From the IMG/VR virus record IMGVR_UViG_3300010340_001122: a DNA stretch of 64,000 nt. One strand, given 5' to 3'. The DNA comes from a virus. Taxonomy: Duplodnaviria; Caudoviricetes. A model generated the notes under the pieces. That model had not been told where the DNA came from, did no database searches, and worked only from the letters and a program-made list of their open reading frames with translations. Position 1 is the stretch's first letter. Every line of letters begins with the position of its first letter. Positions 1-64,000 of this stretch are shown here, one piece after another. A program made the position numbers and the translations under genes.

Positions 1-1
1 A

Positions 2-118
2 CTTGGATATGATGCAAATAAAACAGAAGAAGAGATTATGTCTGAGCTTGGATATTATCGTGTTTATAATGCTGGTAATAAAAAATGGATTTTACAATTT
101 CTTATTACCACCATGTAA
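2..118 (+). CDS. 3' end of a Hef-like homing endonuclease (partial)
   Basis: Frame reads LGYDANKTEEEIMSELGYYRVYNAGNKKW, matching the C-terminus of the ORF at 31611-33005 (MGYDKNKSEHQILKELKIYRIYGAGNSKF). Confidence 0.75.
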   Translation, partial: LGYDANKTEEEIMSELGYYRVYNAGNKKWILQFLITTM

Positions 119-390
119 AATACTCACCATTTGTATCCTCAAGTATAATTGTATTTGAATTACAATTATCTTTATTATTGAATAAAATACCTTTTTTAGT
201 GTCTAAAAACTTAAATGTGTCCATATATGGATATTCGTCAAACTTCCAATGGTCTAACTTTATTTTTAGATCATGTTTAACTTCACTTTTCCATAAGTTC
301 TTAAATCCTTTTCCAACACACTAAAGATTGATACCATTTAAGTTTTTTGTTTCCAAAAGTCTCTACTATAATAGTCTCTGATAATATCAT
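105..390 (-). pseudogene. Chimeric remnant: HEG-like N-terminus joined out of frame to the 3' end of an unrelated gene
   Basis: ATG 390 gives MILSETIIVETFGNKKLKWYQSL (like the N-terminus at 27494) then stops; another frame reads ...LKIKLDHWKFDEYPYMDTFKFLD...WW to TAA at 105 with no credible start. Confidence 0.45.
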
Positions 391-441
391 ATACTTATAT
401 ATTGTATTCTTTAATCCTTCTAACGTCTTTAAGATATTTTA

Positions 442-690
442 CTATTTGAATTTATTTACCATACTATTCATATTATTCATGTAAGAACTTGGATTAAAGT
501 TAGGCATCGATTTTTGTTGTGAATCTTCTTCTTGCTTTCTTTGCTTTTCTTCATCTTCATTTAGTTCATTAACTATTTTAATATTTTCTTCTAACATCCA
601 AAATGGCCATTCATCAATACAAAATTCATTTATATGATAATGTTTTTGTAAAAGAAGCTTATTCTTTAATAAAGGCTTCAAAGGCATCAT
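442..690 (-). CDS. Baseplate hub assembly protein, T4 gp51-like
   Basis: LLLQKHYHINEFCIDEWPFWMLE resembles the gp51 pattern; directly downstream of a gp26-like gene; start placed at ATG 690. Confidence 0.6.
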   Translation of the reverse strand: MMPLKPLLKNKLLLQKHYHINEFCIDEWPFWMLEENIKIVNELNEDEEKQRKQEEDSQQKSMPNFNPSSYMNNMNSMVNKFK

Positions 691-1600
691 GAACAACGAA
701 AATACTTGACGCTCCGTTGGGAAATTGCATATCTGCACGTACCTCCTGACCGTTTATGTTCTTATATAATTCTTTGATACCAAATGTCATTTTACCGACA
801 GCAGCATTTAAAAATTGAAATGAAATATCATCAAGATCTTCAAATTCTTTTAATTTTGCCTTAATTCCTTCATATGTTATAGATGATCTTCCATCAAGCA
901 TAAAAGGTATAATTTTCAAAAATGCTAAGTTTGGAGTTCTGCTTTCATTATTTTCTTTAATAATATAATCAGTAAATGATTTTTGAATTCCAATATTTGG
1001 AGGAGTTAATTCAAATTCTTTATTATTAACTGTTTTGAAATTATAACAATTTTTTGATTTACTAAAGTATTTTTCGATTTTAGGATCAACTTCATGAAAT
1101 TTAAAGTTTTCTCGTTTAAGTTCAATTTGAACTTCATCAGAACCCGATTGAACAGTTACTGCTAAAGAACTTCCAGATTGGAATGTTAATTCTCTGATCA
1201 TAAAGATTAGATAAAGTCTATCTTGATCCTTAACATCTAAATAACTAGCTATATTTCCATTAGGATATTTTACACGTACACATGCTTGTAACATATCATT
1301 CATTTTTTCAACAATATCATAAAAATTATTATCATCTACCATTGAATATGCCTGGATTTCTTTAACTTGAGCAGGTCTTATCATTAGTAATGTACCAGTT
1401 GGGTAAAATTTACCACATGGTAAATCATTAACATCAAAATTAAAATATTGTAAATCAGTTGTTCTTGTTGAATCAATGGGTTGTTGTGTTGATATTTGAT
1501 TAATCATACTTTGAGCAGGATTAAAGTTAGACTTATTTCCTTTATCTTCTAAATGTTTTTTTAAAAAGTCTTCTTCCGACATTTCTTTATCATTTGACAT
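659..1600 (-). CDS. Baseplate hub subunit, T4 gp26-like
   Basis: LPCGKFY...IRPAQVKE...DRLYLIFMIRELT pattern; gene context. Confidence 0.6.
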   Translation of the reverse strand: MSNDKEMSEEDFLKKHLEDKGNKSNFNPAQSMINQISTQQPIDSTRTTDLQYFNFDVNDLPCGKFYPTGTLLMIRPAQVKEIQAYSMVDDNNFYDIVEKMNDMLQACVRVKYPNGNIASYLDVKDQDRLYLIFMIRELTFQSGSSLAVTVQSGSDEVQIELKRENFKFHEVDPKIEKYFSKSKNCYNFKTVNNKEFELTPPNIGIQKSFTDYIIKENNESRTPNLAFLKIIPFMLDGRSSITYEGIKAKLKEFEDLDDISFQFLNAAVGKMTFGIKELYKNINGQEVRADMQFPNGASSIFVVHDAFEAFIKE

Positions 1601-1797
1601 ATTTTGTGTTATTTTTTAGGTATATATAGTTATAGTTTAACTACCCATTATTGTTTTTTTAAAATATTGATAAATGGTAAAAAGTTGTTTTTATTTATCA
1701 ATATATATATAGAAAATAATTGTAATACAGGTATTAATAAATTAAATATATAATTTATAATTGCTTAGACAATTAAATAAAAAATAAAAAAAAGACT

Positions 1798-2424
1798 ATG
1801 CCTCTTCCACATTTTACTCAATTGCAGATGACTGGATCACCAGGTGGTCCTGGTACACAACCACAAGAACCAGTATATTTGAATCTATTTGAGATTACAT
1901 TTGTTCTTCCAACAATATTACAAGCTCAGGGTAGAGATCCCGTGTTGTTATTACAACAAGCATTGAGTGTTGATTTGAACTTAACAAATAAAACAATTGC
2001 AACATCTCAACAAAGATGGAAATATACAACTAGAGCTTTCCTAAATGCTGGTCCTGCTGAAACTCACGTAGATGACTTAGGTATCACATTTAATGTAAAC
2101 GTTAATAATAACGGTTCGATGGAGAGTTGGGCAGCTTTGAAAGCTTGGTATGATTTAGTTTGGAATTCACAAAACGGTTATTTACACTATAAAGCTGATA
2201 TTATTGGTACTATTATTGTTAATCAACATGATAAAAAAGGATTGGTTCTTAGAAGAGTTACTTTTCAGAATGCTCAGATTAAAAATTTAACAAGTCCATC
2301 ATTAACATATGAAGGGCAAGGTATTTTACAAAACATTACAGCTAATTTTGTTGCTGATTATTGGATTGATGAATATATTGATAATAATTTCACTATTTCA
2401 CCACCTTTTGTTTCAGGATATTAA
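1798..2424 (+). CDS. Tail tube protein, T4 gp19-like
   Basis: 208 aa; NLFEITF, W...WYDLVWN and YKADI..I motifs; low-Lys structural composition; followed by a terminator. Confidence 0.7.
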   Translation: MPLPHFTQLQMTGSPGGPGTQPQEPVYLNLFEITFVLPTILQAQGRDPVLLLQQALSVDLNLTNKTIATSQQRWKYTTRAFLNAGPAETHVDDLGITFNVNVNNNGSMESWAALKAWYDLVWNSQNGYLHYKADIIGTIIVNQHDKKGLVLRRVTFQNAQIKNLTSPSLTYEGQGILQNITANFVADYWIDEYIDNNFTISPPFVSGY

Positions 2425-2434
2425 TTTTTTAAAT

Positions 2435-2478
2435 TTCAACAAAAAACCGATAGATTTCTATCGGTTTTTTTTGTTGAA
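2435..2478 (+). terminator. Intrinsic terminator
   Basis: aaaaaaccgatag-attt-ctatcggtttttttt hairpin after the tail tube gene. Confidence 0.85.
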
Positions 2479-2523
2479 CATATCCTCAGATTTTTCATAT
2501 AAATTGAAAATATAATTATATGA

Positions 2524-3633
2524 ATGAAAGTATTTATTACAACAGATTGGCATTTTGGGGTTTATGTTAATAATTTAGATAAATGGTTAAATATGATGGA
2601 AGATTATTTTTATAATTTTTTCATACCTTATTTAAAAGAAAATGTAAAAGATGGTGATATATTAGTACATTGTGGTGATCTTTATGATAACCGAACTTCG
2701 ATACCTATTATAGCCTCATATAAAGCTGAAAAAATATTAACCGAGATATCTAAAATATTACCAGTACATCTAATTGTTGGTAATCATGATTTATGGAATA
2801 AAGGGTCTAATGATATTAATTCAGTTCGTCTATTCAACTTTGTTGAAAATATTAATGTTTATACAGAAACATCAATAATTGAGGTCTTTGGTAGTAAGTT
2901 GGTATTAATGCCTTGGGTTGAGAAAAGATTAGATATGATTAAAGAACTTCAATCTAATTCAGGCGATTATTTATTCTGTCATAGTGATTTAAATGGATGT
3001 AGAATGCATTTAAATTCAGTTGCGCATAGAAATGCTGATAAGATAGATGTTGATGAATTTAATCGATTTAAACATGTATTTTCTGGACATATACATATTC
3101 GACAGACTAATAAAAACTTTACATTTGTGGGTTCCCCATATCAAATGGATAGAAATGATATGGGAGATCAAAAAGGAATATCTGTTTTAGATTTAGTTAG
3201 TGGTAAAATTCATTTTGAGCCTAACACACATTCTCCAATTTTTAGAAAGTTTCAAGTTGTTAATGAAGATGATATTGAAATGATAGAATCTTTAAAAGAC
3301 ACTAAGGATTATATTGATTTATCTATATCAAATAATTTATTAATCAATAATCGTAAATTAAGAAGAAAATTGGAAACAATATTAGAAACAGGTAATTTCG
3401 CTTCTGTTGAATATCTTGATGATATAGTTAAAACTGAAAAAGAAAAGAAAGAAAAAGAATTAACAGAAGAAGAATTGCAGATTTCAATTCAATTAGAATA
3501 TGAGGTGTTTATTAAAGGATATATTCAGAATCAAAATTATGTAAATGATTCTTTCAAAGAAGGTATTTTAGGAGAATTTGGTGAAGTTATTCGTATTTAT
3601 AATGAAAATTATAAAGTTAAAAGTGAATCTTAG
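2524..3633 (+). CDS. Recombination endonuclease, Mre11/SbcD/T4 gp47-like
   Basis: Metallophosphoesterase motifs TDWHFG, GDLYD, GNHD, SGHIH. Confidence 0.9.
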   Translation: MKVFITTDWHFGVYVNNLDKWLNMMEDYFYNFFIPYLKENVKDGDILVHCGDLYDNRTSIPIIASYKAEKILTEISKILPVHLIVGNHDLWNKGSNDINSVRLFNFVENINVYTETSIIEVFGSKLVLMPWVEKRLDMIKELQSNSGDYLFCHSDLNGCRMHLNSVAHRNADKIDVDEFNRFKHVFSGHIHIRQTNKNFTFVGSPYQMDRNDMGDQKGISVLDLVSGKIHFEPNTHSPIFRKFQVVNEDDIEMIESLKDTKDYIDLSISNNLLINNRKLRRKLETILETGNFASVEYLDDIVKTEKEKKEKELTEEELQISIQLEYEVFIKGYIQNQNYVNDSFKEGILGEFGEVIRIYNENYKVKSES

Positions 3634-4496
3634 ATAAGATCCACTTTTAAGTATTTTGAGTTAACCTCAATTTGTACAATACAATCAGGTATTATATCTA
3701 AGATACGATCTTGAGCTTCTTTTAAAAATACCATAGATTGAAACATTTTATCTGTTAAGTGAAATTTTGCAGAATCAAATTTCACCGTTTCTGTTCTACC
3801 ATAACTTTTACCATATGGTATTCTAACATCTATTCTTTGATCAATTACATCCAATCCATCTAAATAGAAAATATAAGAATTATTTTCTTTGGAAGATTCA
3901 ACATGATCTGAAATATCAATCAGTTCTAAAAAACAATCATTAATAGACTCCCATTTTTCGGAAATTTCAATACTTCGATAATACATCTCCTTTATCTTCT
4001 CACTTTCAAGAATTGAACTATATATTTGAGTTATTAAATTATTAGTTTCTGTTAAAATAATAAGATAATTTTGAGCGATAATAGTTAGATCGAGATAATG
4101 TGTTTCTGTCTCTTCATTTTTTGATATGGTAAAATAACAAGGGTGAATATTATAAAAAATGACCTTAGTTTCATAAGGTATGTTGTAGTAGTTGTATTCT
4201 TGATCATCGCCTATAATATATTTCCAATTTTTATATTGTTCTTCCGAAATAAGAGATCTTAGATGACAAGTATTATCTTTATTAATAATTATATTGTCAA
4301 ATTTTGCTGGAAAATATTTAGATGAGTGTGTTGATATTGGTATGTCAACTATAAATTTATATGAGGTATCAGATAACTTTTCAAATGAGTTGTGTGGTAT
4401 AATAGGAAACCATACCGGTTCAACTTTATCATCTTTTTGAGGAATAGTGGATTTTATAGGTTTGTTTTTAAACAAACCTCTAATAATAGAGAGCAT
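3630..4496 (-). CDS. Hypothetical protein
   Basis: 288-aa ORF; contains the INDCFLELID helix motif shared with the cargo family. Confidence 0.6.
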   Translation of the reverse strand: MLSIIRGLFKNKPIKSTIPQKDDKVEPVWFPIIPHNSFEKLSDTSYKFIVDIPISTHSSKYFPAKFDNIIINKDNTCHLRSLISEEQYKNWKYIIGDDQEYNYYNIPYETKVIFYNIHPCYFTISKNEETETHYLDLTIIAQNYLIILTETNNLITQIYSSILESEKIKEMYYRSIEISEKWESINDCFLELIDISDHVESSKENNSYIFYLDGLDVIDQRIDVRIPYGKSYGRTETVKFDSAKFHLTDKMFQSMVFLKEAQDRILDIIPDCIVQIEVNSKYLKVDLI

Positions 4497-4581
4497 AATT
4501 TTATATTTAAAAGTAAATATACTAAAAATAATAAGTATATTTACAAAAAATTATAATCGTTTTCTTTTTAATATATAATCA

Positions 4582-5433
4582 ATGAAACATCTTAAAAGAT
4601 TTGAGGAATTGGACCTCCTCGATCTTGATAAATATAGAAATTTTTTAAAAAAGTATCAAAAGACTGGATACATATCTACTTCCTCTGTTAAGAAATTAAA
4701 AGAATGGGGGTTAGATATTAGAGATTTTTCTCATGTTGAGAATCAAGTTATAAATTGTTTAGATTTTTTTAGAGTTGGTGATAGAGATTTATTTTCAGAT
4801 TATTTTATAGAAATAAAGGATAAATACCCTGATATATCATATTATTTATATTATTCTTTAAATGTAGAACCTTTAGGATCTACACATTGGTCTACATATA
4901 GTGGAACATTGGATAAATTTAATTTTATTGTTTCGGTGGATGAAAAAAATCTACCATCAATGAGGGGACCAAATATTGATAATAATATTAATATTATTGA
5001 TAAAGTAATATCCGGAATTGAAGATAGTCGTAAAAAAATCTATCAAAAGGGTAAAGATATGTTAAGTGGTAATGTTGTCAATAAAACAGCATTTGACACT
5101 TTTTTTGCAAAAAGTTATTTAAAATCAGGATCTTCAAATCAAATAGAGAATTGTAAAATATTACCAGTTATATCTATTAAAATATTTTTAAACACATATG
5201 ATGATGATGCTTGGGTTAATCATCAAGATGATTATGGAAATTATTATAAATTTATTAAAGAGAAACGAAAAGAGGCGGCTAATGATATTAAACTAAATTT
5301 AGATACAATTTTTAAATCATATTTTTATTCAATAGGTTATCCTAATATTAATTATAAAATAGAAAGGCCATGGGTCGGACACTATGATGATGGCGATATT
5401 GTTGATTTTAACATTAATTGTGAATTAAATTAA
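4582..5433 (+). CDS. Hypothetical protein with N-terminal MKHLKRFEE peptide (putative virion cargo)
   Basis: 283-aa ORF; TTAATATATA motif just upstream. Confidence 0.65.
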   Translation: MKHLKRFEELDLLDLDKYRNFLKKYQKTGYISTSSVKKLKEWGLDIRDFSHVENQVINCLDFFRVGDRDLFSDYFIEIKDKYPDISYYLYYSLNVEPLGSTHWSTYSGTLDKFNFIVSVDEKNLPSMRGPNIDNNINIIDKVISGIEDSRKKIYQKGKDMLSGNVVNKTAFDTFFAKSYLKSGSSNQIENCKILPVISIKIFLNTYDDDAWVNHQDDYGNYYKFIKEKRKEAANDIKLNLDTIFKSYFYSIGYPNINYKIERPWVGHYDDGDIVDFNINCELN

Positions 5434-5885
5434 TAAAATATATAATTACTTTTATTATCTATTCTTTTAACAACTAAATATAGACCGGGTACTTGACTAT
5501 ATTTAGTCGGATCTGTAAAAATATCAGAATTTATATCAGATTGATTTTTTTTATTTATAATATATCCGCTAACTCCATCCATATCACTATCAGTCAAAAA
5601 ATAAAGATTAGCTATGAATTCTTCGGAACTTAGGTGAGAATTGATATTCTCTAATTCATTTAGAAAGTCAAGTATAGAATCTTTATTAAGAGAAACCGCA
5701 AAAACTACCTTTATTTTTTCACTATCATTCCCTTTTACTATATGTTCTATTGATGTTGGAATAACTTCAATAAAATTTAAATCATTTAGTGTCGTTACTA
5801 TATCATCTATCATTTGAACTGTACTGGATGTATTATCATTTTTCTTTTTAAATAAATTTAAGAATCCTTCATATTTTTTAATCAT
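5430..5885 (-). CDS. Hypothetical protein (MIKKYEGF N-terminus)
   Basis: 151-aa ORF in an ATGA-coupled operon. Confidence 0.6.
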   Translation of the reverse strand: MIKKYEGFLNLFKKKNDNTSSTVQMIDDIVTTLNDLNFIEVIPTSIEHIVKGNDSEKIKVVFAVSLNKDSILDFLNELENINSHLSSEEFIANLYFLTDSDMDGVSGYIINKKNQSDINSDIFTDPTKYSQVPGLYLVVKRIDNKSNYIFY

Positions 5886-6154
5886 AACTTTTGTAATTTT
5901 ATTTTTAAATCACCGCTTCCTTTTATTAATCTATGATATATACCTTTAGGTATAAAAACTTTACCTTCAATTTTTATTGGTAGTTCATTGTCTAATTGAA
6001 ATTTCCAATTAGTTTCTTCAATAGATTCTATTATTCTATCCTCTCTATCACGGTGCCACATAAGAGATTCATCACCTATATCACTTTTAAAAATTCTTAT
6101 AGATTCATTTGAGTTTTTAATCTCCTCATTAAATGGTAGTGTCATATTTTCCAT
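5882..6154 (-). CDS. Small cupin-like protein
   Basis: WHRD.EDR and FIPKGIYHRLIKG His motifs. Confidence 0.55.
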   Translation of the reverse strand: MENMTLPFNEEIKNSNESIRIFKSDIGDESLMWHRDREDRIIESIEETNWKFQLDNELPIKIEGKVFIPKGIYHRLIKGSGDLKIKLQKL

Positions 6155-6573
6155 AAAAATATTGATATTGTTCCTAAGTTAGATGTCATATAATTAATAC
6201 AATATTCTCTAATATTATTTAAATTAACACTATATACACTGACTCCTTTTTCGATAGTCATGCTATTTTTCCAACCTTGTGATTCCGTGTATTTAATACA
6301 ATCTTCAATTATTTTAATTATTTCTTGTATTTGCTTATAATCCGGTCTTATTCTAAGACATAAATAATCATTAAATCCTTTTTCAACTCCTGTATTTCTA
6401 TACCAATTCTCACCATATATCATATAAATGGTTTTACCAGTTATTTCATAGTCAGATCCTAAATCTACAATATCTAAAAGTCTATCTTCTAAATCTTCTT
6501 TGATATTATTTTCATTCTCGGTTAGATCTATTTTATAGTTTTCGAATAATTTATATGATATAATATTTTTCAT
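6142..6573 (-). CDS. Hypothetical protein (MKNIISYKLFEN N-terminus)
   Basis: 143-aa ORF in the operon. Confidence 0.6.
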   Translation of the reverse strand: MKNIISYKLFENYKIDLTENENNIKEDLEDRLLDIVDLGSDYEITGKTIYMIYGENWYRNTGVEKGFNDYLCLRIRPDYKQIQEIIKIIEDCIKYTESQGWKNSMTIEKGVSVYSVNLNNIREYCINYMTSNLGTISIFLWKI

Positions 6574-6929
6574 AACGTAAATATTAGATGTATATCTCTT
6601 TCTATTCCTTTGGAGTCTACTGTAATATCTTCAAAGTCAAATTCAATTTTAATATCTGGATATTCTTCTTTGACTCTATTAATACAAGACTTCAAATTAT
6701 TTGAGAAGTTGTATACCTCTTTTATATTTTCCTCGTAATAATCAAACATTGATGTCTTTTTTAAAATTGGTTCTTTTATGAAGATCTCATAATAGTCTTC
6801 TATTTCATCCACATCACCATCTCGATTAAATCCTTCAGCTCCCTCGTCTAAAAACTCTGAGAATATAAATTTTAAATATTGAATATCTAAACCTTGCGAA
6901 TTAGATTCATTAAATTTTTTAATTTTCAT
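6570..6929 (-). CDS. Hypothetical protein, MKIKKFNES paralog A
   Basis: Near-identical to 7443-7817. Confidence 0.7.
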   Translation of the reverse strand: MKIKKFNESNSQGLDIQYLKFIFSEFLDEGAEGFNRDGDVDEIEDYYEIFIKEPILKKTSMFDYYEENIKEVYNFSNNLKSCINRVKEEYPDIKIEFDFEDITVDSKGIERDIHLIFTL

Positions 6930-7399
6930 GATATGATTATTTTATAATTTTCTTTAAATCTATCGATTTTACTTAACCAATTTTGTTTAAAATCACATTC
7001 TTTTACAAATTTTTGTATTCTTGGTTCTATATAAGTTAGTAAATTTCTTATCTGATTAACCAAAGCTGATGTCATTTTTGGATTTTTATATATTGAATTA
7101 ACATCTTTAGTTAATTCAGCATAATTCATTCCATTTATTAATGGTTGTCTTAGTCTTTGAGACATTAATATTAATTCTTTAGTTGCATTTTCATCAATTC
7201 CCATTTTAGTAACTTGTGATAGATTCAAAGTTATAAATATTCCAAAATCATATAGAAATTCATTCATAAATTTTTTATCAACAGATTCAACTGTATTTTT
7301 ACACAATTTGGTATAATCCAATTTACTTGTGATTTTATAATTTTTATGCATATAGGGAACATAATCATTAATTTCTTCAAAAAATTTTAAATATCTCAT
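6926..7399 (-). CDS. Hypothetical protein (MRYLKFFEE N-terminus)
   Basis: 157-aa ORF between the duplicated paralogs. Confidence 0.65.
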   Translation of the reverse strand: MRYLKFFEEINDYVPYMHKNYKITSKLDYTKLCKNTVESVDKKFMNEFLYDFGIFITLNLSQVTKMGIDENATKELILMSQRLRQPLINGMNYAELTKDVNSIYKNPKMTSALVNQIRNLLTYIEPRIQKFVKECDFKQNWLSKIDRFKENYKIIIS

Positions 7400-7442
7400 A
7401 ATAGTTTTATCATATTTTATATTATTTTTTAATTTTCATTTT

Positions 7443-7817
7443 TTAGATATGATTACTCAGTGTAAATATTAAATGTATATTTCTTTCTATCATTCCTTGT
7501 CGATCTATTTGAACATCTTCAAAGTCAAATTCAATTTTAATATCTGGATATTCTTCTTTGACTCTATTAATACAAGACTTCAAATTATTTGAGAAGTTGT
7601 ATACCTCTTTTATATTTTCCTCGTAATAATCAAACATTGAAGTATTTTTTAAGACAGGTTCTTTTATAAATATCTCATAATAGTCCTCTATTTCGTCCGT
7701 ATCTCCATCGCGATTAAATCCTTCGGCACCCTCATCTAAAAATTCCGAGAATATGAATTTAAAGTATTGAATATCTAACTCGTTAGAATTTGACTCGTTA
7801 AATTTTTTTATTTTCAT
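7443..7817 (-). CDS. Hypothetical protein, MKIKKFNES paralog B
   Basis: Near-identical to 6570-6929; own TTAATATATA motif upstream. Confidence 0.7.
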   Translation of the reverse strand: MKIKKFNESNSNELDIQYFKFIFSEFLDEGAEGFNRDGDTDEIEDYYEIFIKEPVLKNTSMFDYYEENIKEVYNFSNNLKSCINRVKEEYPDIKIEFDFEDVQIDRQGMIERNIHLIFTLSNHI

Positions 7818-7827
7818 AATTTATATA

Positions 7828-8604
7828 TTAATTGTAGAATGGTAATAAAATTTGATGATATCCTTCGTGATTATATGATGGTAATAATATTGCACAATCA
7901 AAATAGGATCCTAATCTTTTCATAAAATCAGTATTTTTTGTAAGTTTTCTTTTCATCCATGGCTTTTCAAAACTTGGAATCTTTATTATAACCGAATTAG
8001 ATTCATATGAGGCGATGGATGTTGTATTAATAATTTTAGAAGCTTTTGACATATACTCTTCATCTAAATCTTCGAAATCTGCTTGTAGTGCATCTAAAAT
8101 AAAATCTTTGTCCGTTTCGTTAAATTTTATTTTATTTGGTATTTCCCAAATAGTTCCTGTAATCATTTTTTTAACTTCTTGTCCTACATATATGTAGGAT
8201 AAATGAATATATTCTTGAGTATATAATTTGAAACGATTTTCTTTTTTATAAACATCTGTATAGTTTAAATAGTCATAATTAAATATAAATTTTTCAAGTT
8301 CTTTTCTATATCGATAACTATTTCGGCCTTCTAAAAAATAATTAGACCAATTAACATATTCGTTGCATATAAAGGTTATATCACCATCTTTTGATGAGTA
8401 TTCCAGTTCATCGATAAATTCGAATATTTCTTTCATCTTTAAAAATGTACCATAAGAAAACTCTAGATTGATACCACTTCTCGTTAATTTATTAGAATCT
8501 TTGAGAAGTGTGTATAAGTAATTAGAATAATATTTTAATTTATCAATTATTTCTGATTTAGATTGAACTCCTTCAAATATTTTATATGGTTTTAAATGTT
8601 TCAC
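7828..8604 (-). CDS. Hypothetical protein (MKHLKPYKIFE N-terminus, GTG start)
   Basis: 258-aa ORF; TTTATATATA motif upstream. Confidence 0.65.
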   Translation of the reverse strand: MKHLKPYKIFEGVQSKSEIIDKLKYYSNYLYTLLKDSNKLTRSGINLEFSYGTFLKMKEIFEFIDELEYSSKDGDITFICNEYVNWSNYFLEGRNSYRYRKELEKFIFNYDYLNYTDVYKKENRFKLYTQEYIHLSYIYVGQEVKKMITGTIWEIPNKIKFNETDKDFILDALQADFEDLDEEYMSKASKIINTTSIASYESNSVIIKIPSFEKPWMKRKLTKNTDFMKRLGSYFDCAILLPSYNHEGYHQILLPFYN

Positions 8605-8607
8605 TAT

Positions 8608-9945
8608 TTATATATAAAAATAATCTGGATAATTATCTGACTTTAATCTATATCTCATTATTTGTCTATCTATACCAGAACCTTCAACCGCCTTTGAAAT
8701 CGATTCATATTCCTTACCTAAAATTGACACACTTTTTGTTTTTGGTAATCCAGTTTCTTTTAATTCAACTTCTTTATTTAAATAAAACCACTCCGGGTAG
8801 GATTTTGAGTTTAATCTCCAATTAATATAATCATTTGATTTATTTAAATATTTTGCAGCTTCCGTAATAGATTCATATATAATACCACCTATTGATATTC
8901 TTTCTTTTTTTGATAAATATGGATCAATATTTTCATATTTTTTACACTTTTTATTTAATTCTTCATCTTGAAAAAGATAATTTTTGAAATGTGATGATTT
9001 TAGTCTTGAACGAATTAAAGACCTATCAATATTTAGTTTTTTTACTGCATCAGATATTGATTCATATTTAATATCGTCAATTATTATTTTTAATTTTGTT
9101 GCTTGTTCGAATTTTTTTCTATTCTTTTTTAGACTAATTTTAATCTCTAATTTTAACTTATCACCAATATGTTCATAATATTCTTTTCTATTTTTGAAAT
9201 ATTTATTTGGTATAAATTTTAAGTAAGAAGTCAGTCCTTCTATATTTTTATTTTCTATGTGGGTTTCTATCTTATTAAATTCTTCATCTTCTCTAATTTT
9301 TAACTTTCCAAAAATGAACCTCAATTCGTGACCAAAAAAATCATAAAATCCATTTGCATTTTTTAGAAAATTATGTGAAGATCTCTTTTTAATTATTTTT
9401 AACTCGTCTATGAATTCATATATTTTACCGATATCAATTTGGTCCTTTATAAATTGGCATCTTTTTTTAAGATTTTCATTATAATCTTTCCATTTTTGTT
9501 CATTTTTAATTATTGCTTTTGATGATAAGATACTTTTATGTATATGTGGTTTTAATTTATTTTTATAATCCTTTGCTTTTTCCTCACCGAAAGCTTCCTC
9601 ATATGTCTTTCCTTTTTTTGGATTATTTTTTGATATTTTTTCTTTTATTATTTCTAAATCTGGATGATTGGATAGTGTATCACCGCCATCCCCACCCGGC
9701 GATATATTATATCCAATTTTTTTATCTATCGAATTATAGAATGATATCCAATAAATCTCTTTTTTGGATAACTCATTATAGTCATCAGTTGTGTCTATAA
9801 TTTCTTTAATGAAGTTTTCACTACCATATTTTTTTAAGGCTCGCTTAATTAGTAATCCTGATCCAAAATATTTAGGATCAGATGTTGTGTCTTTTCCTAT
9901 ATAAATTTTATTGTTTATTAGGTTGGTAACTTTATAAATTTGCAT
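8608..9945 (-). mobile_element. Free-standing GIY-YIG (Seg-like) homing endonuclease
   Basis: N-terminal IYKVTNLINNKIYIGK...YFGSG...GYNI; three C-terminal YESIS.A DNA-binding repeats. Confidence 0.9.
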
Positions 9946-9997
9946 AATGATAATTTTTATTTACCATTATATATTAAATATTTTACCTTCCTTTAGA

Positions 9998-10578
9998 TTA
10001 CCAAAAACCTGGATAGGTGCGTCCGCCCCAAAGATGTCCGTACCGATTTGCACGACACGACCAAATCCAGGAGTTGTTTTATCTTTTTTCAAATGACATT
10101 GATGACGAGATGCAAATGATTTTCTAGCTTTTGGATCAGATACTTTAGCGCTTAATCCACCAGAAACATCTCCAAAATTGACTACTTTGACATTTCCAGT
10201 TTTTGGATTCTTTACAAATACTTTATATTTCTTAGGACCTGAACTCCTTGTTGGATGATTTAATTCAACTTCTCTTCCTTTATATTCGGCTTCATTGAGT
10301 TCATACATAATTTCCAATGGTAGATCTAGTGGGACCAATTCACCTTCAAACATTTCAAATTTACCTATATCTGAAGTTTCAAAGAGTTCTTTATCATGTC
10401 CTGATAGTTCAACCAATCCTTTATCATATAGTTTTCTAGATTCTTTTAAAAGATTAAAATATGATTCTGATCCATACCTGAATATATTTTCAGTTATGGA
10501 CATATCATTATTTATATGATATTGAAGATGTTCAGAAATAACCTCTTCTTCTACATTGAATCTTTTAATATATTTCAT
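9998..10578 (-). CDS. Conserved phage hypothetical protein (MKYIKRFN N-terminus), apparent 1-nt frameshift near 10064
   Basis: KKYKVFVKNPKTGNVKVVNFGD...ARKSFASRHQC; an alternate frame continues WSCRANRYGHLWGGRTYPGFW to TAA 9998. Confidence 0.6.
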
Positions 10579-10662
10579 AATATTTTAAATTTTTATTATA
10601 TATTAATTCTTCATCAAGAATTAAAGTTTTTATATATATTCAAAATAGTATTTGATTAGTAG

Positions 10663-13600
10663 ATGCAGAACTTATTATTCTTCGATAAAGAAGGAAATCC
10701 TTTAAATTTTTATTATAATGAAACATCCGAAAGATATGAGGGTGATATTTTATTTCCAGAAAATTCGAGTGATACATTTAAAACACAGGCTTTATATTTA
10801 TTTGAGAAAATACCTACATTTGAATATGAAGATCAATCTAATTTAAGTCTGAGAAGATTTCAACTATTTAATGAATATGGTTTTCATTTTTATCAGGGTG
10901 TCGCTACTCAATCAATAACTAAAATAGAACCCGTAAATCAAGAACAAGATTATTTTTCAAAATGGATTTATGGTAAAAACATAGAGGCTAAATATAAATT
11001 AGGAACATTTATTAGATTTAATAGTCCGGTATTTGAATTTACAGATATTAATAGAATCTATTCAGTTGTTAGTTCTAAAAAGGGTGCTATATTAATAGTT
11101 TCTTCAATGAACAATGCCTTATTTGAGAGCACATACAATGGATATTATGGACTTACATCGAGTTATGAGAATATCACTATAACTGGAGTTGATATTATAG
11201 GTATTTATAACTATATAACTCCACAACTTAAAGACACATTATCATTATGGAATGAACCAACTTTTTATGATAGATTATATCAATATAGAAAGCTCAATTT
11301 AGTAAATACTCAAAAGAATGATAATTATCAAAAAAGTGGTAGATATGATGATGCTGAAGTTGTAACAATTAAAAATCCTAATATAGTAGATATAGTGCAT
11401 TTTGAGTATGATTTAGCATCTATACCTATCGATTCGACTTTAATAATTGAAGTTATAACTAGAACAGATTTACCAAGAGTATATAGGGGACCAATAATTT
11501 TTGATTCAACTTCTAAAATACTAGAATTTTCAGATCCAATACCCGATATATTAAAACCTGGTATAGAATTTAAAGTTCCAAATTCAACTTTAAATTCAGA
11601 TTTTTTTAAAGTTAGTGGTATTAAAACATTTGCTGGTAATGTTAATCTAACTTACTATGCTACCGGTAGTCAAGTTATTTGGGATAACCAAATATATCAG
11701 TGTATTCAGTCTTATACTTGGTCAGGTGCATCCGAAAGCTCAGCTGTCTCACCTACGGGAGATACATCATCCACATTATACTGGTCGGTACCAACATATT
11801 TACCTATTGAGCCTTCTTCTTCATCCGGAACAATAATAAGTGAATCGCTAGTTGCGGGTGAGATTTATTTAACAAGTGATCATATTTATTTTACACAATC
11901 ATATACACAATCATCTGAGATAACTTTAGCATTTGCAGCTGAAAGATTTAAATCAGAACTTAAATTATTTAATATTGATTTATATTATGCTGATTATAAA
12001 TTAAAATCTGATTTAATTTATCCAACTAACTATGCTAGAGTTAATTATTACTATAATGAAGTAGGACCATCATATAGTATTGGTGGTGTTAAATATGTAT
12101 ATGAGAAATGTATAGAAACTTATGAGAGATTGGTTAAAGAATTTAATTATGATTATTCAAGTAATTTTGAATATAACATAGTTTTTACTGATATTGATGA
12201 GTTTGGTATTATTATTAAAATTAATAAAATGGTTTATGGCGAGAGAGTTGCTTGGATATACTCTTCTGGCGTAGTGGATATGCAAAGAACTATAGATAGA
12301 ACCTTGAGGAATTGGCTTACTAGACACTTTTTAACTTTAAATACTCTTGGTATAATGCCTACGTTATTAACAGTTGGATATTCATCAGTATATTATAATT
12401 CTATAAGCTTAAGTACAGATTTTCCTAATGTTCCTATTGAATTTAGTGTTCAAGTCGGAACAACTGCTGATTTTTATATTGAACATACTGTTGTATCATT
12501 TTATGATATGGGTAAATTTTTATCAATTAGTGTTAATGGTAGAGTTTATGAGGAGTTATTTGATACTGATATACAAACAACACTCGCAAATTGGACCGAA
12601 AGTTGGGCTGAAACTATAAACGATTTTGGTATTTATGTTACTAATTCAGCTAGTGCTCTTAAATTTAATGTTAAGAAACAAATGCAAAGAGTTAATTTAC
12701 AAATTAATGTCGGAAAATCGTCCCTTCCAGGAATTGAAACTTATAGAATTATAAAGAAATATAGTGGTAACCATGGGGCTTTAATAACTTCTAATGAAAT
12801 AATATTAGGAACTGCTAGTGGTCAGTCACTAGAAGAAGTTGGATTTGCTACCGGACAAATAATTGGTATTAATAAGACATATTATACATTGCAAAATATT
12901 GAATATAATTCTCTTTATTTAAATCCAGATATTATTAATTTAAGTTATGAAGGTCCTTTTTGGGGATTAACAGATTCTTTGTGTAATAGCTCAGCATTTA
13001 CAACCGTTGCTTTTACAATAGGTTTTGGACAAACTGGTTGTCCGCCAGCATGGGTTCCCAACCTTTTGCAAGGTATGTATGATAAAGAACAATTTGATCC
13101 AGCTTTTAGTATAGAGTATATTTGGTCAAATACTTACATACCTTATCAATATGATGGAATTAGTGGGATGGTGGATATAATTTATATACAACCTACAAAT
13201 TATATTTATGTTTTAGGTGATAAAATAAGAGTTTATGATTCTATTTATGGATTAAATATTTCAGATATCAATATACCTGGTCTGACAAATAGTATAGGAC
13301 TTTGTTTCAATAATATAACAAATTATGTATATGCTCTTTCTAGAAATACACTTTATAAAATTGACCCTTATATAAATTTATTAATAGCATCATATTCATT
13401 TGTATCAAATGCTTATGATATAAAATTAAATAATAATAATGGAGATATTTATGTTTCTTTTGAAAATGCAACATTTGTTAATATTTATGATACAAGTGAT
13501 TCAATTACAACAGTAAGTACATCTACTTATTTCAGTTATAATATGGCGTTTAATGATTTTGAGGGAGATATGTATGTTGGTACTAATGGTGGGGTTTATA

Positions 13601-16600
13601 GAATTGATGGAACTTCAAGAAGTGTTAATACAAACTACGCTATATTATCATTTAGTCACTCTTTAGCATACGATCCAGAAAATGAGTCTATTTATGTTTT
13701 TGAGAATGGATCAAATTTGAAAAAAATTGATAATAATTCAATAATTGATATTCCTTCAGTTTCTACTGGTAATTTTGATTCATTATTATTTAATAATTTT
13801 AATAGTTCAATGAATTCCTCAACAGATTTAATATTTTCATCTTTATTTGTTGATGATGATAGTTTATATTATACATCATCTACTTCTGACTATGGTAATA
13901 TTACTTTAAATCAATTTGATGGTGATATGTATATTGGTGCAAATTCACAAATATTGACAATTGATACCACAACTGGACAACAAAAGCATTCTGAACCATT
14001 TTCCGGAGGCCGATTGACAAAATTAGTTTATAATCCAGATCGAAAGAGTATTTGGGCTATACAACCTGATACTGAACAAGTTGTTGAGGTTCAAGTTTAT
14101 CTAAGTAGCTCTTTTCAAGTTGAAACACTTGCCGTAACATCTTCAACTGATAATTTTTACGGAACTTTGAATCCATCGTATAATAATCGAGATTATCTTT
14201 GGTTGAATGTTAGAGAATATATAAGAAGACCTCGTGAGAATTTCAATGGTGGTCCAACAGTTAGCTTATATTGGAAATGGTTTTCTGATAATGTTCCACA
14301 ATTTTTTATGTATGATTTTAGTGGAGATCAATTAAAAACAAGCGGTGTTTTATCATATACTGGTCCAAAGCCTTTAGATACGGTTGTTCTTAATAGAAAA
14401 TCAAATAGAGATATTACTAAGGTTTCATATCCAGAATATCAACAGACTATTTTTGACTATATTGAGAACGATTTGGAGTTTATTGATGATAATACTGATG
14501 TTAGTGTTGTTCCTGAACCTATTCAATTATTTTTAGGATATAATTCATCTGATGAAGGTGCTCTTAGAAGTATTCTTCAACTTTATAAAAAAGAAGAAGT
14601 TGATTTTACAATTACAACCACCTCTATTAATAATGATATTATAACATTTGAAAATATAGTGGATGATTTTACAGGTGATAGATATGGTAAAATATCATTA
14701 AATAATGATTCAACCAGTTTGTTTACTTCTGATATTGAAGGTAATTTTAGAGGTTTGAAAGTTGGTCAACATCTTGCTATTTTTGTTAAGGATGTGACAA
14801 ATAATAAAAAGCAATATATTTCAAATAATAATGGTTATTTATTAAAAATAAGAAATGTTTTTAGCAGGGAAATCCTAGTGGATTATTTCAAAGAAGTTGA
14901 TTCTTTAGAATTTGAAACAACTATAATTAATGATTTTCCAAAGGTTAATCTTGATACATATTTATCATGTAGATTTAAAATATGGAATAGGGAATTAGGT
15001 AGATTTAATATTTTTGGCCAAACAGAAATAGAAGATGTTAGATATCATACTGAGTTAAATAACGTAGGTAAATTAATTTCATCTGATGATGTTTATATTT
15101 TTAAAGAATATGATATAAAAGAAGAAGGAATTGATTGGAATTATCTAAATTCTAAAAGAAAAGAAATGTTAATGATGAGAAATCTAATATATCCTTATAT
15201 TGGTAGTTATAAATCAATAATTAATGCTATAAACTATTTTGGATATAATGATTTAGAATTAAATGAATATTATAGAAATGTTGAAATAGAATCTGAAAAT
15301 TATTATAAATTATTTAAAGTAGAAATACCAGATATATTTGACAATACGACTGAAGGATGGAAGGATAATGATTTTATTAAACATACTTTTCCTAATCCTA
15401 AATTTGAGGATACAAATTTATTTAATTTAACATTTAGAATTACTGATAAAGAAGGTAATAATATTTTATATTATACTTTAGAAGAGGTTCAGAAGAAATT
15501 ACAGGGACTTAAATATTGGTTGCAGAAAAATATAATACCAATTACCCATAAAATTCTTGATATAACTGGTAGAGCTGATTTTGTCGGTGGGACTACAATA
15601 GTCCATCAATCATTTGATGCTCAAATATTTAATGTTAGACAAGATTTTACACCTATTATTTTCGATTTAAATGAGGCTTATTTGCTTCCAGTTAATAGTG
15701 GATCTAGTGTTTATAATTGTGTTTTAGATTTCTATATAAGTGGATCACCAACATCGAGTTTATTACCAGATTATTATACAATTGATATAAGAACGTATGA
15801 AATTTATAGAGAATGGTATGCATTTAGAAATTATCAAGTGGGTGAGAGAGTTGTTTATTACGATAAATTATATGAATCGGTTATTATTAATAATAAAACT
15901 AATAATCCAAGAAAATTTGAAAATGCTAAAACATGGATTTATGGATCAATTTATAGAATTGGTGATATTATTAAATATAATAAGTTAATATATGTTTGGA
16001 CTGAACAAGGTGGTGCGACTGCATCAATTGTATCTCCAATTTTAGATGAGGGAGTTGGTTATAATTGGTTGGATGTAACAGAATGGAAAGAAATTGATTT
16101 AACTCCTGTTGATAAGATATCTGAATATAGACATATAGATAATTTGAATCCATTTAACTTCACTATAGACTCTAATATAACACCATATTTGGTTATTGAG
16201 GTTACTTCTGACAATGGATATGGTATGATTTATAGAGATAGAAAGAACTTTGAAATAAAAGGCATATTGGATATTCAAGAAATTGAATCATTTAGTAATT
16301 TAACAACAAAACAATATCGAGATGCTACTCTTCCTATTGTTTATGCTGATGTTTCTAAAGTTATTGAATTAACAATGATATCATATCCATTTACAAGTGG
16401 TTTCTTTGACCTATATGGTAATTATACAGATAGACCTTATTTAGACAATTCTAATAATATAATTTATCCACATATTCAACATGGATATCCATATGTTATT
16501 GGAAACAGTTCTAGTTCAACTGCTAATAGCTTTAGAATTGAATTAGGTGATGACTTCTCTTATATTCAAAATCCTTATGTTATATCTAGTATAGGATCTG

Positions 16601-17292
16601 CATATGTTATTGGAAATGAATTAAATTGGTCGGGTAATTTGCCAGCAAATGGAACAGTTTCTGTTGAAATTCGTGGAGATGTTGCGATCGGTGGTAAATC
16701 ATATTGGAGAGATAGTGTTAATACTGCAAATAACCAAGGTTTAGTTAGTAACAATTATAATATTTCAGCTAAATTATCTTCTGGATTAAATTATGGATTA
16801 ACGTTCTCAACTTCTGGAACTTTGAATACACAGTATTATACTATCTATAGTAGAACAAGTAATAATTTCTTACAATTTGCATCTTATACTCAATCATTTT
16901 CAAATTGGGGTATTTATGGATCTACCCCGCAGGAATTCAAATGGTCAACATTTTCACAACATGGTTTCAATATAATTGAAAGTTCTGATGACTATACTTT
17001 TGATAATAATTTCCAAACAGTTGTTGATGGATTTAATTCAGCAATTGGGTCTTTTGGGTATGTATATTATCAAAATAGAACTACTTTAACAAATTGGGGA
17101 CCACATATTATGGTTGCTACATATTATAATGATTTAACAACTTCATCGGATCAATCTTATGTTCTTAGATATAGAGTTAGTGATGGTTTATTAGTTGAAA
17201 CAGATACATTCTCAATAGATTCATCTGGGTTAACACTTGGAACTAATTCAACCTCTGGTGGTATAACTATAACACAGTCTTACTATCCATAA
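10663..17292 (+). CDS. Very large virion structural protein (baseplate wedge or tail-associated)
   Basis: 2209 aa, rich in S/T/N/Y; beta-propeller-like repeats; YQVGERVVYYDKLYE CBM-like motifs; IGSYKSIINAINYFGY baseplate-type motif; next to gp25. Confidence 0.6.
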   Translation: MQNLLFFDKEGNPLNFYYNETSERYEGDILFPENSSDTFKTQALYLFEKIPTFEYEDQSNLSLRRFQLFNEYGFHFYQGVATQSITKIEPVNQEQDYFSKWIYGKNIEAKYKLGTFIRFNSPVFEFTDINRIYSVVSSKKGAILIVSSMNNALFESTYNGYYGLTSSYENITITGVDIIGIYNYITPQLKDTLSLWNEPTFYDRLYQYRKLNLVNTQKNDNYQKSGRYDDAEVVTIKNPNIVDIVHFEYDLASIPIDSTLIIEVITRTDLPRVYRGPIIFDSTSKILEFSDPIPDILKPGIEFKVPNSTLNSDFFKVSGIKTFAGNVNLTYYATGSQVIWDNQIYQCIQSYTWSGASESSAVSPTGDTSSTLYWSVPTYLPIEPSSSSGTIISESLVAGEIYLTSDHIYFTQSYTQSSEITLAFAAERFKSELKLFNIDLYYADYKLKSDLIYPTNYARVNYYYNEVGPSYSIGGVKYVYEKCIETYERLVKEFNYDYSSNFEYNIVFTDIDEFGIIIKINKMVYGERVAWIYSSGVVDMQRTIDRTLRNWLTRHFLTLNTLGIMPTLLTVGYSSVYYNSISLSTDFPNVPIEFSVQVGTTADFYIEHTVVSFYDMGKFLSISVNGRVYEELFDTDIQTTLANWTESWAETINDFGIYVTNSASALKFNVKKQMQRVNLQINVGKSSLPGIETYRIIKKYSGNHGALITSNEIILGTASGQSLEEVGFATGQIIGINKTYYTLQNIEYNSLYLNPDIINLSYEGPFWGLTDSLCNSSAFTTVAFTIGFGQTGCPPAWVPNLLQGMYDKEQFDPAFSIEYIWSNTYIPYQYDGISGMVDIIYIQPTNYIYVLGDKIRVYDSIYGLNISDINIPGLTNSIGLCFNNITNYVYALSRNTLYKIDPYINLLIASYSFVSNAYDIKLNNNNGDIYVSFENATFVNIYDTSDSITTVSTSTYFSYNMAFNDFEGDMYVGTNGGVYRIDGTSRSVNTNYAILSFSHSLAYDPENESIYVFENGSNLKKIDNNSIIDIPSVSTGNFDSLLFNNFNSSMNSSTDLIFSSLFVDDDSLYYTSSTSDYGNITLNQFDGDMYIGANSQILTIDTTTGQQKHSEPFSGGRLTKLVYNPDRKSIWAIQPDTEQVVEVQVYLSSSFQVETLAVTSSTDNFYGTLNPSYNNRDYLWLNVREYIRRPRENFNGGPTVSLYWKWFSDNVPQFFMYDFSGDQLKTSGVLSYTGPKPLDTVVLNRKSNRDITKVSYPEYQQTIFDYIENDLEFIDDNTDVSVVPEPIQLFLGYNSSDEGALRSILQLYKKEEVDFTITTTSINNDIITFENIVDDFTGDRYGKISLNNDSTSLFTSDIEGNFRGLKVGQHLAIFVKDVTNNKKQYISNNNGYLLKIRNVFSREILVDYFKEVDSLEFETTIINDFPKVNLDTYLSCRFKIWNRELGRFNIFGQTEIEDVRYHTELNNVGKLISSDDVYIFKEYDIKEEGIDWNYLNSKRKEMLMMRNLIYPYIGSYKSIINAINYFGYNDLELNEYYRNVEIESENYYKLFKVEIPDIFDNTTEGWKDNDFIKHTFPNPKFEDTNLFNLTFRITDKEGNNILYYTLEEVQKKLQGLKYWLQKNIIPITHKILDITGRADFVGGTTIVHQSFDAQIFNVRQDFTPIIFDLNEAYLLPVNSGSSVYNCVLDFYISGSPTSSLLPDYYTIDIRTYEIYREWYAFRNYQVGERVVYYDKLYESVIINNKTNNPRKFENAKTWIYGSIYRIGDIIKYNKLIYVWTEQGGATASIVSPILDEGVGYNWLDVTEWKEIDLTPVDKISEYRHIDNLNPFNFTIDSNITPYLVIEVTSDNGYGMIYRDRKNFEIKGILDIQEIESFSNLTTKQYRDATLPIVYADVSKVIELTMISYPFTSGFFDLYGNYTDRPYLDNSNNIIYPHIQHGYPYVIGNSSSSTANSFRIELGDDFSYIQNPYVISSIGSAYVIGNELNWSGNLPANGTVSVEIRGDVAIGGKSYWRDSVNTANNQGLVSNNYNISAKLSSGLNYGLTFSTSGTLNTQYYTIYSRTSNNFLQFASYTQSFSNWGIYGSTPQEFKWSTFSQHGFNIIESSDDYTFDNNFQTVVDGFNSAIGSFGYVYYQNRTTLTNWGPHIMVATYYNDLTTSSDQSYVLRYRVSDGLLVETDTFSIDSSGLTLGTNSTSGGITITQSYYP

Positions 17293-17294
17293 TA

Positions 17295-17672
17295 CTATGA
17301 TATAATAGCATAAACTTCATAATCTGCTAGTTGAAAATCTATTTGTAATACATCTTGATAATTCTCAGGATCTTGGAAAAAAGATGCTTGTAATTGAAAG
17401 TTAGTTGTTGATAATTCGGGTATATACTTTCTAATTTGTTGAAGTATAATTTTTTTAACTCCTTCTGATGATACTTTTGTTTGAAATAATAACTTAGGCA
17501 AATCGCATCCAAAATCTGGATCACCTAAAAGTTCTCCTTTATTTGTGAATAAAAGCATTTCGTATTTTTGAATAATTACTCTTATTACATCATCCTCAAC
17601 AATTTTATTGATAATAAATCTAGGATGTCCTTTATAACCAATATAATGATCTTTGAAATCAAACTCTGCCAT
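17295..17672 (-). CDS. Baseplate wedge subunit, gp25-like
   Basis: LLFTNKGELLGDPDFGCDL gp25/GPW motif. Confidence 0.8.
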   Translation of the reverse strand: MAEFDFKDHYIGYKGHPRFIINKIVEDDVIRVIIQKYEMLLFTNKGELLGDPDFGCDLPKLLFQTKVSSEGVKKIILQQIRKYIPELSTTNFQLQASFFQDPENYQDVLQIDFQLADYEVYAIIS

Positions 17673-17691
17673 ATTGGTATATATTTAAAAA

Positions 17692-18663
17692 TTACTTTTC
17701 AATTAGAATATCTCTAAACTTACCAATTATTGTCATTCCTAAAATAATTGGATCTGTATTTGTTTCGAGTTTGGATGAATATGCTGATAATATATAATTT
17801 AATTCAAATAATTTATCAATATTTTCTCTTTTCTCTTGAATTGACCAGTCTACAAAATTTTTACCTAATAATCTAATGATAATATCTATTTTATCAGGTC
17901 CAAAATTCGACATTAGAAAATGATATATTTTTTCATAGTCTTGGCTCTTATCATATAATATATTATATAAATCTAATTTTAATTTATTAGATACATTAGA
18001 TTGTATTGAATATAATTCACCAGTATCTTTAAAATTTTGTAATTCAACAAACATTCCTCTAAAGTCTGGAAATTTTTTATTGATAATATTTACTAAATCA
18101 TCTTTTGAAATATTTATTTCCTCTTTTGGTGATACAACATTTGTAATTTTTTTATAAAATTCTTGTTTTAGTAATTTTTCTTCTTGTGAATTTTGACAAT
18201 CAAAATCTATAGAAGTAAATCTTGACTTTATACCATCTGAAATTTTATTAATATGGTTTGTTGTTAGTATAAATCGAACATTTTTATGATATGTTTCAAT
18301 AAATGCTTTTAATGCATCTTGATATTGTGAAGAAACTCTTTCAAATTCATCTAAAAAAATATATTTTATAGGATCTTCTGTTTCTAGTATAGGTTGAGTT
18401 TTGCAAAATTTTTCAACTTCACTTCTTAGCACATCTATTGATGTATATAATGAACTATTTATTTCTAAAAAAGCTTTATCCTTTGAGTATCTACCAATTA
18501 ATATTCTCGCTAGTGATGTTTTGCCTGTCCCATAATGTCCATAGAAAATATAGTTTTTATTTATACCATTTTCAAAATATGATTTTATTCTTGGTAATAA
18601 TATTATATCATCTATATTTTTTGGTCTATATTTTTCCCAGAGTAGTGAATTTTTAATTGACAT
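17692..18663 (-). CDS. Sliding clamp loader large subunit, gp44/RFC-like
   Basis: LWEKYRP, Walker A GHYGTGKTS, Walker B LDEFE, SRF; start placed at 18663. Confidence 0.92.
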   Translation of the reverse strand: MSIKNSLLWEKYRPKNIDDIILLPRIKSYFENGINKNYIFYGHYGTGKTSLARILIGRYSKDKAFLEINSSLYTSIDVLRSEVEKFCKTQPILETEDPIKYIFLDEFERVSSQYQDALKAFIETYHKNVRFILTTNHINKISDGIKSRFTSIDFDCQNSQEEKLLKQEFYKKITNVVSPKEEINISKDDLVNIINKKFPDFRGMFVELQNFKDTGELYSIQSNVSNKLKLDLYNILYDKSQDYEKIYHFLMSNFGPDKIDIIIRLLGKNFVDWSIQEKRENIDKLFELNYILSAYSSKLETNTDPIILGMTIIGKFRDILIEK

Positions 18664-18693
18664 TGAAAACAAATTATTTTTATATATACTCTC

Positions 18694-19731
18694 ATGATAG
18701 GACAAAAGTTTAATTTTGATGAAGTTTTCTTTAGAGATTTAACAATATGTGTATTGGACACATTAGAGGGTAGATTAAATTGGATAAACCATTTTACAAG
18801 TGGTGATTTAAATGTACAAGTTCCTATTTATTATTCATTAACTGGTGATGAAAGATTTTTATTAGATTCATTTCAAGATGATATAGTTTCTGAAAATAGA
18901 CATGTTGAATTAAATACAGATCAGATACCTAGAGGACATTTAACCTTTAATAATTTTACTATAAGGAGTGATGAGTTTAGAAATCCTAATGTTTGGCTTA
19001 GATCTGTTGTTGAAGACAACATTGAAGTTAAAAAACTTCTTAGACAGGTTCGGGCAATTCCGATAACTGTCACATATGATTTAGTAATTTTATTAAAAAG
19101 TGAAATTGATGTTTTTAAATGTGCTCAAGAAATAATGAATACACTTTGGTTATATAGATTTATGTATTTTGAACATAATTATATGAATATTGATGCTGTT
19201 CTTACTATGCCTGATACTGATACTATCGAGATAATAAGAGAAAAAAATTTAAAAAGTGATAATACTGTTAAATTAACATTGTCACTTGAAGTTCAAACGT
19301 ATTATCCAGCATTTACTAGTAATAAAGATTGTAAAATTGAAACAATTGGAACATCAGTTTGTTCAGTCGGTCAAATTAATACAAATGTTGTTAAAGTTGG
19401 TCCTGTTTTTTCAAAAAGTTGTATAGGGTCAAATAAAAAAACATCATCAATATCTGAAATTGGAGTTGGGAACCAATTAATTGGTAATGGTATTCCGAAT
19501 GGGGTTTATGTTACTTCAATAAATGTCGTGGATTCAGAAGTAACAATTAGTAAAAATATTGAGTGTAACATTATTAATAATACCATTTCTTTTTTACAAA
19601 ATCCAGGTGATGTTGTTTATCCATATAGAACTAGATGGTTTAATAACTTACAACCAATTTCTATGAGAAATGCTTCAAGTAGTAATCCTAATTCTGGATC
19701 TTCAAATTTAGATGATAATTCAGTTTTATAA
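18694..19731 (+). CDS. Tail completion / sheath stabilizer, gp15-like
   Basis: VQVPIYYS...IPRG...IPITVTYDLVI pattern typical of gp15-like proteins; structural neighbourhood. Confidence 0.55.
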   Translation: MIGQKFNFDEVFFRDLTICVLDTLEGRLNWINHFTSGDLNVQVPIYYSLTGDERFLLDSFQDDIVSENRHVELNTDQIPRGHLTFNNFTIRSDEFRNPNVWLRSVVEDNIEVKKLLRQVRAIPITVTYDLVILLKSEIDVFKCAQEIMNTLWLYRFMYFEHNYMNIDAVLTMPDTDTIEIIREKNLKSDNTVKLTLSLEVQTYYPAFTSNKDCKIETIGTSVCSVGQINTNVVKVGPVFSKSCIGSNKKTSSISEIGVGNQLIGNGIPNGVYVTSINVVDSEVTISKNIECNIINNTISFLQNPGDVVYPYRTRWFNNLQPISMRNASSSNPNSGSSNLDDNSVL

Positions 19732-19803
19732 AAATTGAAAATGAAAAAAATAGACTTTTTAATTGTAATATATAGTTTATATAAAAAAATAAATACAAAA
19801 AGT

Positions 19804-21087
19804 ATGAAGAATCTTAAACTTGAGTTGTTTAACTTCAAAAAGTCATTGTCTTTTGAACAATCGGACGTTGAATATGTAATTGAGGGACATTTAAATTCCA
19901 CAAATGAATTATCAGAAAAACAAGTCATTCTTTCTTTGAATGAGAGACTTAAACCTTTTACCTATGATAAACAAGTTAAGTCTTTTTTGGAAAGTCTTAA
20001 CGATGATATGAGAAATTATGAATTATTATATGAGTTAAAAAGTTTATATAATATTTTAAATTCTAAAAATCAAGGTGAACTTTATCGTCAACCAATTAAT
20101 GTTTTATTACAAACTATTAATTTAGAAACTGATCAAGATAGAATGTCTAAAATTCTTAATGAATTGGCTATATATGATTGGGTTCCAGAAATTAGATTAT
20201 TTGTTCATAATTTATCTAAGTCACCTGAACAAAAAACCAATTTATTAAGTGGTGGAAAAGGTGAATCAGTTTATACTATTGTTGAGCAAGTTGAAGATGG
20301 TCATTTGGCTTTTGTTAATGATTCTTGGTTCATTTTATCAGAAAATTCAATTGAAAAGACTTTATTGGAAAATAATATTAAAGATGAAGAAAGATTACGT
20401 TCTTTAAGAACTTTACAAACTGCTATGCAATTTTGCACTATTAATGAAAGTAGAATTGATTTTAGAATTTCAGAATATTTGACTGTTGGTTTATCAGTTT
20501 CGTCAAAAGGTGGTATTTTTATTAATGAAGATGAATTAAATGATGAAACAACTTTAGAAAGTTTGTTTTCTTCACCAGTTGTTCCTATTGTTAATAAGAA
20601 TTTTTATCCTTTACTGGTTGAGGTTTCTAAAAATATTGATTCTTTTGTAGAACTTGATGTTGTTAAAAGAGTTAGTAACTTAATTAATCCTACATTAGAA
20701 GTTTTTGCATTTAATTATAAGAATAATACTTTTATTTATCGTTGTGATGAAAGATATGGTAATTCATTTTTTAAATATGAATCGGCTTTAGAATTAGTTA
20801 ATGAGGTAAGAAATGAATTAAATTATGATTTAACATATTTTTTTGAAAATAAACTTTCAAAAGAATTAGTTACTAAGAGAAAATTAGAAGATAAAGAAAG
20901 AGAAATCACTCTAAAATTAGAAGATGTTCAATTTAATATTAATAAAGTTGAAAGCTCAGTAAAAATGATTGGTAATACAGAAGTTTTAAAAGAAGCATTA
21001 AGTAATTTAAAGAAAAGAGAAACTAATCTTAGTTTTGAATTACAAGCAATTAAAGAATTACAATATAAAGAAAGAATTAGAGGTTAA
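19804..21087 (+). CDS. Hypothetical protein with C-terminal coiled coil
   Basis: Long ORF with a late-type motif upstream and a terminator downstream. Confidence 0.6.
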   Translation: MKNLKLELFNFKKSLSFEQSDVEYVIEGHLNSTNELSEKQVILSLNERLKPFTYDKQVKSFLESLNDDMRNYELLYELKSLYNILNSKNQGELYRQPINVLLQTINLETDQDRMSKILNELAIYDWVPEIRLFVHNLSKSPEQKTNLLSGGKGESVYTIVEQVEDGHLAFVNDSWFILSENSIEKTLLENNIKDEERLRSLRTLQTAMQFCTINESRIDFRISEYLTVGLSVSSKGGIFINEDELNDETTLESLFSSPVVPIVNKNFYPLLVEVSKNIDSFVELDVVKRVSNLINPTLEVFAFNYKNNTFIYRCDERYGNSFFKYESALELVNEVRNELNYDLTYFFENKLSKELVTKRKLEDKEREITLKLEDVQFNINKVESSVKMIGNTEVLKEALSNLKKRETNLSFELQAIKELQYKERIRG

Positions 21088-21113
21088 TATTTTTCATAAT
21101 AAAAATAAAAATA

Positions 21114-21153
21114 AAAATGAAAAAAGACGAATTAATTCGTCTTTTTTCATTTT
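21114..21153. terminator. Perfect 40-bp palindrome, probable terminator
   Basis: aaaatgaaaaaagacgaatt|aattcgtcttttttcatttt. Confidence 0.8.
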
Positions 21154-21210
21154 ATACATATAATAAATATAGCATTAAAGGGCTTAGTGTCCTAAAAAAT
21201 AAATGCTAGA

Positions 21211-21576
21211 ATGTATCTTAATAATAAAGATTTGTATGTTGAAATGATTGTATCAAAAGCTCAAGGTCGATTGACTATAAAAGCTGAAAAAATGTTAGAA
21301 CTATTGGCTAAAGAAACCATTAAAAAAATGAGATATTGGTCAAATGATGATAAGAATGATTGTTACCAATCTGGTATTTTAGATATGTTCCAGAATTGGT
21401 ATAATTTTAATGAAGAAAAATCAGTAAATGCTTTTGCTTATTTCACAGAAGTCTTTAAAAGAGGAATTGCCAAAGGATTTAATGAACTATATAAAAAAAA
21501 GGGAGATAATGATAATTTGATAAAAGTTATTTCCATTGAAGGATCAAATGATGGTCAAGGATTACACAGTTTATAA
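21211..21576 (+). CDS. Late-transcription sigma factor, T4 gp55-like
   Basis: YLNNKDL N-terminus and NFNEEKSVNAFAYFT motif. Confidence 0.8.
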   Translation: MYLNNKDLYVEMIVSKAQGRLTIKAEKMLELLAKETIKKMRYWSNDDKNDCYQSGILDMFQNWYNFNEEKSVNAFAYFTEVFKRGIAKGFNELYKKKGDNDNLIKVISIEGSNDGQGLHSL

Positions 21577-21592
21577 TTATTTAAAATAAAGT

Positions 21593-22660
21593 ATGGAAAA
21601 TAAAATAGCTTTAATAACCGGAATTACTGGACAAGATGGTGCTTATTTAGCAGAATTTTTATTAAATAAAAATTATGTTGTACATGGTATTAAAAGAAGA
21701 AGTTCGTCATTCAATACAGCAAGAATTGATAGTTTATATGAATCAACCAGAGATACCCAAAATTTTCACCTACATTATGGTGATCTAACAGATTCTACTA
21801 ATTTAATTAGAATAATACAAGAGGTTAAACCGGATGAGATTTATAATCTTGCGGCTCAATCTCATGTTAAAGTTTCATTTGAAACTCCTGAGTATACAGC
21901 AAATTCTGATGGAATCGGGACACTTAGAATATTAGAAGCAATACGTATATTAGGATTAGAAAAAAAGACTAAATTCTATCAAGCATCTACTTCCGAAATG
22001 TTTGGGAAGGTTCAAGAAGTTCCTCAAAAAGAAACGACTCCTTTTTATCCAAGGAGCCCTTATGGTGTTGCTAAATTATATTCACATTGGATTACTGTTA
22101 ATTATCGAGAAGCTTATGGTATTTTCGCATGTAGTGGTATTTTATTTAATCATGAATCTCCTTTAAGAGGAGAAACATTTGTTACAAGAAAAATAACCCA
22201 AGCAGTTTGTAAAATTAAATTAGGACAACAAGATAAACTTTTCTTAGGAAATCTTTCATCGGAAAGAGATTGGGGACATTCAAAAGATTATGTTGAAGGT
22301 ATGTGGCTTATGATGCAACATGACAAACCAGAAGATTTCGTTCTATCTACTGGTAAGAAAATATCTGTTAGAGATTTTACTACAATGGCTTTTAAGGTAT
22401 TAGATATAGATATAATTTGGAAAGGATCAGGTATTGATGAGAAAGGTATAGATTCTAAAACTGGTAATATTTTGGTTGAAGTTGATGAGAAGTATTTTAG
22501 ACCAACAGAAGTCGATTTATTAATAGGAGATTCTACTAAAGCTAAAACATTATTAGGATGGGTCCCTAAGTGTAGTGTAGATGAGTTGTGTAGAGAGATG
22601 GTTTATTCAGATTTTGAAGAAATTTCAACAAAAAACTTGGCGAGTAGTAAAAGATTCTAA
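21593..22660 (+). CDS. gmd: GDP-mannose 4,6-dehydratase
   Basis: [55 protein letters not shown]. Confidence 0.97.
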
Positions 22661-22706
22661 TCCATTAAACTTTTTGATGGAATATTATAATATAAATAAA
22701 AATAAT

Positions 22707-23012
22707 ATGAATAAATGTATTTTCCAGTTTTGGGAAGAATCTGAGAGAGGATGGGGAATCCGTCCAGATGGATGTTCAATTCATTTAAATAAAGAAGAGT
22801 TAAATGCTTATATACAAAATATCTATAAAAATAGATTAGATGAAGTTCCTGATGAATACGATAGAATAGTTGGTTTACCAGTAGAATGTTTTATATCGGA
22901 TCAATTGTATGATAAGCTAAATCAATCTGGATATTTAAGATTATTTGAGTTTGAGAAAAATAATTTAATCTTAATGGAGGAGATTTTTTTTAAACCAAAT
23001 GAAGTTTTTTAG
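22707..23012 (+). CDS. Hypothetical phage protein
   Basis: WEESERGWGIRPDGCSIH; start placed at ATG 22707. Confidence 0.6.
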   Translation: MNKCIFQFWEESERGWGIRPDGCSIHLNKEELNAYIQNIYKNRLDEVPDEYDRIVGLPVECFISDQLYDKLNQSGYLRLFEFEKNNLILMEEIFFKPNEVF

Positions 23013-23313
23013 TCTACTATTTATTTTATCTACAATATACTATCTATTTAATCGTAAACATTTACTATTAAAAATTGATAATAGAACTTATAGATCAAAA
23101 TCTAAAGTATTTTTTGATATAATTTACTACTTTACTGATATTTTATACCTAATTTGGATAGTAATAATGATGTTTTATAATATTAAAATGTCTTTATTAT
23201 TAATATTATTAATTATTTTTAGATGGATTTTTTTAAATCCTTTTAAAAATAAACAAGACATGACTTATATTGTTTTAAAATTAATGATTTTATTTTCTAT
23301 TATTATAGGTTAA
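22999..23313 (+). CDS. Small membrane protein
   Basis: Three to four hydrophobic segments in 104 aa. Confidence 0.55.
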   Translation: MKFFSLLFILSTIYYLFNRKHLLLKIDNRTYRSKSKVFFDIIYYFTDILYLIWIVIMMFYNIKMSLLLILLIIFRWIFLNPFKNKQDMTYIVLKLMILFSIIIG

Positions 23314-23836
23314 ATCTTTTTAGATGATCTTCTGTTATAACAATAAACTCCCATCCTTTTTTATCACAAAATTTAATCATGGTGTTCCATTTATCTCTAT
23401 TTTTCTGAGCCATTTTTAAATCATACTCAAAGTTTTTTAATTTTTTTACAGTTGCTGATGATTTTGGAATTTCTAATTTTTTTTCTTGTAGTGCGATTAC
23501 CATTTCGAATTCTTTTTTAGGTTTTACCTCAGCAACCACTTTTTTGACCATTCCGTCATTTAATTTCATTTCGTAGTAGAAGTCTGGATAATAACTATGG
23601 CTTTTAACTTTTATATCACCATTATCAAAATGAGTCATTTGATACGGTATTGTTATACATTCAGCACCCCATTTAGAAACTTTTTCACTATTATCTAACC
23701 AAGTCATTATTTTTAATTCCCAGGAGCTTCTATAATAAACTCCTCCTTGTGAGTTTAATTTTAGAACTTTATCTTTATTTTTGGGGATGAAATTACCTTG
23801 ATGATAATTTTTATTTTTAGGCACACTGTTTAACAT
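23303..23836 (-). CDS. Head completion nuclease, gp4/TnsA-like
   Basis: YRSSWE, YYPDF, EVKP, KW...FC...GWEF.VITE. Confidence 0.9.
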   Translation of the reverse strand: MLNSVPKNKNYHQGNFIPKNKDKVLKLNSQGGVYYRSSWELKIMTWLDNSEKVSKWGAECITIPYQMTHFDNGDIKVKSHSYYPDFYYEMKLNDGMVKKVVAEVKPKKEFEMVIALQEKKLEIPKSSATVKKLKNFEYDLKMAQKNRDKWNTMIKFCDKKGWEFIVITEDHLKRFNL

Positions 23837-23853
23837 ATTAATATATATCTTAT

Positions 23854-24549
23854 ATGGGTGCTTTGCAAGAAAGAATAGAATTAAATAAAAAAGTTTTTGG
23901 AACAGATATAGTAGATTTCTATAAGAATAATACTTTATTTATGTATGATAAATATTCAAAAACTGATGAAATGTGTGATGCTATTTCAATTTCTGAAATA
24001 TCTGTTGGTAATTTTTACTTTTTTCACTATCACGATCCATCTAATTGGATGAAATATTCTCCAATTTTTTGTGTAGATTATAGAAAAGTTAAGGATATGA
24101 TAATTATTTTAGGATTAAATTTTAATTTTATACCTCTAGAAATTAGAGGGACTATTTTTGATAAGTTTATATCTGAACAAGATTTTGAAAATAATTCATC
24201 ATTAGAAGTTGATTTCACTGGAGTTTATACTGAGTTATTAAAATATGGATTCGAATATGCTATAGTTGAATATAATGCTATACAAATTAGCTTAGTGCAT
24301 AAAATAAATTTAGAACTACTACCTAGATTTTTATATTCATCTCATCCGAAAAATAAATATGATCCGAAAAAATTAATGGAGATTTGGACTACTAAGTTGA
24401 AAACAAGAGAAAAACGTCATCAAGAAATGACATTATCTATTCTTAGTGAATTTTATGATGTTACCTCAGAAATATCTAATAAATATGATGCCTTAATTGG
24501 ACACATACAGAGATTGCAAGATAGTTTTAATAAATTTAAAAATAAATAA
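23854..24549 (+). CDS. DNA end protector, gp2-like
   Basis: GNFYFFHY...P...LGLNFNFIP pattern; adjacent to gp4 and portal. Confidence 0.55.
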   Translation: MGALQERIELNKKVFGTDIVDFYKNNTLFMYDKYSKTDEMCDAISISEISVGNFYFFHYHDPSNWMKYSPIFCVDYRKVKDMIIILGLNFNFIPLEIRGTIFDKFISEQDFENNSSLEVDFTGVYTELLKYGFEYAIVEYNAIQISLVHKINLELLPRFLYSSHPKNKYDPKKLMEIWTTKLKTREKRHQEMTLSILSEFYDVTSEISNKYDALIGHIQRLQDSFNKFKNK

Positions 24550-24579
24550 TAATATATAAATAAAATTTATTCTGTAAGT

Positions 24580-24927
24580 ATGAAGCATTTAAAAAAATTT
24601 GAGGATCTTGAATATAAAGATTTATTGGCACAACAATCTAAACTAAGAGATGAGATGGAAAAATCTCGATTAGAAGAAGAGAAAAGAAGAAGAAGTGAAC
24701 TCTCTGGTAATCACTTATCTAAATTATCATCGGATATTGAAAAAAATAAACAATTAAATAAAAATCAGGAAGAACGTCAAGAATTAACACATTTAGTTGT
24801 TCAGTCCTTGATATACTCTGAGCAAAATAAAGATGGATTTGATAATTTTAAAAATGATTTAAAACAATTATTAAATAATTATTCTTTAGATAAACTTCCT
24901 AGAAGTGGGTCTTCAATTTATAGGTAA
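24580..24927 (+). CDS. Hypothetical coiled-coil protein (MKHLKKFED N-terminus)
   Basis: 115 aa; TAATATATA motif upstream. Confidence 0.65.
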   Translation: MKHLKKFEDLEYKDLLAQQSKLRDEMEKSRLEEEKRRRSELSGNHLSKLSSDIEKNKQLNKNQEERQELTHLVVQSLIYSEQNKDGFDNFKNDLKQLLNNYSLDKLPRSGSSIYR

Positions 24928-24978
24928 TTTTGAGGGAAATGGTCTATTTAATATATACCTAAAAATTTTTAAAATTTA

Positions 24979-26703
24979 ATGGCATCAACCTATAATCCTT
25001 TAAATCAAACTAGTAATGTTCAATCAATGAATAGTGCTGTTGAAAATAGAGGTCTTTTTAGCAGAATACTTAGAAATTTATCTTCATGGGGTATGAATTA
25101 TGATGATATGATCATGAGAAACCAAGTCGGAGTTGGTATTAATGAAGATCCATATTCACAACAGGGCAATTCTATGTATGATTTCTTTTCAAGAAGAGCA
25201 GTAGCATCTGTTTTAAATAGAAAATCAATACCTTATTTAGATAGATCCTATGCAGATAAGAGAAGAATATTGAGAGAATATTCTATAAAAGATGAAATTA
25301 GAGATTTTGTTTCTAGCGTTTGTGATGAAGCGGTTATTTATTCTGATAAAGATTTTTGTAAACCTAAAAATATATCTACTGATTATTCACAAGATATTAG
25401 AGATAAATACCAAGAATATTTTGAAACAATTTATAATAGATATGGATTTTCAGATTCAGTTTCAGCTTGGAATTTAATGAAAGATTTCCTTATCGATGGG
25501 TATGTTGCTATGGAAATTGTCTGGGATGATAAAAAGAAAAATATTATACATTTTAATAGATTAAGACCCGAGACACTTCTTCCAGCTTTTGAACCTTCTA
25601 TTGGACATCTTTGGATTCAATATCCAGAAGATCCTCAACTTAGAAGAATATTTCTAGATTCACAATTAATATTCATTTCATATTCAACTCAAAATGATTA
25701 TTCCGAGACTTCTTATGTTGAAGGATTGATTAAGCCTTATAATCAAATGAAGATTATAGAACAGACGAAAATTATGTTCAATATTATAAATGCAACAGTT
25801 TATCAGAAATTTACAATTCCGGTAAAGGGTCTTTCAAGACAAAAGGCAGAAGAACAAATAGGACAATTAATAAATGATTATTCGGAAGAAGTTGAGTGGG
25901 ATGATTCATTAGGTACTTTACAAATAAATGGTACTAAACACTTACCATATAATAAACAAATCTGGTTTCCAGAAGGTGATGCTGGTACTCCTAATATGGA
26001 GTTGATATCACCACAAGGACATAATTTAAATGAAGATGATATTTTAAAATGGTTTTATAATATTTTAAAAAGAGCTTCTAAAATTCCTGTTCAAAGATTT
26101 GAAGGTGATAATGGCGGTGGTAATGTTTTTACAGATGCTGCTGAGATGACTAGAGATGAAGCTAAATTTTCTAATTTTATTAATAGATTGAGAGCTAATT
26201 TTAAAGAACTAATAGTTAAACCACTTAAATTACAAATGTTGGTTGAGTTTCCAGAACTTAAAGATGATGAGATTGCATTAAATCAAATTGATATTGATTT
26301 TATATCAAATCAATTATTTGAGGAGTGGAAAAAACTTGGAAATATGTCTAAAAAAATTGAAATTCTTGGATCATATACTGGAATACAAAAAGCTGATGGT
26401 ACTCCATATTTTCATATTGAATATTTGATAGATAATGTTTTAAAACTAACAGCAGAGGAGAAAGAAGAAAATAAAAGATATTGGATTAATGATTCTGCTG
26501 GTGGTGGATCTTCTGAGGCTACTCCGGGAGATGGTATCTCAGATGCTGGTGCGGGTGGTGCTGGAGGAGATTTTGGAGGTGGTGCTGAAATGGGTGCTCA
26601 ATCTACTACTGAATCCCCAACTCCTGAAACTCCAGCTCCTGATGCAGGTGGATCAGATTCTTCGCCAGACACTGGTGGTGAAAGTTCAGAATTTGAATTC
26701 TAA
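24979..26703 (+). CDS. Portal protein, gp20-like
   Basis: FLIDG, SYVEGLIKPYNQMKIIE, KIPVQRF and EMTRDEAKFSNFINRLR motifs; Gly/acidic tail. Confidence 0.92.
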   Translation: MASTYNPLNQTSNVQSMNSAVENRGLFSRILRNLSSWGMNYDDMIMRNQVGVGINEDPYSQQGNSMYDFFSRRAVASVLNRKSIPYLDRSYADKRRILREYSIKDEIRDFVSSVCDEAVIYSDKDFCKPKNISTDYSQDIRDKYQEYFETIYNRYGFSDSVSAWNLMKDFLIDGYVAMEIVWDDKKKNIIHFNRLRPETLLPAFEPSIGHLWIQYPEDPQLRRIFLDSQLIFISYSTQNDYSETSYVEGLIKPYNQMKIIEQTKIMFNIINATVYQKFTIPVKGLSRQKAEEQIGQLINDYSEEVEWDDSLGTLQINGTKHLPYNKQIWFPEGDAGTPNMELISPQGHNLNEDDILKWFYNILKRASKIPVQRFEGDNGGGNVFTDAAEMTRDEAKFSNFINRLRANFKELIVKPLKLQMLVEFPELKDDEIALNQIDIDFISNQLFEEWKKLGNMSKKIEILGSYTGIQKADGTPYFHIEYLIDNVLKLTAEEKEENKRYWINDSAGGGSSEATPGDGISDAGAGGAGGDFGGGAEMGAQSTTESPTPETPAPDAGGSDSSPDTGGESSEFEF

Positions 26704-27140
26704 GCGGATAGTTTAGACTTACTACAAGCTTGAAATCCATTTATTTCATAATAATTATAAGAATGTAATATTACTACTCTAAAATCTATTGTATGACCAA
26801 TTTCTAATAAATTTAATAGTATTTTACCATTTGGTGTTTCTAATATATTTATATCTAAATTGATCTTAATTACATTAAGATCTTTATCAACTACAAATGA
26901 CATTGAGTTAATAGAAAATGTTGAATCTTTTAATCTGAATGAATATTCATCTGAGGATACCGTATCTAATCCACATATTAATGGTGGATTCATATTAGTA
27001 ATATCGAATTGTGATTTATTACCTAATAGAGAATTTATTTTTATTTCTCTATAAAAAGATTTATAATCTCTATATTTTTCTAAAATGTTTTTAAAACATT
27101 CAAGATTGTGAAAATTTTCTAATTTAACATCAACTATCAT
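26700..27140 (-). CDS. Hypothetical protein
   Basis: 146-aa ORF; contains YREIKINSLL. Confidence 0.55.
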   Translation of the reverse strand: MIVDVKLENFHNLECFKNILEKYRDYKSFYREIKINSLLGNKSQFDITNMNPPLICGLDTVSSDEYSFRLKDSTFSINSMSFVVDKDLNVIKINLDINILETPNGKILLNLLEIGHTIDFRVVILHSYNYYEINGFQACSKSKLSA

Positions 27141-27494
27141 ATACTTTTTTCTTTTCAGAAATAGTTTGTTTCATTTTTTTAAAAATTTTCTTATTTTGAA
27201 TTGGATATTCACATCCATAATTCTTTTGTAATGTTTCTTTTCTTTTAGATTCTGAGCATTTTCTACAATAATATATGCCCCAGTTATTGCCATATTTTAT
27301 ATAGTTTTTATAGATTACATCTTTTTTAATACCACATCCATCACATTCACATTGTATTTTATGATGAGATCCTTTTGATAATAGTTCAGTTGGGATTATT
27401 AATTCATCACCAATAGAAATGTCATATCCTAAATTTTCAAAATATGAAAATTGGATTCAATTATTTTAATTTTAATTTCTCTAGTAAGAATCAT
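27130..27494 (-). pseudogene. Zn-ribbon HEG-associated domain gene with a 1-nt frameshift
   Basis: MILTREIKIKIIESNF then, one frame over, YFENLGY...CECDGC...YCRKC...KNYGCEYP to TGA 27130; break in a T4 run at 27447-27450. Confidence 0.6.
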
Positions 27495-27646
27495 AAAAAA
27501 CCGTTAATTTTTATTTATATATCTAAATTTTCATGTCTCTGTGACGTTTTAATATCATTGAGTTTTATTTATTCTGTAAAAAATCCACCTTTAATTTTTT
27601 TAGGTTTTTTTAAGTTGATATATAACTAAAATAAAAGGTAAATTTC

Positions 27647-29800
27647 ATGAAATCAGTTCTTATTGTTGAAAATTCAACTAATTCTTTGAGTGTATCAGAG
27701 AGTTCAATTAATAGGGATCAGCATATCTTAGGTGGTGTATTCACAGAGTTTGATGTTAAAAATCGTAACGAAAGAGTATATACAGCCGACAGATTTCTTC
27801 CTTGTTTACAAGAAATGAATGAGCGAATACAAAACATGGGCGTAGTCTATGGTGAGTTCGACCATCCGGATGTTTTCGATACTTCGTTATCGAGAGCGTC
27901 ACATATAATCACAAAAGCAAGTTACATTAAAGAAAGTAATAGAGTCGAAGGTGAAATTAAATTACTTAGTACACATTGGGGTAAAGAGGCAAAGTCATTG
28001 GTAAATGATGGTTGTCCAATTTTCGTTTCGTCACGTGCTGCTGGTATTACAGAATCTGACGGTACAGTAACATTGAAGAAATTATTTACATATGATATTG
28101 TAGCAGATCCGGGTTTTGCATCTGCAAGGATGAGTGTAAAAGTTCTTAATGAGTCATTAGGCTATAAAGACCCAAAATCTAACTTTAGGATATATGAAAT
28201 GTCCGATGAGTCAAAAATAAATGATTTATTCAATATGAACAATAATAATCTGGTGACAAAAACACAATTAACAGAATATTCTAAATATCTTGTTAATGAG
28301 TTGGCTTCTACAAAAAAAGAAGTTCGTAATGCAATTACCAAAGGTAATCTTAATCCAAAAAAATTGGAGCAATTGTTAGAATATTACGAAAATTTAAATG
28401 AGACAAATTCTCAAATAGTTAAATATTTAGATTATTTAGCTGAAAAAGTTCAAGTAATGGTAAATGAAAACACTTCACTTAAAACTACTGCTGAAAAACT
28501 TATTAAACATAATGACTATTTAGCTGAAAATCTTGAAAAGGCAATTAACTATACTGAATATGTTGCTGAAAATCTTGATAAAAACATTGAGTATTCAGAA
28601 TATTTAGCTGAAAATCTTGATAAAAACATTTCTTATTCAGAATATATCGCTGAAAATCTTGATAAAAACATTTCTTATTCAGAATATTTAGCTGAAAATC
28701 TTGACAAGAATATTGCATATTCAGAATATATTGCTGAAAATCTTGACAAGAATATTGCATATTCAGAATATATCGCTGAAAATCTTGACAAAAATATTTC
28801 ATATTCAGAATATTTGGCAGAACACCTTGATAATTCAATTGCATATTCAGAATATTTAGCTGAACATGTTGAGGGAAATATCGCATATTCAGAATATATC
28901 GCTGAAAATCTTGACGATAACATCGCATATTCAGAATATGTTGCTGAAAACTTAGATAAATCAATTTCTTATCAAGGATTGATTGTTGAAAAGTTAAATG
29001 GTGGTAGATTATTTGAATCTACTGGCGAAGAAGGTGAAATGCTTCCAACATTAAAATCTGCTGGATTCGATTCTTATGAAGAAGAGGAAGAATCAGAAGA
29101 AGAAGAGGAAGAAAACTGGAATGATTCATCTGAAGCACCTGCTGCTGATGAAACTCCAAAATTAGAATCATATGATGAAGAAGAATCTTCTGAAGATGAG
29201 TCTAGTGAAGAGTCTGACGACGACACTTATAGTGATGAGTCTAATGACGATGAATATTCTCCTGAATATGAGGGAAAATCAGACACAGAATTATCTAAAT
29301 CTATTGATAAATTGATCGAAGAAGCTAAAAAACGTAAAGCTGTTGAAACATCCGATCTACACTTTTTAAAATTCTTAAACAAATCTCAGGTTGATAGTTT
29401 CTATTCATTAACAAATGAAGAACAAGAAACTGTTACACTTTACATAAGCGAAAAAAGTTTCTTATCACAACAAGACGTGTTAAGATTAGTATCTGAGGCT
29501 TTGAGTTCAAAGAATGAATCTCTTGAAGAAAGAGTAATCAGATTGATGCCTGAAAACATCAAGCCAATCTGGAACCAATTAAATGAGAATGCTAGAAAAT
29601 CTATCTTATCACAAGCTAGACTTTATCCATCAGAAGTTCTTACAACAGAATCACAAGTTGATCACTTCTGGATGACTAGAAATCTCAAGAAAAATGAATC
29701 AGTTACTAAGAAATTAGTATCACATGAAAGCTTAATCCAAGAAGATAAAATATCTGAAAAGGAATTAACAGCAATCATGGAAAGATTCAAAAATCTATAA
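27647..29800 (+). CDS. Prohead protease (gp21-like) fused to scaffold/core protein
   Basis: N.N.RVY, YGEFDHP, VSSRAAG, TYDIVADPGF protease motifs, then coiled-coil repeats and an acidic linker; directly upstream of the capsid gene. Confidence 0.9.
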   Translation: MKSVLIVENSTNSLSVSESSINRDQHILGGVFTEFDVKNRNERVYTADRFLPCLQEMNERIQNMGVVYGEFDHPDVFDTSLSRASHIITKASYIKESNRVEGEIKLLSTHWGKEAKSLVNDGCPIFVSSRAAGITESDGTVTLKKLFTYDIVADPGFASARMSVKVLNESLGYKDPKSNFRIYEMSDESKINDLFNMNNNNLVTKTQLTEYSKYLVNELASTKKEVRNAITKGNLNPKKLEQLLEYYENLNETNSQIVKYLDYLAEKVQVMVNENTSLKTTAEKLIKHNDYLAENLEKAINYTEYVAENLDKNIEYSEYLAENLDKNISYSEYIAENLDKNISYSEYLAENLDKNIAYSEYIAENLDKNIAYSEYIAENLDKNISYSEYLAEHLDNSIAYSEYLAEHVEGNIAYSEYIAENLDDNIAYSEYVAENLDKSISYQGLIVEKLNGGRLFESTGEEGEMLPTLKSAGFDSYEEEEESEEEEEENWNDSSEAPAADETPKLESYDEEESSEDESSEESDDDTYSDESNDDEYSPEYEGKSDTELSKSIDKLIEEAKKRKAVETSDLHFLKFLNKSQVDSFYSLTNEEQETVTLYISEKSFLSQQDVLRLVSEALSSKNESLEERVIRLMPENIKPIWNQLNENARKSILSQARLYPSEVLTTESQVDHFWMTRNLKKNESVTKKLVSHESLIQEDKISEKELTAIMERFKNL
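28517..28978 (+). repeat. Eleven 42-bp coding tandem repeats (Y[LIV]AENLDKNI[AS]YSE)
   Basis: Directly visible in DNA and protein. Confidence 0.95.
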
Positions 29801-29834
29801 TCTACAAAGTAGATAAAAAAACTAAAACTAAAAT

Positions 29835-31559
29835 ATGTCAAACATTAGAATAGACAAAATAAAAGCGGTTAAGAAGTGGTCTCCAGTATTGGAAAACATG
29901 GGTGTCGCTGGTGATAGAGTAGAATGGATGTCAGAATATGCTGAGTTTCACTCAATCAACGAAAACGCTTACGCTAACGCAACTACAGCTGGTATGGGTG
30001 CTGTTTTAAATCCAGTTATTGGTGCAAATACACCAGCTGGTACTTTAAATGGTAGCTCATGGGGCGGAACAATTGGTTCAGGTGACTTAGGTCAGAATCT
30101 TCTTCCAGTTGCTATGAAAATCGCAGCTCAAACAATCGGTCTTGACCTTGTTGCTGTTAAACCTACTCCAGGTCCAAAAATTGATTTACTTTATATTGAT
30201 TTCCAATATGATGACGTAAATACAACTGATGCTAACGCAAGACCACAAGTATTTAAAATTACTGGTGCTACTAACTTATCAACAGCTGTTGGAACAGTAT
30301 CAACTTATGCTACTACAACATCAGGATTCACACTTACATCTGGTGGCCTTAGAGGTGGTAGAGTATTCGCTACTATCGCTACATCATCTTCTATTTCAGG
30401 AGCTCCTGCTGCTGGTGCATTTTATACATCAGAACCAACTAATAAGAATGGTATTGTTGAATTTTTAGGTTTCTCACGTGTTGATGGATACCCTATGTTC
30501 AAAGCTTACAGACAAGTAAATGCTTTTGGATCAGGCGGATATGCATCTTTGAGTACACTTTCATACGAAGCTCAATTAAATACATTTAATGCAACTGCAT
30601 CTATGACTAGTCAAATTACAAACATTGGTACTCAAGTACTTACTGGAACTGTAACTATTGACTTAGTATCTGCACTTGAAGATCACCTTCCAGGTTTCTC
30701 TGCAAATTGGGCATCTTCAACTTCATCAGGTGATTATCCAATGAGTCGTCAAGCTGATGATAATAGCTATTCAGGTATTATCGGACCTAAGGTTTCTTCT
30801 AAAACAGTTGCTGTAGGTACTATTGAAGTATCAACTGCACTTAGAAGAACAGAAATTGAAGATATTAAAGCTAATACAGGTATGGATATCGTTCAAAAGA
30901 TGGAATCTATCCTTGTTAATGAATTGTCTCAAACAATTTCAAGACAAATTGTTGATAAAATCTTTTCATTGGGAACATTGAATAGAAGCACATCACCAGT
31001 TAATACTGGATTAGGTGTAACTACTGTTGGTACAACAGCATCAACAATATTCGACTTAAACACTGCTTATGTATCATCTGTTGGTGGAGAAACTACTCAC
31101 GCTGTTCAACGTAAGTTGATCACTAAGATGGTTCATGCCTCTAACTTCATTGCAACTGAAGGTCGTGTTGGTCCAGCACAATTCGCTGTAACTAATGGAG
31201 GTCTTGCTGCATCTCTTATGGATATTGCAGGATACACAATCAATCCATTTAAATCAAAAATTACTGGTCAAGGTCAACTATATCCAGTTGGTCAAATTGG
31301 TGATATTTCTATCTATGTTGATCCTTATATGAAATATAATGATAACAGAATTGTAATTGGTAGAAAGAACAACCCTGATCAACCAGGTCTTATCTTCATT
31401 CCTTACTTGATGGCTCAGTCTATCAGTGTAATTTCTGAAGCGACTTTTGCTCCAAGAATGTTGTTACGTTCAAGATACGCAATTGCAGATGTTGGATTCT
31501 TCCCAGAGAAACAATATATGACAATTGTTGTTACTGATACAGCTCAATATTTAAACTAA
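29835..31559 (+). CDS. Major capsid protein, gp23-like
   Basis: KKWSPVLE, DLVAVKP, ILVNELSQTISRQI, IYVDPY, PRMLLRSRYA; highly biased codons; strong terminator. Confidence 0.93.
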   Translation: MSNIRIDKIKAVKKWSPVLENMGVAGDRVEWMSEYAEFHSINENAYANATTAGMGAVLNPVIGANTPAGTLNGSSWGGTIGSGDLGQNLLPVAMKIAAQTIGLDLVAVKPTPGPKIDLLYIDFQYDDVNTTDANARPQVFKITGATNLSTAVGTVSTYATTTSGFTLTSGGLRGGRVFATIATSSSISGAPAAGAFYTSEPTNKNGIVEFLGFSRVDGYPMFKAYRQVNAFGSGGYASLSTLSYEAQLNTFNATASMTSQITNIGTQVLTGTVTIDLVSALEDHLPGFSANWASSTSSGDYPMSRQADDNSYSGIIGPKVSSKTVAVGTIEVSTALRRTEIEDIKANTGMDIVQKMESILVNELSQTISRQIVDKIFSLGTLNRSTSPVNTGLGVTTVGTTASTIFDLNTAYVSSVGGETTHAVQRKLITKMVHASNFIATEGRVGPAQFAVTNGGLAASLMDIAGYTINPFKSKITGQGQLYPVGQIGDISIYVDPYMKYNDNRIVIGRKNNPDQPGLIFIPYLMAQSISVISEATFAPRMLLRSRYAIADVGFFPEKQYMTIVVTDTAQYLN

Positions 31560-31573
31560 TTAATAAAGTTTAT

Positions 31574-31610
31574 AAAACAAAAAACCCTCCTATGGAGGGT
31601 TTTTTGTTTT
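31574..31610. terminator. Bidirectional intrinsic terminator
   Basis: aaaacaaaaaaccctcc-tat-ggagggttttttgtttt. Confidence 0.9.
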
Positions 31611-33005
31611 TTATCTTTTCCATATAAATTTAGAATTACCAGCTCCGTATATTCTGTAAATTTTCAATTCTTTTAATATTTGATGTTCTGATTTATTTTT
31701 ATCATAACCCATTTTAATTAAATTACTTTTATTATAATTGTGGCGACTTAATCTTTTATTTCCTTTTATATACCAATATGATATTTTGGATTCTGAATGA
31801 TAATTCATTCCAATTTTTTCATAAAATTTACCAGCCCATTCATTTGCACTGAAACTATAGATATATTCAACATCTTTATAAGTTTTAATAAAGTAATTAA
31901 ATAATTTACTACCAGCTCCAATAACATTACTATTTAATTTATTGCAAAATCTATATAACTCATATGTTATTTTATCATTTTTACTTGACATATTTCCCCT
32001 TGGTTTGCCAAATGTCATGACTGATACAAGTTCATTATTATGATATAATCCTAAATTTATACTTGACTTTATTGAACCCTGTAAATGATTATTAGTTAAA
32101 AATTCATTAGTTTCTTTAAAATTTATTTCTTTGATATGACATTTTCTAGCATAAATTTTAATTTTATTTAAATGTAATAAATTTTTAATCCTACTTTTTA
32201 CAATTTCTTGTTTATTTATCCATTCATCTTCATATATTTGAATTAATACTATATTATTCTTACATGACTTTTTATATTTAGAGTAATGATAATCTTTTTT
32301 TTTATTTATTTCAGAATGCCAATAGAGACCATTATATTCAAATCCTAAATTTAAATCCGGTATAAATATATCAATTTCGGTTCCTATTAATTTTCTATCA
32401 TTATAAATTATTTTTCCTGTATAAATACTTTTAATAAAATTTCTAACATCAATTTCACCATTTGAGACACTAAATGAATAGCTTACACAGCTTCTCCAAT
32501 CTAAACCAAGATATATTCTTTGTTCTATAACTTTTCTTTCAATTTTGTGTGTTTTTTCACATAAATCACATATAATTTCATACACATCATCTTCTGTTGT
32601 GTTTATTAGCTTCGCATCTCCTATTATTTTTATTAAATCATTAATTCTTTTATTTTTACGATTTTTAATATTTTTTGGTATTAGTGATGGATGATAAACA
32701 CCATATTCTTTGAATAATGTTTCTTTAGCTAAATTTTTTGATCCAGATGAACCACAAGAATTTGAACAATATTTTTGATATCCAATTGTTTTATTTTTAT
32801 ATTTTACTTTTTTACCACAATTTGGACAATTTGGAGTTTCATTTATATTAAATCTTAATTTATAAGCTTTCTCACTAATAGTATCTCCATCATTTTTTAA
32901 TATTTCCTCATATATATTCAAAGCATTATTTAATAACCATTTCTCAGTTGTGTATATACCTGATACATTATTATCATATAGTTCAAAATATTTTTCTATT
33001 CTCAT
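31611..33005 (-). mobile_element. Hef-like (PD-(D/E)XK) homing endonuclease
   Basis: CPNC and CSNSC zinc motifs, EIDIFIP..GFEYNGLYWHS, IYARKC, YELYRFC; start placed at ATG 33005 (MRIEKYFE). Confidence 0.8.
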
Positions 33006-33081
33006 TAATATATTATATATTGAATTAATATTTGGTTTTTTCCCCACACTATATTTAATAATTAAAAATAATATATACCTT

Positions 33082-33480
33082 ATGAAAATAAAAAGATATT
33101 GTAATTTTTATGAGTCGAAATCTGATAAATTTCCAAATATAAAAACTGTAATTATAGATGATTTTACTATTATGATAGGAAAAGATGCTTTGTCTAATGA
33201 TTATTTAACGACAAAGATGGCTAATGATGAGGACCTTTGGTTTCATGCTGCTGGTGTCCCTGGTAGTCATATAGTTATAAGGATTAAAGATAAGTTGCCT
33301 TCTCCAGAATTAATAAAGGAGGTTTCTAAACTAGCTGTTAAAAATTCAAAGGCACCAAAGGGAAATAAAGCTAAAGTAGTCTATTGTAAAGCTAAATTTG
33401 TTAAAAAATCATCTGATATGAAGCCCGGTCAAGTAATTGTTGATTATAAAAACTCGGAAGAAGTCATAGTTGAAAATTAA
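33082..33480 (+). CDS. Stand-alone NFACT RNA-binding (DUF814) domain protein
   Basis: IGKDALSNDYLT...DLWFHAAGVPGSHIVI...KPGQV; N-terminus MKIKRYCNFYES. Confidence 0.85.
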   Translation: MKIKRYCNFYESKSDKFPNIKTVIIDDFTIMIGKDALSNDYLTTKMANDEDLWFHAAGVPGSHIVIRIKDKLPSPELIKEVSKLAVKNSKAPKGNKAKVVYCKAKFVKKSSDMKPGQVIVDYKNSEEVIVEN

Positions 33481-33504
33481 TATATAAAAAAACTAAATAA
33501 AGTT

Positions 33505-34863
33505 ATGAATAAAACACTTTATGTGAAATTTACTGATAAGTTATACGACATAATTGATGATATAAGTGGTCCTATCTCTGAGGCTCTTATGAGAATGGAA
33601 GGTGACTATCTATTAAAAAATGAACTAGGAATTGGATTAGTTGATGTGTCAAAGTCTGATTGGAATTTTGATGTTACTATTGATGGTAAGGTTCAAAGAA
33701 TGAAAATTGGTAAATATATTAGATATTTTTTTACTGATGACGATGGTTCTTGTGTATTTAATAATAAACAAATATTTGATTTTGGTCAAAGTTACAATAA
33801 TTTAAAAAATGGAAAACCATTGCCAATTACTAATGATAAATCATCCTATAAAAAAGTTGAAGTAACACAATTTAGTTTTAATCCTAAAGATGTTAGATCT
33901 ACATTTCTATCATTAACGACAATGACTTACCCACATGGACATGAGGAAGAAGTTATGAAGTTTATGCCAAGTGGTTTAGAAAAAGATGAATTTGGTAATT
34001 ATTATAAAATAATTGGAAAATCTGAAACGATGTTTACTTCACATTTAGATACTGCTGATAGAAAGCAGTCTAAAGTATCTATTTATAGTGTTGATAAGGA
34101 CGGAGATGAGATGTTTGTAACTGATGGAACATCCATACTTGGTGCTGATGATAAATCTGGTGTTTCAGTTATGTTATATATGATGGCTCATAATATTCCG
34201 GGTATTTATTACTTTTTTATTGGTGAGGAAAGAGGTGGTATTGGTTCTAATAAAGTTGCTGGTATATTTGAAAGTGTTGTACATTTAAAAGGTGTTAAAA
34301 GATGTGTTTCTTTTGATAGAAGAAATTATTTTTCAATTATAACATCACAATTAGGTAGACAATGTTGTTCAAATGAGTTTGCGACCGCGCTAGCTGGTGA
34401 GTTAAATAAATCAGGATTAAAAATATCTTTGGATCCAACTGGAGTTTATACCGATTCAGCTTCTTTTATAGATGAGATTCCTGAATGTACTAATGTTTCT
34501 GTTGGTTATTTTTCTGAGCATACAGTTAATGAGAGTCAAAACATATCATATCTAACTAGATTAGCTGAGGCTTGTTTGAAGGTAGATTGGGAGAAATTAC
34601 CAACTGTTAAAAAGGTTGGATTTGATGAGGAGATTCTTAGAAAGTATAAGAATTTTATATCAGATTTTAAATCTACGGTATTTACTTTAGAGACTAGAAT
34701 GGTTAGTGAGTATGGAACTGCTTATATAAAAATGGATATAGATGATCCTGATGCTACAAACGTTTATGAAGATTTACAAATGATGAATCTGTTGTTAGAT
34801 AAATATAAAATAGATCCTGATGTTTATTTTGATGATCAATTTATAAAAATAGAATTAAAATAA
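33505..34863 (+). CDS. M28-family Zn peptidase-like protein with N-terminal extension
   Basis: SHLDT, GADDKSG, GEERG, D and H metal-ligand motifs. Confidence 0.75.
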   Translation: MNKTLYVKFTDKLYDIIDDISGPISEALMRMEGDYLLKNELGIGLVDVSKSDWNFDVTIDGKVQRMKIGKYIRYFFTDDDGSCVFNNKQIFDFGQSYNNLKNGKPLPITNDKSSYKKVEVTQFSFNPKDVRSTFLSLTTMTYPHGHEEEVMKFMPSGLEKDEFGNYYKIIGKSETMFTSHLDTADRKQSKVSIYSVDKDGDEMFVTDGTSILGADDKSGVSVMLYMMAHNIPGIYYFFIGEERGGIGSNKVAGIFESVVHLKGVKRCVSFDRRNYFSIITSQLGRQCCSNEFATALAGELNKSGLKISLDPTGVYTDSASFIDEIPECTNVSVGYFSEHTVNESQNISYLTRLAEACLKVDWEKLPTVKKVGFDEEILRKYKNFISDFKSTVFTLETRMVSEYGTAYIKMDIDDPDATNVYEDLQMMNLLLDKYKIDPDVYFDDQFIKIELK

Positions 34864-35279
34864 TGATTTTAAAAAACATAAAACTAGAAACACTCAAAGT
34901 AATTAAAGAAGAGCTTGAATACTTTGAAGATGAATATTATGAAGAAGATGATTTTAATACGAAGGATTCTTATGAAGAAGAAGAAGATGAAGATGAGGAA
35001 GACCACCTTTGTTATCTAATTAGAACATTTCTGAATGGTAATGGTATAACATCTAGTGTTGAAAGATCAGATTTAGATATATCTGTTTATGTTTTTCTTC
35101 AAAGAAAAGAAAAATTTAAAAATATTGTTAAAGCATTCGATGTTGTTATTAATAAGATGAAAAGGGATATCCTACCACAATATGAGTTGGAGGTTGAACT
35201 ATATGAAAGTAAACAAGGTATACCTATTTTATCTTTTTCATTTTTTTACGGTGCTAAAGATGATAGTTCTCCTTTTTAA
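34863..35279 (+). CDS. Acidic hypothetical protein
   Basis: 138-aa ORF coupled to the upstream stop codon. Confidence 0.6.
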   Translation: MILKNIKLETLKVIKEELEYFEDEYYEEDDFNTKDSYEEEEDEDEEDHLCYLIRTFLNGNGITSSVERSDLDISVYVFLQRKEKFKNIVKAFDVVINKMKRDILPQYELEVELYESKQGIPILSFSFFYGAKDDSSPF

Positions 35280-35295
35280 AAAAGAAAATAAACTA

Positions 35296-35327
35296 TTTGG
35301 TAGTTTAATATATAAAATGTATATTTG
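35296..35327 (+). promoter_or_regulatory. Bacteroidota-type housekeeping promoter for the tmRNA, with nested late motif
   Basis: TTTG (35296) - 20 nt - TATATTTG (35320); TTAATATATA lies in the spacer. Confidence 0.7.
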
Positions 35328-35340
35328 TAATATCAAATCT

Positions 35341-35704
35341 GGGGATGATATGAATTGATTCGCAGGGTAATGATGGTTAAGCAAGCATCGGTTTGGTAAA
35401 GTCCGATTAAAATAAATTATCAAAATCGTAAACGGAAACGTTACAGAAGTAGGAACCAGTGAAGATTTAGTAGCTGCTCTACAAAACAACTTGCTCACTG
35501 TGAATGAGCTTGAAGTAGCTTAATTGATACTTTCACAAAATTCACACTGAATCACAACAGTATAAATAGTGATAGTTTTTTGTTAGAGTGTTTTTGAGTC
35601 GAAACAACTATCTATTTTGTGAGTTAAAGAAAAACTTTCTAAGCTTGTGAACGATTGATCGTTTTTAACTGAGGAAGACTCCGGTTCGTTACCGGACATC
35701 TCCA
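35341..35704 (+). ncRNA. ssrA: tmRNA
   Basis: 5' GGGGATG pairs with 3' CATCTCC-A, giving the G3.U Ala identity pair; T-arm TCCGG-TTCGTTA-CCGGA; TAAGCTTGT 3' motif; internal tag ORF 35434-35523; CCA not encoded. Confidence 0.9.
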
Positions 35705-35713
35705 CTGAACCAC

Positions 35714-35770
35714 TCCAAAGATAGTATCTTTGGACCAACACCAACTCAAAAGGTTGGTGTTTCTTTTTTT
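35714..35770 (+). terminator. Two hairpins after the tmRNA, the second with a U tract
   Basis: tccaaagat-agt-atctttgga and aacaccaac...gttggtgtttcttttttt. Confidence 0.7.
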
Positions 35771-35808
35771 AATATATCTTAATTACTTTATCTGACTTAT
35801 TATAGATG

Positions 35809-36525
35809 TTAATTGGTGGTGTAATCAATTTTATCCTTTTTGATATCTCTATTTACTCTACTACATAGAGGCTGTAGATTCGTGTAATGGTTTAGCTTTA
35901 TGATTTCTTCTTCGTTTTTTGCTGATGATAGTGGTATAATGTGGTCAATATCCCAACCGTAATTTAACTCACCATTATATAGTCCTTTGTTATCCCAGCT
36001 CATCCAATTCTCAAATTTTGATTCTATATAAATTTTAAAATATTCAAATGAACAACCTAATATATCTTGTGTTTTTGATGTTTTTGAATGACCTTTATTT
36101 TTAATTGATGTGTAAATGATATTTCTAATATTTAAAGTAAATTTAAATAAATAATCAATCTCTTTTCTATTTTTGTGATAAATTGATTTTTTTTCTTTAT
36201 TTTTACTTCTATATTCTTTTTCATATTCTTTTTTAGCATCAATATTCATAATTCTATACTCCTTTTGGTATTTTATTATTTTATCTTTCTTATCCTTATA
36301 ATATTCTAAATGATACTTTTTGCTTCTCTCTTTAATTTTATCTTTATTTTCCTCTAAGTATAATTCTATTTTATCTTTATTTTTTAGATAATATATTTTT
36401 CTTTTTTCTTTATTTTTAAGAAATAAACATTCTTTACAAAAATTAAGATAACCATCTTTCATTTTAATATTTTTATTAAACTCACTAAATTCTTTATTAG
36501 TTTTACAACCTTTACATAATTTCAT
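35809..36525 (-). mobile_element. HNH homing endonuclease
   Basis: CKGC...CKEC N-terminus, Lys-rich linker, WDIDHIIPLS...NHYTNLQPL...N. Confidence 0.85.
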
Positions 36526-36555
36526 AATATATATATTAAAAATAGAACCTTCCTT

Positions 36556-36732
36556 ATGGGTGAAGTTAGAAAAAAGTATAATTCTGATAAAATTTCAAAA
36601 AAGAAGTATAATTCTGATAAAACTTTTATTCAGATATCAAAAGACTTACATCAACAAGTTAAAGTATATTGTGATTTGAGTAACATATCTATTCGTGAAT
36701 TTTTAGAAAAAATAATTAAAGAAAGTTTATGA
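36556..36732 (+). CDS. Small ribbon-helix-helix-like DNA-binding protein (58 aa, not in ORF track)
   Basis: MGEVRKKYNSDKISKKKYNSDKTFIQISKDLHQQVKVYCDLSNISIREFLEKIIKESL; ATGA overlap with the NADAR gene. Confidence 0.6.
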   Translation: MGEVRKKYNSDKISKKKYNSDKTFIQISKDLHQQVKVYCDLSNISIREFLEKIIKESL

Positions 36733-37235
36733 TTGATAAATTTGATGGTCGGTATAATTTTCTCTCAAATTTCTACCCTGCTAAGATAGAACATCAGGGT
36801 ATTACTTACCCAACTTTGGAACACTACTACGTATCTATGAAGGTTAAAAACGATCAACAAATAGATGGTAAGTATATCACTATGATCGATTGTAGGGAAC
36901 TCATTGCCAAAATGCCTGATCCGGCAAAGGTTAAACAATTTGGTAAGATAATTAAAGTTAGAAAAGACTGGGATGATGTTAAATTGGATGTTATGTTATG
37001 GGGAATTCGTGAGAAATTTAAACATCAAGACTTAAAAGAAATGTTATTAGCGACTGATGATGAAGAATTGGTTGAAGGCAATTATTGGCACGATAATTTT
37101 TTTGGAGTATGTACTTGTGGTCCTTGTTACGGTCAGGGTCAAAATAATCTCGGTAAGATTTTAATGAAAGTTCGAATGGAATTGGGACAACAAAATGATA
37201 AGCCTTCACTAGAAGATATACTTTTTAAAAAATAA
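36729..37235 (+). CDS. NADAR (YbiA-like) family protein
   Basis: FLSNFY, EHYY, WD.VK..VM, KF, LVEGN.WHD.FFG, GQNNLGKILMKVR. Confidence 0.9.
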   Translation: MIDKFDGRYNFLSNFYPAKIEHQGITYPTLEHYYVSMKVKNDQQIDGKYITMIDCRELIAKMPDPAKVKQFGKIIKVRKDWDDVKLDVMLWGIREKFKHQDLKEMLLATDDEELVEGNYWHDNFFGVCTCGPCYGQGQNNLGKILMKVRMELGQQNDKPSLEDILFKK

Positions 37236-37247
37236 ATAGAAAATAAT

Positions 37248-38195
37248 ATGTCAATTATAAGTTATTTTGGAGGCAAGAGTTCTTCAATATTTCAAGATTT
37301 AATTAATAAAAGAATTCCCAAAACAGGAATAAAAACCTATATAGAACCATTCTCAGGAGCTATGGGAACGTATATGGACGATGATTCTCTTAAATTTGAA
37401 CAAGTTGTCTATAATGATAAAAATAGACATCAGGTGAATCTATATAAGTGTTGTTCAGATCCTGAAAAGTTTATTACATATTTAGAAAATTTATCCAAAC
37501 CATTTAATATTCTTTATACAGAGTTAAAAACACCACTAGAAAAATGGGATTTTTATAAAGGTGTATATAGGGAATATATCAAGAATAGTTTTCTTGATGA
37601 TATGAATTTTGAAATAGGTAACTTTGAAAAGGCGGCTATATATGCGTTCTTGATCACATCTGCCCATAATTCTGTTTACCCTCGCGGCGCTGGATTTAAT
37701 GGGTATAAGAAAGATAAAGATCGTTTAAAATTAGAGGTTTTAATTAAAAAGTTAAAAAATAATACTTATACAAGTAAATTACACTCAATTACTGAATTTT
37801 ATAACATCGATTTTGAGGAATTAATTTTAAAATATGATTCAGATGATACTTATCTTTATTTAGATCCACCATACGCTCGATTTAATGAGTCAAAGGGTGA
37901 AGATGATGCCAAAAGATTATTTTGGTATGGTTCGGATGGTGATGGTGTATTTGGTCCAGCCTCACATAGAAGATTATTAGAATTAATAAAAACTACAAAA
38001 TGTCGATGGTCTCTTTCATATTACTATTTTCCATTATTAGAGGAACTTTTACCAAGAGATAAATATCGTTGGATTGAAAAGGAAGTATTTAGAAGCTCTG
38101 CTCAGGGTGGTAACAATGCGGATATTAAAAAGGAGCAATCTAAAGGTGTTGAGCTACTTATCATGAATTATGACGAAAACGGAATTAAATTTTAA
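37248..38195 (+). CDS. DNA adenine methyltransferase (Dam/D12 class)
   Basis: YFGGKS, YIEPFSG, YND, YLDPPY, ELLIMNY. Confidence 0.9.
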   Translation: MSIISYFGGKSSSIFQDLINKRIPKTGIKTYIEPFSGAMGTYMDDDSLKFEQVVYNDKNRHQVNLYKCCSDPEKFITYLENLSKPFNILYTELKTPLEKWDFYKGVYREYIKNSFLDDMNFEIGNFEKAAIYAFLITSAHNSVYPRGAGFNGYKKDKDRLKLEVLIKKLKNNTYTSKLHSITEFYNIDFEELILKYDSDDTYLYLDPPYARFNESKGEDDAKRLFWYGSDGDGVFGPASHRRLLELIKTTKCRWSLSYYYFPLLEELLPRDKYRWIEKEVFRSSAQGGNNADIKKEQSKGVELLIMNYDENGIKF

Positions 38196-38945
38196 ATGAA
38201 TATTGAAGAATTTTTTAAAAATGCTTTTAAAAAAGTAAATATTGATTTACCTTTTAAGCGATTAGAATCAGATATTTCAAACTATCAAAAATATAATTTG
38301 TATGTCAATTTACCACCAAAGGTGGTGGATTTCGAGGAAATGTATTATAACTTATTAAGAGAAAATATTGTTCGTGAGATTAATCAGTATGCTTTAAAAG
38401 TTATTATTGGTGATATAAAATCTAAGGGAAGTGTTAATTTTATTGACGTGATAGATATCAATGATAATACTAATTATAGCACAATTATCAGTATGTCAAG
38501 AAAAATTGTTAGTGAGATTAAAAATCTTAATTTACCTAATGTTATCACAAATGGTAGAATAGCTTCAGATTATCTTATGGATTCTCCAGGGTTTAATACA
38601 TATCCGATTAAAACTAGTTTAGATAGATTTAATACCTTTACAAAACATGGAAATCTTTTTGGCAGTATTGATGTTTATCTCGATTCATATATGAAATGGA
38701 ATGATGATTTCATTTTATCTTATGATGATGTCTATTATGATTTATCTGATATAAAAATCAATATTAAACAAGATCCTTCAATTACTCCAGTTCTTGAAGT
38801 TGAATTTATGATATATCATAATATTATTAATCCAAAGTTGACGTATATTGTAGAAAATGTAACTTCAACTGCCTATTCAAAATATAAATCTGAATTAAGA
38901 AATAAACGAATTGATAATATATTAGATGATGATAAAACACCTTAA
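38196..38945 (+). CDS. Diverged, truncated major-capsid-protein paralog
   Basis: ITNGRIASDYLMDSPGF...G.IDVYLDSYMKWNDDFI aligns by eye with capsid VTNGGLAASLMDIAGY...GDISIYVDPYMKYNDNRI. Confidence 0.65.
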   Translation: MNIEEFFKNAFKKVNIDLPFKRLESDISNYQKYNLYVNLPPKVVDFEEMYYNLLRENIVREINQYALKVIIGDIKSKGSVNFIDVIDINDNTNYSTIISMSRKIVSEIKNLNLPNVITNGRIASDYLMDSPGFNTYPIKTSLDRFNTFTKHGNLFGSIDVYLDSYMKWNDDFILSYDDVYYDLSDIKINIKQDPSITPVLEVEFMIYHNIINPKLTYIVENVTSTAYSKYKSELRNKRIDNILDDDKTP

Positions 38946-39303
38946 TCGAATTTATAAACTTGGATATGATATTGAGGTCGTTTGGAATAAACAGATTCAA
39001 ATAACATATGATTTCAATAGAATTTCAGGATTTGAAGAGTATGATCCAGTCTCTGTACTTATTTATGTACATGATTTCTGGAATGAATCTTTAAATTTTC
39101 AAAAGTGTTTAGAAGAAACTTGTGAGATATTTTATTCTTGGTATTCCGATAATCATAAGATGATATTAAAATATCTTGAGAATCCTCAAAAGAAATTCGA
39201 TCATTTCGCTTCAAGATCAAATATAGACAGTTTATCACTCGGTGATGTTAGTTCACAGGTGAATCGAGGAATGAGAATTGATGATATATTAGATGATTAT
39301 TGA
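38926..39303 (+). CDS. Hypothetical protein
   Basis: 125 aa; C-terminal RGMRIDDIL. Confidence 0.55.
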   Translation: MMIKHLNRIYKLGYDIEVVWNKQIQITYDFNRISGFEEYDPVSVLIYVHDFWNESLNFQKCLEETCEIFYSWYSDNHKMILKYLENPQKKFDHFASRSNIDSLSLGDVSSQVNRGMRIDDILDDY

Positions 39304-39566
39304 GCTTCATCAAGTGCGTCTTGAAGAACGTTTTGAAAAGCCATATATTGATCTGTATCTCCTTCATCATATATATCGGAGACTCCACTTTCAAAGTCTC
39401 TTATAGCATTTCTGAAATTATCGACTAATTTTCTATATTTTGAAGATTGTTTAAGTTCATCATATACATTATCATCGATAGTGGATTCATTTATTTTAGA
39501 TTCTTCTAATTCTTCTATAGCATCAATTTTGTCTTTAACCATATCTGGACTAAGATTCCAATCCAT
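39297..39566 (-). CDS. Hypothetical acidic protein (start uncertain)
   Basis: 89-aa ORF; frame stays open upstream of the ATG. Confidence 0.45.
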   Translation of the reverse strand: MDWNLSPDMVKDKIDAIEELEESKINESTIDDNVYDELKQSSKYRKLVDNFRNAIRDFESGVSDIYDEGDTDQYMAFQNVLQDALDEAQ

Positions 39567-39666
39567 TTTATGAGTTACTTTATTATACTTAATTCTTGGA
39601 TTTCCAATTAATTTTTGTCTTTCTGAATTAGGTTTACTATATATAAATATATTATATTTGTAAATT

Positions 39667-40125
39667 ATGAATCCTCACAAAAAATTAAGAGAGTTGGGTT
39701 TCAAGAAGACCAATTTTTATAAGCCAGGTAGTCATCCTGATACTTATGAATCTATGATGGTGCTTGATAATGAGGATACTAAATGGGAGTATAGAGATGG
39801 AAAAAGAGTTTCTGTTAAAGTTGAAAAAATACATCCTAAGTCTAGCTCATTTTGGATACTAAAGTATAGTGATAATTATATTTTGTGGTGTTTGGTTAAG
39901 AATCATCTTATAGATAAGATTTGGCTTGAGAATAAATCAGGTAAAAGTCTTGGAAATAGGAGAATACTATATTATGGTAGAAATATAGAGGATGAAAGAT
40001 TAAAACTTATATTTGATATCTCTAATCGTGATCATAATCCACTTGAAGGTAAGAATCAAATTATGAATATTTTACCTAAAGAGATTAAAAGAGATTTTTT
40101 ATTGGATCAACTATTTGGATTTTAA
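39667..40125 (+). CDS. Hypothetical protein
   Basis: 152 aa; TATATTTG at 39653; C-terminal RDFLLDQL. Confidence 0.6.
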   Translation: MNPHKKLRELGFKKTNFYKPGSHPDTYESMMVLDNEDTKWEYRDGKRVSVKVEKIHPKSSSFWILKYSDNYILWCLVKNHLIDKIWLENKSGKSLGNRRILYYGRNIEDERLKLIFDISNRDHNPLEGKNQIMNILPKEIKRDFLLDQLFGF

Positions 40126-40145
40126 TATATAAAACCATATATTTG
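40114..40145 (+). promoter_or_regulatory. Bacteroidota-type promoter for the release factor gene, with nested late motif
   Basis: TTTG (40114) - 20 nt - TATATTTG (40138); near-identical to the tmRNA promoter. Confidence 0.7.
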
Positions 40146-40237
40146 TATTATTATGAAACTATGACTACATAATTATTAGCGAAGTGAGTAAATTACTCAC
40201 AAACAATTTTATTGTCTAAAAATTAAAAAATAAAGTC

Positions 40238-40915
40238 ATGGAACAAATTATTATAGAAATAAGAGCCGCTGAGGGCGGTCAAGATTCAAAACTTCTTGTA
40301 GAAGATTTAAGAGATATTTATCTCAAAACAGCACGAGTTAATAACTTCGATTGTAAGGTTACTAACAGAGATGGATTTGCATCTATCTGACTGACTGGTA
40401 AGAAAGTTAAGACATTTTTTAAAAATGAAAGTGGACCACATCGATGGTTAAGAATTCCACCAACTGAAAAAAAAGGTAGGACACAGACTTCAATAATTAC
40501 GGTTGCTCTAATTGATCCAAGTGATAAATTAGATTTTAATTTCAATCGTAGTGAAGTTACTAAACAATATACGAGAAGTGGTGGCGCCGGTGGTCAGAAT
40601 GTTAATCGTAGATCCACTTGTGTTCAACTAACTCATTTACCAACAGGTATTCAAGTTAAGTGTCAAGATACAAGAGACCAATGTAAAAATGAGGAATTAG
40701 CTTGGATTCGTCTTGAAGATAAACTTAGAGTAATACATGATGCGACTCAGATCAAGACAGTTTATCAAAATCGTTTCGATCAAGTTGGTACAGGTTCAAG
40801 ATCGGACAAGAAGAGATCATATAGAATCAAAGAGAATTTGGTAGTTGATCATGAAACAGGTAAGACTTGTTCATTTACTGATTTCTTAAAGGGTAGAATT
40901 GATTTATTGTCCTAA
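40238..40915 (+). CDS. Class I peptide chain release factor, RF1-type (PxT), lacking domain 1, with in-frame TGA at codon 51
   Basis: MEQIIIEIRAAEGG...GFASI*LTGK...ESGPHRWLRIPPTEKKGRTQTS...SGGAGGQNVN...THLPTGI...RSDKKRSY; 225 codons in one frame, TGA at 40388-40390. Confidence 0.9.
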
Positions 40916-41656
40916 TATTAGTTTAAACTCCTCTTCACTTTTAAAGCTTTTTTTGGAGTTATTTATCCTTTTAGTTATACAAAGGTTATCAAGTGATGAT
41001 ATTTCTTCTACTTGATAACCTTTTTTAAATCCTTCAAAGATAGAAATCTTGTGGTCTATTGTTGGATATTTCTCATCATTATAATTAAATTGAAAGTTTA
41101 GGCTTATATTTTCACCATCATAGTAATCAAGTCCATTCCATTCTTGAATTAATTTATTCTTATTTCTTTTCGTTAGATTATCAATGAGTTTTCTGTATTT
41201 GATATATACATCTTTTTCTTTCTCAGATATAAAAAGATTGTTACTTTCAAAGTATTCATTGAGAGACTTTGATATTTTATCTTTGATTTCTGGATTATTC
41301 TCATATAGTTTTAAAATAGAGTTTCTTATTTTTTCTCGAACTTCTGTCCTTTTTGAGGGGTTTTTATCACCAGTCTTTGAATCCGAGTATCTTTTTTTGG
41401 ATTCATCACTTCTTTTTTTCCCTTTACAGGATAATCCAATTCTATCTTTATGCTCTTTTGATAATTTTTTACCTTTGTGTGACTCGGACAGACTTTTTTT
41501 ATGATCATCTGAAAAAATTTGACCTTTTCTTATTTCCGATTGCTTTTTATATCCACATTTTCTACAAGATGATTTTTTATCATTTGCAAAATTTAATGAG
41601 TCTTTCGATTTATAAGATATTTCGATTGAACATAATGGACAATTTCTTTTATACAT
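40904..41656 (-). mobile_element. HNH homing endonuclease with NUMOD3-like repeats
   Basis: CPLC/CRKC, HKK.LSESHKGKKLS repeats, PTIDHKIS...NLCITKRINNSKK. Confidence 0.8.
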
Positions 41657-41718
41657 AAAAATGATTTACTTTTATATATTAAATATTTAAGGTCAAAAAG
41701 TAAATAAGGTTAAATATT

Positions 41719-42414
41719 TCATTTTTTACTTATGGTATTTATAATCTCTCTAACATTTTTAATAGTTTCTATTTTAAAATCAGTTAAATCGATATCTCTA
41801 ATTAAATTTCTAAATTTTCTATCAGTGTAACTCCAATCATTTGATGATATGATAATTATACCATCTTGAAGCTTTACAGTGGTGTTATTACTAAATTCAC
41901 TTTTTGCTGATGAATTTCTGCTTTTAATCTCTTTGAATATTTGCATTAATTTAGTGACGCTTGTATCTACTTCAGTTTCTAATAGTATGAATAGGTATAT
42001 TGATGGAGTAAATGATATTGTCCCGGCATTTATATGTAATAAACAATTATCATATCTTTCTGATATTTGATAAAGTTCTTTAAAAATTGTGAATATTTTT
42101 TTATCCTTTATAAGATTTCTCTGACCAAATCTATTTCCTAATTTTAATGTGTCTTTTAATTGATCTAACTTTATTTGAATACAAAAGCAATATTTATCGT
42201 CTTCATAAATTGGATTATTATGAAGAATACTTAAAACTTTATCACCAAGCTGTTCTTTATCTAATGCTTGCTTACTGAAATATCCTTTATGAACTTCATA
42301 ATCTATTAACTCATCAGTTAGATCAAGAGTTACATCTTTTAAATCTTGCTCATCATCTTCATGAGCTTCTCTTAGTAACTCTATAAATTTTAATATTTTA
42401 TTTTTCATAAACAT
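41719..42414 (-). CDS. Hypothetical protein (MKNKILKFIE N-terminus)
   Basis: 231-aa ORF in an operon. Confidence 0.6.
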   Translation of the reverse strand: MFMKNKILKFIELLREAHEDDEQDLKDVTLDLTDELIDYEVHKGYFSKQALDKEQLGDKVLSILHNNPIYEDDKYCFCIQIKLDQLKDTLKLGNRFGQRNLIKDKKIFTIFKELYQISERYDNCLLHINAGTISFTPSIYLFILLETEVDTSVTKLMQIFKEIKSRNSSAKSEFSNNTTVKLQDGIIIISSNDWSYTDRKFRNLIRDIDLTDFKIETIKNVREIINTISKK

Positions 42415-43198
42415 ATAATGTAAATTGTATTAATATTTGTTTATTTTCAGATGATTTATTCATGTCAAATATTTCATTGATATGATATATATCAGGTAAT
42501 TGATTAAGATTATTAATTAATTCTTTAAATTTATTTTTAATTTGGTATAATTCATCTATCATGTTTATTTCAAGTTTATATGATTTTTCTAAAGTTATAT
42601 AATATAATTTTTTAGAACCATTTGTATGCATTAAATTCAATTTACCATCTTTTGCAAAAGATCTACTAACAACAACATCATAACCTTGTTCTCTAAACTC
42701 TGAAAATAACGAATTGAATGAACGAGCTGATTTTTTATGATAAAATGATTTAGATTCTTGGCTATTATCGTCTAATTTAAGATATAGTTTTAAATATCCG
42801 GATCCTCTTTTAAGATCAAATAAGGAATAGTCTTCTATATTGTGTAGAGATTCCATTGCATAAGCATGTATTTTTCTATCATTATCATTATCATTATTCT
42901 TTTTAATATTTACTATAAAACATGGTGTTAGTCCAGATGATGCGTATGCTTCTGTTCTTTCTAAATTTAATTGACCAGGTGGTGTATTAATTGTTAAATC
43001 TTTATGTAACTCATGTTCAAAGTTTTTACCTTTTAGATAAAAATCGATCTCGATATTTACATCTGTTCCATCATGTAGTTCTGCAAATGATTCAAATATA
43101 TCATCTTCATTTAAAAACCAAATAGATTTTATAAATTCCTCATTTCTTGAATATTTTTTCACATATGAGCTTTCAAAAATATGTTTTAAGTTTTTCAT
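42398..43198 (-). CDS. Hypothetical protein (MKNLKHIFES N-terminus)
   Basis: 266-aa ORF. Confidence 0.6.
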   Translation of the reverse strand: MKNLKHIFESSYVKKYSRNEEFIKSIWFLNEDDIFESFAELHDGTDVNIEIDFYLKGKNFEHELHKDLTINTPPGQLNLERTEAYASSGLTPCFIVNIKKNNDNDNDRKIHAYAMESLHNIEDYSLFDLKRGSGYLKLYLKLDDNSQESKSFYHKKSARSFNSLFSEFREQGYDVVVSRSFAKDGKLNLMHTNGSKKLYYITLEKSYKLEINMIDELYQIKNKFKELINNLNQLPDIYHINEIFDMNKSSENKQILIQFTLYVYEK

Positions 43199-43199
43199 T

Positions 43200-43889
43200 T
43201 TATTTAAGTTTTTTATCTAGTATTCTAGCTATATTAGATCCAATTGTAAAATGTATATTTCTAATTGTATCAGCTTCGACTGTTTCAACATCATCCATAA
43301 ATTTAAATTGATATCTATAAGTATCATTTTCTTCTTCATCACTATTTCTGTCAATTTTATAAATTGAGACATCAATTTTATAATTATTATTTACATCAAT
43401 TTCAAAATCAAATGTTACTTTATCACATGGTGTTGTTTTGAATTTTGGTTCATATTTAACATCAAAAATAGAATAGTCTGTAATCTTAGCTCTTCTCATA
43501 TAGTAATTTAAAAACATAGCAGGTGCTTCTATAAAATCGGAAAGAATTTGTATATCTTCCCCAAAATCATTCGATTCAATAATATCTTCTATTTTATTTT
43601 TCATATCAACAACATTATTAAAATCAACCTTATGATAATTACAATTTATATCAAATAAATAAATGAATGAATTATCTATTAGATTTCTTTTTTCTAAATC
43701 AGTTTTAAAAATGAATTTTGTGTGTATAATTAGAGTATCTTCAACTGATAATCCATGTATTGATATTACTAATTTATAGAATTCTTCATCACCAGACATT
43801 TCATACGTTGTTTCAACGGATTGAACTAAACCCTCTTCTTCCTCGAAGATATCTTTAAATGTTTGTTCGATTTCTGCTATTCTTATCAT
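43200..43889 (-). CDS. Hypothetical acidic protein
   Basis: 229-aa ORF. Confidence 0.6.
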   Translation of the reverse strand: MIRIAEIEQTFKDIFEEEEGLVQSVETTYEMSGDEEFYKLVISIHGLSVEDTLIIHTKFIFKTDLEKRNLIDNSFIYLFDINCNYHKVDFNNVVDMKNKIEDIIESNDFGEDIQILSDFIEAPAMFLNYYMRRAKITDYSIFDVKYEPKFKTTPCDKVTFDFEIDVNNNYKIDVSIYKIDRNSDEEENDTYRYQFKFMDDVETVEADTIRNIHFTIGSNIARILDKKLK

Positions 43890-43890
43890 A

Positions 43891-44967
43891 TTAAAAATTT
43901 TCTTTTATTTCTTTTAAGAGCTCTTCAAATGAAGAGAATTTCATATCAGATTCATTTTCACCATCTCCATATGGTCCGCTATGACTCTCTCTTCTTTTAA
44001 CAATTATTTCTTCTATATCACTAAAGTTGATTATCCAATCCTCATGAAAACCTTCGGAATATCCAGAAGCACCATATTGAATTTCTATTATTTGATTATC
44101 TTCATTATACTGATAATTTAAAAATTTTGACCAACTATCATAACTTTCTTCTTCATATTTTTTAGATAAACTATCTAATTCATAAAAAAAATTTAAAAGA
44201 GTATCATCATACCACTCATTAATGGATTCAAATTGTTTATCATAAGAGTATCTTTTAAGTTCCATTATTTTACTAACATATCCATTTCTTCTTAATAGTT
44301 TAAAAACTAAATTACCGATTGAAAACTCACCTCCATCTTCTAATCCAGACTGTCTTTGTTTTTTTATTTTTTTCCAAACCTTATCAATTTTTTCTTTTAA
44401 TTTGGAATATTTATCTTCATCAACTTGTTCTTCGATATCATCAATAGACATCATTATAGATTTAGCTTTTTCAGATATCTCATTTTCATCAGGTATAAAT
44501 TCTATTTTTTCAGGCTTTACATTCCATTTATTTTTCAATAATGAAAAAACACCGCTAGATTTATGTATTTCATCAATACTTTGAATATAAACTTCTACTT
44601 CATATCCTTTGATTCTAATATCATGATTATCATTCCATATTTTTTTAGCACTATCTGTGAATTTTTTAACTAATTCAACATTATCATCAACATCGTTGAA
44701 ATTGATTAAGATATGTAAATCATAATCAGAATATTTTTCAGACCAGTTATAATTTGCTAAAGATCCAGTTAAAATAATATCTTTCACATCAGCTTCTAAT
44801 TCAGTTGAATTGTAGAAATCTTGTGCGATTTGTAATAGTTTTTCTCTCACATCTTCATCAAGTTCAAAACTATCCCAAAGTTTTGGATTTAGTTCATCTT
44901 TTAAATAGAATGATTTAATAGGTTCGAGATCCTTTTCTTGGAATTCTTCAAATTTTTTAAATCTCAT
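43891..44967 (-). CDS. Pol-beta superfamily nucleotidyltransferase (MRFKKFEEF N-terminus)
   Basis: LTGSLANYNW..YSDYDLHI (GS plus DxD) and a third acidic residue in EVEVY. Confidence 0.75.
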   Translation of the reverse strand: MRFKKFEEFQEKDLEPIKSFYLKDELNPKLWDSFELDEDVREKLLQIAQDFYNSTELEADVKDIILTGSLANYNWSEKYSDYDLHILINFNDVDDNVELVKKFTDSAKKIWNDNHDIRIKGYEVEVYIQSIDEIHKSSGVFSLLKNKWNVKPEKIEFIPDENEISEKAKSIMMSIDDIEEQVDEDKYSKLKEKIDKVWKKIKKQRQSGLEDGGEFSIGNLVFKLLRRNGYVSKIMELKRYSYDKQFESINEWYDDTLLNFFYELDSLSKKYEEESYDSWSKFLNYQYNEDNQIIEIQYGASGYSEGFHEDWIINFSDIEEIIVKRRESHSGPYGDGENESDMKFSSFEELLKEIKENF

Positions 44968-45086
44968 TATCGCACTTCATTTTTTTATATATATTAAAAG
45001 TCAGTATTTAAATAATAAAGAATTATTAAACTTTACTATTGATAATAAAAAACAAAACAATAAAAGTGAATTATAATAATATTGAA

Positions 45087-46400
45087 ATGAGTAAATTAAT
45101 CACATTAAACGGACAAGATGATAAAATTTTAGACGATATCTTTAGTAATGATATAATTGTCTATGAAGATGTTCAAGGATCCAAAATCTGGGTAAATTGG
45201 AATGGTAATTCTTTTGTTATAAAGCCTAAGTCTATATCAAGTGAGGCTATCAATCTAATTGATTTAGCTATGCAGAATTATTATAATCCTGCTATAAACT
45301 ATTTTAATACTTTTGATACTAGAATAAAAGGATTAATGCCAAAAAATTGGTGGTTTTGTTTTGAATATTTTCCAGATAATCAACCTGCTAATATTGAATA
45401 TAATCGAGTTCCTAAAAATGGATTAGTATTAGCTTCTATTTGTAAAAATGGAAAATATGAGTATACTGTTGATGAGTTGGTTGAATATGCTAGATTATTC
45501 ACAGTTGATAGTTTACCTGTTATATTTGAGGGAAGGCTTTCAGATTCAATGAAAGAGGCTATAAAATATTTTCTTAACACATCAGAAAATGATCTGGACT
45601 ATGTTTTTGGTGAGAAATCATTCTCATTTTTCTTTTATAAAATATTGAATCCTCAAAGTGAAGGATCATTTTTAATGGGTGATGATTTTCAAAAAAACCT
45701 ACAAAAAATAGTAATTAAGGTAAAGGATAAGAATATAAATTTTGAGATTTTAAATCCTCTTTATCAAAGAGTAAGTTCTGATAACTCTACAGAATTTGTT
45801 GAAGTATATACTTTAATACTTGTTAATTTTTTAAATTTTTGTCAGAGTGTTAATATTGAAGATATAAAAATAAAAGGTGCTAGAAAAGACGAGTCATATA
45901 TTTATTTAATTTGTAAATTGTTCAATATGTATATTGATGATATTGGTGATGATTTGAGAAATTTTGATTTTGTGGTTCCAGAATTTTTTGATAAAGAAAA
46001 ATTTAAAATCAATAGAGAGTTAATTCCTAATAAATTAACTAATGAAATTATTTCAGATTCTGATAAGTTAGAATATGTTTTCAAGGTGATATTGGGATCT
46101 TTTAATAAGAAGAGAAAAAAGCCAATAGGGATTTTTACTGAAAATACTATTATATTATTTAATAATTTCGTTGATAAAATTGATACTATTATTGATAGGT
46201 ATCTGAATAAATTGAGAGAAGTTGAATTAACACAATCTGGTTTGTTATCATTTGAGGATTTTTTTGAAATTCAGTATGATGTTGATGGTTCGGGAGAAGT
46301 TTATCCAGATGTTTATGCTGAGATAGAAAAGACAATGGATGACAAAAGCAAGGGAAAAAAGGGCATCAAACCTGGTATTCAAACAGATGAGAAGAAATAA
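45087..46400 (+). CDS. RNA-ligase-fold-like protein, motif I degenerate
   Basis: YEDVQGS (cf. EKxDGS), FCFEYF, LPVIFEG; start placed at 45087. Confidence 0.45.
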   Translation: MSKLITLNGQDDKILDDIFSNDIIVYEDVQGSKIWVNWNGNSFVIKPKSISSEAINLIDLAMQNYYNPAINYFNTFDTRIKGLMPKNWWFCFEYFPDNQPANIEYNRVPKNGLVLASICKNGKYEYTVDELVEYARLFTVDSLPVIFEGRLSDSMKEAIKYFLNTSENDLDYVFGEKSFSFFFYKILNPQSEGSFLMGDDFQKNLQKIVIKVKDKNINFEILNPLYQRVSSDNSTEFVEVYTLILVNFLNFCQSVNIEDIKIKGARKDESYIYLICKLFNMYIDDIGDDLRNFDFVVPEFFDKEKFKINRELIPNKLTNEIISDSDKLEYVFKVILGSFNKKRKKPIGIFTENTIILFNNFVDKIDTIIDRYLNKLREVELTQSGLLSFEDFFEIQYDVDGSGEVYPDVYAEIEKTMDDKSKGKKGIKPGIQTDEKK

Positions 46401-47466
46401 TTTTTTCTATCTCTTCTTTTTTGGCTCCATATTTTATTATTAAGAGTTTTATATCGTTTGATGTGCAATATTCTTCTTTGATTTTATCTCTCTTTATAAT
46501 TTCATTGTAATAAAATTCTCCACCGAAAAAATCAACAGGTTTATAGTGTTGAAGTCCGTTGAATTCTATGCATAAATTTTTAGATGGAATATAGAAGTCA
46601 AATTTCAATAGTGATTTATATACACAATTGTTAAATTTATGCTCGGTTTTATAATTAATTTTAAATTTATTCAGTATCTCAGTGATTATTTTTTCACCTT
46701 TCGATTGATTGCATTTTTTACACCCTGAGCCTAATAGATGTGTGTGTGCCAGTTGTTGAAACTCTCCGTGTTTTCGACATATGATTGTTCCTTTTGATTT
46801 TCTACCATTGTATTCAAATTTAGAATAGTCATATAAATTACCGTGTATCTCTTCAAACATTTTAATAATTTTGCACTTTTCTATAATTCTTTTTTCAGAG
46901 TCACATTTTTTACAAGGTATTTTCGTTTGAAAATGATTATCGGGTTTTTGTTGAAAGATTCCATGTTTTTTACAGATAATTTTAACTTTTGTCTTATTAT
47001 TCTTATACTCAACAAGTGAATAGTCATAGATATTTCCAAATTTGTCAATTGACTTTTTCACAAATTCTTCTTTGCTTGATTTTATATTATTCTCTACACA
47101 TTTTTGGCAATTTTGTCCTTGTAAGTGGTTATTTGGTTTTTGCTCGAATATACCATGTTCTTTGCATATAATTTTAACTTTAGTTTTATTGTCAATATAA
47201 TTTACTAATGAGTAATCATATTTATTACCGTGTGTTAGTTTAGATTTTATTATAAATTCTGGTGTGTTTGATTTTCTCACACCTGCACACTCAGGACATC
47301 CTTGTTTTTGAATTGTGTGGTTTTTAGGAGTTTGTTCGAACATGCCATGATATTTACAGATAATTTTCACTTTAGTTTTATTGTTTTTATACTCTACTAG
47401 TGAGTAGTCGAATTTATTACCATGTATATTTTTACATTTTTCTAAAAAATTATTTAATTTTTCCAT
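46366..47466 (-). mobile_element. Homing endonuclease with DUF723-like Zn repeats and a C-terminal PD-(D/E)XK domain
   Basis: Four HG.KYDYS.V.Y.NNKTKVKIIC..HG.F.Q repeats; FDFYIP..NLCIEFNG.QHY. Confidence 0.85.
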
Positions 47467-47527
47467 ATTATTATATATTTAAAACAAATAGTTATCCATG
47501 TAATATAATTAAAAAAAAATTTTTTAC

Positions 47528-49303
47528 ATGAATAGTGAAACAACAGTTGAAGATAGGATCAGAGCTTTATTTGATGATAGTGTGTCAAAATTTAGATGTA
47601 CTGATGATAATCTTTCCAAATATTATGTTTTTGATAATCAAATTAGCACAGCTAAGGATATAATTTATAATTTTTATTTAAAAAGGCATAGATGGTGTCT
47701 TCTTTTTGCTGAAATGCAATCTGGTAAATCCGGAACATTTTTTTCTATACCTTATATAATAAGTAGAAATAAAACACTTATTGATAAATTAGGTATAGAT
47801 ATGTCTGATAATGAAATAAATGTATTTCTATTAACGGGCATGAATGAAAAAGAACTAATTTCTCAATTTGAGAAGGACATTGATGGATTTACAGGCATGG
47901 ATATAACAAAAAATGTATTACATAATTCAGAAATGCGTAAGTTTTTATCAAAACCAGAAGATTCATGGAACACAAGTGATAAAACTGTTATAAATAAAAT
48001 GAGAAAAAATAGTTTAATTTTAATAGATGAGTCACACTATGGATCTGATAAAAATCAGGTTTTAGATAAATTTTTGAGAAAAATATTAAATATAAATCCA
48101 AACGGAGATAATACGCCATTAATTGAAAATAATGTATATGTGGTTTCAATTTCAGCCACTCCTATGGCGGAATTTATAAACTCAAATATTTCAGATTTTA
48201 AGAAAAAAATAATTCCTCTTAAAAACTCTAATGGTTATTTCGGAATAGTTGACATGTTTAATGAAAATAGAGTTTTCGATTCTTATGATCTTAAAGATGA
48301 TAAATCCTGTAATTTATTGATAGATAAAATTCTGAATATGTATAAAAATGGATATATTCTTATCAGGTGTACTCAAAAGCAACAAAATAGATTAGTTTAT
48401 CAAATTGGTAAAAGAATGATTTCTGCACTAGATATTATAAATTATGATCAATATTCTAAATCTACCATATTAGACAATATGGGTATTAATGATATTTTAT
48501 CTGAAATTCCCAACAAAAAGACTTTAATTTTTTTAAAAGGATTGTTGAGAGCGGGAAAAAGAGTTAATACACAAAATGTTATTATGGTTCATGATACTTC
48601 GGTGTCTAATGTTGATACGACTGTTCAATCTTTATTGGGTAGATGTTGTGGTTACGGAAAGAATAGAGATATAGATATTTATTGTGATAAAATATCTGCC
48701 AAAAAATATAAGAATTGGGTGCTAAGCGGTTATGATTTGAATCACATTCCTGATAAATCTAAAAATATATTAGGTGACTCAAGTATCTCTATATGTTCTT
48801 ATAGAGATCCTATATTATTTGATGTATCTAATAATAAATTCATTATAGATAATTTAAATATTAGGGCAAAAAGAGGTCAGGCTTTATCTAGAAATATAGA
48901 TATTCTCAAATCTTTGAATTCAGATGATATTAATATTATCATAGATTCTGGAATATTAGGAACTGATTACACTATCGGTACAATTTTTAAAGTTGATATT
49001 ACTAAACACAACAAGTGGATTGAGGGTGGTGATAAATATACCTCATATCAAAAGCAATTTTTAGATGTTTTAAACAATAATATTTTTCTTGGTGATTATA
49101 AACCGGAAGAATCCATATCAAAAATGATATTAAATGGTTTGAGTGAAGAAGACTCCATTAAGCGTGAACTTGGAAAGATAGTTTTTTCTGCTGCTTATGA
49201 TATCGGTCAAAAAAAACTATTAGTTTCATTTGGTAGAGTTATTAAAAATAATATAAAATCTTCTGATAAAAGTATGTATCATTTATCTAATCAATTAGCT
49301 TAA
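47528..49303 (+). CDS. SF2 helicase-like ATPase
   Basis: Walker A MQSGKSG, DESH, SATP, QSLLGR. Confidence 0.75.
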   Translation: MNSETTVEDRIRALFDDSVSKFRCTDDNLSKYYVFDNQISTAKDIIYNFYLKRHRWCLLFAEMQSGKSGTFFSIPYIISRNKTLIDKLGIDMSDNEINVFLLTGMNEKELISQFEKDIDGFTGMDITKNVLHNSEMRKFLSKPEDSWNTSDKTVINKMRKNSLILIDESHYGSDKNQVLDKFLRKILNINPNGDNTPLIENNVYVVSISATPMAEFINSNISDFKKKIIPLKNSNGYFGIVDMFNENRVFDSYDLKDDKSCNLLIDKILNMYKNGYILIRCTQKQQNRLVYQIGKRMISALDIINYDQYSKSTILDNMGINDILSEIPNKKTLIFLKGLLRAGKRVNTQNVIMVHDTSVSNVDTTVQSLLGRCCGYGKNRDIDIYCDKISAKKYKNWVLSGYDLNHIPDKSKNILGDSSISICSYRDPILFDVSNNKFIIDNLNIRAKRGQALSRNIDILKSLNSDDINIIIDSGILGTDYTIGTIFKVDITKHNKWIEGGDKYTSYQKQFLDVLNNNIFLGDYKPEESISKMILNGLSEEDSIKRELGKIVFSAAYDIGQKKLLVSFGRVIKNNIKSSDKSMYHLSNQLA

Positions 49304-49356
49304 TATTATAATATATAAAAGAACTTAAATTTACAAAAACAATAAAATTAAAAACA

Positions 49357-49920
49357 ATGAAAAAACTACTACTATTAATTATCATTATGTCATTGTTTAC
49401 TTCTTGTGAACAGAATGAATTGGAAGATTTAGAACCTTTTCAACAACAAGAGCAACCAACAGAACCAATTTCTATGAATGATTCAATATATTATATGACT
49501 AATTATAGAGATAAATACATTGGGACATGGAAGCACCAGCTAGAAATAGCAAACAATAATGGTGATGGCACGGTGATTATTAAACACCAGTCTTATGAAA
49601 ATAAAATTATATTAAAAGATTTTTATGATGAATATCTTGGATCTAATAGTGTAGATTTAATTTTGGAAATAACTCCATATTGGTACGATAGTTTAAATTA
49701 TTATGATCAAATTTATATACCAGACCAAACATTTATTTTATCGTGGAATCAACCATATACATTAACTATAAGTGGATCTGGCTCATGTTTTCCACCTAGT
49801 CCAGGTATTGGAATTGATACAACATTATTTATTTTAAATATGTATCTTGATTATGGTGGTCCATTTGTACCTGGATTTAATGATGGTCAGAGACAATTTT
49901 TCTTTAAGAAAATAGAATGA
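49357..49920 (+). CDS. Lipoprotein
   Basis: MKKLLLLIIIMSLFTS-C signal II/lipobox followed by acidic residues. Confidence 0.75.
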   Translation: MKKLLLLIIIMSLFTSCEQNELEDLEPFQQQEQPTEPISMNDSIYYMTNYRDKYIGTWKHQLEIANNNGDGTVIIKHQSYENKIILKDFYDEYLGSNSVDLILEITPYWYDSLNYYDQIYIPDQTFILSWNQPYTLTISGSGSCFPPSPGIGIDTTLFILNMYLDYGGPFVPGFNDGQRQFFFKKIE

Positions 49921-50050
49921 GACACCGAAAGAGACTCCTGTCGAATGAATTGTGAATTTTAAATTAGTACGCTTAAATCTGACTAAGAAAAAAGATGGAA
50001 AATTTACTTCTAAAAAATAATCTATTATGTGATTATTTAATATAATCTAT

Positions 50051-51280
50051 ATGATTATTGATAAAATAGTGTCCGAAAATAAAATAGTGTTACCACATAA
50101 TAAAGAATATAGTTTGCAGTTTTTACCAGAAAAATTACTTACTATTTCGGAAGTTAAAAATCTAACTTTCAATGGTGAGAAGCTAAAAACATCTTATATA
50201 ATTGATATAGTTCATAATTTACTATTAAAGTATTATTTCAGAAAAGAAAACAAATTCCATCTATCTTCTCTTATTCTAAAAGAGAGATATGGTTACTTAT
50301 ATAACTATTATATTAACTATTTAAAAAATGAGAACATTATTATTTTAAAACGAAATCATCTAAAAGGATCAAATGCCAGAGTTTATTCTCTAAATGAGAA
50401 TATCTTCACCGGAAAGATATATCGATATAAAAATTATGATAAAGTTTTATTAAAAAAGTATCTTAATAAGCATGTTAAGTATGAAATAGATAATAATACA
50501 ATAATTGATTCTAATATTAAAAAGAAGTTAATATCTGATTTATATAGTGTTAATATACAATATGATAGGTCCATATTTTACTTAGACTCATTGAAAAATG
50601 AAGACACTGATATTTATCAACGAAATAAGTACTCAGTTGAGTCTATAAATGATAAACATATCTTCTATCACTTTGATACGTATGGTAGAATGCATACAAA
50701 TTTTACAATTCTTAAATCCTTTATTCGTAAGAATTGTCTTTTAATAGATGGTGAAGAAACTTGTGAAATTGATATTAATAATAGTCAGCCTTTATTTCTA
50801 TGTAAGTTGATTCAAGATTCTGATTCAAGATGGGTTAAAAATGATGAGTTTAATCTTTTTTCAATTTTGGTTAAAGGAGGTAATTATTATCAATATTTAA
50901 TTGATAATTTAAAACTTGATTGTAAATCAGAAGCTAAAAAAATAACATATAAGGTTTTATTTGGTCAAAATAGAGTAAATTCTAAACCTGATAAATTATT
51001 TCAATCTTTATTTCCCAGTATTCATAATTTTATAAAATTATATAAAAAGGAAAATTCTGATTATAAGATACTTGCCTATGATTTGCAGAAAGCAGAGTCT
51101 AATTTAATATTTAACTGTGTAATAAGACGTATTATGGATCTAAACCTAGATATAAAAGTTATTACAGTGCATGATTCTATAATATTTCAAAAAAAATGGA
51201 AAGAAACAGTATCAAATATTTTTTTTAATGAAATTTTTGAACATTTTGATAATAGTTTTCAAAATCAATCTAATATATAA
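50051..51280 (+). CDS. Family A polymerase-like protein without exonuclease domains
   Basis: YGRMHT, EIDINNSQP (motif A), AKKITYKVLFG (motif B), LQKAES, VHDS (motif C). Confidence 0.65.
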   Translation: MIIDKIVSENKIVLPHNKEYSLQFLPEKLLTISEVKNLTFNGEKLKTSYIIDIVHNLLLKYYFRKENKFHLSSLILKERYGYLYNYYINYLKNENIIILKRNHLKGSNARVYSLNENIFTGKIYRYKNYDKVLLKKYLNKHVKYEIDNNTIIDSNIKKKLISDLYSVNIQYDRSIFYLDSLKNEDTDIYQRNKYSVESINDKHIFYHFDTYGRMHTNFTILKSFIRKNCLLIDGEETCEIDINNSQPLFLCKLIQDSDSRWVKNDEFNLFSILVKGGNYYQYLIDNLKLDCKSEAKKITYKVLFGQNRVNSKPDKLFQSLFPSIHNFIKLYKKENSDYKILAYDLQKAESNLIFNCVIRRIMDLNLDIKVITVHDSIIFQKKWKETVSNIFFNEIFEHFDNSFQNQSNI

Positions 51281-51283
51281 TTT

Positions 51284-51439
51284 ATGAGAACATATTATTT
51301 AAAGCAAAATTATGATGATAATGATATAATTTTAAAATTTAATTGTTATGAATATGATCAAGCTTGTGATTATTTCTCCGTAATTAAAAACCTATCAATT
51401 TACGATTTATTAAAAATTTATGTGGTTGTTTTAAGTTAA
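51284..51439 (+). CDS. Small hypothetical protein (51 aa, not in ORF track)
   Basis: MRTYYLKQ...ACDYFSVIKNLSIYDLLKIYVVVLS; TAATATATA motif upstream; fills the gap. Confidence 0.5.
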   Translation: MRTYYLKQNYDDNDIILKFNCYEYDQACDYFSVIKNLSIYDLLKIYVVVLS

Positions 51440-51449
51440 TATATAGATT

Positions 51450-51986
51450 ATGTTAGATCTAAAAAGTCCTCAAATATCTTATGTTTTATTATCATCTGAT
51501 AATATTAGAAGTTTGACTTCATATTTATATTCGAGAGAGTATTATTTACTTGATATTAAAGGATATTATGAGGGAAAATTTGAGGATTCAATACTGGCTT
51601 TTAATTCTTTAGATCATAATCAATTAAGAAATGATTGTCTTCATATAATGGACCATTTTGATCAAGATTATGTTATAGTTAAGTATAAAGATGAATCAGT
51701 TCCTAAAAAACTATTTAAAGATGGACAAGAAAGACAACTCGGTATTTTAATGTATAATACAGATTCTAATAATAAGTCTTATATACATGAAGGACTTTCA
51801 TTTTCTTTTGTTGATAAACAATTATATTATTTTCCAAAAAAGAAAGAGGATTTTAAGCAAGGAATGATTGTTGAATGTTTTTCAAATAATAAATGGATAG
51901 AAAGACGTGTGGCTAATGTTGATATTGAGTTTGAAAAAATGTATAATCTTTTAATGAAATATGATAAAATACGAATATCTATATGA
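51450..51986 (+). CDS. Hypothetical protein
   Basis: 178-aa ORF with late motif upstream. Confidence 0.6.
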   Translation: MLDLKSPQISYVLLSSDNIRSLTSYLYSREYYLLDIKGYYEGKFEDSILAFNSLDHNQLRNDCLHIMDHFDQDYVIVKYKDESVPKKLFKDGQERQLGILMYNTDSNNKSYIHEGLSFSFVDKQLYYFPKKKEDFKQGMIVECFSNNKWIERRVANVDIEFEKMYNLLMKYDKIRISI

Positions 51987-52927
51987 TTTTTATCAAAACA
52001 TTTGAAAATATAAATGTTAATAAAGAAAATTTCATTAAAAAATCAAATATTATCCATAATAATAAATATGATTATTCAAAGGTAGAGTATTTGAACGCTA
52101 GAACACCTGTTAAAATAATCTGTCCTGTGCATGGTGAATTTTTACAATTGCCTTATAATCATTCCCTTGGAAAGGGATGTAAATTTTGTGCAATACATTT
52201 AAATAGTGATAAATTGAAAAAGAGCAAGGATCAATTTATCAGAGATGCTATTAAAGTTCATGGTGATAAATACTCTTATAAAAATTCTCAATATATTAAT
52301 GATTCTTCAAGAATGGAAATAGAGTGTCCTTTACATGGAACATTTTCACAAGTTGCTAATAAACACTTACAAGGTAATGGTTGTCCAGATTGTAAAATTC
52401 AAAAAACAAAAGAAACTAATACAAATAAACATTCGTTATTATTTCCAAAAAAATCTAGTGATATTCATAATAATTATTATGATTATTCTAAAGTAAATTA
52501 TAAAAATTCTAGAACACCTGTTGAAATTATCTGTCCAAAACATGGATCTTTTATTACTATGCCTTATAACCATCTTCTTGGTAGAGGATGTCCAGTCTGT
52601 TCACAATCATATGGTGAAAAAAAAGTAGAAAAATTTTTACTAAGTAAAAAAGTTAGTTATGTGAGACAAAAAAAGTTCACCGATTGTCGAAATAAATCTC
52701 CTCTATCATTTGATTTTTGGATAGAATCTGAGAATATTTTAATTGAATTTGATGGACAACAGCATTATAAAGCATTTGGTTATAGTGGTGGTGTTGATAA
52801 ATTGGAATATACCAAATTATGCGACAATATTAAAAATAAATATTGTATTGAAAATAGAATCAATTTAATTAGAATTCCATATTGGAAATATAATGAAATT
52901 GATTCTATTCTTTCTCAATATTTTTAA
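51983..52927 (+). mobile_element. Homing endonuclease with DUF723-like repeats (MIFIKTFEN N-terminus)
   Basis: Three H..KY.YS...IICP.HG.F repeats; FDFW...IEFDGQQHY; same family as 46366-47466. Confidence 0.85.
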
Positions 52928-52929
52928 AT

Positions 52930-53679
52930 TCAATTTTTTATACCAATTTTTGGTAGAGAATTATTTATATGTTTTTGTAAATCCTCTTTACTTAGAGACA
53001 TTAGCTTATTAAGAAGTTCTAAATTTCTTTGATATGGTGTTGGATCCGGAGCACCCCTTTCGTGCCATAAATGATAACAAGTTCCTGATTGCTCATACCA
53101 AGTTAAAAATATTTTGGATTTGTGAGATTGAAAATCATCTTCACCTCCCCATCCTATAAATCCTTGGTCAAATCCACCAATTTTAACTATTGCGTTTTTT
53201 CGATACATGATTATGCCACCTGCTAAACAGATTTTTTGAATATCTGTCTCACCTCTACCTGGTCTATTTATTTTAGACATTTGTTCTAAATTCATATTAA
53301 CTTCATTAGAATTTAAATCAATAACTCTACTATATGGAGACACACACTCATAATTATCTAGTTGTTTTAGAGCTTCTATCATTTTATGTGGGTCCATAAT
53401 TAGATCACAATCTCCAAAAACTATTGTTTGCGTTGTGGAATGTTGTAGTCCAACATTAAAAGCCCATGCTTTGTTGAATGGCATTTCGGACTTTGTGAAG
53501 ATATATTTTATACCTTTAAATGTGAAACTTGGTAATTTTGGAGATTTGTCTTGTTCTACGATTATTATTTCTACTCCTCCAAATCCTGTTACCCAATCCA
53601 ATACTCTTCTCAGATTGTGTATTCTATCATTTCTATGTTTATAAGCTATGATAAATGTGAATAAATGTGAATTTGCCAC
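52930..53679 (-). CDS. Glycosyltransferase (GT2/GT7-like)
   Basis: FNKAWAFNVG, DCD, GGFD..FIGWGGEDD, HLWH. Confidence 0.85.
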   Translation of the reverse strand: MANSHLFTFIIAYKHRNDRIHNLRRVLDWVTGFGGVEIIIVEQDKSPKLPSFTFKGIKYIFTKSEMPFNKAWAFNVGLQHSTTQTIVFGDCDLIMDPHKMIEALKQLDNYECVSPYSRVIDLNSNEVNMNLEQMSKINRPGRGETDIQKICLAGGIIMYRKNAIVKIGGFDQGFIGWGGEDDFQSHKSKIFLTWYEQSGTCYHLWHERGAPDPTPYQRNLELLNKLMSLSKEDLQKHINNSLPKIGIKN

Positions 53680-53747
53680 TTTTAATTTTGTTTTTTATTT
53701 ATATTAAATAAACCTATAATTGTTGAAAATTTTCATATATTTGTAGT

Positions 53748-54782
53748 ATGGATATAAAAAAGACTTTTATAAATCTTACTAAGTTTACTTACACACACGG
53801 GAATGAATTTTTACTTGAAAAATATCTACCATCTGGGTTTGAGAAAGACGAGTTTGATAATTATTTTTATAAAATCGGTGATAGTGATACTATGTTTACT
53901 TGTCATTTAGATACTGCTACATCAAAATTTAAAATTGTCAATCATATTTTTGAAAATAATTTTATAAAAACTGATGGCACTACAATATTAGGTGCAGATG
54001 ATAAGGCTGGTATGACTATTATACTTTATATGATATCTAAAGAAATACCAGGGCTTTATTATTTTTTTATCGGCGAAGAAGTAGGTTGTATAGGTTCTGG
54101 TAATGCTGCTACTTTAGATTTTAGTAAATATAAAAAATGTGTATCTTTTGACCGGCGCGGCTATGGGTCAGTTATAACACACCAACTAAGAGGAAGATGT
54201 TGTTCACCAGTATTTGCTGATAAATTATCAGAAGAGCTTACAAGATGTGGACTTCCATACAGTCCAGATTCTACTGGTATAATGACAGATTCTGCAATGT
54301 TTGTTGATCAGATTCCTGAGTGTACAAATATTTCAGTTGGGTATTTTAAAGAACATACTCTGAATGAGTCACAGGATATTCTTTATTTGAAAGAACTTTG
54401 TCAAGTTTGTACTGAGGTAAATTGGGATCAATTACCAATTGAAAGAGATCCTTTTATTTATGATAAATATTTCTTTGATGATGTTAATGAAGAAAAAGAA
54501 TATGAATCTGCTAAATTGAAAGTTTGGGTCGGTGATTATCTATATCTTGTTAAATTGACTTCGTATAGAATTATTGATGAAAATAAGTTAATATATGACT
54601 GGGTTTCTAAAACAGGATCATATGCCGGTCTTTTAGGTATAAGCTGGAATGGTAAGTCTTGTTATGTTCAGTATGATGAATATAATGAATATATTGGTGA
54701 CCGCGAAGATATTATTCAAGTCATAGAATCGATTAATTATATACCTCTTAATGATATGATCATACTTAAAAGAATAAAATAA
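53748..54782 (+). CDS. M28-family Zn peptidase-like protein (paralog of 33505)
   Basis: CHLDT, GADDKAG, GEEVG, SFDRRG; TATATTTG upstream. Confidence 0.75.
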   Translation: MDIKKTFINLTKFTYTHGNEFLLEKYLPSGFEKDEFDNYFYKIGDSDTMFTCHLDTATSKFKIVNHIFENNFIKTDGTTILGADDKAGMTIILYMISKEIPGLYYFFIGEEVGCIGSGNAATLDFSKYKKCVSFDRRGYGSVITHQLRGRCCSPVFADKLSEELTRCGLPYSPDSTGIMTDSAMFVDQIPECTNISVGYFKEHTLNESQDILYLKELCQVCTEVNWDQLPIERDPFIYDKYFFDDVNEEKEYESAKLKVWVGDYLYLVKLTSYRIIDENKLIYDWVSKTGSYAGLLGISWNGKSCYVQYDEYNEYIGDREDIIQVIESINYIPLNDMIILKRIK

Positions 54783-54810
54783 AAAAACTCTCAAATGAGA
54801 GTTTTTTTAT
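54779..54810. terminator. Bidirectional terminator
   Basis: ataaaaaaactctca-aa-tgagagtttttttat between convergent genes. Confidence 0.85.
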
Positions 54811-54992
54811 TATCCGAGTATAAGTCCAGGATTTTTGTATTCTTTTTGAGTTGCTATTTCTAACATTTGAGTTGATGTTAGTTCTTTAGCGTTCCAACCT
54901 TTCTTTTTAGAATACTCGTTTACAAATTTTTCTCTAAGTAAAAGTTGCTCTTCATCAGTAAGAACATTCTTTTTTAAGTTATTTTCAATCAT
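54810..54992 (-). CDS. Small hypothetical protein
   Basis: 60 aa, with late motif upstream and terminator downstream. Confidence 0.6.
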   Translation of the reverse strand: MIENNLKKNVLTDEEQLLLREKFVNEYSKKKGWNAKELTSTQMLEIATQKEYKNPGLILG

Positions 54993-55003
54993 TTTGATGA
55001 ATT

Positions 55004-55035
55004 TTTGTTTATATATATAAAAATTTGTATCTTTG
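55004..55035 (+). promoter_or_regulatory. Bacteroidota-type promoter
   Basis: TTTG (55004) - 20 nt - TATCTTTG (55028), ending 4 nt before ATG 55040. Confidence 0.65.
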
Positions 55036-55039
55036 TATT

Positions 55040-55564
55040 ATGTTAATCAAGGTAAAAGGTATATTAGATTTTAGCCCAGAAGATGTGACTAGAAAACATA
55101 AAAACCAATCTTCTTGGAAGCGTGTCGCAATGATCCGTACAGATTGTGATATGGATCGATACTATGCTTGGTTTTTAAAGAAAAGATTTAACATTGAATT
55201 AAATCAAAATTTAAGAGGTTCTCACGTTACTTTTATTTCTGATAAAATGGAAAAATCTGTTTTTGATGAGGCTTCTAATATATTTAATGGTAAGGAAATT
55301 TATTTTTATATTGAAACTGAACCAAGAAGTGATGGTAAACACTGGTGGTTAAGAGTTTATTGTCCTGATGCTGAAAGTATTAGAGAGGCTCTAGGTTTAA
55401 CAAGAGATCCATATTTTGGTCTTCACTTAACTATTGGTCATGCTAATGAGAAAAATATTCTTCACTCTGAATACATTCTTAGACAATGTAAGATGTTTGA
55501 ATTAATTTCAAATGAACCAAGAAAACCATTTAATGAACATGATATCAAGGAGTTCAATGTCTAA
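55040..55564 (+). CDS. 2H phosphoesterase family protein
   Basis: Two HxT motifs: GSHVTFI and GLHLTIG. Confidence 0.7.
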   Translation: MLIKVKGILDFSPEDVTRKHKNQSSWKRVAMIRTDCDMDRYYAWFLKKRFNIELNQNLRGSHVTFISDKMEKSVFDEASNIFNGKEIYFYIETEPRSDGKHWWLRVYCPDAESIREALGLTRDPYFGLHLTIGHANEKNILHSEYILRQCKMFELISNEPRKPFNEHDIKEFNV

Positions 55565-55901
55565 TATATTTGCAGATAAGTTAGTAATAATAAATTCGAG
55601 ATTGGTTGCTAATCAAAATCTCGAATTGGAAGATCTTATAAAAATTGAAAAGCTTCACATGGTGAGAAATTGTTATCTCACCTTGATGGAGAATACCGAT
55701 GATTCTGTTGAGTTAAAAAGATTGAGTTTATTTATTACTCAAATAGATTTCCAATTACAAAAATTGTGGAAATTTAAAGTTGATTCTAACTATCACCGAT
55801 TTTGGGAGCTTCCAAAATGTCAGTGTTCTATATTGGATAATCGAGAAAAATATGGCACAGGTCATAGATATTATAATCCAAATTGTCCTATACATGGTTA
55901 A
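55557..55901 (+). CDS. Hypothetical Zn-binding phage protein
   Basis: YHRFW..PKCQC...CPIHG. Confidence 0.6.
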   Translation: MSNIFADKLVIINSRLVANQNLELEDLIKIEKLHMVRNCYLTLMENTDDSVELKRLSLFITQIDFQLQKLWKFKVDSNYHRFWELPKCQCSILDNREKYGTGHRYYNPNCPIHG

Positions 55902-55998
55902 TTATATCATCATCTTTTAAATCTGTAAGTATAGCTAAAACATCTAAAATATCATTAGATTTCGATTCATTTAAATTTATTTTTTTCAAATATTTCAT
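55888..55998 (-). pseudogene. Truncated cargo-family remnant (36 aa)
   Basis: MKYLKKINLNESKSNDILDVLAILTDLKDDDIINHV with TTAATATATA upstream. Confidence 0.5.
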
Positions 55999-56046
55999 TA
56001 GATATATATTAAACAATTGGCATACATTTTTGTATAATTTTTAATT

Positions 56047-56856
56047 ATGCCAGAAGCTCCAGAAATTCGTATTATGTCTGATTTTATAAATCAGAACTCA
56101 AAGAGTAACAAATTTAAAAAACTTTTTCATGTTGAAAAGGGTAATAATGCCGTAGATTCTAACTATAATGAATATGTTGTTTCCGCCGATTTCTATGGAA
56201 AACAACTTCAATTAAAGTTTTTTAATAGATTAAATCAATCCATGGATATTTCAGTATTTATGGGTATGAGTGGTAATTGGAAATTAGTTCCGACTGAATC
56301 TTGGTCGGATACTAAATTTACTCGTATGCGATTAGATCGAGATGATGGAATGAGTCTTCTTTTATATGGCGGTTATATGGGGCCAAAGTATAAAATAGGT
56401 GGCTTTAATACAAAAAGAGGATTTGATATTATCAAAGACTTTGATAAGTTTAAAAATAATGTCATTTTAAATTTAAGTTCTAAAGTATTTGATAAGCCTA
56501 TTTGTGAAGTTCTTTTAGATCAGAAATATTTTGATGGAGTTGGTAATTATATTAGAAGCACAATACTTTACTATTTAGATGTTAATCCATTTAAATCGGC
56601 ACGAGAAGTTATCAAAAATAATCCGAATATTTTTGATATGTGTAGAGAAGTTATTGAAAAATCATATATTTTAAATGGAGGTCAATTAAGAGATTGGCAA
56701 AATCCTAATCCGAATTTAAGTTCGGAAGAATTTCTTAAATGGGTTTTTTATCAAAAAGGAATTTCTTGTGAGGATAAAACTGGAAGAACATTCTGGTTTT
56801 CTGAAAAATGGGCGAGTGAATGTCCATATAAAATTAAACAATTAGTATGGAGTTAA
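56047..56856 (+). CDS. Fpg/Nei-family DNA glycosylase
   Basis: N-terminal MPE.PE, GMSG, H2TH motif LLDQKYFDGVGNY, GRT. Confidence 0.85.
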   Translation: MPEAPEIRIMSDFINQNSKSNKFKKLFHVEKGNNAVDSNYNEYVVSADFYGKQLQLKFFNRLNQSMDISVFMGMSGNWKLVPTESWSDTKFTRMRLDRDDGMSLLLYGGYMGPKYKIGGFNTKRGFDIIKDFDKFKNNVILNLSSKVFDKPICEVLLDQKYFDGVGNYIRSTILYYLDVNPFKSAREVIKNNPNIFDMCREVIEKSYILNGGQLRDWQNPNPNLSSEEFLKWVFYQKGISCEDKTGRTFWFSEKWASECPYKIKQLVWS

Positions 56857-57290
56857 TAACCACATATATTTGTAAAACATCAGATCTGGGAGTACATGGA
56901 AATATGTTTGGTGGTACTTTAGTATCAATAATTGATGATGCGGGTGCTTCTTATGCTTCACAAATTTGTGATACGCCACGAATGGTTACAATTAAGATTG
57001 ATGAATTTATTTTTAAAAAGCCTATAAAAGTTGGAAATCTAATAAAGGTTTATGGTGAAGTTCGTGAGTTCGGAAACAGCTCCGTGACTTTGTACTTAGA
57101 GGTAAGAAGACATAATGTTTATACTGGTGACCAGGATGTTGTTACACACACTAATATCAAATTTGTTCGTATAGATGATGAAGGAAATGCTATTCCTATT
57201 TCTGAAAGAGTCAAACTGAGATATTCTGAAAGAGTCAAACAGTTTGGAAAAGGTTTACTTTCAAATGAAGAAAAAAAAGTATCTAAATGA
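56847..57290 (+). CDS. Acyl-CoA thioesterase (hotdog fold)
   Basis: HGNMFGG...D...MVT..ID.F.FKKP..VG...G.SS. Confidence 0.85.
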   Translation: MELITTYICKTSDLGVHGNMFGGTLVSIIDDAGASYASQICDTPRMVTIKIDEFIFKKPIKVGNLIKVYGEVREFGNSSVTLYLEVRRHNVYTGDQDVVTHTNIKFVRIDDEGNAIPISERVKLRYSERVKQFGKGLLSNEEKKVSK

Positions 57291-57496
57291 AAGGACAACT
57301 TAATAAAAGAGATCTTGAGAATATCGGAGAATATTATGGAGTAGATATTATTGACGAAATGACTTCTATTTTATCGGATGAATTAGCTAAATCAATTGAT
57401 GCTGAAATTATTAAAAATCTATTCAATAATGAAAAGCAAGAAAAGATTAATAGAATTATAGAAAAAATTAATAAATTTAATGAACAATCTAGATAA
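57287..57496 (+). CDS. Mini-protein resembling a major capsid helix
   Basis: YGVDIIDEMTSILSDELAKSIDAEII vs capsid TGMDIVQKMESILVNELSQTISRQIV. Confidence 0.55.
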   Translation: MKGQLNKRDLENIGEYYGVDIIDEMTSILSDELAKSIDAEIIKNLFNNEKQEKINRIIEKINKFNEQSR

Positions 57497-58727
57497 AAAA
57501 TATACAGCACTACTTCAAGACATACTTGACAATGGAGTTGAAAAGAAAGATAGAACTGGTACTGGAACAATATCAGTATTTGGTCGCCAAATTAGACATA
57601 AAATGTCAGAAGGATTTCCTTTACTTACTACTAAGAAAATGTATATGAAGGGAATTGTGACCGAATTATTATGGTTTTTAAGAGGTGATACCAACATCCA
57701 ATATCTTGTTGATAATGATTGTCATATTTGGGATGGTGATGCTTATAAAAACTATATTTCTAAGGGAGGAAAAGATTATTCTGAAAAATCAATGAAACAA
57801 ATTTCTTCTCATTTTTCAAAAGAAGAATTCATTAACAAAATAAAAACCGATAATGAGTTTGCTAAGACTTGGGGAGAACTCGGTCCAGTGTATGGTAGAC
57901 AGTGGAGAAGTTGGAAATCATTTGAACACGAGTATGGTGAGGATGAGAATGGTGATGATTTTATTGGAATGTGGAAAGGAAAAGAAAAAATAGACCAAAT
58001 CGCAAACCTAATTAACGACCTTAAAACAAACCCAGACTCAAGACGATTAATGGTTAATGCTTGGAATGTAGGGGAAATTGATGAGATGGTTTTACCACCT
58101 TGTCATTACGGATTTCAAGTTTACACAAGAGAGTTGAGTTTTAATGAGAGATTAGATATCGCCGGTAAAAATAATGGATATGAATATCCTAATAGAATTA
58201 ATGTTACTAAAGAAGATAATAAATTTTGGAATGAATGGCTTTTTGAAAAAAATGTTCCAACCAGAGCAGTCTCTCTAATGTGGAATCAACGAAGTGTAGA
58301 TACATTCTTAGGATTACCATTCAACATAGCTTCTTATGGTTTATTGCTTGAAATCATTGCCAAAGAAGTAAACATGGTACCTGATGAATTAATTGGAAAT
58401 TTAGGTGATGTTCATTTATATTCAAATCACATTGAACAAGCCAAAGAACAAATTGGTAGAGAATTAAGCTTAGATGAGAGAAGGGAGATAGCTAATTTAA
58501 AACAAAACGATATTCATTATGGTGAGTTCATATCACCTATGACTATAGAACATTGGGATAGAATCAATATCCCAATCAGAACAAGAGAACCATATCCATT
58601 ACCAATATTAAAGATAGCGGAAAACGGACCATCAATAATTGAAAAGATAAGGTATTGGCGATCTGGAGATTTTGTAATTGAAAACTATCAATCCCACCCA
58701 ACAATTAAAGCTCCTTTGAGTAATTAA
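57480..58727 (+). CDS. thyA: Thymidylate synthase
   Basis: DRTGTGT, FPLLTTK, ELLWF, LGPVYG.QWR, LPPCH, QRSVD..LG.PFN, GDVHLY.NH. Confidence 0.95.
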   Translation: MNNLDKKYTALLQDILDNGVEKKDRTGTGTISVFGRQIRHKMSEGFPLLTTKKMYMKGIVTELLWFLRGDTNIQYLVDNDCHIWDGDAYKNYISKGGKDYSEKSMKQISSHFSKEEFINKIKTDNEFAKTWGELGPVYGRQWRSWKSFEHEYGEDENGDDFIGMWKGKEKIDQIANLINDLKTNPDSRRLMVNAWNVGEIDEMVLPPCHYGFQVYTRELSFNERLDIAGKNNGYEYPNRINVTKEDNKFWNEWLFEKNVPTRAVSLMWNQRSVDTFLGLPFNIASYGLLLEIIAKEVNMVPDELIGNLGDVHLYSNHIEQAKEQIGRELSLDERREIANLKQNDIHYGEFISPMTIEHWDRINIPIRTREPYPLPILKIAENGPSIIEKIRYWRSGDFVIENYQSHPTIKAPLSN

Positions 58728-58743
58728 AAAATAATTTAATAAT

Positions 58744-59241
58744 ATGAGTAAAGAAATAGAATACGATCCAATTTATGATAGTATAGTTCAGCAAATCAAA
58801 CAAATTGATAGAGATGATCTTTCAGATGATGTTGATCAAGGACCATTGAGTTCAGAAGTTGAAAAACAAAAAGTTTATATATGGATTCGTTTGTATATAA
58901 AAGAGGAAATGTCTGGACTTAAAGAAGGTGATGACTTTAAAATCAAATATCTTGATTCTGGTGAGGAGTTAATTACTAAGTTTATTTGTTTTGGTAAAAA
59001 GAATTCATTTAAAGATTCTGATGATTATGATCAAATTCAAATTACATCTGAAGATGATACTAAATGTTTGTGTTTAATGGTTGATGAGCAAGAGATACAG
59101 ACATCAGATGCTATACCATTTATTAGAAGTTTATTTAGAGTTTCAAAGCATTTTGAATACCAGGTTTATAAAAGAGAAGATTTAACATTTACAAATGTTA
59201 GGACTGGTGAATCGGTTGAATATATTGATTGTGATTTTTAA
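58744..59241 (+). CDS. Hypothetical protein
   Basis: 165-aa ORF. Confidence 0.6.
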   Translation: MSKEIEYDPIYDSIVQQIKQIDRDDLSDDVDQGPLSSEVEKQKVYIWIRLYIKEEMSGLKEGDDFKIKYLDSGEELITKFICFGKKNSFKDSDDYDQIQITSEDDTKCLCLMVDEQEIQTSDAIPFIRSLFRVSKHFEYQVYKREDLTFTNVRTGESVEYIDCDF

Positions 59242-59645
59242 TTTCTAAATATAAATAAAAATCTCGATTGGGGGATCCTTTTAGATTTTAAATACTGGTT
59301 TTCATATGCTGTTAGTAATTCACAATTAAATTCAGATTGAAATCTTTTTAATAAGTCTTCACAATCATTATTAAATTCATATAGATCTTTATAGAAAACC
59401 TTAAATAAATCCATGTGTATTATTAAATAAACCTCATTTATATTTTTAATTTCTTTTCCAATTGATATTAATCTATGATATGAGGATATATCTTCTTCTT
59501 CTATAAAGAAGTTATATCCTCCTCTGCAATTAGAATCACCTTCGAATACCATGTCCCATTTATCAACCAATTCTTGAAAAATATCTTTTATTTCTTCTAT
59601 ATCTGGTTGATTAGAAAAACTTTCAAATTTTGAAATAATATACAT
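59238..59645 (-). CDS. Hypothetical protein (MYIISKFESF N-terminus)
   Basis: Start placed at 59645 after TTTATATATA; contains IKDIFQELVD. Confidence 0.6.
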   Translation of the reverse strand: MYIISKFESFSNQPDIEEIKDIFQELVDKWDMVFEGDSNCRGGYNFFIEEEDISSYHRLISIGKEIKNINEVYLIIHMDLFKVFYKDLYEFNNDCEDLLKRFQSEFNCELLTAYENQYLKSKRIPQSRFLFIFRN

Positions 59646-59690
59646 GACATATATATAAAAATAGTATATAAAAAAAATAAGTAAAAAATA

Positions 59691-61232
59691 GTGCTGATTG
59701 ATACACAATATTTGATAAATACGAAGAAATTAGTTGTTAGTTATGTTGATAAAACAGGTGATATTAAATTAAAATACTATGATTGGCAAAATCCTTTAAA
59801 GTATGTGACTTGTGAGGATACTGACCCTCAAAGGCATCCAGATTATAAGTCTTGGGATAATAAACATGTTAAACAAATTGAAGTAAATCATCCGGATAGA
59901 TATGCGGTTTATGAATTTTTAGATGCTCTTCCTGAAAAAGAAAGAGATGAGATTTTTGAATTTAATTTACCTAAAATATTTTTTATAGATATTGAAACAG
60001 AAATTGTGGATGGATTTCCGGAAGCTGCTGATATATTAAATGCTGATGGTTCGGTTAAAAAAGAAGGAGCATCTACCCAAGTACTATCTATATCTGTTGT
60101 TTATGATGATAAAATAATCCTTTTAGGATTGAAAGATATGCCTCAAGATATGCAGGATCGTATATTAACTAATACGAATAAATATTTTGAAAAATCAAAA
60201 GTTGAATATAAATTCAAATACATTAAATATGATGATGAATTTGATATGTTATATAATTTCTTTTATAAAATGGTTCCAAAAATGCCACTTATTACTGGTT
60301 GGAATTTCTTAAACTATGACTGGTTATATTTGGTAAATCGATCTAGAAAATTAAGTAAATGGGTTAATGGTAAGCAAATTAAAATTGATCCATCTGTTTC
60401 ATCATTTACTAAAAGATTGAATAAAGTCTGGTCTACCGAATATGAAGTTCCCGCTCATAGAATGATATTTGATTATATGCAATTATATGAAATATGTGAT
60501 ACCTCAATAAAAGTTAAAGAAAGTTCTTCATTGGATTTTGTTTCTAATAAATTAGTTGGTGTGGATAAGATTAAATATACCGGTTCACTCCAAAAACTTT
60601 ATGAAGATGATTTTGAAACTTTTATGTATTATAACGCGGTTGACTCCGTTTTGGTGCAGAAAATTCATGAAGCCAGAAATTATATTTCCATTATTTTTGC
60701 TATTTCTTCTCTTGCTAAAATTAAAGTAGTTGATATCGTTTCTCAAATGAATAATGCTCTTGGTTCTTTAGCTATTACTGAGGGTGTTTTAAGAAATAGG
60801 TTCCGTGAAATGGAAAATATAATCTTATTTAAAGATGAAAATGCTGTTCGTGGAGGTGAATCTGGAATTGCAGGTGGATGGGTTAAAGATCCTGTTGTTG
60901 GTATGAATAAGTGGTGCGTAATCTATGACTTTGCATCACTTTATCCAACTACTCAGTTGCAGTTTTTTATAGCACCTGAAACATTTGTGGGTGTTAAAAC
61001 AGAAGAAGAGAATGAATATTGTTTCAATGGTAATCAGAGAATTAAAATTGATCTTGATAAACATGTTGTGTGTGTCAATGGTGTTGTTTTTGAGAAAAGA
61101 TATTCACCAACTTTGAAGATGTTGGATGATGTTTATGCGGATAGAAAGAAGAATAAAAAAATTATGATGCAGAAGAAAGAAGAATATAAAGCGGTCATGG
61201 ATGAGATTAAACAATTAGAATCTGAATTATAA
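59691..61232 (+). CDS. DNA polymerase family B, N-terminal half (split gp43A-like)
   Basis: Exonuclease motifs DIETE, GWN...YD, YNAVD; motif A YDFASLYP; ends in the fingers helix with no NSxYG or YGDTDS. Confidence 0.85.
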   Translation: MLIDTQYLINTKKLVVSYVDKTGDIKLKYYDWQNPLKYVTCEDTDPQRHPDYKSWDNKHVKQIEVNHPDRYAVYEFLDALPEKERDEIFEFNLPKIFFIDIETEIVDGFPEAADILNADGSVKKEGASTQVLSISVVYDDKIILLGLKDMPQDMQDRILTNTNKYFEKSKVEYKFKYIKYDDEFDMLYNFFYKMVPKMPLITGWNFLNYDWLYLVNRSRKLSKWVNGKQIKIDPSVSSFTKRLNKVWSTEYEVPAHRMIFDYMQLYEICDTSIKVKESSSLDFVSNKLVGVDKIKYTGSLQKLYEDDFETFMYYNAVDSVLVQKIHEARNYISIIFAISSLAKIKVVDIVSQMNNALGSLAITEGVLRNRFREMENIILFKDENAVRGGESGIAGGWVKDPVVGMNKWCVIYDFASLYPTTQLQFFIAPETFVGVKTEEENEYCFNGNQRIKIDLDKHVVCVNGVVFEKRYSPTLKMLDDVYADRKKNKKIMMQKKEEYKAVMDEIKQLESEL

Positions 61233-61235
61233 AAT

Positions 61236-61637
61236 TTATGAGATTTTGATAATTAAATGATAATTAACCAAAGTTTGTAATTCTCTTAATTCAAATGTAT
61301 ATCCAGTATCATTTATTAATTCCAAAACAATTGGATATAATTGATCAATAAATTCCTTTATTTTAGATAAATGTGATGATGTTTTTATGAAATGTTCAGG
61401 ATCTCTAAAAGTTTGATAAACATGGCCTGGTATAAAAAAATCAACAACTATTTCTATACTACCATTTCCTTTACTATATAATTCTTGACCAGAATCTCTT
61501 CTATTGTAAAATTTATCAAATTTTATTTCTATATTATCTATATCGGATAAACTACTATTTGTAAAATATGATTTAACTTCTTCATATATTTCGTTATCTG
61601 ATTTTTCTAAATTTTCGTAAAATTTTTTAATTTTCAT
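61236..61637 (-). CDS. Hypothetical protein (MKIKKFYEN N-terminus)
   Basis: 133 aa; TTAATATATA upstream. Confidence 0.65.
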   Translation of the reverse strand: MKIKKFYENLEKSDNEIYEEVKSYFTNSSLSDIDNIEIKFDKFYNRRDSGQELYSKGNGSIEIVVDFFIPGHVYQTFRDPEHFIKTSSHLSKIKEFIDQLYPIVLELINDTGYTFELRELQTLVNYHLIIKIS

Positions 61638-61669
61638 AATCTTATATATTAAAATAACCTATAACAATC

Positions 61670-63337
61670 ATGTCATTAAAAAAAGATTTACTCAAATATA
61701 CCCCTCGTAAAGAGCAACAAGAATGTATCGATTTTATCGATTCTCAATATAAAAATAATAAAGAAAATAAATTCTTTCTTTTAAACTTACCCGTTGGGAC
61801 GGGAAAATCACATTTAGCTTTGATGATTGCTGATTGGTATTTGAAAAACGTCAACGGTAATGCTAAGTTTGATGTTATTACAAATAGTAAAATCTTACAA
61901 GATCAGTATGTTGAAACATATGAATCTATCAATGATTTAAAGGGTAAGGAAAATTATGAGTGTGCTCAGTATGCTTGTTCTTGTGCTCAAGGTAATGAGT
62001 TCAATAGATTGAATAAAACGAGTTGTGAGTTTTGTCCACATTCTGGTGCGAGAGATGGATATGTTTCAGGTAGAATGTCACTAACTAATTTTTATCTTTA
62101 TATTCTATTTCAGTTATATATGACTAAGATGATGGATTCTAGAGGTAGTAATGTTTTGATTGTTGACGAGGCACATGATTTTGATGATGTGATGTCGGAT
62201 TTTATAACAATTAAAATAACTGAGTTTGTTGTTAAAAAATTGAAATTTTCAAATGAAGATAAGATTCTTAAAGATTTAAAAAAAATCACTAATATTAGTG
62301 GGTATATTGATTTTCTAAAAGAATTACAAGGTGAGATTGCCACTACCATTGCAGATGTTGAGAGATCTTTAAGTGCTGAGAAGAGAAATATTAAATCAAT
62401 TAAAAGAGAAAACTCTGTTAATAAAGTATTGGGTGGTAAAAATTCTGATATTAAATTAATGCAAGTAATAACTGATTTGCAACAATATCAATCTAAGATT
62501 GAAATTTTCTTAAATGAATATAAAGCTAATCCTGATAATTGGGTATTGGAATCAAATTATAATGAGAAAACAAAACAAAAAGAATTATCATTAGAACCTA
62601 TTTGGGCTTTTGATTATCTCGATAAGTATATCTTTTCAAAATATGATATGGTATTTTTAATGTCGGGAACTATTCTTGATAAGAATTTATTTTGTCAACT
62701 TAATGGTTTGGATGTTGAGAAGGCTGTTTATTATTCAATTGAATCGCCATTTCCAGTTAAAAACCGACCAGTATATTACATGCCGCTTGGTAAAATGTCT
62801 TATAAATCAAAAGAAGATACTTTTAAGAATTATGTTCCATTTATTCAGAAAATATTGAATAAATATCCTGATAAGAAAGGAATAGTACATACCAACTCTT
62901 TTGAATTGGCAAGTTGGATATCTCGGGATGTTAGAAATCCACGATTAGTTTATCATGACTCATCTAATAAGGATTTGGTTCTACAAGAACATTATTCTAC
63001 TGATAAACCAACTGTTATAGTTTCTCCGAGTATGGATACTGGTGTTAGTTTTGATGATGATAAGGCAAGATTTCAAGTAATTGCTAAAATTCCGTATCCA
63101 ACTCTAGCATCTCAGAAAAATAAACTAAGACAGAGAATGAATCCCGATTGGTATACTTGGAAAACAGTCTCTGGGTTGATTCAAATGACTGGTAGAGCAG
63201 TTAGATCAAATGAGGATTATGCTGATACAATTATCATTGATGGGTCTTTTTCAGACTTATTAAAGTACTCTGGTCATTTTTTCCCTAATTGGTTTCAAGA
63301 GGCAATTAAGAAAGTTAATGTTAAAATTAACGCTTAA
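61670..63337 (+). CDS. DinG/XPD-family helicase
   Basis: PRKEQ, PVGTGKS, Cys cluster, DEAH, SGT, G..F, Q.TGRAVR...D. Confidence 0.9.
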   Translation: MSLKKDLLKYTPRKEQQECIDFIDSQYKNNKENKFFLLNLPVGTGKSHLALMIADWYLKNVNGNAKFDVITNSKILQDQYVETYESINDLKGKENYECAQYACSCAQGNEFNRLNKTSCEFCPHSGARDGYVSGRMSLTNFYLYILFQLYMTKMMDSRGSNVLIVDEAHDFDDVMSDFITIKITEFVVKKLKFSNEDKILKDLKKITNISGYIDFLKELQGEIATTIADVERSLSAEKRNIKSIKRENSVNKVLGGKNSDIKLMQVITDLQQYQSKIEIFLNEYKANPDNWVLESNYNEKTKQKELSLEPIWAFDYLDKYIFSKYDMVFLMSGTILDKNLFCQLNGLDVEKAVYYSIESPFPVKNRPVYYMPLGKMSYKSKEDTFKNYVPFIQKILNKYPDKKGIVHTNSFELASWISRDVRNPRLVYHDSSNKDLVLQEHYSTDKPTVIVSPSMDTGVSFDDDKARFQVIAKIPYPTLASQKNKLRQRMNPDWYTWKTVSGLIQMTGRAVRSNEDYADTIIIDGSFSDLLKYSGHFFPNWFQEAIKKVNVKINA

Positions 63338-63368
63338 AAGCTTGTAAACATCTTTCTCATTTATATTA

Positions 63369-63397
63369 AAAAACCCACTCAATTTGAGTGGGTTTTT
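63369..63397. terminator. Bidirectional terminator
   Basis: aaaaacccactca-att-tgagtgggttttt. Confidence 0.85.
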
Positions 63398-63398
63398 A

Positions 63399-63920
63399 TT
63401 ATTTTTTCTTTCTAGCTTCTATTGCTTTTCTTAGACCTTCTGGTAATTTTTTCTGAGCTGATGTTAATCCTTTATCACCTTTACTATCTTTAGCGTCTTT
63501 AGCTGCTTTTTTCATAGTTTCTTTTTTATCGCCGTCTTTATCAATATCTAAAAAATCTGGTTTAGATTTTTTGCTACCTTTTTTATATGATTTTTTTGAT
63601 TCGTCAAATTTCATTATATGACCTCCTGGAAATTCACCTTCTTCTTCCTCTGAAGAATCATACATGTCTGAAAAATCACCTTCTTCTTCATCTGAAGAGT
63701 GCATATCCATATCCATTGAGAAATCATCTTCACCATTTGGTGTTATTTCGCCTGGTTCAGGTTGAGTTATTTCATCATCTTCACAAGGTTCACAGAATTC
63801 TTCTTCATTTTCTGAAGGCTTCATATTTCTGAGGTTTCTCGAGTAATCTAAAAATTCTTGCTCATCAGAATCAACATCTGGTGACAGATAAAAGTTTTCG
63901 AATTTTTTTAAATGTTTCAT
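63399..63920 (-). CDS. Acidic/basic low-complexity protein (MKHLKKFENF N-terminus), putative head internal protein
   Basis: Acidic N-half, internal MKFDES, Lys-rich C-half with DIDKDGDKKE. Confidence 0.65.
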   Translation of the reverse strand: MKHLKKFENFYLSPDVDSDEQEFLDYSRNLRNMKPSENEEEFCEPCEDDEITQPEPGEITPNGEDDFSMDMDMHSSDEEEGDFSDMYDSSEEEEGEFPGGHIMKFDESKKSYKKGSKKSKPDFLDIDKDGDKKETMKKAAKDAKDSKGDKGLTSAQKKLPEGLRKAIEARKKK

Positions 63921-64000
63921 ATAATAGGTTTTTATTTTAATTATATATTAAAGCTTTAAATCGATTTATTGATTTTTATATATATTGAGATGAAAATTTT

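Follow-up and report, generated by a model that had tools for sequence, protein, structure and literature searches.

Capsid-protein paralogues are known as bricks of the viral shell. The textbook case is gp24 of bacteriophage T4, a full-length, late and stoichiometric virion protein that retains the arm, the loop and the insertion of the gp23-type fold. In the satellite SaPIbov5, the homologue of the major capsid protein (MCP) known as Ccm co-assembles into small capsids and redirects assembly. Encapsulins share the HK97 fold with phage capsid proteins, and in encapsulin operons the shell gene adjoins the gene of an enzyme. In this work we analyze gene X, a compact HK97-fold paralogue of the gp23-type MCP encoded by a huge, uncultured tailed phage (Duplodnaviria; Caudoviricetes; record IMGVR_UViG_3300010340_001122), and we compare its sequence, predicted structure, family and genomic setting with those of the systems above.

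The DNA analyzed here, referred to as the window, is a stretch of 64,000 nucleotides with a G+C content of 27%, and near-identical DNA is found in metagenomes from activated sludge, digesters, wastewater and freshwater. The parent gene of X encodes the MCP in the head module of the window (Table 1). This MCP matches PF07068 with 96.4 bits in the Pfam search, and it shares 66-70% identity with its counterparts in LR745206 and LR756502, two uncultured phage genomes of 634-642 kb, and 32-34% identity with those of Lak megaphages; the MCP profile matched no PDB sequence at E<=1e-3. In the jumbo phage account of PMC7824862, the gp23-type phages of group 2 include a Prevotella megaphage.

Table 1. 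Coordinates of gene X, its parts and the neighbouring features discussed in the text (positions are those of the window)
Feature	Coordinates	Strand	Evidence or remark
Portal gene	24979-26703		PF07230
146-aa protein between portal and scaffold genes	26700..27140	-	Internal tag-like motif YKSFYREIKINSLLG
717-aa ORF	27647-29800		Cultured-phage relatives annotated prohead core scaffold plus protease
gp23-type MCP, 574 aa, parent gene of X	29835-31559	+	PF07068, E 3e-27
Intrinsic-terminator-like hairpin directly 3' of MCP	31574-31610	+	17-pair stem, then T run
Homing-endonuclease-like gene breaking the window array	31611-33047	-	
tmRNA-like RNA, 367 nt	35341-35707		RF00023, 36.7 bits, E 3.9e-13; under the gathering score of 47
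Second terminator-like hairpin, on the head side of the NADAR-Dam-X unit	35737-35761	+	
Homing-endonuclease-like gene breaking the window array	35809-36525	-	
TAATATATA site ahead of the NADAR-Dam-X unit	36525-36533		23 nt ahead of the 58-aa ORF
58-aa ORF opening the NADAR-Dam-X unit	36556..36732	+	ORF list
NADAR-domain protein, NADAR-Dam-X unit	36729..37235	+	PF08719, E 5e-27
D12-class N6-adenine DNA methyltransferase (Dam)	37248..38195	+	PF02086, E 6.2e-16; stop abuts X start
Gene X, 249-aa compact HK97-fold MCP paralogue	38196..38945	+	hhalign, AF2, Foldseek, VIA-align
X residues 1-44, family-specific N-terminal piece	38196..38327	+	Predicted helix 3-10, strand 31-38
X residues 45-217, spine helix, A domain and C-terminal P-domain strands	38328..38846	+	Homologous to MCP 346-550
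X residues 225-245, predicted C-terminal helix with RDxKIDxIL-type tag	38868..38930	+	AF2, tag HMM

The homology of X to the gp23-type MCP of the same phage is genuine. BLASTP aligns X116-174 with MCP451-507 (E 2e-7, 36% identity across 64 aa), a stretch that includes the ITNG...LMD and VY.D.YMK.ND blocks. When a hidden Markov model (HMM) of the MCP family is run on the 393 stop-to-stop open reading frames (ORFs) of the window that have at least 40 aa, X gives the best non-self match (E 9.2e-7), and in the reverse search the X-family HMM matches the MCP at E 2.5e-23. Profile-profile alignment with hhalign of 150 X members against 18 MCPs gives a probability of 99.4% and E 4.7e-21 over 158 columns, spanning X45-208 and MCP346-550; the probability obtained with 43 close homologues in place of the 150 diverse members is 91.5%. 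The strand X31-38 is additionally aligned by hmmalign to MCP330-336. All hhalign and HMM alignments are confined to MCP 330-564, and neither method finds in X a counterpart of MCP 1-329, which holds the leader, the N-arm region and the large insertion. The first-pass annotation had described X as a diverged copy of the MCP that lacks the N-terminal arm, and both parts of that description are borne out here. The three segments that it had aligned by eye all lie within the supported alignments, although its helix segment sits four residues off the hhalign register. That helix segment corresponds to the spine helix region. More general resources were less informative: the search of PHROG with X returned nothing better than E 0.034, and the X profile matched no PDB sequence when built from alignment A1 and only non-significant rows, with gp24 at E 0.37, when built from alignment A3. 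Protein Atlas scores of 0.89 fall under the level at which they would count beyond a lead.

An AlphaFold (AF2) model built from the 150 diverse members reaches a pLDDT of 89.9 and a pTM of 0.86, superseding a poor model (pLDDT 57) obtained with the 43 close homologues. Comparison of this model with gp23, which had been suggested as a check when X was first noticed, finds the HK97 fold. VIA-align superposes X16-221 on residues 105-521 of T4 gp23 (7vrt) with Z 13.2 and an rmsd of 3.7 over 199 residues, and the corresponding values for gp24 are Z 12.0 and an rmsd of 4.2 over 204 aligned residues. HK97 prohead II (gp5) is matched with Z 10.7 (X8-220 on residues 120-383), and whole encapsulins with Z about 10.5 over X1-217. 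Foldseek returns 129 PDB matches at E<=1e-3, headed by T4 gp24 (E 2.3e-6), and all among the matches listed are HK97-fold capsid or encapsulin proteins. In BFVD there are 144 matches at E<=1e-3; capsid proteins make up most of those with a name, and two matches, 297 and 317 residues long, are named head or capsid vertex proteins.

The elements of the HK97 topology, namely the spine helix, A domain and P-domain sheet, are all present in the model of X, with Z of 10-13, and residues 1-221 are predicted to form a complete minimal HK97 core, not merely half of a capsid protein. The word truncated, used in the first-pass annotation, is apt in that X has no sequence match to MCP 1-329, but it undersells the protein because the fold core is complete. 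Apart from the strand aligned to MCP 330-336, X1-44 has no profile-profile match to the MCP. The model places 47 residues ahead of the spine helix, comprising a short helix, an eight-residue strand and a two-residue bridge; with just these 47 residues there would be no room for an N-arm plus an E-loop hairpin, and the E-loop is vestigial at most in the model. At the other end of the chain, the predicted helix X225-245 is an extra element that almost no capsid structure matches in VIA-align. Compared with gp23-type MCPs (PF07068; 7VRT, 5VF3), X has its best structural match in 7vrt and holds sequence blocks in common with the window MCP, but it consists of the core only and falls below the detection of PF07068, no Pfam family, PF07068 included, being matched at E<=1.

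Since X is similar in size to encapsulins and HK97 gp5 and aligns with them over nearly its whole length, one may ask whether it builds a small encapsulin-like shell of its own around the products of neighbouring genes. A shell-like gene placed directly 3' of a gene for an enzyme, the arrangement of encapsulin operons, would suit such a shell, as would the whole-length structural alignment to encapsulins. We nevertheless regard it as very improbable. Phage capsid proteins score higher in the structural comparison (Z 13.2 and 12.0), X has no sequence relationship with encapsulins or gp5 and at most a vestigial E-loop, and its self-assembly is putative. Where encapsulin operons carry tagged cargo, the sole tag of this operon is on X itself and is absent from Dam, and the fast divergence of X is unlike that of shell proteins. 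A predicted complex of three X copies scored 0.00 against a mark of 0.42, which is evidence neither for nor against assembly.

The extra helix of X carries the C-terminal motif …YKSELRNKRIDNILDDD, an RDxKIDxIL-type tag that we represent by a 30-column profile HMM. This tag HMM matches X at E 2e-17, the match ending 2 aa short of the stop. At E<=0.1, its matches among the 393 window ORFs are X and the 146-aa ORF next to the portal gene, both of which were in its training set; decoys gave 0 matches, and at this threshold no tag is found on Dam or NADAR. The C-terminal motif of X is found again inside the 146-aa protein at E 3.5e-5, and in homologues of that protein in the relatives L006 and L003 at 3.6e-6 and 1.2e-3, respectively. 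In each of the two complete genomes (LR745206, LR756502) the profile has 31 matches at E<=1. A closer count was made in 15 regions of LR745206, picked because they contained tag matches. Of the 281 ORFs in these regions, 20 carry the tag at E<=0.01, whereas a reversed control and two shuffled ones gave 0. Fourteen of the 20, with lengths of 62-256 aa, have a tag that ends at most 7 aa from the stop. The tag also occurs in a 169-179-aa protein of LR745206 and LR756502 that is a copy of the leader and N-arm of the MCP, and at the C terminus of a 75-aa ORF. Its recurrence on many small ORFs suggests that the extra helix of X is a clade-wide putative address tag, and its presence both in the portal-adjacent protein and in the paralogue of the MCP N-terminus connects it with the assembly of heads, with which a head-associated X would fit equally well. 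A kinship of the tag with PKIDLL in the MCP (residues 114-119) or with the N-terminus of gp24 was considered and dropped, as it involves three to six residues only.

These observations bear on the idea that the tag is an encapsidation signal for cargo loading. X would then be one of many tagged proteins packed into the head, either injected with the DNA or serving as an internal adaptor that possibly brings its operon partners along. Both encapsulin cargo and the HK97 protease use a C-terminal peptide for targeting, and the tag likewise sits at the C terminus of many small ORFs as well as in the portal-adjacent protein and in the MCP leader and N-arm copy. A further parallel is offered by phage P1, whose anti-restriction proteins DarA and Hdf are located on the inner capsid surface according to PMC12810830; as in that system, the capsid would here be tied to DNA protection, X being operonic with a methylase and a NADAR protein. 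We consider cargo loading unlikely all the same: the results provide no link between tag and capsid, Dam and NADAR both lack the tag, and the capsid-fold nature of such a cargo would be left without a reason.

A word-indexed search finds 49 relatives of X with 40-94% identity, the full-length ones being 243-270 aa long, and an exhaustive profile search extends the family to 175 clusters, defined at 50% identity, at E<=1e-3. The best 150 of the 175 clusters are nearly all 209-279 aa long, with none longer than 279 aa and none MCP-sized. All genomic contexts examined hold an intact gene, and the family reaches down to about 20% identity. Because the family is intact and constant in length across 175 clusters, X is not a recent pseudogene or truncation and is under selection; it is a selected gene, not a decayed fragment. 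The best-kept positions of the core (D129, F133, G152, D163 and D170) fall in the blocks LMD..GY, VGQIGD and VDPYM..D that X shares with the MCP. Conserved residues common to the two proteins may belong to the fold core and not to an interface. In the C-terminal helix, R235, K/R238, I239 and L243 are conserved in 79-99% of the 150 members, and with R235 at 99% and I239 at 91% the conservation of this helix equals that of the fold core.

Such conservation weighs heavily on the proposal that X is a functionless, neutral by-product of partial MCP duplication, arising for example through homing-endonuclease traffic beside the MCP gene. Two homing-endonuclease-like genes do flank the region in the window, and relatives contain many other MCP-fragment ORFs, as a by-product would lead one to expect. 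Yet X is intact and of constant length in clusters that span a wide range of identity, the alignment of its family yields a confident fold, and the tag residues specific to X are conserved. A neutral by-product is therefore scarcely credible and, given the conservation of the family, close to refuted.

Conservation of the family coexists with rapid change. Measured over the same 132 homologous columns, the identity between the window and L003 is 72% for X and 90% for the MCP, and the corresponding pairs of values are 67% and 99% for L004, 47% and 94% for L006, 21% and 81% for LR745206, and 24% and 80% for LR756502; between LR745206 and LR756502 they are 24% and 86%. The end branches of the tree measure 0.03-0.07 for the MCP and mostly 0.5-2 for X. 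X thus diverges at least 10 times faster than the nearly invariant MCP. Whole-gene identities between L006 and the window are 87% for Dam, 77% for the MCP, 69% for NADAR and 40% for X, and those between LR756502 and the window are 76% for Dam and 24% for X. The combined X and MCP tree is star-like around the MCP clade, with 35 of its 60 inner branches unsupported, so the duplication cannot be dated from it.

The distribution of X-type genes is uneven. In LR745206 and LR756502 they are separate genes adjoining Dam. LR756500 encodes a 313-aa form 22 kb from its MCP and LR756501 a 188-aa form, reduced to the A domain, 465 kb from its MCP; no neighbour of these two genes rises above the gathering score of any Pfam family. 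In Tenacibaculum phage PTm1, the 191-aa ORF-116 lies between an NTP pyrophosphohydrolase and a helicase, and in Chryseobacterium phage MA9V-2 the 244-aa gp215 is encoded 3.3 kb past the MCP. In Lak-B1 and LR756504 the X profile matches the MCP alone, and no separate X is detected at E<=0.01. The gp215 protein groups with the MCP of its own phage (SH-aLRT 96; 43% identity over 60 columns), which identifies it as an independent duplication. Together with the rearranged X-type forms, it shows that short copies of the MCP core arise repeatedly, with differing architectures and mostly outside the head module.

Gene order around X is the same in 7/7 contexts (the window, LR756502, LR745206, three IMG/VR contigs and a duplicate of one of them, and the more distant contig L029): the MCP is followed by genes for an NFACT-R protein, a 452-aa and a 138-aa protein, NADAR, the D12 methylase and X. 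The start of X touches or overlaps the methylase stop in 7/7 contexts. Both homing-endonuclease-like genes that break this array in the window are missing at those positions in relatives. The MCP gene and X share a strand, X being about 6.6 kb further downstream, and the two terminator-like hairpins that intervene, with a tmRNA-like gene between them, place X outside the scaffold-MCP transcript; the assignment of X to a NADAR-Dam unit apart from the head operon, made at first sight of the sequence, is upheld. In L003, a similar hairpin is found immediately upstream of NADAR.

A companion claim, that the unit carries no late motif, is not strictly true. The 9-mer TAATATATA is over-represented in the window, with 23 sites against 7.95 +/- 2.6 expected, and stands upstream of a number of genes, among them the portal gene, the 452-aa gene and the tmRNA-like gene. 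The same 9-mer heads the NADAR-Dam-X unit, where it falls in a 30-nt gap shared with the divergent, inserted HNH gene. Ahead of NADAR, relatives carry only near-variants such as TAATATAAT in place of the exact 9-mer. As the operon is preceded by the 9-mer of the portal gene, late expression of X is possible. AAACATATW is not enriched as a promoter box of the operon (6 sites against 9.4 expected), and a scan for sigma-70-like promoters is uninformative (83 sites against 76.7 expected). A motif common to X and the next ORF (38926-39303) was rejected as a functional element, since it reflects a DNA duplication in which 24 of 26 nt are identical.

The comparison with T4 can now be drawn as a whole. 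Like gp24 (1YUE), X has the HK97 fold, is paralogous to the gp23-type MCP of its own phage and is encoded on the strand of that MCP, downstream of it, in a way that recalls T4 gene 24 after gene 23. It might accordingly be a special shell subunit of the gp24 type, forming pentamers at the eleven non-portal vertices or entering hetero-capsomers as a minor subunit, and arms and loops from the MCP hexamers around it, together with a bundle of its C-terminal helices, would keep it in position. Several results agree with a shell subunit. The closest structural matches of X are T4 gp23 and gp24, and in the two complete relatives the MCP profile identifies X as the only other complete HK97 fold, the rest being short fragments. 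The short duplicate just past the MCP of MA9V-2, arisen independently, is another point in its favour, and so is the occurrence of the tag on head-linked proteins. The two BFVD entries of 297 and 317 residues that are named vertex proteins indicate that small size alone is no bar to a vertex role, and because about 55 copies per head would suffice, a weak position in the operon would be no obstacle. For PhiKZ, PMC11297242 describes C-terminal arms of the hexamer that build a central helix bundle, in a capsid whose hexamers and pentamers are both made by the MCP.

Unlike the 427-aa chain of gp24, however, X has 249 aa, with no counterpart of the leader, the N-arm or the insertion, and it is encoded with DNA-modification genes in a methylase operon past two terminators instead of in a late head unit adjoining the MCP. 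Its rate of divergence exceeds that of the MCP at least 10-fold, and X ends in a helix that is not capsid-specific, being a tag common to many unrelated small ORFs. Furthermore, a separate X is not detected in Lak-B1 and LR756504 at the threshold given above, and it is displaced or shortened in LR756501, LR756500 and PTm1; the LR756501 form, being the A domain alone, cannot be a lattice subunit. A gp24-type role is on the unlikely side. With its fast divergence, patchy occurrence, variable architectures and common tag, X looks more like an accessory protein than like an essential brick of the gp24 type. The first-pass annotation had preferred an early-expressed capsid decoy or assembly modulator to a gp24-type vertex protein. 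That preference is partly supported here; early expression and decoy activity are conjectural, and a vertex or minor-shell role retains some probability.

The explanation that we favour, with a probability of roughly 0.4, is that X is a soluble, non-polymerising look-alike of the MCP core that is docked via its tag. The phage would have copied the folded core of its MCP, made up of the spine helix, the A domain and the C-terminal P-domain strands, and the copy would have lost the parts that lock the lattice, namely the leader, the N-arm region, the large insertion and the E-loop or most of it. It would have gained a short C-terminal helix bearing the putative address tag of the clade, and it would be made from the NADAR-Dam operon and not from the head operon. 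The tag would then bring X to a docking partner common to other tagged small proteins, where X would show an MCP-like surface to whatever recognizes the MCP core. The solubility of X, its inability to polymerise and the nature of its partner are points that we infer. If the partner comprises the MCP and its assembly partners, X may act as an assembly modulator; if it is a capsid-sensing host factor, X may act as a mimic or decoy. For a look-alike of the MCP core, we consider host-directed mimicry and assembly regulation about evenly probable. The nearest precedent for assembly regulation is SaPIbov5 Ccm, which X resembles in being MCP-like and in being encoded away from the usual head operon. 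Ccm is a satellite protein, whereas X is encoded by the phage itself and its co-assembly is putative.

On the side of mimicry, a more specific proposal can be formulated, in which a non-polymerising X, made alongside NADAR and Dam, would be the first viral decoy of a capsid "pattern", occupying or blunting capsid-fold sensors of the Avs, CapRel or TIR type. NADAR acts on DNA ADP-ribosylation. In the jumbo phage genomics of PMC7824862 it is presented as a counter-defence-type domain, and the NADAR and Dam neighbours of X, together with its accessory-type evolution, lend the proposal circumstantial support. Sensors are reported to recognize conserved core folds of capsid proteins (bioRxiv 10.64898/2026.01.04.697583), which implies that a copy of the core should trigger them unless it binds without activating. 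We hold a decoy of this specific kind to be quite unlikely.

In the open-access literature searched we found no paper on a stand-alone mini-MCP with a tag of this type. X, a pared-down copy of the capsid core, is widespread in huge phages of the wastewater and freshwater type, where it is wired to a DNA methylase, evolves in the manner of a conflict gene and carries a tag common to many small accessory proteins. The partners of the tag and of X could reveal how the assembly of large heads is controlled, how cargo is loaded, or how phages answer capsid-sensing immunity. If X does act as a decoy, the many other MCP-fragment genes of huge phages may be variations on the same theme.

At the 3′ end of X, the HK97-fold paralogue of the major capsid protein (MCP), lies an overlapping 125-aa ORF that is found in the window and in the related contig L003 only. 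The last ~40 nt of this ORF duplicate the 3′ end of X (24/26 nt identical), and it therefore ends in RIDDILDDY; X itself terminates in DDDKTP in the window, versus DDDKTLESNL in most close relatives. This arrangement suggests that DNA was inserted into the end of X while a duplication kept the tag, the RDxKIDxIL-type motif of the C-terminal helix of X. On the opposite side, the D12 methylase gene and X (37248-38945) occupy one common reading frame in the window, separated by a single TAA. A conserved read-through fusion is not implied, since in relatives these genes overlap and use different frames.

Pieces of the MCP are also copied elsewhere. The 69-aa ORF copies the spine helix: positions 338-387 of the MCP profile match it at E 1.2e-6, and the X profile does so at E 2.1e-5. 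Its C-terminal end, EKINRIIEK, is tag-like. Using tblastn, it yields weak matches in LR745206 and LR756502, two complete genomes of related uncultured phages (E 0.006-0.01), and likewise in MCPs from two jumbo phages of Xanthomonas. Other small ORFs of LR745206 and LR756502 copy pieces of the MCP N-terminus and have no counterpart in the window; a 169-179-aa protein of these genomes combines the leader (MCP 8-49) with the N-arm (88-119), followed by an RDxKIDxI tag, and the Gly-rich segment (MCP 47-100) is present in ORFs of 172-177 aa.

Features of the window and of related phage genomes
Feature	Sequence	Coordinates	Strand	Context or evidence
717-aa ORF	window	27647-29800	+	between portal and MCP genes
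Mobile-endonuclease-like gene	window	31611-33047	-	within MCP-to-X array
NFACT-R protein	window	33082-33480		near tmRNA-like gene
Conserved 452-aa protein	window	33505-34863	+	downstream of MCP
tmRNA-like RNA gene	window	35341-35707	+	Rfam RF00023, 36.7 bits, E 3.9e-13 (under gathering score of 47)
Mobile-endonuclease-like gene	window	35809-36525	-	within MCP-to-X array
125-aa ORF	window	38926-39303	+	overlaps 3′ end of X
Release-factor fragment	window	40238-40390		PCRF E 1.6e-6; near tmRNA-like gene
69-aa ORF	window	57287-57496	+	between thioesterase and thymidylate synthase genes
Small ORFs with MCP N-terminus pieces	LR745206	291422-291742, 292948-293010, 554988-555149
Small ORFs with MCP N-terminus pieces	LR756502	315794-316108, 543067-543177, 80276-80422

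Within the head region, a ~13-aa unit (…YSEYLAENLDKNI…) is repeated ~10 times in tandem in the 717-aa ORF, and an acidic Ser/Glu/Asp-rich stretch follows these repeats. The 452-aa protein has no Pfam match; putative metallopeptidase-like motifs are recognized in it by eye (HLDTA, GADDKSG and GEERGG in the LR745206 homologue). The MCP-to-X array is co-linear except for the two opposite-strand mobile-endonuclease-like genes, both absent from the related contigs L003, L004 and L006; Tenacibaculum phage PTm1 and Chryseobacterium phage MA9V-2 also encode endonucleases directly downstream of their MCP genes.

The 9-mer TAATATATA is a candidate phage promoter element, occurring at 23 sites in the window against 7.95 expected (~3x over-represented; e.g. 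24949, 33478, 35306 and 36525) and lying 15-30 nt upstream of many start codons, including those of the portal gene, the 452-aa gene and several homing-endonuclease-like genes. The site at 35306 precedes the tmRNA-like gene, which is followed by a terminator-like hairpin (35737-35761) and whose 3′ part is kept in L003, upstream of NADAR; ARAGORN found no tmRNA at this locus. With the NFACT-R protein and the release-factor fragment close to the tmRNA-like gene, translation-rescue genes are therefore clustered in this region.

Follow-up and report, generated by a model that had tools for sequence, protein, structure and literature searches.

A conserved in-frame stop codon in a shortened RF1-type release factor gene shared with huge phages

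The phage DNA described here encodes a class I release factor of the bacterial RF1 type whose reading frame is interrupted, early and only once, by an in-frame UGA. The gene lies within a stretch of 64,000 nucleotides (the window; IMG/VR record IMGVR_UViG_3300010340_001122). The interruption is neither the trace of a broken gene nor the consequence of a changed genetic code, and the stop is very probably a selected, gene-specific recoding signal that is read in the zero frame. We give about an even chance to the reading, drawn from sequence comparison, that the UGA would act as a readthrough gate tying synthesis of the factor to failure of RF2-dependent termination at UGA. More broadly, the balance tips slightly towards a whole family of short RF1-type factors, carried by huge phages and present in some bacterial assemblies, being held under interchangeable stop-codon gates, namely readthrough at an in-frame UGA or UAG and +1 frameshifting at CUU-UGA or at CUU-UAG.

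The interrupted gene and its product

The gene is a single open frame apart from the TGA at codon 51 (ATC TGA CTG), which is its sole in-frame stop. An earlier note on this DNA had described such a frame, with PxT and GGQ motifs and one TGA, and the coordinates in Table 1 bear this out. The note had also held that no restart codon lies between the stop and the catalytic core; in agreement with this, no open reading frame of at least 30 amino acids begins in the release factor frame downstream of the TGA. Upstream of the gate, residues E7, G13, G14, D16, K18, L19, D23, Y28 and G46 are all invariant in the set compared (A1).

Table 1. Coordinates of the release factor gene, its surroundings and the tRNA-like genes of relatives (window positions unless another record is named)
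Feature	Position	Strand	Description or basis
Stand-alone NFACT-R domain protein	32950-33477	+	Pfam, 60.8 bits
Divergent tmRNA	35341-35707	+	Rfam RF00023 full model, 36.7 bits, E 7.8e-13
5' leader	40126-40237	+	TGACTACATAATTATTAGCG block, hairpin GTGAGT..ACTCAC, AAACAATTTTATTGTC; alignment
Release factor gene	40238-40915	+	225 codons, ATG 40238 to TAA 40913-40915
Codons 1-50	40238-40387	+	Domain 2: strand beta1, RF1 alpha5-equivalent helix, strands beta2 and beta3
EGGQD tip motif	40271-40285	+	In RF1 alpha5-equivalent helix, before the stop
In-frame TGA gate	40388-40390	+	Codon 51, ATC TGA C
Codons 52-225 and TAA	40391-40915	+	PPT, GGQ, domains 3 and 4
PPT stop-codon-recognition tripeptide	40457-40465	+	CCA CCA ACT; RIPPTE at codons 72-77
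GGQ	40589-40597	+	GGT GGT CAG; codons 118-120
ORF with NUMOD3 motif	40904-41656	-	Directly downstream
Odd-loop tRNA, LR756502	435101-435174
Odd-loop tRNAs, LR745206	407364-407437; 419836-419923
Odd-loop tRNA, L190	1950-2024
tRNA(CUA), G001	L194:1500-1571		Amber suppressor type
Three tandem tRNA-like genes, G003	L342:14840-14939; 15058-15158; 15385-15459

The product of the gene is a shortened RF1-type factor that consists of domains 2 to 4, with PPT and GGQ, and that does without domain 1. Pfam recognises the C-terminal half of PCRF and a complete RF-1 domain (PF00472, 93 bits against a cut-off of 35), and the NCBIfam models rank in the order RF1 (181 bits), RF2 (120) and PrfH (64), all of them below their cut-offs. 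Thus the protein stays outside the RF1 equivalogs (NF001859, 181 bits against 400; TIGR00019, 177 against 423) as it does outside that of RF2 (TIGR00020, cut-off 370), its tripeptide being PPT and not SPF. A profile of the short family scores 239 bits against RF1 and 168 against RF2, and because it matches residues 86-316 alone of the T. maritima RF1, domain 1 is absent, as the earlier note had maintained. The AlphaFold2 model (pLDDT 88.1) finds as its top Foldseek match the ribosome-bound RF1 of T. thermophilus, with a TM score of 0.89 and an rmsd of 2.4 A; RF2 follows at about 0.85 and PrfH at 0.66. Identities as PrfH or ArfB were ruled out by the scores together with the gene context.

The codon specificity of the factor is less easily read. 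The PPT tripeptide predicts an A at the second position of the stop codon and hence a reader of UAA and UAG, a prediction that remains uncertain. Gln181 and His193 (T. thermophilus numbering), which we take from RF1-ribosome structures to be the residues that recognise the third base, are present in all 23 full-length RF1s sampled, and in the window protein their places are held by Leu71 and Gln83. Since both are replaced, specificity cannot safely be taken from PxT alone: the assignment to RF1 that the earlier note had made from this motif stands for the protein's RF1-like character and is in doubt for a restriction to UAA and UAG. Among the short factors the equivalent of Gln181 is Gln in most and Leu, Val or Ile in the window's subclade, and that of His193 is Gln in about half. 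Nearly all carry PPT; a few relatives have SPT, which, going by the tripeptide-swap experiments of Ito and colleagues from 2000, is reportedly predicted to relax specificity. Across the short factors these recognition residues show no correlation with the gate codon, be it TGA or TAG.

The neighbouring genes encode NFACT-R, NADAR, Dam methylase and NUMOD3 proteins. The tmRNA scores below the RF00023 gathering score of 47 and is missed both by ARAGORN and by a scan at the gathering threshold; together with the NFACT-R protein it lies no more than 8 kb upstream of the gated gene, so that three rescue or termination elements occur within 8 kb. The ORF with the NUMOD3 motif, which is typical of homing endonucleases, converges on the release factor gene, with 12 bases shared at their ends. 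On the other side of the gene the leader block is conserved in four relatives (L007, L087, L008 and L013). It holds a proposed three-codon mini-ORF whose ATG is missing in L007 and L087, which makes translation of the leader doubtful.

Conservation of the stop within an ordinary code

The nearest records are phages of 634-735 kb (LR756501, LR756502, LR756504 and LR745206), with protein identities of 49-57%. These are huge phages of Al-Shayeb et al. 2020, who predicted Bacteroidetes hosts for their largest phages (634 kb and above). Three of the four have a TGA at the codon of the window and two of them a second TGA; the fourth has the second TGA only. A further 160 loci came from IMG/VR and metagenome contigs, and all were searched by local tblastn and aligned with MAFFT. 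In the set of 46 non-redundant relatives (44-89% identity), 39 keep a stop at codon 51, a TGA in 34 cases and a TAG in five, in spite of near-saturated synonymous sites (dS 0.6-2). The remaining seven comprise two with a +1 site, CTT TAG C, at this position, three with a TGA elsewhere and two that are gateless. A second gate appears repeatedly at codon 39 or codon 43, in many relatives as a further TGA. One TAG-gated relative (L010:3001-3030) has an extra A, GAAACAA in place of the GAACAA of the window, which puts the ATG out of frame; a homopolymer error may be behind this, or the gene may start elsewhere.

The same TGA is present in independent assemblies at 80-89% protein identity (L007, L087 and L008/9/88), and selection on either side of it is purifying. 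Against L007 the pairwise Nei-Gojobori dN/dS is 0.03 upstream of the stop and 0.11 downstream, at a dS of about 0.8; against L008 it is 0.20 upstream, and over the other pairs it spans 0.06-0.34 upstream and 0.10-0.42 downstream. Conservation at codon 51 and purifying selection on both sides were what the earlier note had proposed to look for with tblastn, and a sense codon in all homologs, the contrary case that it had named, is not what the relatives hold. The alignments span the stop without indel or change of frame, from which it follows that the continuation lies in the zero frame.

A pseudogene, an assembly error or a selenocysteine codon is scarcely credible as the explanation. A lone nonsense codon would be compatible with the first two, and the Cys that L011 has at the gate position would suit the third. 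Against decay or error stands the retention of the stop, under purifying selection, in dozens of independent assemblies. A selenoprotein was rejected, as some relatives have TAG at this codon, LR745206 and LR756502 yielded no tRNA-Sec, and no SECIS-like conserved structure follows the stop: within this clade the alifold energy 3' of the gate is 0 for 37 sequences, and fold z-scores downstream of it range from -2.8 to +0.7, with no consistent fold.

The code of the phage is otherwise the ordinary one. With table 11 the coding density of the window is high, and TGA serves to close genes, among them those with four-base ATGA overlaps at 6570 and 6926. Reassignment of TGA throughout the genome was rejected, since table 4 yields just short extensions and antisense frames; a phage using code 4 would have many TGA-interrupted genes and better gene models under table 4, and neither is seen. 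An apparent second interrupted gene at 38926-39663, with five TGAs, was likewise dismissed, its part past 39303 being antisense to a minus-strand ORF at 39297-39566; the frame has no match in Pfam.

The two complete relatives, LR745206 (634,780 bp) and LR756502 (642,428 bp), were scanned for interrupted genes by taking each TGA within a TAA- or TAG-bounded frame of 100 codons or more and scoring the coding signal to either side of it and the absence of any overlapping ORF. The two release factor TGAs of LR745206 rank first and second among 78 candidate sites, that of LR756502 ranks first among 69, and in the window TGA 40388 is the first of six. No other convincing gene with an in-frame TGA emerged across the two genomes, and the best TAG candidates proved to be the ends of genes, each with another start behind it. 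The overlaps, the coding density and the two-genome scan agree with the earlier view that TGA is a normal stop elsewhere and that recoding is not genome-wide. Five large relatives have exactly one gene with an RF-1 domain each, the gated one.

The family of gates and how they may be read

What is it, then, that an early stop in a release factor gene responds to? The wider family is the best guide to this. A FastTree phylogeny of 151 non-redundant sequences (127 short rows, 23 full-length RF1s and one short sequence nested among the latter) separates the short factors from the full-length RF1s with a support of 99. In-frame gates are found in 80 of the 127 short factors, a +1 cassette in 31 and neither in 16, such that 111 are recoded, as compared with none of the 23 full-length RF1s (p 5e-17). 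The cassettes occur in about 30 more distant relatives and follow the prfB design, GGAGG..CTT TGA C, with CTT TAG C at 13 and CTT TAA C at one. The types of gate are intermixed on the tree, with 35 changes of type against 86 when labels are shuffled, and TGA and TAG gates alternate among close relatives whose recognition motifs are unchanged, some genes holding both. The existence of TAG, double-gate and +1 frameshift relatives makes the gate a trait of the family and not a peculiarity of UGA.

The family extends to bacterial assemblies. Short PPT-type genes with cassettes are present there, mostly in Myxococcota, where CGGAGG..CTT TGA C or CTT TAG C occurs in L336 (CP016211.1, the Minicystis rosea chromosome) and at about 50 other loci. 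The four closest bacterial-assembly matches, at 43-58% identity, all have TGA at codon 51; they are MAGs labelled Muribaculaceae, Bacteroidetes, Wolfebacteria and Methanobacterium.

The bases around the in-frame gates set them apart from true gene ends. The 80 non-redundant gate TGAs are followed by A in 56 cases, by C in 19, by G in five and never by T; of 162 genuine terminal TGAs from the two complete genomes, 56 (35%) are followed by T and five by C. T is therefore depleted at the gates (Fisher p 5e-12) and C enriched (p 1e-6). In E. coli a U after the stop gives the strongest termination and a C after UGA the weakest. The gate TGAs thus sit in a weak termination context. TAA, the terminator of about 80% of the long genes in both complete genomes, is never found as an in-frame gate.

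With the readthrough gate that we favour, most ribosomes would terminate at the UGA of codon 51 and release a fragment of 50 residues, and the full-length factor would arise only from ribosomes that read the UGA through in the zero frame. The UGA would probably be decoded by a near-cognate tRNA such as tRNA-Trp; a reading as Trp fits with a sister clade of 28, where a TGA after GGC occupies a column that is Trp in 22 of 23 full-length RF1s. The gate would be closed by host RF2, because RF2 alone reads UGA and PPT predicts a reader of UAA and UAG. Output would consequently rise when host RF2-dependent termination becomes limiting in infection, and the factor, scarce otherwise, would act as an RF3-independent backup terminator for the mostly UAA-ended genes of the phage. 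Readthrough at the codon, closure by RF2 and a benefit from backup termination are all three inferred.

Two features of the family count against a sensor of RF2, namely the TAG at the same codon in five relatives and the alternation of TGA with TAG. A report specific to RF2 is awkward because the two codons exchange while the motifs stay as they are. Genes with a double gate would, moreover, give very little product by spontaneous readthrough. These genes, along with the exchange of TGA for TAG, sit more easily with a factor that recognises the stop in its own gene or with decoding driven by the phage. Also to be weighed against the favoured reading are the lack, in this clade, of a conserved RNA structure behind the gate that could stimulate readthrough, the loss of the Gln181 and His193 equivalents from the window protein, and the odd tRNAs of related genomes, described below. 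Of the readthrough switch suggested in the earlier note, then, a conserved and selected stop that needs zero-frame recoding stands, and its restriction to UGA, given the TAG and +1 relatives, does not.

A factor that reads its own gate would be a short factor of relaxed specificity that terminates at its own stop and so limits itself by readthrough, in the manner of prfB. Judged from the sequences this is possible though unlikely. The interchange of TGA and TAG gates among close relatives, and their joint presence in some genes, would be accounted for, and RF1-type members with CUU-UAG-C cassettes would sense themselves; Leu71 and Gln83 stand where full-length RF1s are invariant, and a few relatives carry SPT. 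However, PPT retains the Pro and the Thr by which RF1 is limited to stop codons with A in second place, the majority gate is UGA and not UAG, and host RF2 would shut a UGA gate whatever the phage factor does.

Decoding driven by the phage would amount to a timing gate: at a fixed point in infection the phage itself would boost the decoding of UGA, by way of a non-canonical tRNA or by putting RF2 out of action, and the factor would be switched on. On the scale of one gene this would repeat the code-switch model for recoded phages, in which Borges et al. (10.1101/2021.08.26.457843) proposed suppressor-driven late expression and noted that phage suppressors can evade detection. The search for a tRNA with a UCA anticodon that the earlier note had called for found no canonical one in the window or, with ARAGORN, in LR745206 (59 tRNA genes called) and LR756502. 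The tRNA cluster of G006 holds no canonical UGA suppressor, and in G003, a 318-kb phage (96% complete), the 22 tRNAs in the cluster that adjoins a TGA- and TAG-gated gene include neither UCA nor CUA.

What the genomes do contain is one or two tRNAs each with anticodon loops of 6 or 8 nucleotides, to which ARAGORN assigns no anticodon. Their loops are UUUUCA, CAGUAGGG, UUGUAA and CCUCAA, and UCA lies within two of them. A tRNA(CUA) is present in a 501-kb phage (G001) whose release factor gene is TGA-gated and whose flanks are without TAG recoding. About 9 kb from the release factor gene of G003 there are in addition three tandem tRNA-like genes with identical acceptor and T arms and with enlarged, aberrant anticodon arms. 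The odd tRNAs with UUUUCA and CCUCAA, the tRNA(CUA) and the aberrant trio speak for a timing gate. Against it are the absence of a canonical UCA tRNA from two complete genomes and the consideration that a suppressor would be of use to a single gene and would misread the ends of the 7-12% of phage genes that TGA terminates. A gate of this kind is distinctly unlikely.

It is very unlikely, too, that the stop is a fixed attenuator or that the gene yields two products, whether a functional peptide of 50 residues or two halves that are made by reinitiation at a CTG, ATT or ATA codon after the stop and then assemble. The stronger conservation of codons 1-50 in the comparison with L007 would agree with a functional peptide, and the codon after the codon-51 gate is indeed often CTG, ATT or ATA. 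Yet the codons that follow other gates (AGA, GCT and AAG) are unlike starts, relatives of the frameshift type necessarily yield one fused chain, and in the AlphaFold2 model the gate cuts through a beta-strand of domain 2. As for a mere attenuator, it would be a coincidence that the element used belongs to the factor's own class of signal.

Comparison with known recoded release factors

The readthrough gate has its closest bacterial parallel in prfB. The RF2 gene likewise encodes a class I release factor and has an early in-frame stop, and how often ribosomes terminate there decides how much full-length protein is made; its +1 cassette (Shine-Dalgarno sequence and CUU UGA C) is also that of the distant members of the phage family. 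The window gene shares the early stop that needs recoding (codon 51 of 225) and differs in that it continues in the zero frame, has neither Shine-Dalgarno sequence nor CUU for a +1 shift, and encodes an RF1-type factor that is without domain 1. Unlike prfB, the phage gates may be UGA or UAG and are sometimes doubled. In their review of recoding, Atkins et al. 2016 (PMC5009743) recall that readthrough of an in-frame UGA had once been proposed for RF2, before gene sequences were available, and state that no bacterial RF2 gene has this in-frame design and that a UAG/RF1 counterpart is unknown; the one viral case that they give is the Mimivirus factor. If the family is indeed gated as proposed, it would bring to life the readthrough autoregulation that was once hypothesised for release factors and, along with it, an amber/RF1 equivalent of the prfB switch, and phages could gauge, and put right, the termination capacity of a cell that they infect.

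The closest viral precedent is the eRF1-type gene of Mimivirus. Mimivirus R726 and Megavirus mg280 need readthrough of an internal stop as well as a frameshift, and the factor gene is reported as the only recoded gene in the genome (Jeudy et al. 2012, PMC3521657). R726 is in this respect like the window gene, a virus-encoded release factor gene that needs readthrough of an internal stop. It is, though, of the eukaryotic and archaeal type and belongs to an amoebal virus, whereas the window factor is a bacterial RF1-type protein of different fold from a phage and arose independently.

Phage-encoded class I release factors are linked to stop-codon decoding in recoded phages as well, with RF1 in the TGA-recoded Jade phages and RF2 in the TAG-recoded Lak phages (Borges et al.). 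Their release factor genes are in the standard code and free of internal stops, and it is many other phage genes that are recoded; in the window phage TGA remains a stop and the release factor gene alone is interrupted. PrfH, for its part, also has no domain 1 and retains a codon-recognition-like domain and GGQ. The window protein is unlike it both in score (63.8 bits for TIGR03072 against a cut-off of 166.65) and in structure (TM 0.66 as opposed to 0.89 for RF1), and no RtcB partner is encoded in the neighbouring genes scanned.

A full-text search of the literature returned no description of in-frame stops in phage genes for bacterial-type release factors. Al-Shayeb et al. 2020 merely list release factors among huge-phage genes, and Burroughs and Aravind 2019 make no mention of phage factors. 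Gene callers split or truncate gated genes, so phage release factors are probably under-annotated. RF2 is the textbook gene that senses its own product through recoding, and a simpler, in-frame version of the arrangement appears in these phages, which suggests that large phages monitor the termination of translation in their hosts. With in-frame gates that are conserved over dozens of lineages and are interchangeable with frameshift versions, the family offers a natural set of sequences in which the trade-offs among stop-codon context, readthrough and frameshifting are laid out.
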